From Macrostomum lignano (taxonomy: Eukaryota), in NCBI GenBank assembly GCA_002269645.1, contig NIVC01000190.1, positions 124,001 through 188,000 of the forward strand: a stretch of 64,000 nt of DNA. Direction: 5' to 3'. This document shows, in pieces, positions 1-64,000 of this stretch (the stretch's first letter is position 1; every line of letters starts with the position of its first letter). The translations under genes were made by a program, and so were the position numbers. The notes beneath the pieces are model-generated. The model was not told the origin of the DNA. It saw nothing but the letters and a program-made list of their open reading frames with translations, and did no database searches.

Positions 1-307
1 TCCCTGTTTGATCCTCATCGCTTTCTCTAATTTCCCTTTTTCACCATTCAAAGTACTCGCATGAGTTTTATTAGCTTCATCTTTCCAAGCAGTGTTGGCG
101 TTTATTTTTAGGATAAAGTCGATATCAAATTCTCATTAGAGGTAGACAAGAGATCGGAGGGTTATTTCCAAATAGGGACATGGTAGTTTAATAGCCGTGT
201 TGCTGTGGAATCTTGCGCGTGCCAAGATTACTAAGCAGTTTTTTACTGTTTATTAGTTTTGCTTATCCTTGTTGCATCAAATTCGAAAAATACCATTCTT
301 ATGCTCT

Positions 308-427
308 GGTCACACTCTAGTCCCTCGGCTCTTTGTCACACACTCTAGTCCCTCGGCTGTCTGTCACACACTGTAGTCCCTCGGCTGTCTGTCACACACT
401 CTAGTCCCTCGGCTGTCTGTCACACAG
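308..427. repeat. 28-bp tandem repeat, about 4 copies (TCACACACTCTAGTCCCTCGGCTGTCTG)
   Basis: Units read directly; intronic, close to the GPCR exon 465-618 donor. Confidence 0.9.
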
Positions 428-464
428 TCGTTATGGTATCCCTCACGTAGTCCTTTTCGCTTAC

Positions 465-3567
<3,103 letters not shown>

Positions 3568-4622
3568 CTAGGCTTGTGTGGTTCCAACCTGAAATTTATT
3601 CATTCATTTTGAGGTCTCTTGGGTAGAATTCTAAGAGACGGAGTTTTTGTAGATTTTAAAATATAAAATCTTTTTAATCTGCAAACCGCTAAAGAACGCT
3701 AGCTGTGTCTGGTGCTGTTTTTCGGCGATAAAGCGTTGCTCACTTTCGCCCACACCGGAGGCCAGAAAACACTTCTCTTCGTCAAATATTCTCCTAGGCC
3801 CTGGCATCTCATTTACTATGCATTGCCTGCTTTCAAAGTTTTCCACTCAAGTCTATTGACGAAATCTCCATGCGGTGCTTATCAGACCTCCCTCTCTCTC
3901 TTCTCTCTCTTCCTTCTTCTCGGTTTTCCCCAGGTGCATGCCCAGGTGAAAAAAGTCTACTTGGATATGAGACCTAGCTCATATGCGTATAGAGATCTGT
4001 CCGAGGCCTCTGTTTCGTTCAACGAATATTTGCCTTTATTTTCTACTGAGGAGACTTGCAAAGTTCCAACTTTGTAGTTTTGAGAGTGCTTCATGAGTAG
4101 CTTTTTCCCGAAAGTTCACACCGATATAGGGCACAAAAAAGCCTGGATAATATTCAACTATGCAAACCAAAACCTTTTTCAATGGGGAATTCGAAGAACT
4201 TCTCAAGGGTGTATATTTCTTAATCCACTCGTTGTGCCGTGTTTTTCTTCCAAGACGTTTCCTTCCTCCATCCTGCGATTGTATTTTTATCCCCTACATG
4301 TACGTTTTCCCAAAGGATTTCTGCTTTTCGTTGTTTAACTCTACGTACACGGAGAGACCGTGCAATGTTAAGCCTGAACAATGTTAAGCATAAGCAGCTC
4401 AATTCTTTTCCTTGATGCCAACAATTTTAATGTGTGCTCAGCTGCTAGCAGCGACTCACAAACTCAAATATTTGAGGACAAGCATTAAGGATGCACAAAT
4501 CCTCTTTGCTGTTGCTCAGAATTAGAGCTCACTTTATAAAGTGAGCTTCTTGCCAATTCTCAGCTATTTTTCACTTCAATCGAAAAATGCAACACCTTTT
4601 CAAGACTGCGTGGCCACCTGGT

Positions 4623-4690
4623 CAGGGGTCGGCAGGCTCCGGCCGGCCAGACACAAGCGGCCCGTGAAGCCTCTCTATCCGGCCCTTGGG
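4623..4690 (+). mobile_element. Possible hAT-type MITE end
   Basis: CAGGGGTCGGCA...CGGCCCGTGAAGCC...ATCCGGCCC resembles common hAT MITE termini; no partner TIR found. Confidence 0.35.
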
Positions 4691-4744
4691 TCCCTGATAA
4701 CTTTGCAATAGCAATCCAGCCAGTTTAAGGTTTGTGACTCTGCT

Positions 4745-4960
4745 CAGCTCTCTCTCTCTTTCCCCCCTCTCTCTCTCTCTCTCTCTCTCTCCGTCTTTCC
4801 TCTTCTCTCCTCTCTCCCATCTCCCCTCTCCCCTCTCCTCTCTCTCCTCTCCTCTCTTCTCTCCTCTTTTCTCCTCTCCCCTCCCCTTTTCTCTGCTCAT
4901 ATGTTTTATCTCCTCTCTTCTCTCATATCTCATCTTCTATTCTCTCTCATTTCCACTCTC
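4745..4960. repeat. CT-rich low-complexity tract
   Basis: Seen directly. Confidence 0.9.
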
Positions 4961-5334
4961 ATCTGCCTGCAGCCGTGAGCTGGATTCTATATCTCTATAG
5001 GCCCTGAGGCAAACAATTATTTGCCTTTTGAACTTATCGCTATCGAAATTGAAGGCAAATTGCACTCATTGATTCGTTTTAAACATTACAAAGCTCATGC
5101 AACTACCTGATAGACAATATTTCTGACAAGCTGTCTCAACACAATTGTTCAATTAAACAAAACTCTCAGTTGTCTGGCACTTCTGTATTTTTTCTCCTCT
5201 CCTCTCCTTCCCAACATATTCGGCGGGATGCATAGAACGAAGGATAAGTTAGTTGGGTTCTTCTGGACGCTCTCAAACCGAATATCCGGTGGCAACTTAA
5301 CTACTGCAGCACCGAGGTCGAATTCCTGGACACC

Positions 5335-5719
5335 ACCTCTCCTCTCCTCGTCTCCTTTCCTCTCCTCTCCTCTCCTCTCCTCTCCTCTCCTCTCCTCTCC
5401 TCTCCTCTCCTCTCCTCTCCTCTCCTCTCCTCTCCTCTCCTCTCCTCTCCTCTCCTCTCCTCTCCTCTCCTCTCCTCTCCTCTCCTCTCCTCTCCTCTCC
5501 TCTCCTCTCCTCTCCTCTCCTCTCCTCTCCTCTCCTCTCCTCTCCTCTCCTCTCCTCTCCTCAAATCTCCTTTCCTCTCCTCTCCTCTCCTCTCCTCTCC
5601 TCTCCTCTCCTCTCCTCTCCTCTCCTCTCCTCTCCTCTCCTCTCCTCTCCTCTCCTCTCCTCTCCTCTCCTCTCCTCTCCTCTCCTCTCCTCAAATCTCC
5701 TTTCCTCTCCTCTCCTTTC
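5335..5719. repeat. (TCTCC)n microsatellite
   Basis: Seen directly. Confidence 0.97.
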
Positions 5720-6100
5720 CTAGGAGTAAAAAGTATGGCTTCGAGCTCTGTAATAAACTTCTAGATAGCACTCTGTGACAATCAGATATAGTAAAATAAT
5801 AGTTGGTGTGTACATACCAAGCGATCTATTTGTACCGAATTCCTGGTGACAAGGCTCCATTGTATGCGTTGTAAATATTGATAAATAACATAAAACTTGT
5901 TGGTAATAAAAGTTCAAAAGAACTCTGTCCGGGTTTCAAAGAACCACCTGAAGTTCTCGAAAATATTCCTTTGAATAAACGAATAAAGCAAAACAGGCAC
6001 CTGATCTTATTGGCCGTTGAATCTTGATCCAATAAGAGACAGACAAAAAATTACAGTTTAACTGTGGTCTAATACTACTCATAGTAGTTCGCTTATCACT

Positions 6101-6730
6101 ATGGCACTTGCGGTCTCTATCTGGCACTTGCGGTCTCTATCTGGCACTTGCGGTCTCTATCTGGCACTTGCCGTCTCTATCTGGCACTTGCGGTCTCTAT
6201 CTGGCACTTGCCGTCTCTATCTGGCACTTGCGGTCTCTATCTGGCACTTGCCGTCTCTATCTGGCACTTGTGGTCTCTATCTGGCACTTGCCGTCTCTAT
6301 CTGGCACTTGCGGTCTCTATCTGGCACTTGCGGTCTCTATCTGGCACTTGCCGTCTCTATCTGGCACTTGCGGTCTCTATCTGGTACTTGCGGTCTCTAT
6401 CTGGTACTTGCGGTCTCTATCTGGCACTTGCCGTCTCTATCTGGCACTTGCGGTCTCTATCTGGCACTTGCGGTCTCTATCTGGCACTTGCGGTCTCTAT
6501 CTGGCACTTGCGGTCTCTATCTGGCACTTGCCGTCTCTATCTGGCACTTGCGGTCTCTATCTGGCACTTGCCGTTTCTATCTGGTACTTGCGGTCTCTAT
6601 CTGGTACTTGCGGTCTCTATCTGGCACTTGCCGTCTCTATCTGGCACTTGCGGTCTCTATCTGGCACTTGCGGTCTCTATCTGGCACTTGCGGTCTCTAT
6701 CTGGCACTTGCGGTCTCTATCTGCACTTGC
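6101..6730. repeat. 20-bp minisatellite, about 31 copies (CTGGCACTTGCGGTCTCTAT)
   Basis: Seen directly. Confidence 0.97.
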
Positions 6731-6734
6731 GCTT

Positions 6735-7570
6735 GCCGACCCCTGGTTCTCAATCGGAGTTGCGTCCAGTGCTATGGTGAAACTGGCTCTCACCTGTGTG
6801 AGTCGGAGTCGCATGTGTACTTTAATTATGTACATTTTGTGGTTGCGGGTTCTTGCGAGAGCCGAACTATTTTTCCACCTCGCGCCAACCGTCTGAGTTT
6901 ACTCACTACAATGGCGTCGCAAGCCGCGAACTAATAAGCAGCATGACACAGCAAATTTCACTAGCGCTGCCCGGCCCGTTTGCAATAGAATGCGACACTC
7001 ACACCCAAGCGTGGGGCAGCTTGGGCTCGCAGGTTTGAGACCTAAATCGCAGCGGCCGGAATCTCTGACGAGAAAAGGGCGCAGCAGCTGCTTCTTTAAG
7101 CGGCCGGAGAAGAACTGCAGAATGTAGTTGAGAAGAACCAGACCGCGGCAGGTGAGGGTCACAAGGACCTCGTGAAAAACATCCAGCAACACTGGGACGG
7201 AAAGAACAACATTGTCTTCCTCCGCTTCAAATTTGAGACCTGTCGACAGCAGGCGGAAGAGTCAGTGGACCAGTGGCATCAGCGGCTGACGCCTGCAACT
7301 TTGGACAGCTGCGAGACTCTCTCATTCGCGACAAGATAGTCGCCTATTGCTCATCTGAGAGGCTGCGCTGAGACCTGCTGCAAACCAAGGACATCTCACT
7401 TGACGAAGTCTTAAAAAGGCGAGAGCAAAGGAAGCAGCAGAGCAGCAGGCCAGCGCTATGGAAGCACCCCTCCGATTCGTATTGATTGGGAGCGGTCCGA
7501 TGTACATAAGTAGAGTACACATGCGACCCCGACTCACAACCTGTTTGCACGACTGATCAAGTGTTACATT
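6735..7570 (+). pseudogene. Degenerate Ty3/Gypsy gag relic with LTR-like flank
   Basis: Frameshifted reading IVFLRFKFETCRQQAEESVDQWHQRL / CNFGQLRDSLIRDKIV / DLLQTKDISLDEVLK matches the Gypsy gag pattern (xFxxxxQxxxESxDxxxxxL...CxFGxLxDxLIRDxIV). A putative LTR ends ...ACTACA at 6910, followed by a TGG PBS-like start. Confidence 0.75.
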
Positions 7571-7642
7571 TCCATTTCCAAAAAATTTCCATCTAGTCTT
7601 CATTCTTTGACTTGAAAAGTGCATTTGACATGGTGCATCTTA

Positions 7643-7972
7643 GGGGGGGGGGTAGCCCGGTGGTCAAGCAAGGCGCTCTTATAGGCCATCAGCAGCCCAG
7701 TCTCCAAGTGCAGTCACATTAATTTGAAGCTAAATTGAAATCTCGGGTTGGCTCTGCTCGTGCCATTAACGCCCTTGAGAGCCAAACCTCAAGGCACAGT
7801 GAAGTGTACATGCCTAACGATAAATAAAGTTAGGGCTGCTGTACACTTCTGTGTGAGTGCGTGCCTGTGCGTATGACTGCGTACGTATCCGCGCGCTTGT
7901 GTGCCTGCTCAGGGGAGTCGGCGGAATGGGCAGCAATGCCTCTCAATGTCGCTTGAGCTGCACCAGGGTACT
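7643..7972 (+). mobile_element. tRNA-derived SINE family A, copy 1
   Basis: A-box TAGCCCGGTGG; body AAGGCACAGTGAAGTGTACATGCCTAACGATAAATAAAGTTAGG...GGAGTCGGCGGAATGGGCAG shared with copies at 12585, 36560/39953, 47905 and 48783. Confidence 0.85.
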
Positions 7973-8029
7973 GAAAAAATTCAACATCAATATTCTTTTG
8001 CGCTTGGAAATGCATCAAAAAAGCAAGCC

Positions 8030-8084
8030 CAGGGACTACTCAAACATGCCCAGAGACTACTCAAACATGTTTGAGTAGTCCCTG
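8030..8084. mobile_element. 55-bp hAT-like micro-MITE with 8-bp TSD
   Basis: TIR CAGGGACTACTCAAAC...GTTTGAGTAGTCCCTG; identical AGCAAGCC on both sides (8022-8029, 8085-8092). Confidence 0.8.
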
Positions 8085-8528
8085 AGCAAGCCGTCACCTG
8101 CTGGCATCAGGGCACGATGGCGAGAACAGTGCGCCATCAATGATGAAAGTCTCCTGCTTGTGCGGCAGACGTGTCACAAAATTGGGATTGTCAGCTACCG
8201 GAAGTGGCCCTAGGAAGTAACAGATGAATTTTCGGATGAAGTGAAATGGGATTTTCTATACGAAAAAACACAGTGAAGGGCTGAGAGACGTGACTCGGCA
8301 CAATGCGAGGGGATTTGGAAAATAATGAAATCCCGGGAATCAATGCGACTTTGTTTGAGTCGCTTTTTCAATCGAAAAGGGAAGTCGCTGATTGGGAGAC
8401 TTTGATGAGAGATGAAAGGACTGTTACCATGGAAACGGAAACACAATTCTGCTTTTAAATCGCAATAGAAAATCGCAAGCAAGACAAGTTGGCAGAAATT
8501 TTAAAGAGAAGCAGTAAAGATAGCATAG

Positions 8529-13793
<5,265 letters not shown>

Positions 13794-14667
13794 TTTGAAC
13801 AGAACTTGAATTACTAGCACTGCTGTTAATTAATTTAATATGAGCAAGGAGCTCTTGTTCCAGTTGATGTCTGTCTGTCTGTCTGTCTGGTTAACTGTTA
13901 AATTTAAAATTGCAAACGAATCTTTAAAGAATTGAGTTCAGAGTGTTTCAAGACCAATTTATCAATAAATATTATATTTTATAGTATATTTTCTTTTGAC
14001 TAATAGAAAGATTTGTAAGAAACAAATTGGTTTTGTCCAATCCATATTGTCCAATGATTTTGCGAACTAAACGGCACGATGAATTGAGTAGGAAAAGTTG
14101 GAAAAGTAGCGAATGCAATTGCTCTGATTTAGACTTTATCAGAGTTTATTTTTACAAGTAGAAAACCACAAATAGTTTGCGGTAGTGGGGTGAGGACTCA
14201 CTCACTGCTTCACTCTGAAAGTGTAGCTTAATAGGCAAGAATGGATAAATACCGGCGCTCGCCAGACAATCGTTGTCACGTGCTACGACCGCTGATTTGA
14301 GGATCCTAAAAACAATGCATTGTTTGTAGCAATGTATTGTTCTGCATAAAAAATGCGAATAATGATCGTCAAATTGCTAAACAATGGATTTCTATACACA
14401 TTGAGCCTTCCATGGTCCGTGCATCAATGTTGCTCGTGCAGGCACGCCCATAGACACTTGGGCTATAATAGGAGTAGCTTCGCTGCACTCCCAGCCCAGC
14501 CATGCAGCCGATCGGTGCAGTTCTAATTCTTTATTGTCTATGGTCGCTCTGGGTCTCTTTTCAAAGCGGTAAAGAATCATGATTTTGGTAAAAACAGAGT
14601 CATCAGCAATCTTCGATTCATTAGTGTATTCGCTGGGTGATTTTAAATATTCGATAAAGCGACAAGT

Positions 14668-17600
14668 ATGATCCCAAAAAAGTTAGTTATTATATTGATA
14701 GTTTTGATCACTTTGCCGAATCTAATCAATTCTTCATCGAATGACATGATACAAACAAAGAGCGCCGCCGAAAACAACAGATTGCAACACTGGAAGGCTG
14801 ATCTGATTGGCGAGTTGGAACTGATGCGAATACGCGACCGGAACGCTGGCCTAATCCGGCCCAGAGGCACCAATTCTTATCGGATGCTCGGTTTGAGAAC
14901 TTTCAACCTGATGACTAATCCAATTGTGAAATCAATGGAGTCCGGGTTTCCTGGAAATGCCTACGCCAGCGGAGCCCTGCCAGTTTTGTTCTGGTGGGTT
15001 CGACTTCAAGGCACTTTCTGCGTTGAGGACCGTACGAAAAATCCTAGGCAGCAAAAAGCCTGTAGGGTGCTTCGCGATGCCAACAATTGCAACGAGTTGT
15101 TTCAGGTAAAGTCTGTATTGAGTGATGCCTTTGACAAACGTAAAGAATGCACTGCCGCAGCTATTTGCGCATCTGAAGGCTGCGTACGGCTGTTCAGTCC
15201 AAGGACTGGGGGGTCACCACACACACCCTCAATTACAGCAGCTAATGCTGGCATTCTTTTTACAGCTGGGTGAACTGAAGCAATGCAAAGTTAAGTGTCT
15301 TTGCTCAAGGACCACAAATTTTTCCGAGTGGTTTGAGAATCGAACCACCGACCTTTTAGTCACGAGTCCGACACTCTAACCACCTGAAATTTCGGGTGAA
15401 CTGAACGAACTTGGTTGACCCAATGAACCTCAGGTAATTAGAATTTCAGGTGGGTTGAACTTCAGATCGTTTCTCGGATTCCGTATTGCTTAAACTTTAA
15501 ATTTCTTAAACTTCTAGTCGATTAACATTGCATTAAAAAAAACAAAGGGTTTTGAAAATCAGAATTGTAAGGTCAAATTCCTGTCTTGACTCCAACACAG
15601 ATTCACACTTTTAACACAATGCTGCATCAAATGGACTGGCAAAAACTGATGGATAACTGCAACGAAATCAAGCAGCCCCGCTGCTCCTGGCACAGATTCC
15701 TGGGCCTGCTTGACCCGTTCGCCATCGACTATTATTCTCAGCTGGATCTCGGCATGGTCACCCGGTTCGATGGGTTCAGCAGACGATACGAGAATCCGCA
15801 CACATTCGGGCCAATATTCTACCTGCCCTACAAGGAGAAAAGCTGCTATCCGATTCGGGACATCGACACACTGTCGGCTTTATACATTTACAACTTTTGT
15901 ATGCGCTACAAAAGTGAGTTCAAGGGGGCCAAAGGGGATTGCATTGACAACTAATGCGTGTGTTTGGTCCGATGTTTTACCAATGTAGACAAATTCGGCC
16001 GTTGAATAACTAAAGCCATTGAAGCTACCGTGTCTATTGTACAGACGGGATGTGGTACATGTACAGGAGCTGTAGCCCTTGAAAATAGGCAGGATATTTT
16101 CAGCTGTCGCAGAATGTATTTCCTCTTGACATTATTGACGTCTGTAGGCTTGTTCATAGTCTCAATTGAACGAATTATATACTACCCAAGTCGGGTTCAG
16201 TGCTAATCATAAGCTGAGTTTAGAAATTCATTGGCCAATTGCTCAGAGTTGCTGCTCAACGCATCGACTGAAGCATTTCGACAGCAGCGCTACATCTGTC
16301 CCAATCCGTGTCTCGGAAATCCGTGCGCCAGAAAAAACTTTGCCACAGGTAGTTGCGTTGTTCTCGGCTTCCTGCAGACCGACTACGAGTGCAAGTGCCG
16401 GCATAATTTCCAGTTCGATCGCAACATCGGCCAGTGCAAACCGATGGACCTGTGCAGGGGCGACATGTTCTGCAGCAAGATGGGCACTTCGGCCTGCAAG
16501 TTTAATGTCACCTCAGGACAGGTCACGTGCGTCTGTCACAGCAGCTTTATGGGCCGAAGATGCCGGGCGAGAAACAATGCGTGCATTAACAGGCGAGTCA
16601 AGCTATGACGAAATCTATTAAACGTATTTCGACTCATAGCAGAGACTCTTTACACTTACCCCTAACTTTTGCAGCTGCACTTTAATATACAAGTACAATT
16701 TTAATTGTACTTTGAGTTACTTTGACCAACACTCTGAAATGTATCAATGAAACACTTGATAAAAGCTACAAACACTCGAGGGGTGTTTGTCAGTCAGGTA
16801 CTTTAACAGACACTCCGAAGTGTATCAATGAAACAGTTTAACAACTACAAACACTCGAGGGGTGTGTGTCAGTCAGGTACTTTAACAGACACTCCAAAGT
16901 GTATCAATAAAATATAAATAAAAACTTAGACAAACATGGGAGTGTTTCAATGAGGCACTTGTGTCTGTTTGTCTAGTGGCTTGCAAACCAGATTTAGGAT
17001 TTGCAGAGTTCATTATACTCGCTAAATGTCTTACCGCAAGATTCATAAAAACTAGTATCAACCGAATTCAACAACCACACTCTCAGATCGCACCATCCGG
17101 AACTTGTGACTGGCAATGAAGCATGTCGCGTCACTGGTTTCACTGGCAACGAATGCGTGCCAGAGATTGGCACCAGCCTGTACAGATGCAAATGCAGCCC
17201 CGGCTACCTGCCTAGCAGAGATCATCCCTATAGCAACTGCTACAAGACTGAGACACTGTGCACAAAGCGAGTTTGCCTCTATGGCAGCTGCATTGAGAGC
17301 CAGGACGGCAGCAACACGTCCTGCCAGTGCGAGCACGGCTTCCATGGCAAGAGCTGCGAACACCTGAAAGGTCTCTGGTCGCAGTGGACTCCCTGGACGC
17401 CCTGCAGTCCGCACTGCAGCCACCGATTCGGTGACGTCACTAAGAAACGTCGTCGAGTCTGCCTCGGCCCCAGCGTCGACTGTTTCGGTCCGGAGGCCGA
17501 GTTTGAAGTTTGTCACGATGCCGAGAAGTGCTTGGATCCGCTGCCGCCGGAAGCGGACGCTCTGCGTCACCTGCGCACCTGGTGTAGCGAGACTTTCCAG

Positions 17601-17756
17601 CCGTTAATAATTGGAATAACAATCTGGGTGTCCACTGGCTTGGTTGGGGCCAAGCTATTGGAGGTCAGCCTTGGCAAGCTGCTCCGTATCGCCTTCGAGC
17701 GATGGCAGATGCGGATTAACCCGCCACCAACCATGGAACTGCCGTCTACTGATTGA
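14668..17756 (+). CDS. Type I membrane protein, about 588 aa: signal peptide, unknown N-terminal domain, about 4 EGF-like repeats, TSP1, TM. Exons 14668-15105, 15601-15913, 16247-16592, 17087-17756
   Basis: Phase-consistent splicing (0,1,2). EGF cysteine patterns (CPNPCLGNPC...YECKC; CQCEHGFHGKSCE); TSP1 WSQWTPWTPCSPHC...RRRVC; hydrophobic segment PLIIGITIWVSTGLVGAKLL. Confidence 0.88.
15150..15382 (-). mobile_element. SINE family B in intron 1 of the EGF/TSP1 gene
   Basis: Reverse complement matches the 22869, 30533 and 40624 copies. Confidence 0.85.
16730..16910. repeat. About 80-bp degenerate tandem duplication (2-3 units)
   Basis: Repeated ACAAACACTCGAGGGGTG..GTCAGTCAGGTACTTTAACAGACACTCC.AAGTGTATCAAT. 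Confidence 0.75.
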
Positions 17757-19859
17757 AGCTGATTCAACTTAAAGCTTTGAGATATGTCTAGTTAACCAGG
17801 TAGCTGTTGATGGTTTCAATGGTTGACTGAAGATGCGCTCAAAAGTGTGGGATGTAGGTTAAAGCATTGTAAACCTACAATGTAACTCGCAGCATCCTTT
17901 TCACTCTGTAGTTGACAGGTCGTATAAAAATTAAAGTCGTTTTTAAGCTCGTTACCATCAGCTGTTTGCTGTTGCTCCAAAAGTCGTAGATTGATGCTAA
18001 ACATTTTCACTCATTTTTCCGAGTGTATGTTTATTTTGTCGAAATTGCACTTATGATAATACGCTGCTTTAAACGGTGCCTACTCATCATCTATCAAATT
18101 GATATCAGTTGTTAAATCGATCTGATCTACAAGGATTTGAGGATTTGGGGTCTTAAGTCTTACCTAAAATCGTACTCATTTAATCCTCATTCTTCCTCCT
18201 TTCATCTAGGATTTACTATAGCAGTTCGATGATCATCATCAGAGTTAGCAAAAGCTGCTCCGGTATTATGGGAAGGCATTAATAATTTTATACGAGCTAT
18301 CCTTTTACCTGCTCGAGTGCGACCTAATCAGCAGGATTGATAGGGAAACATGAGCCAAATAAACCCCTCCTCTCCCGAGGCCTGAGATTTGCAATGGTGT
18401 CTCGCTTCGAGAGTATCGACCGGCAGTATCAAGTCTCTCCGTTTCGATTCGCCTCTCTCTCGGCGTGAAACTCGTTTTAAAATAGCAAAAACAGCTAGAG
18501 TGACACGTTATTGAGAAGCTCTCAAAGAGGTTTCGTTCTCAAAAAATATAAACTTGCATCCCGAGTATAGATCGCTCGAGCAGAAAGATGCCACATTCGC
18601 AAGTCGTGCAAATTTCGTTAGTTTGTTTTTGTTAGTTTGTTTTTAACGCTAAATTCTCACGATATTTCACCTTCTGGGCTCCCAAATTGATAACTGAACA
18701 AGTGTGTGTTTTATGTTTTATGAACAAGTTTTATGTTAGCTGGGTAAAAAATGCTTTTTTTACAAAACAATTATTACAATGCAACTTTGCTAAATTATGA
18801 CCAAGCAAATAAAGCAAATTTGTCTATGGCGGAACCCCAATCAGTGCTATGCGTTCTCTAGAGCAAACGTTTATTCTTATTCGTTTCTGTGTGCAGAATT
18901 TCCAAATGGAAAATAAATTTTGTCTATGGCAAAACCTCCTTTAAGTTAAGTCTAAAGGAGAAATTTATTTTTAGAAACTGATGAAAAACCTTTCGTCACA
19001 CCTTCTCCAGCGTGCCGGCTTGCTATTGTCTATGGTTGAACTTCATGGTCTGTGGTTCATATAGCCTCAAATAAGATTGACGAAAAATCACTTTTAATTG
19101 CGTTGCGTTCAAGAATATTTAGGTTTTTAATAAAATAATCGAGTGTACAAGCATCCTTTTAATTCAACGGCTCATGGCTCTGCGTTAGGCTAATCACTCT
19201 ATCGACAGCTGGACAGCTGGAAGCAGTGTAGCACCAAAGCTACGGAACATAGGCAGGAGAAAGGCCCAGAGCTAGCGCCCTATGGACCATGGAAGTCCAG
19301 CTTCCTCTCTGCATCTTGTAATCCCTCTCTCATCCTGTACCGCCCACCGCCGACGACTAGCATCCAAGATTCCAAGCCCAATTTCCCTTCGTAAGCAGAG
19401 TCTCCACCAAAAATCCATGGGCAGGAGGTCCACCGCACACGCACACTCACGCACACATCCTCTCTGTCTCTTCAACCCTTCTCTCACTCCGGTACTTATA
19501 TAGTTTGCATTGTTCCCATTGCATTATTTCTCTGTGTATAGAGTAGGACCGATGGGAGAGGCCGGCACTGCTATACTCCCCCCTTCCCCAATGCATCCAA
19601 CGTCAGAGAGCAGTGAGCCATGGAGCTCCGTGTACACGTAGAAGCTGGATTGAAAACTTGTACACATGAAACTTTGATTTTTAGTTTCGTCTCGTTTCAT
19701 AGTTTTATGAGTCAACTGTTTTATTATAATTAAATTTCGATTTAAAAATATTTCAATTGTGCTAGAAGCCAACAGCACGCCTATTAATAAACTTTTTCAA
19801 TCCAGATTTCATGTCTCTAGAAGTCCATGAATTAGGCAAGGAATGTTACAGCTGAGAGC

Positions 19860-20000
19860 CTATATCAATTCCCCTCCCCCCAGCCCAAATTGGTACGGAC
19901 TCTCCGGGGCCGGGCCAATCAACTCTCTTCATCAGCGGCTCAATCGGGCGAGGCGCCCACTGAAGTATGAAGCAATAAAATGCTGCGAGGACGGCTGAGC
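19860..20000 (+). promoter_or_regulatory. Putative CCAAT/GC-rich promoter of the MATH-domain gene
   Basis: ATTGG, GGCCAATCA and GC-rich boxes 140-280 bp upstream of ATG 20138. Confidence 0.4.
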
Positions 20001-20137
20001 AGCAGCTGAAGCCTCGCAGATTCCCCTAAGGTTCTGCGTTCCCAAACCAACTGAATCTGCACTCACCTGACCCGAGGTAAATGCCCCAGTTCTGTTAATT
20101 AAGCTGAGGCTGCAGCATCACTAACTCGGCATCGTCA

Positions 20138-31404
<11,267 letters not shown>

Positions 31405-31529
31405 AACTTTACTGATTTAAATATAAATACGCTCGTACGACCGTAACACTGATAAGATTACCTAATCTTAGAAGGATAACTTCTACCGTATAATCCGGTT
31501 GCTGAGTAAGCAGCAGTGGTGGGTAAGGG

Positions 31530-32350
31530 TGGCCAGTGCGAGACTACTTCTATAGGGTGGTGGGTGCTTGTGTGAGGGGTGGTGGGTGCAAGACTGACTT
31601 TTATGGGGTGGTGGGTGCTTGTTTGAGGAGTGGTGGGTGCGAGACTGACTTTTATGGGGTGGTTGGCGTTGTGTGAGGGGTGTTGGGTGCAAGACTGACT
31701 TTTATGGGGTGGTGGGCGCTTGTGTGAGGGGTGGTGGGTGCAAGACTGACTTTTATGGGGTGGTGGGCGCTTGTATGAGGGGTGGTGGGTGCAAGACTGA
31801 CTTTTATGGGGTGGTGGGCGCTTGTGTGAGGGGTGTTGGGTGCAAGACTGACTTTTATGGGGTGGTGGGCGCTTGTGTGAGGGGTGTTGGGTGCAAGACT
31901 GACTTTTATGGGGTGGTGGGCGCTTGTGTGAGGGGTGGTGGGTGCAAGACTGACTTTTATGGGGTGGTGGGCGCTTGTATGAGGGGTGGTGGGTGCAAGA
32001 CTGACTTTTATGGGGTGGTGGGCGCTTGTGTGAGGGGTGGTGGGTGCAAGACTGACTTTTATGGGGTGGTGGGCGCTTGTATGAGGGGTGGTGGGTGCAA
32101 GACTGACTTTTATGGGGTGGTGGGTGCTTGTTTGAGGAGTGGTGGGTGCGAGACTGACCTCTATGAGGTAGTAGTGGGTGCGGGTGAAACACACATACTA
32201 GAATATTTATTCTAGTATCTATTATATATACGAGCTAGTATATTCTAGTAACTATTCTAGTTATCCTAGTATGTGTGGGTGAGGGGTGGTGGTGGTTGCG
32301 AGACCGAGACCGGTGGGAGCGAGATACTGACTTCTATGGGGTGGTGGGTG
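31530..32350. repeat. 51-bp G-rich minisatellite (GGGGTGGTGGGTGCAAGACTGACTTTTATGGGGTGGTGGGCGCTTGTGTGA)
   Basis: Seen directly; the 17-aa periodic ORFs are its translations. Confidence 0.93.
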
Positions 32351-33136
32351 CTGTGAGGGAGGGTGTTGCAGGGTGGAGATGGGCAATCGCTAATGCATGT
32401 AAAATGTTTGGTTCCTTGAATTACTAACACACCGCTATTTTGGGTTCGGAATAAATAATACTTTTAGCATGATGAAATTACTAGAAGTAGCTAATCTAAC
32501 ATTTAACTTTATTAGTTATAGTCTATTTGTTTTAAAACGCACACATTACGACATTCAAAGGCTTCAACACCTACGCTTCAGTACAATAAATTCGACACGT
32601 TATAAATGCATGTATAGGAGCTCTTGCTTAAGTTAATTTAATCACTTTTCTTTGCTTGTAGTCTGTTTTTGATGCCTTTCTATATGCCTATGACACATTA
32701 TACTGTACATGCTTAAATTAAAGCCCTTTAAAACTTTCTAGAGCCATCTATTTAGAACTTTTATAAAACAGATATTCCTGTAATAAAAAAACCTCAATTT
32801 TTCTAATGACTATTACGATAAATCTAAGTATAAAATATTAAATTTGCTTATAAATTACCCTTATTTGCATAGCTATAAATAAATAAGTGCAATACATTAC
32901 CAATTGGCCATTGAAACAAAGGCATAGATGTTCGATTAGACTTATTTATCAGATCTCAACGATCTCAGCAACTTTGTTGTTTATTAAAAAAACATCTTTA
33001 GCTGCTACTAATCAAGCACGGCACTAAGTAGTGCAGTTCGAGCATGCGAAGTCATGCATAATTGAAATTTTCATGGTTGCTATATGCTAAAGTTTAACGT
33101 TAAATTAAATCAAAAGTCTAGCAGCAAGCCACGGGG

Positions 33137-36100
33137 TCATTTTGATGGTGCACCATCGGCAGCTGGCGGAGACTCTGTGTCAATGGACAGGCCGTGCATG
33201 TCGGGAATGAATTTGGCCAGGGCGGCCTTCACCATGCGATGCTGGGCCAGGGTGCGGGCGCCGCGAAACTCGTCAGCAACAATACGCACCTGTGTTGGCA
33301 GGCAAGAAGGGATAGATAGACAATATAGCGGTAATTAACGTATTGTAATTAAAGTGGAATCGATCGCAGGCGATACTATCAGGACCGGTTTCTGTCCCTG
33401 CAGACTTCGATCGTGAAGACGTTTCACAAGCTCGAAATTTCACATCGTTAAAAAGGCTAGTTAGTGAGTGACAGTGACCGACATTTTTAGTTTTCGACAA
33501 TGTGAAACTTCGAGCCTGTGAAAGTGACCGACAGTTTTAGTTTTCGACGATGCGAAACTTTGAGCCTGTGAAAGTGACCGACAGTTTTAGTTTTCGACGA
33601 TGTGAAACTTCGAGCCTGTGAAAGTGACCGACAGTTTTAGTTTTCGACGATGTGAAACTTCGAGCCTGTGAAAGTGACCGACAGTTTTAGTTTTCGACGA
33701 TGTGAAACTTCGAGCCTGTGAAAGTGACCGACAGTTTTAGTTTTCGACGATGTGAAACTTCGAGCCTGTGAAAGTGACCGACAATTTTAGTTTTCGACGA
33801 TGTGAAACTTCGAGCCTGTGAAAGTGATCCGACCTAATGGGCTGGCAAAAGAGAGTTCACCCATTGGCAAGTTTTGCGCCACACTCTATACTTTCTACTC
33901 ATCAGTAGACTAACTCTGACATACGCAAAGTCTAAGTCATCTTTTTTTATTTTACAACCGTAATCCTCATTCAGTGTTTGTTATCGTAGAATTTTCGTTC
34001 GAAATTCGATATGGCGATGTGCATACAGAAATGAAAAAAAACTTTATAGTGTAGTCAACTGACATTGTGAACTCATATAAAAGGCACACTTGCTAACAGT
34101 AGTAGCAGTAATTGGCTACATCAGGCCGAAAGTTTTCAATATTTCAAATTTTCGGGTAAGTTTCCATGAGCAGTCACTCAAATGCCGACCTGAATCTGTC
34201 CACACACACATGCACTCTAGCTAGAGTAAATCAGAATCTTTCATACCGAATGTGGCTTATTTACATTTCAGTAGGATACAAGACAGACTCTATTTGCAAT
34301 TGGTGAGCAACGCCTCCCAGATGGCGCGGGTTCACACGAAAAGTCACTTGAACTAGATTGTAAGAATTGACGTTTGTTTGTCAAATATTTTCGACAAGTT
34401 AAAACTTTTTCCAACATTCATTCTATCAATTTGCAACCAAGTAGCTAGCTACCAAACTATTGAGGCAATTTTAGTCCCAAGTTGAAATGATATTAAAAAC
34501 TATTATTGATTGGATATATAATAGTCAACAACATTAAAAAGTCGTTGGTCGAAAGACACTGACACTGTACACTGCATCACACCGTGGCGCAAGTTACGTC
34601 ACTTGCAGTTGAGGTGAGAGAGAAGTCGCCTCTCTCGGTAGGGTGGCGGTTTTGACTGTTGCTGAGTGTATATATTGCCTTTCTTACGACTCTATTGATG
34701 TTCATTAAGATTTTCGTTTAGAAAATTAAAATTCTATATATATTAATCCTATATCCTACGTCGATCGTGCATGTATACTGTGCCTAAAATAATAAGAATG
34801 GCACAGCTCGACTCATTGGTTTCATGAATCTAATTTTATCATCCTTAGCTGACTGTGTAACAAAATAGGGGTGCTTTCACAAAGTCGAAATTTTACAACG
34901 TCAAAAAACTTAATATAACAAGAACATGCAGTAGTTTTCTACGTAGTGAAATTTCGACCTTATGAAGTCTTGCTAAAAGTTTTCGATGCTATGAAATTTC
35001 AACCTAGTCCTTGTAACCGAGTTTTGTATTACCAAAAAACTTTTACGCCCAAACAACCTAGCCACCAGCTACTTGTAATGCAGTTTGGGAAAATAAAGAA
35101 AAAACTTTCCAGCAGAAATAAAGAGACTAGCACTTTGTTGCAAGCCTCTTTGAAAGCAATTTCTCATTCAGGTGTTGACTGTCAATATAATATTATAGGC
35201 TTGGCTAAGGGCGTTGCCTGAATGAACAAATTTTGAGTGACGGATCTGTTCTTTAAACCAGATGCGTTTTCGTCGAGTTTACACCTGATAATTCCACGAC
35301 AATAGAGTAAGAGACTCTTTAATATTCTAATTAAAGAATGTACTAATATAGAGGTAAGAGGACAGCGAACTAGTTTATCGCAGGTAACAGTAAACACCAT
35401 CTCGTCAATTAAGGTCAGTTGCAGGCTTGTTCAATCAAACGGAGATACGCATTCACACAGAACCGACAGCTTTGCTGCTCCACCGCAGTCGTTTAACATG
35501 GTACTGGATTTGTATCTACAGACCGAATTCTCGATCCGCAAATTATTGTTTGGCTCGCCAGCAGCCCACAGTGTGCTATTCAAAGCGATATTGCAGGACA
35601 CCCAGATCCAGCCACCTGCGGGCTCAGGACTGCCAGGAATCTGCCAACCGCCCAACCAGAATGACCGTCCGACGCTGTAATTTTCGTGCAATAAATCGAC
35701 ATGATTCATTTCCGCGATATTCATTACGTCGGTCATGATTACCAGACCGCTTTCAGATTCGCACAACTGCCTACTCTTCATCCAATCCATCAGTTTGGAA
35801 GAGTGCAGTTTGTACTTCACTCCGCACAGGTCGTCTCCGTAGCCAGACGGACACAGCGCGCCCGCCTCGAGTCCCGGCTGCTGCTTCACAAACACCCGGC
35901 CTCTCCTGGAGCAGCCGCAGTCCCTCACCGACTTGCTGCACTTGTCGAACACGAACAGCTGGCACGGACCGTCAGCCAGGCTGAACGCCTGACAGCGCCG
36001 GTCTCTGGCGCACAGCATTGAGCAGCCGGCATGATTGGTGCAGGTGCCGATGGTGCGGACGAACTCACGGCGAATGCACAGAAAACCATCGATCTCCTTG

Positions 36101-39100
36101 AAGGAGTAGCTTAAGCGACATTGTTGATTGCACAACGCGTATTGGGCAACGATTATGTAATAGAGCAGCACAGCATATTTAAATGTAGATCTGGACAGCA
36201 TGCCGCTTATAGTTGTTCGTGTTGACGGTAGCTAACAAATTCAAAACTCGTCTGTTTGGCCCAGTGTCCTGAGATCTATTTCCACTCTAATATACTCAGA
36301 TATTCTAGCACAGAGATACGCAATATTCTGATTGGATAATTATGGATCCAGCAAATGGTAGCCCACGAAAAAAACTTGCCGGAATGGACTGAATGCAGCT
36401 TCTTAATTTAGCTATAGATTTTTGAAAATCCACTGTCACTTCTTCTGATATTGCTAAGTATGATATGGGTTAGCGGCTAGTGCATTCGTTGGCTAGAAAT
36501 TTCACGTGTCAAAGTTAAAGTCGAAGTTTTGCTAGTTACTTCCGCTAGCAAGGAGAGCCGCAGCCCAGTAGTCTGGCGCGGCGCTCGGACGTGCCAGCGG
36601 CCTAGGCTCGATTCCAAGTGCAGTCGCATTAATTAAAGGCTACATATTGGAATCTCGGCTTGGCTCTGCTCGTGCAATTAACGCCCAGTTTGAGGGCCAA
36701 CAACCCCCAAGGCACAGTACTACTATGGACTGCAAAATCCGGGCGTTTTGGAGGTGGGGTGGGTGTCAACCCTCCTCGCCTCTCATTGGCTGGCGCGCGC
36801 GCGCCGCAGGCGCGTGGCGCCAAGCGCCATCCAGGCGCGCGGCGCCAATCAGGCGCCCATGCCGCAGGCGCACCCTCCCGATATGTACCCCGATATGTAC
36901 ACCCTCCCGATATGTATGCCCACCCTCCAGAGCAGCAGGCGCCCATGCCGCAGAAGCCCCACTCTCCCAAGCCGCAGGCACCCCGAGTGTACACTCTACC
37001 ATGCCGCAGGCACCCCGAGTGTATACACTCTCCTCAGTACACTCTCCCCAGTACACTCTCCCGATATGTAGTCAATGATATTAGGCTAGCGAAAACTACT
37101 TATAGTAGGTGAAATTGCGTATATTTACATAAAAAAGTAGATAAAACATATTGGTAAGTGTAAATATTGGTGCATAATGCATATTAAAATATACATATTG
37201 GTGCATAATAAGTATATGAGCAGCAAAAAACACACAATGTAGGCGCATATTATTGATATATTGGCAGACGGTAAAGCAAACATAATAGCAGGTACATATC
37301 GCATTATTAGTGTAGTAGGTGCTAATAAAACATAGGTGGAAATGCACAGTAGATACAAGTATAATGCAGGTGCATATTAAAAATGTACATATTGGTGTAT
37401 AATGCATATAGGTGTACAAACTTAGGTATAGCAAAATACACACAATGATATTATCGTTATATTGGCGGACGGTAAAACAGGCAAAATAGCAGGTACATAC
37501 CGTTTTGTTAGTGTAGTAGGCAGATTCAAGTATACTGCAGGAAAATTAAACATAGGTTGAAATACACACACACACACGCAGTAGATACAAGTATAATGCG
37601 ACCATACGAGGGGCACTAGATAAGTTTCTAGCTGCGGTCGACATGTAACAGTTATAAAGATGAAACTTTCAGAGCTTTTCAAAGTACTCTCCATCAGCTT
37701 GGATGCACCGCCTCATCCGCTCAAACCAAGTTTCAAAGCAGTGGCGCCACTCTGAGTGGGATACCCCCTCAACGGCCGATCTATAGGCATCAACAGCCTC
37801 TTCGGCGGAGGAAAATCGGCACCCTCGCATGGAATTCTTGATGAATGGAAATAAAAAAAGTCACACGGTGCCAGGTCAGGTGAATATGGTGGATGACTGA
37901 GCTGCTGGAAGCCCACCGTCTGTAGAAACTCTCGAGTTCGATTCGCCGTGTGCGCACTGGCGTTGTCCTGGTGCAGCCAGAGACCTCGAACGCCGCACTT
38001 TGGCCGCGCCTCTTTAAGGCTGCTGATGACACGCGGCAGGCAGACGGTGCAGTACCAATCTGCAGTCACTGTGCGCTGGCTCTCGAGTGCTACAGTCGCA
38101 ATGTGGCCAGTCTTTCGGAAGAAAGTTGCCACCATTTGCTTGCCAGTGCTCCGACCCCTGACAACCTTGGTCGGCGGGGCTTCATCTTCAAAAGCCCACA
38201 CACGCGACTGGCATTTCCGCTCGGGTTCGTAGCAATACACCCACGTTTCGTCACATGTGACAATGTCTGTGACAGACTTCGACGTCCCTCCGCCAAACCT
38301 GTCCAGCATTTCCTGGCACCAGCTCATGCGGGCCTGCTTCTGCTCGGTGGTGAGCAAATGCGGCACCCAGCGACTGGTCAGCTTGCGGACAGCGAGGTGA
38401 TCACGAAGGATAGAAGCGACTGTCGGCGATGAGATTCCAAGACATGCCTCAATCGTTTGATACGTCACTCGCCGATCAGCCTCAATCATGCGCCGCACGC
38501 GGTCGATAGTTTCAGGTGTCGTCACTGAAACAGGTCGGCCGGTTCGACCTTCGTCTTCCAAGCTGTCTCGGCCACGCTTGAACTCCCGGAACCAGGCGGT
38601 GACGGTGGCGATGGATGGCGCAAGGTTAGGAAAGGCAGCAGACAGCCGCTCGTGGCACTGGTGAAATGTCAAGCCGCTCTTAAAATCGTAGAAAATCATG
38701 GCACGAAAGTGTTCACGATTGAGCTCCATTACAGTGCTGAAAGAGTCACAAACCTTGTTGAGATAAAATGCGACAGTGAGAGAATGGTGACAATTAGGTG
38801 CATGAAACTTTGGGGACCATGATAAAACTTCTAATTCAATATGCTCAGAAAATATGGCCTAATTTGAATAAACGGTTTGACCGCAGCTAAAAACTTATCT
38901 AGTGCCCCTCGTATATAGGTAAAATACACACTGTAGATTCAAATTAATGGAGGTGCATGGGCTAAAATACACACACGGAAGGTAAAAAGATAAGATAAAA
39001 GATAGAAGACATGATTAGCAGCAGCAGCAGAGAGCTCTCTGACAGCCGTGCAGCGCTTTATATACCCCAGATGGAGGGTGGGGAGGGTGTGATTTTAGGG

Positions 39101-40539
39101 GTGATTTTGGGTGATTCTGGTTGGTTTTCTTGGTGATTTGACCAATAATAGACGCGCTAAGCAGGTTTCTAGTATATATTCAGACCCCCCAGAACAGGGG
39201 TAGAGAGATAATCCTACTCTCTCTCTCTCTCTCTCTGTGTGCAAAATGGCTACTTTTTTATCTACTTATTATCTACTTTTTTATGTAAATATACGCAATT
39301 TCACCTACTATAAGTAGTTTTCGCTAGCCTAATATCATTGACTACATATCGGGAGAGTGTACTGGGGAGAGTGTACTGAGGAGAGTGTATACACTCGGGG
39401 TGCCTGCGGCATGGGAGAGTGTACACTCGGGGTGCCTGCGGCTTGGGAGAGTGGGGCGCCTGCTGCTCTGGAGGGTGGGCATACATATCGGGAGGGTGTA
39501 CATATCGGGGTACATATCGGGAGGGTGCGCCTGCGGCATGGGCGCCTGCTGCTCTGGAGGGTGGGCATACATATCGGGAGGGTGTACATATCGGGGTACA
39601 TATCGGGAGGGTGCGCCTGCGGCATACATATCGGGAGGGTGTACATATCGGGGTACATATCGTGAGGGTGCGCCTGCGGCATGGGCGCCTGCTGCTCTGG
39701 AGGGTGGGCATACATATCGGGAGGGTGTACATATCGGGGTACATATCGGGAGGGTGCGCCTGCGGCATACATATCGGGAGGGTGTACATATCGGGGTACA
39801 TATCGGGAGGGTGCGCCTGCGGCATGGGCGCCTGATTGGCGCCGCGCGCCTCGATGGCGCTTGGCGCCACGCGCGCGCCAGCCAATGAGAGGCGAGGAGG
39901 GTTGACACCCACCCCACCTCCAAAACGCCCGGATTTTGCAGTCCATAGTAGTCACAGTGAAGTGTACATGTCTAACGATAAATAGAGATAGGGGCAGGGC
40001 CGCTGTACACTCCTGTGTGTATGCCTGTTCAGAGGAGTCGGCGGAATGGGCAGTAATGCCTCTCGCCGGTTGTGCGACAAATATCGCTTAAAGTGCGCGA
40101 TGCACACGGCCTCTGTCTTCAAACATTTGCGTTAGACCACAACTTGAACGAATTTCAACAAAGTGAAAACAATCAAGTATTTTTAAAAACATACGGCATA
40201 ACCCACCTGATACATCTGACCGCAGCCCCCGCTGACATCCTCTACCGTGACAGAACGCGTCCCGGGAAAAGCCGTTCGCAAAGCCGACTCAATCTGCTTC
40301 TCACCGTCTGTAGCCACCCTGGTACTGTTACTATTATTATTATTATTACTATAGCAACTGGCTACTACTGAAACCAGCGGACGAGTAGTTAGTTGAGAAC
40401 ACTGACTCAGCGGTCTAGACAGGCAATGATGCTGCCGCTGAGAAGTAGAGAGCAAAAATGAGGCCAGTCGAGTTGTCGATCTGAGAAGCGACACATGGCG
40501 GCTGCCCATCGTTAGAGCTGTCACTCGTTGAAGAGACAT
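33137..40539 (-). CDS. BOLA3: BolA-like protein 3 (mitochondrial Fe-S factor). Exons 40207-40539 (alternative ATG 40509) and 33137-33289
   Basis: Exon 1 has an R/S-rich presequence plus EKQIESALRTAFPGTRSVTVEDVSGGCGQMYQ (BOLA3 signature DxSGGCG); exon 2 reads VRIVADEFRGARTLAQHRMVKAAL...DMHGLSIDT. Phase-0 GT-AG intron of about 6.9 kb. Confidence 0.92.
33475..33830. repeat. 50-bp minisatellite, about 7 copies (ACAGTTTTAGTTTTCGACGATGTGAAACTTCGAGCCTGTGAAAGTGACCG)
   Basis: Seen directly; an inverted partial unit lies at 33422-33447. Confidence 0.93.
35431..36201 (-). CDS. Intronless secreted PAN/apple-like plus C-type lectin protein (256 aa), nested in the BOLA3 intron
   Basis: Hydrophobic signal peptide; PAN-like CSMLCARDRRCQAFS...CQL; CTLD motifs WMKSRQLCES, FWLGG, WIW, LWAAGEPNN, LNDC...SVLCE. 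Confidence 0.88.
   Translation of the reverse strand: MLSRSTFKYAVLLYYIIVAQYALCNQQCRLSYSFKEIDGFLCIRREFVRTIGTCTNHAGCSMLCARDRRCQAFSLADGPCQLFVFDKCSKSVRDCGCSRRGRVFVKQQPGLEAGALCPSGYGDDLCGVKYKLHSSKLMDWMKSRQLCESESGLVIMTDVMNIAEMNHVDLLHENYSVGRSFWLGGWQIPGSPEPAGGWIWVSCNIALNSTLWAAGEPNNNLRIENSVCRYKSSTMLNDCGGAAKLSVLCECVSPFD
37607..38911 (-). mobile_element. Mariner transposon, 1305 bp, TA TSD, about 33-bp TIRs
   Basis: TIR CGAGGGGCACTAGATAAGTTT(C/T)TAGCTGCGGTC at both ends (one mismatch); TA at 37605-37606 and 38912-38913. Confidence 0.95.
37669..38729 (-). CDS. Mariner DD34D transposase with one frameshift near 37853-37859
   Basis: GRP, WVPHLL, VTCDETW, LHQDNA and YSPDLAPCD motifs; adding one T to the T7 run restores LFPFIKNSMRG...WFERMRRCIQADGEYFEKL-stop. 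Confidence 0.93.
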
Positions 40540-40623
40540 GCATGAAACACAAACAGATTGATAAATGTTATCCTTAGTTTTTTGCATGTGCATCCTAATC
40601 ATTTATAACTTTTTAATATACTT

Positions 40624-40853
40624 AGGGGGTTGTAGCCAAGTGGTCCGAGTGGCCCACCCGGATAAAATTTGTGTCCCTGAGCAAGACACTTTACTCTGCA
40701 TTGCTTCAGTTCACCCCAGCTGTAAAATGGGTGCCAGCATTAGCTGGGGTAATTGAGGGTGTGTGTGGCGACCCCCCAGTCCTTGGACTGAACAGCCGTA
40801 CGCAGCCTTCAGATGCACTGCGCAAATAGCTGCGGCTGAGCTGTCGGTTGCAC
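40624..40853 (+). mobile_element. SINE family B, about 85 bp upstream of the BOLA3 ATG
   Basis: TGTGTCCCTGAGCAAGACACTTTACTCTGCATTGCTTCAGTTCACCCCAGCTGTAAAATGGGTGCC and the shared 3' end. Confidence 0.87.
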
Positions 40854-42271
40854 GTCGGACCCAATTGGGGTAGGAGTAATCAGTTATTATTATGACGTAC
40901 AACTCATTGGGGCAGTGTGACGTACAATTCCTTAATAAAGAAAGGAAATAAAAATATTACACATATATGATGAATTAGAACACAATCAAACAAATTTATT
41001 ATCAATAATTTTATTACAATCACAATAATAATCAATAAACTCACTTTATCTTAAAAATTGATAACAAATTATGTAGTACAGTACGAGTACTCCAAGAATA
41101 ATTGTACTTATCGTAGAAAAACAATCCAAAGTTTATTATTGCACTGTGACACAATTTTTCTTCAGAATAAATTATCACTTAGTAAAATTTTGGAAATTGT
41201 CAGAAAGTATCATTGATTTATTGTACTGGGCTTGGAAATATTATCAAAACCTTGAGGCTTTTCAAATCATTTTTATTGGGCCAACGACCCACAATGAGCG
41301 CAGACTCCGCTGACTCTTGAGCACAGACAAGAGCGCCAGTATAGCATTTTGCAAGCTAGTAGAGACCACGAGCAAGCAATTTAATCCGAGATAGCAAAAA
41401 CACATGCATTTTGAGCCCCACTGCTAGCTGTCCATGGTAAAAAGTGTGTCAAACCGGCAGGCAATTCAATCCTTGGAGCACCCATTTAAGCACTGAAATC
41501 CATAAACAGCGCTGTCTATGCCGTTCCACTCTCAGTTTTTTCAACATGTCAGACGAAAGTGACCAAGCCAGCACCATTTTTGAAGACAGTGAAACATCTA
41601 GCAGTCGGAGCGCCACCTGTGCAATATGCTAAGATTAGCGACAAAAAGCATAGATTGATAATCGACGCTATCGACAGAGGCGATAACAACAGAAGCATTG
41701 CCAACTTAGCACGCAGGCAAGAATTCGCACAGGCTGCATCGCTGGAGATGTGATTATGTAACTTACTGAAGTCTAAACGTACATGCAAAAACTTTTCTGT
41801 CGTGTGTTTCTTTATATGCAGGGTTCGTTAAGTGAACTTTTTTGCTGAACCTTGTTCTACGTCGTAACTTTTTCATATGGAGATTCCTGGTTGGTTTTGT
41901 TGGAGGCATGCATGAAATAAATGGCCGAGCAAGATAGTGCTTGATGAGTGCTCCAAGGATTAAATTGCCTGCCGGTTTGACACACTTTCTACCATAGACA
42001 ACTAGCAGTGAGGCTCAAAATGCATGTGTTTTTGCTATCTCGGATTAAATTGCTTGCTCGTAGTCTCTACTAGCCTGCAAAATGCTATACTATACGCAGG
42101 CACAGCACTTGTACACTCTCTGCGTCCTGGGCTGGGTGCATTGGCCCTCATGGCTGTGAATCACACGACAACGTCAATTTTTGTACACAATGCGGTCGCC
42201 AACCGAAGTTCACAGCATATTACAGTGAAAAGTGAATTGAATTCAGTAATATAGGCTTTCCCAATTATTGT

Positions 42272-45200
42272 TTATTTCATCAGAGCAACATGGCTCAAAC
42301 TAAATATAGACTGAATGCAGCTGCTAAACGAATGCAGCATCGACTCTGACAGGCCGGCTGGCAACAGGAACTGGAAACATCTTGGCGTTCGGTGACTCTG
42401 CCAGGTGATGTACTCAACTAGGAAACCTTTGATGGTTTTCAGCACCAGCTCAGCACGTCTCTGACACCAGGTGATGGTCATCTCTTCAGTTAGCTGAGTA
42501 GTCAGCAGCAGGGGCAGCGTTAAACAATTAACATCGTGAACCAGAGCGGTGCGGACTATACGCCTGAGGCCTTGAGCAATGACCGGATGCTGCGAGGTCA
42601 ATTCGGGACAATCGCCCGATTCGGTAATGAGATGGAACACTAATTGAGCGCCGTTTAAATTTGAGTGACGCGTGATGAACACGTCGCCAACAGACGGCTT
42701 GCCAATTGCTGTGGCACTGTTGCTACCGCCACTGCTTGCAGCTGGGTTTGCCTCTGCGGAATGAGCGGTTGGATGAGTAGATAGGTAGATAAGTAGGTTG
42801 CTCGATTTGGGAGTGATTTAAGCGAGTGATTAGATGATTAACTGATACTGACTAGATAAATGACTTAGTGAGTGACTAGATACCGGTATGTGACAGAGTG
42901 GGTGAATATGTGAGCGAGGAAGTGACTAAATAGTCACTAGATAGGTGACCGAGTGAACTAGATAGGTGACCGAGTGAACTAGATAGGTGACCGAGTGAAT
43001 GACTAGATAGGTGATCTAGTGAGTGACTAGATAGATGACTGAGTGACTAGATAGGTGACCAAGTGACTAGATAGGTGACCAAGTGACTAGATAGGTGACC
43101 AAGTGACTAGATAGGTGACCAAGTGACTAGATAGATGACTGAGTGACTAGATAGGTGACTGAGTGACTAGATAGATGACTGAGTGACTAGATAGATGACT
43201 GAGTGACTAGATAGGTGACTGAGTGACTAGATAGATGACTGAGTGACTAGATAGGTGACTGAGTGACTAGATAGATGACTGAGTGACTAGATAGATGACT
43301 GAGTGAGTGACTAGATAGGTGACTGAGTGACTAGATAGGTGATCTAGTGAGTGACTAGAGAGGTGACTGAATGACTAGATAGGTGACTGAGTGACTAGAT
43401 AGGTGACCGAGTGACTAGATGGGTGACTGAGTGACTAGATAGGTGACCAAGTGACTAGATAGGTGACCAAGTGACTAGATAGGTGACCAAGTGACTAGAT
43501 AGGTGACCAAGTGACTAGATAGGTGACCAAGTGACTAGATAGGAGACCAAGTGACTAGATAGGTGACCAAGTGACTAGATAGGTGACCAAGTGACTAGAT
43601 AGGTGACCAAGTGACTAGATAGGTGACCAAGTGACTAGATAGGTGACTAAGTGACTAGATAGGTGACCGAGTGACTATATATGATAGGGCACATTGCCAT
43701 TGGCTAAGAAAAACAAACCCACCATTAATCCGCCGCCATATCGACTCCATTTGGCGGCCATAGTCGTCGAAGTGAAAATCGGCGCTCCGTTCGCACAGAT
43801 CGCTGAATTTCAGAGAAGCCGACACGTGCGGATTGCAGGCCTTAAAAATCAATCAGTTCGGGTGAAAGCAAGTTGGTAATATAGAAATTAGTCAGGATAT
43901 GAAGTCAAGGATCAAGTCAAGGATGTGAAGTCTCCAGCTTGTCACCAGCTGGACATGGCAAGGATGTGACGTCTCCAGCTTGTGAAAAGGTGATCAGCTG
44001 GACTTGGCAATGATGTGAAGTCTCCAGCTTGTGAAAGGGTGATCAGCAGGACATGTCAAAGATGTGAAGTCTCCAGCTTCTGAAAGGGTGATCAGCTGGA
44101 CTTGGCAATGATGTGAAGTCTCCAGCTTGTGAAAGGGTGATCAGCAGGACATGTCAAAGATGTGAAGTCTCCAGCTTGTGAAAGAGTGATCAGCTGGACT
44201 TGGCAATGATGTGAAGTCTCCAGCTTTTGAAAGAGTGATCAGCAGGACATGTCAAGGATGTGAAGTCTCCAGCTTGTGAAAGAGTGATCAGCTGGACTTG
44301 GCAAGGATGTGAAGTCTCCAGCTTGTGAAAGAGTGATCAGCTGGACTTGGCAAGGATGTGAAGTCTCCAGCTTGTGAAAGAGTGATCAGCTGGTGTGCTC
44401 AAGGATGTGAAGCTTGTGAAAGAGTGATCAGCTGGACTTGGCAATGATGTGAGGTCTCCAGCTAGTGAAAGAAACCCCAAAGAGGTGCCAATCGCTAACC
44501 TGATCGCGGCTAGACAAGAGCACGAAGGCGGATAGCGAGTCGGAGTACAGACTCAATGCGGTCTGCAGTCGATCAGCCGCAGAATTCGGACTCAACAATC
44601 GTCTCAAATCTGCGCTTAATAAACGCAAATTATGCTGCGTCTTTAATTGAGTACCAACGCTAATAGTGAAGCTCTCCTCCCATGCTATCGGATTGCGATA
44701 AGACTCGTTGGAATCTTCTGTGTCGTTAATGCCAGCTTCGCCGCTCAGTTCGGACAGCTTGGCGTCGCCATCAGCCGGCGTAGACGACTCCGCGCCAGCA
44801 TCTGGGCCGGACGGGTTGGCGACAGGTTCGGCAGCTGGCAGGAGGCGCGAATCCAGCGCCGCTAGGCTGTTCAATTGGCACAATACCAGCTGACGGTGGG
44901 CGGCCTTCTGTCGGTCTTTCAGCATTACCAGCTCGTTGCGCCAACGCTGCGCTTCGCCAGTTAAATTGGACACGTGCTGAGCGTTCAGACGGTTGATGTC
45001 CTCGTCTGTTAGGGAGAACAGGTAAGAGACGCATGCTCTGATCACCTTGAAATGTCATTTGCATTGATACTCATTTTAGACATACCAGCAATATACCAAT
45101 ATCCATATTAGTGTCATACAGTAGTTAGCGTTTATTTCACGGCCCGCTGAGACTGTCTATGGTAAAATCTCATTTAGTCCAATGCATTCAGTCGGTTTTA

Positions 45201-48200
45201 CGGCCCGCTAAGACAGTCTATGGTAAAATCTCATTTACTCCAATTCATTCAGTCGGTTTCACGGCCCGCTGAGACTTTCTATGGTAAAATCTCATTTACT
45301 CCAATGCATTCAGTCGGTTTCACGGCCCGCTGAGACTTTCTATGGTTAAATCTCATTTACTCCAATGCATTCAGTCGGTTTCACGGCCCGCTGAGAGTGT
45401 CTATGGTAAAATCTCATTTACTCCAATGCATTCAGTCGGTTTCACGGCCCGCTGAGACTGTCTATGGTAAAATCTCATTTACTCCAATGCATTCAGTCGG
45501 TTTCACGGCCCGCTGAGAGTGTCTATGGTAAAATCTCATTTACTCCAATGCATTCAGTCGGTTTCACGGCCCGCTGAGACTTTCTATGGTAAATTTCCAT
45601 TTACTTTAATGCATTCAGTCGGTTTCACGGCCCGCTGAGACTGTCTATGGTAAAATCTCATTTACTCCAATGCATTCAGTCGGTTTTACGGCCCGCTAAG
45701 ACAGTCTATGGTAAAATCTCATTTACTCCAATGCATTCAGTCGGTTTCACGGCCCGCTGAGACTGTCTATGGTAAATTTCCATTTACTTTAATGCATTCA
45801 GTCGGTTTCACGGCCCGCTGAGACTGTCTATGGTAAAATCTCATTTACTCCAATGCATTCAATCGTTTTCACGGCCCGCTGAGAGTGTCTATGGTAAAAT
45901 CTCATTTACTCCAATGCATTCAGTCGGTTTCACGGCCCGCTGAGACTATGGTTAAATCTCATTTACTCCAATGCATTCAGTCGGTTTCACGGCCCGCTGA
46001 GACTGTCTATGGCAAAGTCAGAAGACAGCGGGGTCAAGGGGGCGTGGAGCCCCATTGCGGGGGTGAGGGGCGGAGCCCCCACATTTGTGCACCAGCACTC
46101 TAGAGAAAGAAAGAATGAAATCTAAGAAATTGTCTATGGCCAAAACTCCTTGTTTTGTGAATCGAAAAAAATAGTAACTGTACTAAGCAATATTAAGCAG
46201 TACTAAGCTTTGCTTTCGAAATATACAAGTTGTAATAGCATTAACTAGATACTTATATGTAGTTTTTTATTTATTGAAGTCAGCCATAGATAATTACAGC
46301 GAGCGGGCTGCCGTGCGTTTCATTCTGTTTTATCACTTAGGCTAACTATAATCTGCGCCCCTGTTTGGCTGTTGGGGAGTCAACAAAGATAGAAATAAAA
46401 ATGTTTGAATAAACTACATGCAAATATTTAGGTTATGTACAGTCACCATTGTTAATTTTTTAGGGAAAATTATTTTTAAATCAAAAAGTATCTGCCCTGA
46501 AAGCCAAGCTATCAAAAATATGTCTAGCCTCTATGAGAGATATCAGATCCTCTATGAGCTTTGACTCAAGGCATCTGAGCAACCCGCATGAACAAAAATT
46601 TCAACAATTACTACATGATCTACATGATTGTTAGTGTCTTAAAGAAAATGTTTTAAGCAAAAAAAGCATTACCCCTCATGCAAGCTTTCTCACCAAAGGC
46701 TCCCTTTAAGCCACGACTTAACCCTAACTCTCCCTTTGATGCTTGGCCTACCAACAACTCCCAATTGACCCTTTGGCATCTCAGCAACCTCTTCTCTTTA
46801 TGAGCCACAGCATTTCAGCAATCCCCTCACGAGTCTTGACATTTCAGTAATCCCCCCCCATGAGCCACAATAGTTCACAGTGTCCCTGTGCCTGGATCGA
46901 TGTTTAAATATGAGTTTGCAGTTTCCAAGACAGATTTTTGCATGTCGTCTCAACCTGATGCCAGATGCAAACTGTCACAAGTAAAGTTGCTACTAGATGT
47001 AGATTTCTTCTGATGTAGTCAGTCAGCAAGTATCAGTCTCCATTAAACGTAACAATATGGTTACGCAATCTAAACCAAGTCTTGTGCTATGCTTCCCATA
47101 CTTTTTTCTCCACACTGTGACTCAAATCAAGTCGGAGTCACGATTCAGAAAGTAAAGTGACGATATATAAAGTCTGTTGTGATGCAATCTTTATCAGAAT
47201 CAGAGTTCAGTCTTTCAGTTTTTGCTCTACAATGATCACAACACATTTCAAGCCGAAAAGTTTGCTCGACCTTTGCAAAAAGCATGTTTTTCCAAATATT
47301 TAATCATTTTGGGATAGAGCAACTTCTTAGCCACAGCACATGACTGTCACGGGAAAATATCTGATCGAATGGTGCAATTTTCAAGAAAATCGGTTGAGCT
47401 GTTTTTCTGAAATCGATCACATATTGACATACACTCAGTAATCAGACAAAAGTTCCACCCTCTAAGCGATCGATGAATTTTTCCATCGAGCATGTCTGTG
47501 ACTTTCTAATATTCTGCTTTCGAAACGAAAATCCACCACAGCAGAATGTTGCGGAGCTGCGTCATGCCATTGAAAACGCTTGGCAGCAGCTTCCCCTGTG
47601 TGCGAGGGGATCCCACACGCGTTATTAAGCATCGCGATTCTAACTGAATATTGCATAAAAACTGTTATGATTTTGTGGGACTGACGTTTATTATTGATTC
47701 AATCAACTTTCCTTTCCTCGCGGCGGCTTTGTTGCGCAATTTGAGAGTTGAATTGTGAGCGAGAAGTTGTCGCAATAATTAAGACAATGTTCATCTTGCT
47801 GCGAGGGTGGAACTTTTGTCTGTTGCTGAGTGTACACTCAGTTGATTAGACAAGCCATGTATAGCATAGGTTGATGGATGGATTTTTTTTTTTAGAGGCA
47901 GGGGGGTTGTGTGCACCCTGGCGCACTTTAAGCGACATTGGCACACAACCGGCGAGAGGCATTACTGCCCATTCCGCCGACTCCCCTGAGCAGGCATACA
48001 AGCGCGCGGATACGTACGCAGGCACACACTCACACAGGAGTGTACAGCGGCCCTAACTTTATCAATTGTTAGGCATGTACACTTCACTGCGCCTTGGGGG
48101 GTTGGCTCTCAAGGCCGTTAATTGCACGAGCAGAGCCAAGCCGAGATTCCAATTCAGCCCCAAATTAATGTGACTGCACTTGGAATCGAGCCTGGGTCGC

Positions 48201-49670
48201 TGGCACACCAGAGCAGCTGCGCTACCGCTGGGCTACGGCCCCCCTTGATGGATGGATGGATAAATTGATTTTATTAGTAGATCTAGAGAATAATGCTCTA
48301 GGGAAGATTGCTCGAGAGACAACATATAAAACACACTAAATAAAGCTCAGCTCTCACCGGTGTATCTGTGGCCACTCTGAGCCACCGCCTCCTCCATCAC
48401 AGCCTGCTGTTTAGCTGACAACTCTCGCATAGCCCTGCCAGCGCTGGACAGCAGATCTTCAACCTGTTTAGCCATAGCCCGTTCAATCTTGACCAGTTTA
48501 GCAGCTTTGCTGGGTGCACAATTCACCAATTGCAAATAGGCTCGACGAAATTCTGAACGTTCAACATCGGAGCCGGCGCTGCCGCCGCATCCGCTGACCG
48601 AATCGAAGCTGTTGGCCGTGTTGTGCGACGGCGAGGAGTTCGACGCCAACGAGGACGACAGCACCGATGCGGAGTCGCCGCAGTCAGGCTCGTCGTGGTC
48701 GGCTTGTACACCGGCAGTTTGCACCAGGGTTGAATAGGTCTGCGAGAGGGTGCGGGTTGTGGTGTTGAAGGGAGTCCAGGGGCCCAGGCTCGATTCCAAA
48801 AGCAGTCGCATTAATCTATGGGCTAAACTGTAATCTCGGCTTCGCCCTGCTTGTGCAATTAACGACCAGTTTGAGGCCAACAACCCCAAAGGCGCAGTGA
48901 AGTGTACACGCCTAACGATAAATAAAGTTAGGCCCGCTGTACACTCCTGTGTGAGTGTGTGCCTGCGCGTGTGACTGCGTACGTATCCGCGCGCTTGTGT
49001 GCCTGCTCAGGGGAGTCGGCGGAATGGGCAGTAAGGCCTCTCGCCGGTTGTGCGACAATGTCGCTTAAAGTGCACCAGGGTGCACATAGAATAAATTTGG
49101 GAATGGAATGCAGGTAAGGATATAATAGAGGATAGAATGCAGGTAAGGATATAATAGAGGATGGAATAGATCATAACCAGTCTGACTGAGCACTCCAAGA
49201 ACGAATTAATCACTAAGAGCCCTATTTACCTTAACAAGCCGGAACTCCCTACAGAGCTGCTCAGCGCAGTTGTTTAAATCCGCGGCGCCGCCCAAGCCCA
49301 CGGCGCCAACGGCAGCGCGCCTTTGTTCGCAAATCTTATCAAAATAATTGGCTGTACTTTTAACAACAAATTCTGTTAGCGACTGACGCAATTGAGGCCG
49401 GGTGAACTCCGGCAGCTGGTGCCGGTTAGACAGAACCGGAACCAGATCGTCTACTGCGATTCCGCATGGCAACGGTATTGGCAAGAGTTCGGTAAGGCTA
49501 TAGACAATACCGCTACCGAAATCCTGTTGCCAGGTGAACTGAAGATGCTGCTGCTGTTGATGTCGCTGCTGCAGCTGAAGGGACGCAGCGTCAGAGCCTC
49601 CACTAGCGCCGACCACAAACAGTTGAAGGGGAGGCGGCAGCGGCTGCTGCTGAGTAGTCACAGATGACGG
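42272..49670 (-). CDS. FERRY3: FERRY complex subunit 3 / C12orf4 (DUF2362) homolog. Exons 49230-49670, 48358-48739, 44500-45005, 43723-43840, 42272-42753
   Basis: Motifs matching C12orf4 as I recall it: TDEDINRLNAQH, EESFTISVGTQLKTQHNLRLL, RLQTALSLYSDSL, DFHF, FITRHSNL, EEMTITWCQRRAELVLKTIKGF. Junction phases (0,1,0,1) are consistent. The start codon is uncertain. Confidence 0.92.
42935..43680. repeat. 20-bp minisatellite (GTGACTAGATAGGTGACCAA)
   Basis: Seen directly. Confidence 0.95.
43920..44470. repeat. About 49-bp minisatellite (GTGATCAGCTGGACTTGGCAATGATGTGAAGTCTCCAGCTTGTGAAAGG)
   Basis: Seen directly. Confidence 0.93.
45130..46015. repeat. 61-bp minisatellite, about 14-15 copies
   Basis: Unit ATGGTAAAATCTCATTTACTCCAATGCATTCAGTCGGTTTCACGGCCCGCTGAGACTGTCT. 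Confidence 0.95.
47432..47832. mobile_element. Tc1/mariner-type MITE, about 400 bp, TA TSD
   Basis: TIR CACTCAG(TAAT/CAA)CAGACAAAAGTTCCACCCTC at both ends; related solo TIRs at about 34640-34672 and 55246-55279. Confidence 0.8.
47905..48243 (-). mobile_element. SINE family A, near full length
   Basis: Reverse complement has A-box TAGCCCAGCGG and B-box GGCTCGATTCC. Confidence 0.88.
48783..49085 (+). mobile_element. SINE family A, 5'-truncated
   Basis: Starts at CCCAGGCTCGATTCC; body matches the other copies. Confidence 0.87.
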
Positions 49671-49709
49671 CTGCGGGTGTGAAGCATTGAAAATGAGTAG
49701 AATAGATTG

Positions 49710-49825
49710 ATGTCCAGCCTGAATGTGTCCATATGTGAGCAGATAGATGCACAGCCTGAATGTGTCCATATGTGAGCAGATAGATGCACAGCCTGAATGT
49801 GTCTATATGTGAGCAGATAGACGTA
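49710..49825. repeat. About 37-bp tandem repeat, 3 copies
   Basis: CAGCCTGAATGTGTCCATATGTGAGCAGATAGATGCA repeated. Confidence 0.88.
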
Positions 49826-50104
49826 TCCAAAAGTGCGTATTAACCAACAAACAGCACACGTGACTATAGCTATTTTGAAACCGGATCGATTGTATTTATA
49901 CAATACAAATTATTGCAAAATGTAAATATGTATAGTGTTAACATAATAAAAATGCATAATTCAAGTGATTATTAAGACTGAAGACTTGGCAGTTTTGTTA
50001 ATTATAAAAGCAAATGCATAATTATGAATAAATAATAATAGAAGTTACTAGATAGAAGAAGAGTTTTCATGGTTTAGCAGCATTAGAGATGAATTTAAGT
50101 TTAT

Positions 50105-52821
50105 TCAAAATTCTGGAAATTTAATTATTTGTCCATCAAGTTGATTGGTGTCGCGAGCCAGCCGGTTAGAGCCGGTTTCGGTTGAGTCAACAGCACCATT
50201 CTGAGCAGTTGTCGCCACTAACACGGCCTGTCTAATGGCATCCATCAAATTAGTTTCCGTAATATCCAACTGGTGCACCAGCTGATAGCGTAAATCGTTT
50301 AATTGTCTGCGCAATTCTCTTGTCTCATCGCGTATTAATTGTCTGATAAAACTGTCATTGCTACTGTCAGTAGCATCAGTAGTCTGACAGGCCACGTCAA
50401 CAGTTGAAGTGGCGCTGGCGCTACTCCTACTAATAGTAGTAGTAGGATTGACAGGCGAAGAACCAGACATTGAATAGGAAACGGCCAATGATTCCGCAAA
50501 TGTTACTCGTTTAGTTGCCGACTGACTACTGACAGTAGCAGTAGTATTACTAGCATCATTTGGCGGTAGAACACTGTGATCTTGCATAGTCAGCTGCAGC
50601 GGAGCCATGAGAATGCGGTCAAGAGCCCGGCCCTCGGCGCTGCTGTCCCCTGAGAAGCCGCCGCTGCTGTCTTTTGTAGCCGACAATGTCGAATGATTCG
50701 AAGGAGTCGATGGGGCGTCGGCATGACGATTGGTCAAGTCAACTAGCGGCCGAGCCGGGTTCTCATTGTGTTGGACAGTTGCCTCCGGTTTGTGACGCGT
50801 TGGAGTTGGGGAGCTCAGATCGAACTCGCGACGTTGAGGGATCAACTGTTTGAAAATAATATGATGAAGCGTTACTCATGAGTTTGAAATTTGAGTGCGT
50901 GTTGCTAGGTAACCATTGTTAGGGCAGTTACAGGGTCGGGTACTTCATTCAAGCAACTTATGTGACATGTCCGGGTATAATCCAATAACTTACACCAATT
51001 AGACATTGTTAGACACCTCAATACCGTATCTGACACATTCAGGAATTATCTGACACATTCAGGCATTATCTGACACATTCAGGCATTATCTGACACATTC
51101 GGGAATTATCTGACTTCTCAGGCATCATCTGACACATTCGGGAATTATTTGACACATTCAGGCATTATCTGACACATTCAGGCATTATCTGACACATTCA
51201 GGCATTATCTGACACATTCCGAAATTATCTGACATTTTCAGGCATTATCTGACACATTCAGGCATTATCTGCCACATTCCGAAATTATCTGACATTTTCA
51301 GGCATTATCTGACACATTCAGGCATTATCTGACACATTCAGGTATTATCTGACACATTCAGGCGTTATCTGCCACAATCAGGCATTATCTGACACACTCA
51401 GGCATTATCTGACACAGAAAATACAAACCTTCAAATCAATGACAGCCGCTGATCTGGCCCGGTCAGCAGCGGTGTCAGCAGCCGCGGCAGGAATTTGCAT
51501 CACAGGCTGGTGCATTCGTCTGAGATCGTAGGCCAGACAGCCGCTAGTTCGAGTCCCAACCAGGACCAGCTGGCCATCCGGGCTAAACGTTAATCCCCTG
51601 GTAGCCGCATCCGGCAGGCGAATCCGGCCTACTTCAATCCCGGCCAGAGAGTCGTACAGGCCAGCGCTGGAGTCGCAGCTGGTTGAGCAGAGCAGACTGG
51701 CATTGACTGGAGAGAACTGTACAGCTCGCCTAGGCTGACAGAAGCCGGTCGAGCCAGACTCTCGACTCGGACAGGCCAACACGCTACGCGAGCTGCCGGA
51801 GTTCGTGTCCCACAGCAGTAGGGCGCCGCTGCGGTAGCCGGCAGCGGCCACGCCCGGACAGAACTGGCTGGTTGCCAGGCACTCGCAAGCCGAACGATCC
51901 TCAGGCCTCAGACCCATCGGTGAGTGCCTGTAGCCAGTGCCGATGTTCACCAAGGCAACATCGCCGCTCTGGTAGCCAATTAAACAGCGGGAATCGTCTC
52001 TGGCGGCCAGATCAAAGGCTAAACAGACAACTGGCGAGGGAAGCGATGGGCGTTGCCAACGGCAATGACCTTCAGGTGCGTCGTAGACAGTGAGCTGGCC
52101 GGTGTGGGAGCCGGCCGACAGGCTCCGGCCTGTGTACGGCGACAGAGCGATGCAGCTGTGCTGCCCGGCAACCGGAAGCTGCCGATGCGACAGCTGGTCT
52201 GAGAGGCTGGCCAGCGGGATCTGAGAGAGATGAGGATTTGGGAAGAATTGTCTTTAACAGAACAGAGGTTTGCCTTACAAACTGTAAGTTATACGAGCCT
52301 GAAGCTTCAGATGCTATCAATTCTACTTCAAACTGAAGCTTCAGATGCTATCAATTCTACCTCTACCTGAAGCTTCAGATGCTACCAACTCTACCTCTAC
52401 CTGAAGCTTCAGATGCTATCAACTCTACCTCTACCTGAAGCTTCAGATGCTATCAACTCTACCTCTACCTGAAGCTTCAGATGCTATCAACTCTACCTCT
52501 ACCTGAAGCTTCAGATGCTATCAACTCTACTTCTACCAGAAGCTTCAGGTCTCAACTTCGCACACCAGAAGCTTCAGATGGTACAGAAATCACTCCCCAA
52601 GCTACAGAAACACTGAAAGCATTAACAAAAGAATATACCTGTAGTAGGTGACGACCTGACTCTGACAATGCCAGGGCATACTGGCCACATGGTGCCAGCT
52701 GTACATGCGAGACATAATCAGAAGATGAGCAGGGTGTAACACTGGCTGTGGAATTCCAGACACTATTATTGGTGACATTATATATGGTTAATTGAGATTT
52801 AGTTGTCAACAGCAAGTCCAT
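50105..52821 (-). CDS. NEDD1: NEDD1/GCP-WD-like gamma-tubulin targeting factor, about 571 aa. Exons 52639-52821, 51429-52220, 50105-50845
   Basis: N-terminal WD40 repeats (AVQFSPVNASLLCSTSCD; LTFSPDGQLVLVG...AYDLRRMHQPV), S/T-rich linker, C-terminal helix FIRQLIRDETRELRRQLNDLRYQLVHQ. Phase-0 GT-AG introns. Confidence 0.8.
51030..51415. repeat. 20-bp minisatellite (ATTATCTGACACATTCAGGC)
   Basis: Seen directly. Confidence 0.95.
52300..52580. repeat. 34-bp minisatellite (CTACCTCTACCTGAAGCTTCAGATGCTATCAACT)
   Basis: Seen directly. Confidence 0.92.
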
Positions 52822-53789
52822 GGCAGGAAATGTTTATGAATAAATATGTATATTATATCAATAAAAATGCTAAATACATTGATAATTGATTAAAATTATT
52901 AATTACTTAAGAAATGCGTTATTCTACCATATTGTAATTATATAGATGAATAATGGGAGTAACAATGACTGTGTTAACTAATATAATTACCTTGTCATCT
53001 ATAAAACACAATAGGCCTATACTATACACATATAACTACTAATCACCCTGGCTAATCCAGCTAGCAGAAAAATGTTGACAGATCATATATAATATCAAAT
53101 GCTTTTAGACATAAACTAGAAAGTAATATAAATGAATATCAATATATAATACATTACCAAAGCAAATAGTTAACAAATTGGAAATATAAAATTTTGTTTA
53201 GATTAAAAATTCAACTTATACCTAGTTTTGCAAATTATCCAAAGAACAAAGTAAAAATTCTAAAATATAATTTTTTTTTAAAAATAATCAATAAGTCTTT
53301 GATTTGCTACTTACCCTTTGTTTATCACAATTTTATGCTAGCTATATTTGTATAGTTATAAATTATGAAAGCTTACAAAGTTACTAATATTCCAAGATTT
53401 TAGAAAGGAAATATTAAGATTACAAGGCTCAAAAAGGGGTTGATAGTCATTTTGTCTGCTGCCAGTTTGTCTACTATTCTTTTGTCTAGAAAAATATAAT
53501 GCAGTCATTTTGTCTATTGCATAATAATAAATATAACCTGAGTATTACAATTAATGTGTATATAATGGTACGAGTATTAAAAGGAAATATTTGTAGGCCT
53601 ATATCTTAAGATAATAAAGATAGGCCCTAGTGAACTAACTCATTTTGTTACAAGTACAAGCGAATCTAAAATAGGCCTAACATTTCCCAAACAATCCAAA
53701 CATAAAGTTGTCAACATTATATTGTGGCAGGCAGGATGCCACAATTGACTGAACTTGAATACTCAATAACTTTTAAATGCATACAATAA

Positions 53790-54395
53790 TAATAATTTCA
53801 CCATTCCCATCTGCTGACTTTTTGCCCCATTTCTGTTCATCGTTCGTCTAGCTCCCCTTCCTTTCCATAGCCTAGTTGCGTCTTTTCACTGTTTATTTGT
53901 TGTCCCTTTGCTGAATTTTGTTTTTCCGCACAGTCTTTTAACATATTTGTGCCTGTTCCATCCCGCGAATTTTGTTGCCCACTCCCCCATCCAGCGCCTG
54001 TCTCCAGCATTTGTCAGCATTTCTTTGTGTATTTAAGCAATGGTCCTGAGCCCTGTTTTCTTCAATTGTTTGTTTGCATGTGTTTTATTATTAGTAATTT
54101 GTTCACGGATTAACTTTGACTAGCCTCAGTAAGCTTTAATTTGCCCCAGTGCCGCAAGCGATATTCATCTTTCATCGTATTAATATTAATAATTATTCAA
54201 TGCTAGCTGGCCTTTGTTCAGCGTAATTAAAAAAATTAAAAAAATCTTCTCCCACCTCACTGGTGTCAGCTAAGTGGGATTACGAAATGCCGAAACCCTT
54301 TCCATGAGTTGTTCAAATGCTATACTATGGCTTCAATTATTACTAAATCAATGGCCATAGACGCAACAGCAAAAGCCAACGCCGCAGGCCCCGAC
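53790..54395 (-). pseudogene. Possible degenerate non-LTR retrotransposon C-terminal relic
   Basis: Interrupted reading SGPAALAFAVASMAIDLVIIE and W-rich RWMGEWATKFAGWNRH resemble post-RT regions of LINEs; multiple stops. Confidence 0.3.
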
Positions 54396-54399
54396 AACT

Positions 54400-57300
54400 C
54401 AAAACCGCTGTGTTTAACCATTACTTTGTCGTAGAGGAGCTGATGAAGGGAGGCGTTGGGGCGGACCTTTTGGAGGGGCGGAGCTGATGGGGGGCGGTAG
54501 CGGCGGAGCTTTTGAAGAGGCGGAGCTGATGGGGGGCGGTAGGGCGGAGCTGATGGGAGTCGGTAGGGGTGGAGCTGATGGGGGGCGGTAGGGGCGGAGC
54601 TGATGGGGGGCGGTAGGGGTGGAGCTGATGGGAGTCGGTAGGGTCGGAGCTGATGGGGGCGGTAGGGGCGGAGCTGATGGGGGCGGTAGGGGTGGAGCTG
54701 ATGGGAGTCGGTAGGGTCGGAGCTGATGGGGGGCGGTAGGGGTGGAGCTGATGGGAGTCGGTAGGGTCGGAGCTGATGGGGGGCGGTAGGGGTGGAGCTG
54801 ATGGGAGTCGGTAGGGTCGGAGCTGATGGGGGGCGGTAGGGGCGGAGCTGATGGGGGGCGGTAGGGGCGGAGATGATGGGGGCGGTGGTAAGGGCGGACC
54901 TGTTGGAGGGGGGCGGTACGGGCGGACCTGTTGGAGGGGGGGCGATAGGGGTGGAGCTGATGAAGGGGGGACGGTAGGGGCGGAGCTGTTGGAGGGGTTG
55001 AAGTCATAGTCGAATAGAAGGGACACTGCTGGGACTAAGATCGCATTGGCCATGCAGGGACAGAGAGGACTTTTGCAGGGAGTTCTTGCGCTGGCGAGCC
55101 TCATACACTACTAAATGTACTACTTCATTACCAAATTTCCAGAAGTACATGTATAAGTGCACGTAACTGCACACGTTTGGCACTAAATGTGTTAACACGT
55201 CGACAGATAGCGATGATCGCAATAAGTGAAAAATTCATCTCGCTTGGAGGGTGGAACTTTTGACTGTTGCTGAGTATGTTGTTACATACATGTACAGTTT
55301 TGCGGCCAGGGGCGATTGTCGCACACGTCAAGGGACACTCGTACATGTATCCAATGCCATCGAATGGCTCAGAACTTTCGTAGTGCCCTCATACATCTGG
55401 ACAAGGATCCATGCCCGAATGACCAGCTACATGTATTCCCTGCACACCGGAGGCGCCGTGGAAACAAGGCGGCCCAATCAGCTACTCAGCCCAATTTAAA
55501 AGCTGTGTTTGCAGCTCCCGTGAGATAGCAGCTGCATTATAGAGAAAATGATGGGGCTGCCGCCAGTAGTCAGGAATTAAAATTAACGCCACTCTCCATG
55601 GCATTTCGGCTCTCCATGCATTAACGGTGAGAGCAAATGAACGTCGTTTTTGAATGATTTTGAGCGTACTTCTTTTTCATGCTCAATTTCAGTATCAGTT
55701 TAGTTTCAATTTAAAACACTTGCCTCGTTTTGAGGCCTGTTAACCAGTTCCAAGGTCTACTACTTATCTCAATGTAAATGCAAATTCTCAGGCTTTATTT
55801 TTAGTGTGTTTTAGGCATATTTAGACGGCCACTCCGACATGGTACATGTAATTGGATTGAGCCTTGAAAGTACTCAGCAACATTATACATAAAGTGGCGC
55901 ACAATGAATTAAGACCACCTAACACAAATTCGAACTTTTAGTTTCATAACCTTCACAGATTGCGGAAGCATTTAATCTAATCAGTTATAGATAACCGTGG
56001 TATCAATCAGTCAAATTATAGTTATGTGTTGTGTAATTACTCACAATTGAGTCTGTTTAATTGAAGTCCTTATCTCACAATCGAATTTGATAAGTCACAC
56101 AGTAATAAGATCACTTAATTAGTTGGGCTAAAAGGTGCTACAACAGTGGCCCTGCTGATTCCAAAGTCCAAAACATCCAAGTCCAAGTCCAAAACATCAA
56201 ATTCAATACAACTCCAAGCAAAAATGATCTCGAACTCTCCTAGAATGGGAAAGGCAAAGCTCTATCGCCTGAATCGTGTAGGGAAATCAGGGCCCTGTTC
56301 GACCAAGGAGTTTCCCAGCGTGCCAAAGTCACGTACGCAGAAAACGTGCGTCCAGCAAGCACTCAGGCGCCACAGCAGCACTGGCAAAACAGGCTGTGCC
56401 TCAAGACCTGGCAGGGCACCGAAAACTGACCACCGACTGGATCGACGAATTGTGCGAATGCCCGAGTCCAACCGTCGGCTATACCGCAGTGGACATCAGC
56501 CGTGAACTTCAGGTGTCCAGTGGTGTCCAGCTGCACCCCATGACTGTCTGCCGCCGTCTGGTAGCTGCCGGACTGCATGGCCGCATTGCTAGGAAGAAGC
56601 CATTTATCTCCGACAAAAACCGGAAGCGGCGCTTGAACTGGGCGAAGCAACATGCAAGCTCTACACCCCAGGACTGGGGCCAAGGTCATCTGGAGTGATG
56701 AGAGCAAATTTTCCCGCACTGGTTCTGATGGTCGCCGGTATGTGCGCCACCGAGCTGGTGAGGAATTCGATTCCAGGTGCCCCGTTGGTTCCTTGAAGCA
56801 TGGAGATGGCAATGTCATGGTGTGGGCTGCATTCTCCAAAGCTGGACCTGGGCCAATAACTCGCATTGAGGGCATCATGGACAGAGGCTGTAGATGCGCT
56901 GCCATGCACTGAGTGCAGAGAACAGCTGCCAGTTTAAGCAGGACAACGATCCGAAGCACAACTCCAAGGCTGTGAAGACATGGCTTGCTGAGAACAACAT
57001 CCGCACCATGGACTGGCAATCCGATTGAGAATCTGTGCAACTGGGTCGAGCGGGACTGGGTTCATAACTTGACTGAATGACGATATAGCTGCATGTGGAT
57101 CTAATATCCCCACGATTACTAACCAAAGAAATAAAATGTCTAGCTTTTGATGAGATTGTGAGACTACATGTACATACAGTATACACATGTATAAACTATA
57201 CTAGACAAACAACTACACTACCAGCGTAGCTCGAATACACGTACACGTTGGTATACTTCAATCGGTCGAATAAATAGAAAAACCATCCTCCATCAACTCC

Positions 57301-57880
57301 GCCCCTTCGACCCCCCTCCATCAGCTCCGCCCCTACCACCCCCCTCCAACAGCTCCGCCCCTACCGTCCCCCCTTCATCAGCTCCACCCCTATCGCCCCC
57401 CCTCCAACAGGTCCGCCCCTACCGCCCCCTCCAATTACAGGTCCGCCCTTACCACCGCCCCCCATCAGCTCCGACCCTACCGACTCCCATCAGCTCCACC
57501 CCTACCGCCCCCATCAGCTCCGACCCTACCGACTCCCATCAGCTCCACCCCTACCGCCCCCATCAGCTCCGACCCTACCGACTCCCATCAGCTCCACCCC
57601 TACCGCCCCCATCAGCTCCGCCCCTACCGCCCCCATCAGCTCCGACCCTACCGACTCCCATCAGCTCCACCCCTACCGCCCCCATCAGCTCCGCCCTACC
57701 GCCCCCATCAGCTCCACCCCTACCGACTCCCATCAGCTCCGCCCTACCGCCCCCATCAGCTCCGCCTCTTCAAAAGCTCCGCCGCTACCGCCCCCATCAG
57801 CTCCGCCCCTCCAAAAGGTCCGCCCCAACGCCTCCCTTCATCAGCTCCTCTACGACAAAGTAATGGTTAAACACAGCGTG
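54400..57880. mobile_element. Long-TIR (foldback-type) element, about 3.5 kb; TIRs about 54406-54996 and 57340-57878
   Basis: CGCTGTGTTTAACCATTACTTTGTCGTAGAGGAGCTGATGAAGGG... and its reverse complement; TIRs contain about 21-bp G-rich subrepeats; right end ...CAGCGTG; candidate 5-bp TSD CAACT/CAGCT. Confidence 0.85.
56210..57030 (+). pseudogene. Tc1-like transposase relic with multiple frameshifts
   Basis: PGRAPKTDHRLDRRIVR, TVCRRLVAAGLHGRIARKKPFIS..NRKRRLNWAK, VIWSDESKF, LKHGDGNVMVWAAFS, FKQDNDPKHNS motifs in shifting frames. Confidence 0.9.
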
Positions 57881-58924
57881 CAGCTCTAAGACAGCGAATA
57901 TACAGTTATCAACAAATCATTCTCTAGGAAACTTGATCGACACAAATAATTGGCACCAGTATGGCTTTCGACTATGTAAACGAGACTTGCGCCAATTCAA
58001 ATAGGACGCCATACGAGATCTTTGCGAGTATTGCAAGACAACAGTGGCAGAAAAAGACTAGAGTGGGAAGTGAGTTGCTTGCTTCCTATTCAGGTTAGTA
58101 TTTTGCGTTGGTCTAACTTAAGCCTGGGGCACAGACTGCGGTCAGGGAAAGAGCAGGGAAAGTGGAAGTAGGAAAAGTGACTCCAATTTTATTTACGTAC
58201 CAAGATTTCCTTGGTTCTATCCGCGATCCGAAGATCAAATATACCAAGTCTGCGGAGCTCAGTCTGCTTTCCATATACTCGTACCTTTGCTTGAGGAGCA
58301 TTTGGATCAGTGAGGAGTCTGGCTAAAGTCTCGTTTCGATTGCCAAAAGCGATACAGTACATGTATTACATTACAATGTATTTCAAGCGATTAAAATGAT
58401 CATTGCGCTATAAGTTGCATACAGATTCATATTGGGGCCACACAATGTGACATTATTGGCACAATGTTACGTCAATAAATGCAGAAGTATAGTATATAGT
58501 TGTAATACAGAAAAGCGACAATAGTTAGATAATGACATTGGAAATTGAATTTCGCGATAGTATTACACCAACGCCACACGGCATTAACGCCGAACGAAAA
58601 TGCACGGACTTGAAAGTAAACGATTTGCTTGGTTGCGTCGGAATTAAATCAGTAAATCAGTAAGAAGCATACGCTTTTTAAATTGCGAGTACCCGGTATG
58701 CACCATCACAGTTCGCAGCTGGGCAAATTATTCTGAAGAGAAGAAGAATTACGATTTTATTAGCAGAGCTACGAGAAGGGGAGCCGCCGGGGGAGGAGGG
58801 GTAAGGGAAAGAGGAGGGTATAAAAGGCTATTTAAAAACACTGTAGCAGACGGGTTATGCATGACACAGTAAGTAAAACAGAGAGGAGGGAAGAGCGTAA
58901 CGAAGGCATAACCAAGGAGAGTAG

Positions 58925-60065
58925 AGGGTGGGCGCTGGAGTGGAGGAGAGGGAGGGCGCTGGAGTGGAGGAGAGGGAGGGCGCTGGAGTGGAGGAGAGGG
59001 AGGGCGCTGGAGTGGAGAGGGAGGGCGCTGGAGTGGAGAGGGAGGGCGCTGGAGTGGAGGAGAGGGAGGGCGCTGGAGTGGAGGAGAGGGAGGGCGCTGG
59101 AGTGGAGGAGAGGGAGGGCGCTGGAGTGGAGGAGAGGGAGGGCGCTGGAGTGGAGGAGAGGGAGGGCGCTAGAGTGGAGGAGAGGGAGGGCGCTGGAGTG
59201 GAGGAGAGGGAGGGCGCTGGAGTGGAGAGGGAGGGCGCTGGAGTGGAGGAGAGGGAGGGCGCTGGGTGGAGGAGAGGGAGGGCGCTGGAGTGGAGGAGAG
59301 GGAGGGCGCTGGAGTGGAGGAGAGGGAGGGCGCTGGAGTGGAGGAGAGGGAGGGCGCTGGAGTGGAGAGGGAGGGCGCTGGAGTGGAGGAGAGGGAGGGC
59401 GCTGGGGTGGAGGAGAGGGAGGGCGCTGGAGTGGAGGAGAGGGAGGGCGCTGGAGTGGAGGAGAGGGAGGGCGCTGGAGTGGAGAGGGAGGGCGCTGGAG
59501 TGGAGGAGAGGGAGGGCGCTGGGGTGGAGGAGAGGTAGGGCGCTGGAGTGGAGGAGAGGGAGGGCGCTGGAGTGGAGGAGAGGGAGGGCGCTGGAGTGGA
59601 GGAGAGGGAGGGCGCTGGAGTGGAGGAGAGGGAGGGCGCTGGAGTGGAGGAGAGGGAGGGCGCTGGAGTGGAGGAGAGGGAGGGCGCTGGAGTGGCGGAG
59701 AGGGAGGGCGCTGGAGTGGAGGAGAGGGAGGGCGCTGGAGTGGAGGAGAGGGAGGGCGCTGAAGTGGAGGAGAGGGAGGGCGCTGGAGTGGAGGAGAGGG
59801 AGGGCGCTGGAGTGGAGGAGAGGGAGGGCGCTGGAGTGGAGGAGAGGGAGGGCGCTGGAGTGGAGGAGAGGGAGGGCGCTGGAGTGGAGGAGAGGGAGGG
59901 CGCTGGAGTGGAGGAGAGGGAGGGCGCTGGAGTGGAGGAGAGGGAGGGCGCTGGAGTGGAGAGGGAGGGCGCTGGAGTGGAGGAGAGGGAGGGCGCTGGG
60001 GTGGAGGAGAGGGAGGGCGCTGGAGTGGAGGAGAGGGAGGGCGCTGGAGTGGAGGAGAGGGTGGG
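58925..60065. repeat. 24-bp purine/G-rich minisatellite (GGAGTGGAGGAGAGGGAGGGCGCT)
   Basis: Seen directly. Confidence 0.96.
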
Positions 60066-60199
60066 GGCTGATGGGAGAAGAGGGTGGGCGATGGAGGGGA
60101 GTAGAGGATGGGGGCTGGAAAGTAAAGGAAGAGAGGGTAGGGGCTAGAGAGGGGGAGGCGCTGGAGGTGGAAAGAGGGGATAGTAGAGGCTGGATAGCG

Positions 60200-60880
60200 C
60201 GGATAGTATAACGCGGGAAGGAGAAGTATAGGAAAAGCAGGAGGGTATGGAGAGTATAGGGAGGGCATGGAGGGTATAGGGATGGTATGGAGGGTATATG
60301 GAGGGTATGAATGGGTATAGAAGGGTATGGAGAGTATAGGGAGAGTATGGAGGGTATATGGAGGGTATGAATGGGTATAGAAGGGTATGGAGGGCATAAG
60401 GGGTACAAGGACGATATGGAAGGTAAAGGGAGGGCATGAAGAGTATACGGAGGGCATAAGGGGTACAGGGAGGGTATGGAGGGTATAGAAAGGGTATAAA
60501 TGGGTATAGGAATGGTATGGAGGGTATAGGGAGGGCATAAGGGATATAAGGAGGTATGGAGGGTGTAGAGAGGTATGGATGGATATAGGAAGAGTATAGA
60601 GAGATATGGATGGGTATAGGAAGGATATGGAGGGTATGGAGGTACAAGGAGGGTATATAGGGAGGGTATAAATGGGTATAGGGAGAGTATAGAGAGTATG
60701 GAGGGTATAGAGAGATATAGGGAGAGTATACAGAGTATAGGAAGGTATAGAGTGTACAGAGGGTATATAGAGAGCATTAGGGTATAGGGAAAGGGTATGG
60801 AGGATGTAGAGAAATAAAGATGGGTATATGAAGAGTATGGAAGGTACAGGGAGAATATAGGAAGGGTATAGAAGGTATAT
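60200..60880. repeat. Degenerate purine-rich repeat (GGAGGGTATAG-like)
   Basis: Seen directly. Confidence 0.85.
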
Positions 60881-62624
60881 AATTCTGCATCTAAAAAAAT
60901 TGTTTCTTGGGTAAAAAAACAAAGCAAATTAGCAAACCTATTAAAAAATAACTAGTCATTATTCACTTAAGCTATGTTAGCTATGGAAATTTTGCATTTA
61001 AAACTAAAACCTAAAATAGTCTAAAACCTATAGACTATTTTATCCCTAAGCCAATTTGGTCATAGATTATTTAAACAATTTTAATTACCAATCCAAGGCA
61101 ACAAATATTAATTAACAAAACTAGCATATAAACATAGATTTATATTATAAGTAACCATTAAATTTTATAATTTTTTAGAACTATAATATGAAAATGGTTA
61201 AATAACATAATCTTACCTAATGCTATATAAATATATAGATATATCATAATTAAATAATAATATAACCTTGTATAGGCCTAGCTATACTAGGCCTAGACTT
61301 TGATAAAATAAATGTTTGCAGGAAAGAAAAGTCTAGATACAAAATATCTATGATTATGGCCACAATAATTTTGGGACTAAATGAGAATATAGTCAAAACA
61401 TTCTTATTTTATAAATGTAGGCCTGGCCTAATGGACTTTTTTATGCTAGAAATTAACCATTTAATTTTTGTTTGGTTTTAAAAAATAAAATGCTTTGATA
61501 TTAAAAGCTTATTATTATCCCCATGCTCCATGCATTAAAACTTGATTTATTTGGTAGGCCTATATTTAATGATCAATGTGCTTCCCAACCCCATCAAGTT
61601 TGATTTTAATTTTTCTAGGCCTAGGCCCCTATGCCAATTGTTAAATAGGTTGTAAATTAGGCCTATCAAATAAAAAATCAAAGTACCTTAGTAATCTGCA
61701 ATCACCCCATTCCAAATTTTCTAGATCCCAATCTGAAATGAAACCAATAGAATAGGTCTAGTCTAGTCTAGTCAGTGTGGCAGAACCAGGTAGTAGGCCT
61801 AACGATGATGATATGATATATTTTAATGATATTCTGACAATCCATCTATCTAGGCTAGGCCCCTAAGTCATATCTAATATCCATATCTGTATTTTAGGGA
61901 TCGCAGTCGCAGTCAGCTTAAACAAGCCTGCTGCTGGCACTTTTACTCAAAATTAAGCATATTCAAAATTGATGATGTATCGAAAGTTGCTTTAGGAATA
62001 ACTAACTCTGTACAGTGAAATGTATGTAACTCCCGTTTTTTTTATAAACGAATAGAAAGCAATACTATTCAGTTGTGATTAGGCTACAATATTGAATTTT
62101 GACGGTACTAGTTTGTTTGTCATTGTGCAGGCAATATGTACGAGTATCCAGCATGCAGTAAAGGCAACCAGCATGCAGGATATGCATGTTTATCGTACCT
62201 AAAATTGTGCTGAATTCGCGTATAAACTGCTGACACGGGTGACCATTTCGGCGAAAAATTTATTCCAAGCTTTGTTGAAGAGTTTTTTGTTTTAGAAGAA
62301 AGTTAAAAAGAAAAACGACGAACTTTAAAAAGACTAATTTTATCGTGACATGTTTTTGTTTTGTCGCAGTTAATTTAGTTGTTTTATTAGATGCCTTATT
62401 AGATGGTGGAATTTCAAAGTACGATTTTAGGAGCCTTTGAATTATTATAATCTGAAAACCACACCGTCATCATCCCTAATCTATCGACTGCATATCGATA
62501 GATCGCATGTACATAACATAGCTACGAGCTGAGTCATGAGTTTTTAAATTTTCTAACTGCAAATAATTTGCAGCAATGAACAATTTATTAAAAGCTTCAA
62601 TCACCAAAGTGGTATATTTGCAAT

Positions 62625-63580
62625 GGCAGTGCTTATCCCCACGGTACCGTAGGAATAATTTCTGTCTTATTCCAATGGTACCGTGGGGATAATTTTCTGC
62701 TTATTCGCACGGCACACTGACGGGATGGCTGCCCCATCTTCTACATATGCCGTGGGTTCATAATTTAGTTTAGTACTTACGGTTTGAGTGCAGTATAGCA
62801 ACATAACTTTGCTTGGCCATTATTTTTATAGAAGTAAAGATTTAATGGCCTTTTTACACAAAAAAACACTTTTTTGTATTTATGACGTATGATTTAAGAT
62901 GAACTGCTCTAGTAATTGTTTACAATTTAAGAACTTTTAGCAACTAGTCTAATCCCGACATCCCCGAAAAGTCCATTGCCGCTGCTTCTGTAGACTTCTT
63001 ACTAGACATGTAAATTCTCAATTTTTTTGTATAGATTATTGCATTGGTTCCTGGACACTTCGTCATCTTACCACTTCGTCATCCACTTATATTTCTAGAC
63101 ACTTCATCATCTTACCACTTCGTCATCTATGATACTATTGTGGACACATCGTCATCTACTCCCTAGACACTTCGTCATCCACTTTGTCTAAAAAACTTAT
63201 TGAATAGCTATATGTAACTTCGTCAGCTAAGTTGGATCGAGTAGTCATAAATATAGGTGGCTACACTGAGGATTAAAAAACTAACTGATTAACTGACTGA
63301 TAAGTGATAATTAATAAGGATTAATTACGACAGGGTAAGAGCTGGAGAAGGGAAGAGATCGCGATCGCAATCAGTACTTGAAAATTGAATTCTACTACAA
63401 TTGCTTGTAGAATTACAATTCACCTGTGCAGATAAGCAGAAAATTATTCCCACGGCATATGTAGAGGATGGGGCAGCTGTCTCGTCGGTGTGCTGTGCGG
63501 ATAAGCAGAAAATTATCCCCACGGTACTGTTGGAATAAAACAGAAATTATTCCTACGGTACCGTGGGGATAAGCACTGCC
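62625..63580. mobile_element. MITE with about 130-bp TIRs, 5'-GG termini and AT flanks (ISL2EU-like)
   Basis: GGCAGTGCTTATCCCCACGGTACCGTAGGAATAATTTCTG... and its reverse complement; AT on both sides; internal CACTTCGTCATC repeats at 63055-63185. Confidence 0.8.
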
Positions 63581-64000
63581 ATACGTAGCCCATCTTTTCG
63601 CCAAACTGGTCACTTTCTTTCGCCGAAATGTACATCTATTAAAACCTAAAATTCACTTTCGCTAAGGCGTCTTTCGCCAAAAATTTCTTATTTTTAGGCT
63701 TGTTAAGTTGGTTGGCCTTGGCTTAGGCTTAGCTAGCTAGATTAGGTCTAGGCCTAGCTAGGCCTAGCCTTAGTTAGCAAGCAATACTTTTTTAAACTGT
63801 AGAAATATAGAAAATTAGAAATAAAAAAAGATTTTTTTACCAAAATAGGGGATTTTTTTAACACTGCCTGTCCTTATCAATTGCCTCATAAATCTGTCAA
63901 TTTGTTCCTGTCATTCTGTCTTCCGTCATACTGTCAATTCTGTCAAGATCCAACTCTATAAAGTTTTTTTCCTAGAAAAATGCGCTGTTAAAAATGCTTT

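Follow-up and report, generated by a model that had tools for sequence, protein, structure and literature searches.

A gene-less, ACT-ended element of Macrostomum lignano and its likely origin in a Polinton-derived family with a spliced polymerase gene

What kind of mobile element carries inverted arms of several hundred base pairs, begins with ACTACT and duplicates six base pairs of its target, and from what family could a copy that has no genes of its own descend? The locus that raises this question lies in the window, a 64,000-nucleotide stretch of Macrostomum lignano contig NIVC01000190.1.

The window element and its insertion site

The element occupies positions 36719–39952 (3234 bp, or 1927 bp once a nested mariner is subtracted), starts ACTACTATGG, finishes CCATAGTAGT, and is flanked by the hexamer CACAGT at 36713–36718 and again at 39953–39958 (no strand is assigned to either). 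It interrupts a SINE-like dispersed repeat on the plus strand, whose 5′ part (36549–36718) is 82–85% identical to three intact copies elsewhere in the window and contains what we take to be a box A-like word at 36574 and a box B-like word at 36605, and whose 3′ part covers 39953–40107. Because the three intact copies have the hexamer, as CACAGT or CGCAGT, only once at the insertion point, the six base pairs flanking the element represent a true duplication. The window sequence and the intact repeats therefore bear out what a first-pass annotation had proposed for this locus, namely ACTACT ends, a repeat copy split by an insert with an exactly duplicated hexamer, a nested mariner, and a length of about 1.9 kb without it; the nesting also shows the element to be younger than the SINE.

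The left TIR (36719–37144, plus strand) is 426 bp long, opens with (ACT)2, and contains GC-rich subrepeats and a hypervariable block at its positions 8–27 (36726–36745). The right TIR (39269–39952, minus strand) is 684 bp long and ends AGTAGT-3′, with its subrepeats expanded by extra units of 29, 57, 86, and 143 bp. Three main segments of the arms are 98–99% complementary, in agreement with the earlier description of 426-bp and roughly 680-bp TIRs that differ in subrepeat number. Inward of the left arm, 37145–38988 (plus strand) corresponds to the AT-rich inner part of a longer, parental TIR, and the mariner is inserted within it. The parts nearest the mariner are 92–93% identical to the PC4-side TIR of a polymerase-bearing copy (L148), in which the homologous empty site of the mariner was also found. 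The mariner itself (37607–38911, minus strand) is bounded by an inverted repeat and lies between TA duplications at 37605–37606 and 38912–38913; its transposase, read from the ORF list between 38729 and 37669, is frameshifted once, where an A-run lies near 37855, and its ORFs match Pfam HTH_48 and Transposase_1. The nested element thus has the TA duplication, short TIRs, and transposase of the Tc1/mariner group. The first-pass annotation placed the element before the mariner, which is right for the sequence that was interrupted; the mariner may, however, have entered before the window copy integrated, and one copy cannot discriminate between these orders.

Between the mariner-bearing part and the right arm, 39000–39252 (no strand assigned) is the remnant of a parental intergenic region that separated two head-to-head genes. 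It keeps the first 13 nt of a PC4-like ORF (minus strand, ATG at 39012) and the first 7 nt of exon 1 of a gene for a protein-primed family B polymerase, pPolB (plus strand, ATG at 39246), and is 84% identical to L066:2285–2549 and 96–98% identical to the closest copies, L148, L035, and L036. On sequence comparison, the window copy is a gene-less, single-copy deletion derivative that retains the arms and a putative head-to-head promoter with both start codons. TIR sequence adjoins the intergenic remnant to its left and to its right, and each junction has a short duplication; the right one, which links the pPolB start to the right TIR (39250–39292, plus strand), has a 23-bp duplication and CTA microhomology. 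The two deletions took place either during free replication or after insertion, alternatives between which the sequence does not discriminate. Sibling copies of the derivative were also sought: the exact terminal 33-mer is present solely at the element's own two ends, and among 42 matches to the query 38915–39340 the window copy alone covered the whole of it.

An ACT-ended family with a spliced polymerase gene

Searching the genome with the terminal 92 bp gave 260 candidates, of which 40 were scored, and a pattern for the ends of the parent family, family A, matched at 222 places compared with none for the reversed control; the census of family A covers the 100 of these 222 ends that were among the matches listed. 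Polymerase-bearing copies of family A measure 8.5–9.8 kb, with TIRs of about 1.3 kb, and encode a family B polymerase (PF03175, E = 5e-17 and 5e-13) head-to-head with a PC4-like gene. The PC4 call is based on PF02229, with E = 1.3e-6 in a copy of a sister family and E = 0.034 in family A, and on an Atlas score of 0.86. Longer copies carry an extra ORF of about 335 aa that had no Pfam match above threshold and no Atlas match. The sister family, B, has copies of about 9.5 kb with mostly ACTACG ends; it shows about 66% protein identity to family A in the exonuclease region, and tblastn places its exon break-points at the same positions. Its end pattern gave 247 matches compared with 81 for the control, and its census covers the 100 of these 247 among those listed.

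The first-pass annotation had recommended collecting duplication lengths, and these extend the 6-bp duplication from one locus to the family: of 32 paired copies (two of which duplicate another insertion), 31 have a duplication of exactly 6 bp and the remaining one has 10 bp, and it is 6 bp in five of five further pairs of the sister family; one pair, C1368, has a mismatch between its duplications. TIRs within the Polinton range of 100–1500 bp occur in the window element and in the polymerase copies, while the palindromic copies described below exceed it. The terminal tandem repeat of 2–3 nt known from Polintons is present as (ACT)2 in family A, and the family has the protein-primed family B polymerase, of which the window copy retains the start only. 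An earlier statement that described Polintons begin with 5′-AG needs amendment, since swamp-eel Mavericks with termini 5′-(AC)3A//T(GT)3-3′ provide a precedent for 5′-AC (PMC8097293); (ACT)2 itself is absent from the three terminal motifs given in that source. A listing-level survey of the literature, with Repbase and Dfam outside it, found no description of the family studied here.

Alignment of the family polymerase revealed OTU-like, zinc-binding, exonuclease, Vsr-like, and palm motifs, named here in part after PMC10748475, PMC11071308, and PMC8502044. The nearest non-host relatives of the polymerase are 22–29% identical to it, and comparison with the canonical polymerase pieces tested gave BLASTP E values of 0.004 or worse, indicating at the sequence level that it is not close kin of these pieces. 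In L066 the polymerase gene has six GT-AG introns, three of which interrupt motifs (DV/VSLYP, NS/LWGK, and DTDS/VVY, the slash marking the intron). Five of the six were seen as GT..AG joints, each in 3 or 4 of 4 public runs (four studies; the runs are presumed to be RNA), while the sixth sits at a repeat that the joint comparison passed over. Public contigs, likewise presumed to derive from RNA, also show a GT..AG joint behind the PC4-like ORF. The genes therefore depart from the intronless ORFs of Polintons: intact vertebrate Mavericks are described as having no introns (PMC8097293), whereas this polymerase has six spliceosomal ones. Introner insertions in dinoflagellate elements, as described in PMC11957031, are a different case.

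Palindromic copies, candidate helpers, and rival readings

Twenty end pairs were selected for lacking pPolB. Eighteen of them are giant palindromes of 6.7–9.6 kb, overlapping the polymerase copies in size, while one of the other two holds a tandem Gypsy-like insert and one is a composite. The palindrome arms are 99.8–99.9% identical in four of four copies measured; many copies must hence be very young, and an integrase must have been available recently. None of 79 peptides from two palindromes (one arm each) matched Pfam. Across 107 family-A ends, pairwise identity averages 0.49 over positions 8–27 and 0.93 over positions 37–56, and the former block comprises 59 distinct variants, with all four gametes present in 152 of 190 site pairs. 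Five of these variants are exactly common to polymerase copies and palindromes, and in 10 of 32 copies the two ends are unlike in their first 36 bases. This pattern suggests that positions 8–27 are shuffled between element types and fits an exchange of termini among co-replicating molecules. By contrast, the terminal 22-mer of the AGTAGA-ended Polinton family has 346 exact matches; these alone were used, because the low end variability of this family and of family E stems in part from the search patterns.

To screen for integrase, capsid, and packaging ATPase we used 3, 3, and 2 canonical queries, a number so small that they may have overlooked a gene that is divergent or split by introns. Inside the ACT-ended copies examined, these queries found no integrase and, for capsid and ATPase, two short fragments only. 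Over 417 loci, 190 match an ACT-family TIR and 92 match one of the canonical INT, MCP, or ATPase queries. Three loci fall into both groups, two through short fragments and one through a nested AGT-ended Polinton. No maturation protease or minor capsid protein came up in the ORF lists or in the Pfam scans of selected ORFs. The annotation had anticipated a partner of 10–25 kb that would share these ends and encode pPolB, integrase, and capsid; pPolB is indeed there, but in copies of 8.5–9.8 kb in which integrase and capsid were not found. A 40.6-kb ACT pair on C271, considered as such a partner, proved to be a polymerase copy with a canonical Polinton nested inside.

Canonical Polintons are numerous in this genome, with 73 capsid matches and 143 scored integrase matches among 1509 candidates, and capsid- or integrase-bearing elements with visible ends start AGTAG. 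We compared their target sites with those of the ACT-ended families. A central YR occurs in 35 of 51 sites of family A, 9 of 17 of its sister family (one site within a (CTA)n tract being left out), 23 of 33 of the (AGT)3-ended family E, 4 of 26 of the AGTAGA family, and 2 of 6 of the D-type family. By permutation, family A differs from the AGTAGA family (p = 0.0002) but not clearly from E (p = 0.096), and for 41 of the 51 family-A sites E gives a better fit than the AGTAGA family does. The target sites thus argue against the AGTAGA family as helper and are compatible with E, and because the preference of family A matches the one and differs from the other, the co-resident family E is the likely helper, as a candidate put forward by target-site preference. 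Retroviral-type integrases commonly prefer a central YR, and the D-type comparison has only six sites, so that agreement with E is not enough to name the enzyme. The terminal AGTAGTA of E and ACTACTA differ by G/C flips only, and beyond this motif no BLASTN match was found between E loci and ACT TIRs. The D-type family, here sampled at n = 6, is itself abundant.

The reading we favor, to which we assign a probability of about 0.6, derives the gene-less window element by deletion from an ACTAC-ended family with an intron-split pPolB gene and a PC4-like gene. In this reading the family likely replicates from its ends as linear DNA in the nucleus, and a co-resident AGT-ended Polinton likely supplies the integrase. 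Its observed basis is family membership, the gene content of the examined copies, the 6-bp duplications, the spliced forms in public contigs, and the target-site preference. Mechanistically, pPolB (terminal protein, vOTU, exonuclease, Vsr, and palm domains, assigned by motif) would prime on the 3-bp terminal repeat and would copy any molecule that bears these ends, deletion copies and fold-back palindromes among them. Termini would be swapped among co-replicating molecules, giving the mosaic 20-mer, and integration would occur in trans, with family E as the best candidate. Packaging in a borrowed capsid may explain why the copies are alike in size, at about 9 kb; this is the weakest step of the scheme.

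It is possible, though in our judgment rather unlikely, that the polymerase element is instead one segment of a bipartite Polinton whose second ACT-ended segment has integrase and capsid, the window copy and the palindromes being defective segments. A cognate integrase would account for the ACT ends with no need for cross-recognition, the palindromes fall in the size range of the polymerase copies, and bidnaviruses, which are bipartite, are described as having segments with matching ends and a related PolB (PMC8502044). The places where a second segment was sought nevertheless speak against it: neither the 20 first loci nor the 20 polymerase-less pairs gave an integrase or capsid hit, 20 single-ended places gave merely one 33-aa MCP fragment, six oversized pairs of the sister family contain nested inserts with no integrase match, and five odd ends had no partner either. 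Moreover, all 47 places with an alternative inner-TIR motif lie at polymerase-type elements, the capsid and integrase elements with visible ends are AGTAG-ended, and a capsid profile search returned a single host-labelled protein, the E-type capsid. We keep this reading in consideration because only 100 of the 222 family-A ends were among the matches listed and the queries were few. A cognate helper in the form of a complete ACT-ended Polinton, now extinct, missing from the assembly, or present as free virus only, we regard as improbable. On C234, some 15 kb away from genes for E-like capsid, ATPase, and integrase, lies a degraded Vsr-clade polymerase (34% identity to family A) that could be an ancestral type; however, no TIR pair or ACT end is assignable there, the genes may belong to different elements, and the youth of many ACT copies implies that an integrase was at hand recently.

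Capture of the polymerase by a cut-and-paste DDE superfamily with long TIRs (IS3EU, hAT, MuDR, or CACTA) is very improbable, and we consider it largely refuted. Long TIRs and non-autonomous derivatives are, we presume, typical of such families, but no transposase was found among the scanned ORFs of long copies or the 79 palindrome peptides, and the two families, at about 66% protein identity, have ends, polymerase, and exon break-points in common. IS3EU has TAY ends and a 6-bp duplication, hAT and MuDR have duplications of 8 and 9 bp, and CACTA elements have CACTA ends and duplications of 2–3 bp; here the ends, (ACT)2 or ACTACG, start ACTAC after variable flanks, and the duplication is fixed at 6 bp. 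The original proposal of a non-autonomous Polinton-like derivative, against which an autonomous partner with a DDE transposase would have counted, accordingly gains support from PF03175 in longer same-ended copies, from the family-wide 6-bp duplication, and from the failure to find such a transposase in long copies.

Relation to known systems

Polintons are defined by having both a polymerase and an integrase. The ACT-ended family behaves like one, but since it departs from them in integrase, capsid, and intronless genes, we file it as a Polinton-derived, integrase-less satellite. Animal Polintons/Mavericks (adintoviruses), in particular the Vsr-containing pPolB2 type, resemble it in their 6-bp duplication, long TIRs, and terminal short tandem repeat, as far as they are described in PMC10748475, PMC8097293, and PMC8502044, and in the OTU-like and Vsr-like motifs of pPolB (PMC10748475; PMC8502044). 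They measure 13–25 kb, compared with the 8.5–9.8 kb of the ACT elements, in which integrase, capsid, and ATPase were not found, and PMC8097293 gives Maverick termini as (AGT)2, (AG)3, or (AC)3A, in contrast to 5′-(ACT)2 or ACTACG with hypervariable positions 8–27.

The polB-less Polintons described from butterflies (10.1101/2025.02.07.637071) are likewise incomplete and mobile, and seem to need functions in trans; those elements lose the polymerase and keep other core genes, whereas the ACT elements keep only the polymerase module and have an end type of their own. Transpovirons and eukaryotic linear plasmids, as outlined in PMC11071308, are also capsid-less linear replicons of polinton-like ancestry, the linear form of the ACT elements being our inference, and that source cites a hairpin-forming deletion derivative of kalilo. 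Unlike them, the ACT elements integrate into an animal nuclear genome with a 6-bp duplication and have spliced genes, and their polymerase retains exonuclease motifs and has no helicase fusion (compare PMC11071308). Bidnaviruses, in the account of PMC8502044, have an OTU-containing PolB and segments with common termini; in the ACT elements no parvovirus-like genes were seen, and no second segment was found among the copies searched.

More tentatively, we picture a tiered virus–satellite system in the nucleus, in which AGT-ended Polintons would supply integrase and capsid, an ACT-ended, intron-rich polymerase-only replicon would parasitize them via G/C-flipped ends, size-matched palindromes and deletion copies would parasitize both, and the recombining 20-bp block would act as a fast-evolving recognition tag. 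The window copy by itself is a minor remnant. Its significance lies in the two related families to which it leads, which keep only a spliced polymerase module, yet have recently inserted into well over a hundred sites and left clean duplications of 6 bp. They make the action of Polinton integrases in trans on foreign ends, the existence of Polinton satellites or segments, and the passage from virus to nuclear transposon testable in a laboratory animal.

Gene content of family-A and family-B copies

LINE elements lie within family-B copies, the sister group with mostly ACTACG ends, at the retrieved loci L153:2310-6983, L165:3562-7043, and L244:3332-8162, and in L153 and L165 the LINE ORF is in frame with the CAG-rich exon 1 of the polymerase gene. 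In one family-B copy (L244:8252-9180, contig C694), a PC4 gene is retained and is arranged head-to-head with the start of the polymerase gene, whereas the remaining family-B copies examined gave no PC4 match at that place. Between the two family-B ends of a polymerase-lacking pair (L238:4648-9375, contig C126) lie a zinc-finger-like ORF of 769 aa and a CIDE-N ORF of 542 aa, which probably represent another nested transposon. Longer copies of family A (ACTACT ends) contain an ORF of ∼335 aa (L075:7726-8808), the N-terminus of which is acidic and of low complexity; Pfam and Atlas gave no assignment for this ORF.

Frames in and beside the window element

The window element is adjoined by a 266-aa frame (window 35431-36231, minus strand) that, judged by eye, looks like a PAN/apple and C-type lectin gene, and a similar frame is present at L079:5765-6532. 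The transposase of the nested mariner is frameshifted at an A-run (window 37852-37860); this frameshift may be real or may be an assembly error.

Canonical Polintons and other loci

On contig C200, two matching ACTACTTAAG-type ends (553450, L255, and 718072, L256) stand in inverted orientation with 165 kb between them, and the same F-box ORF is internal to each. In E-type Polintons, the terminal motif recurs as a second copy within the TIRs (L118:1166 onward). On contig C234 (L167:8190 to L169:9418), a degraded Vsr-clade polymerase and E-like genes for capsid, ATPase, and integrase are separated by ∼15 kb. Element ends were looked for at this locus and not found; the locus is possibly a relative of the ancestor. 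Finally, three ACT-ended elements enclose sequence of D-type canonical Polintons: a full insert with a GAGATA duplication (L113:5828 to L116:8372, contig C271), a nested end (L260:865-1900, contig C4099), and a short fragment (L246:7012-7095, contig C485). This arrangement may reflect physical association during replication.
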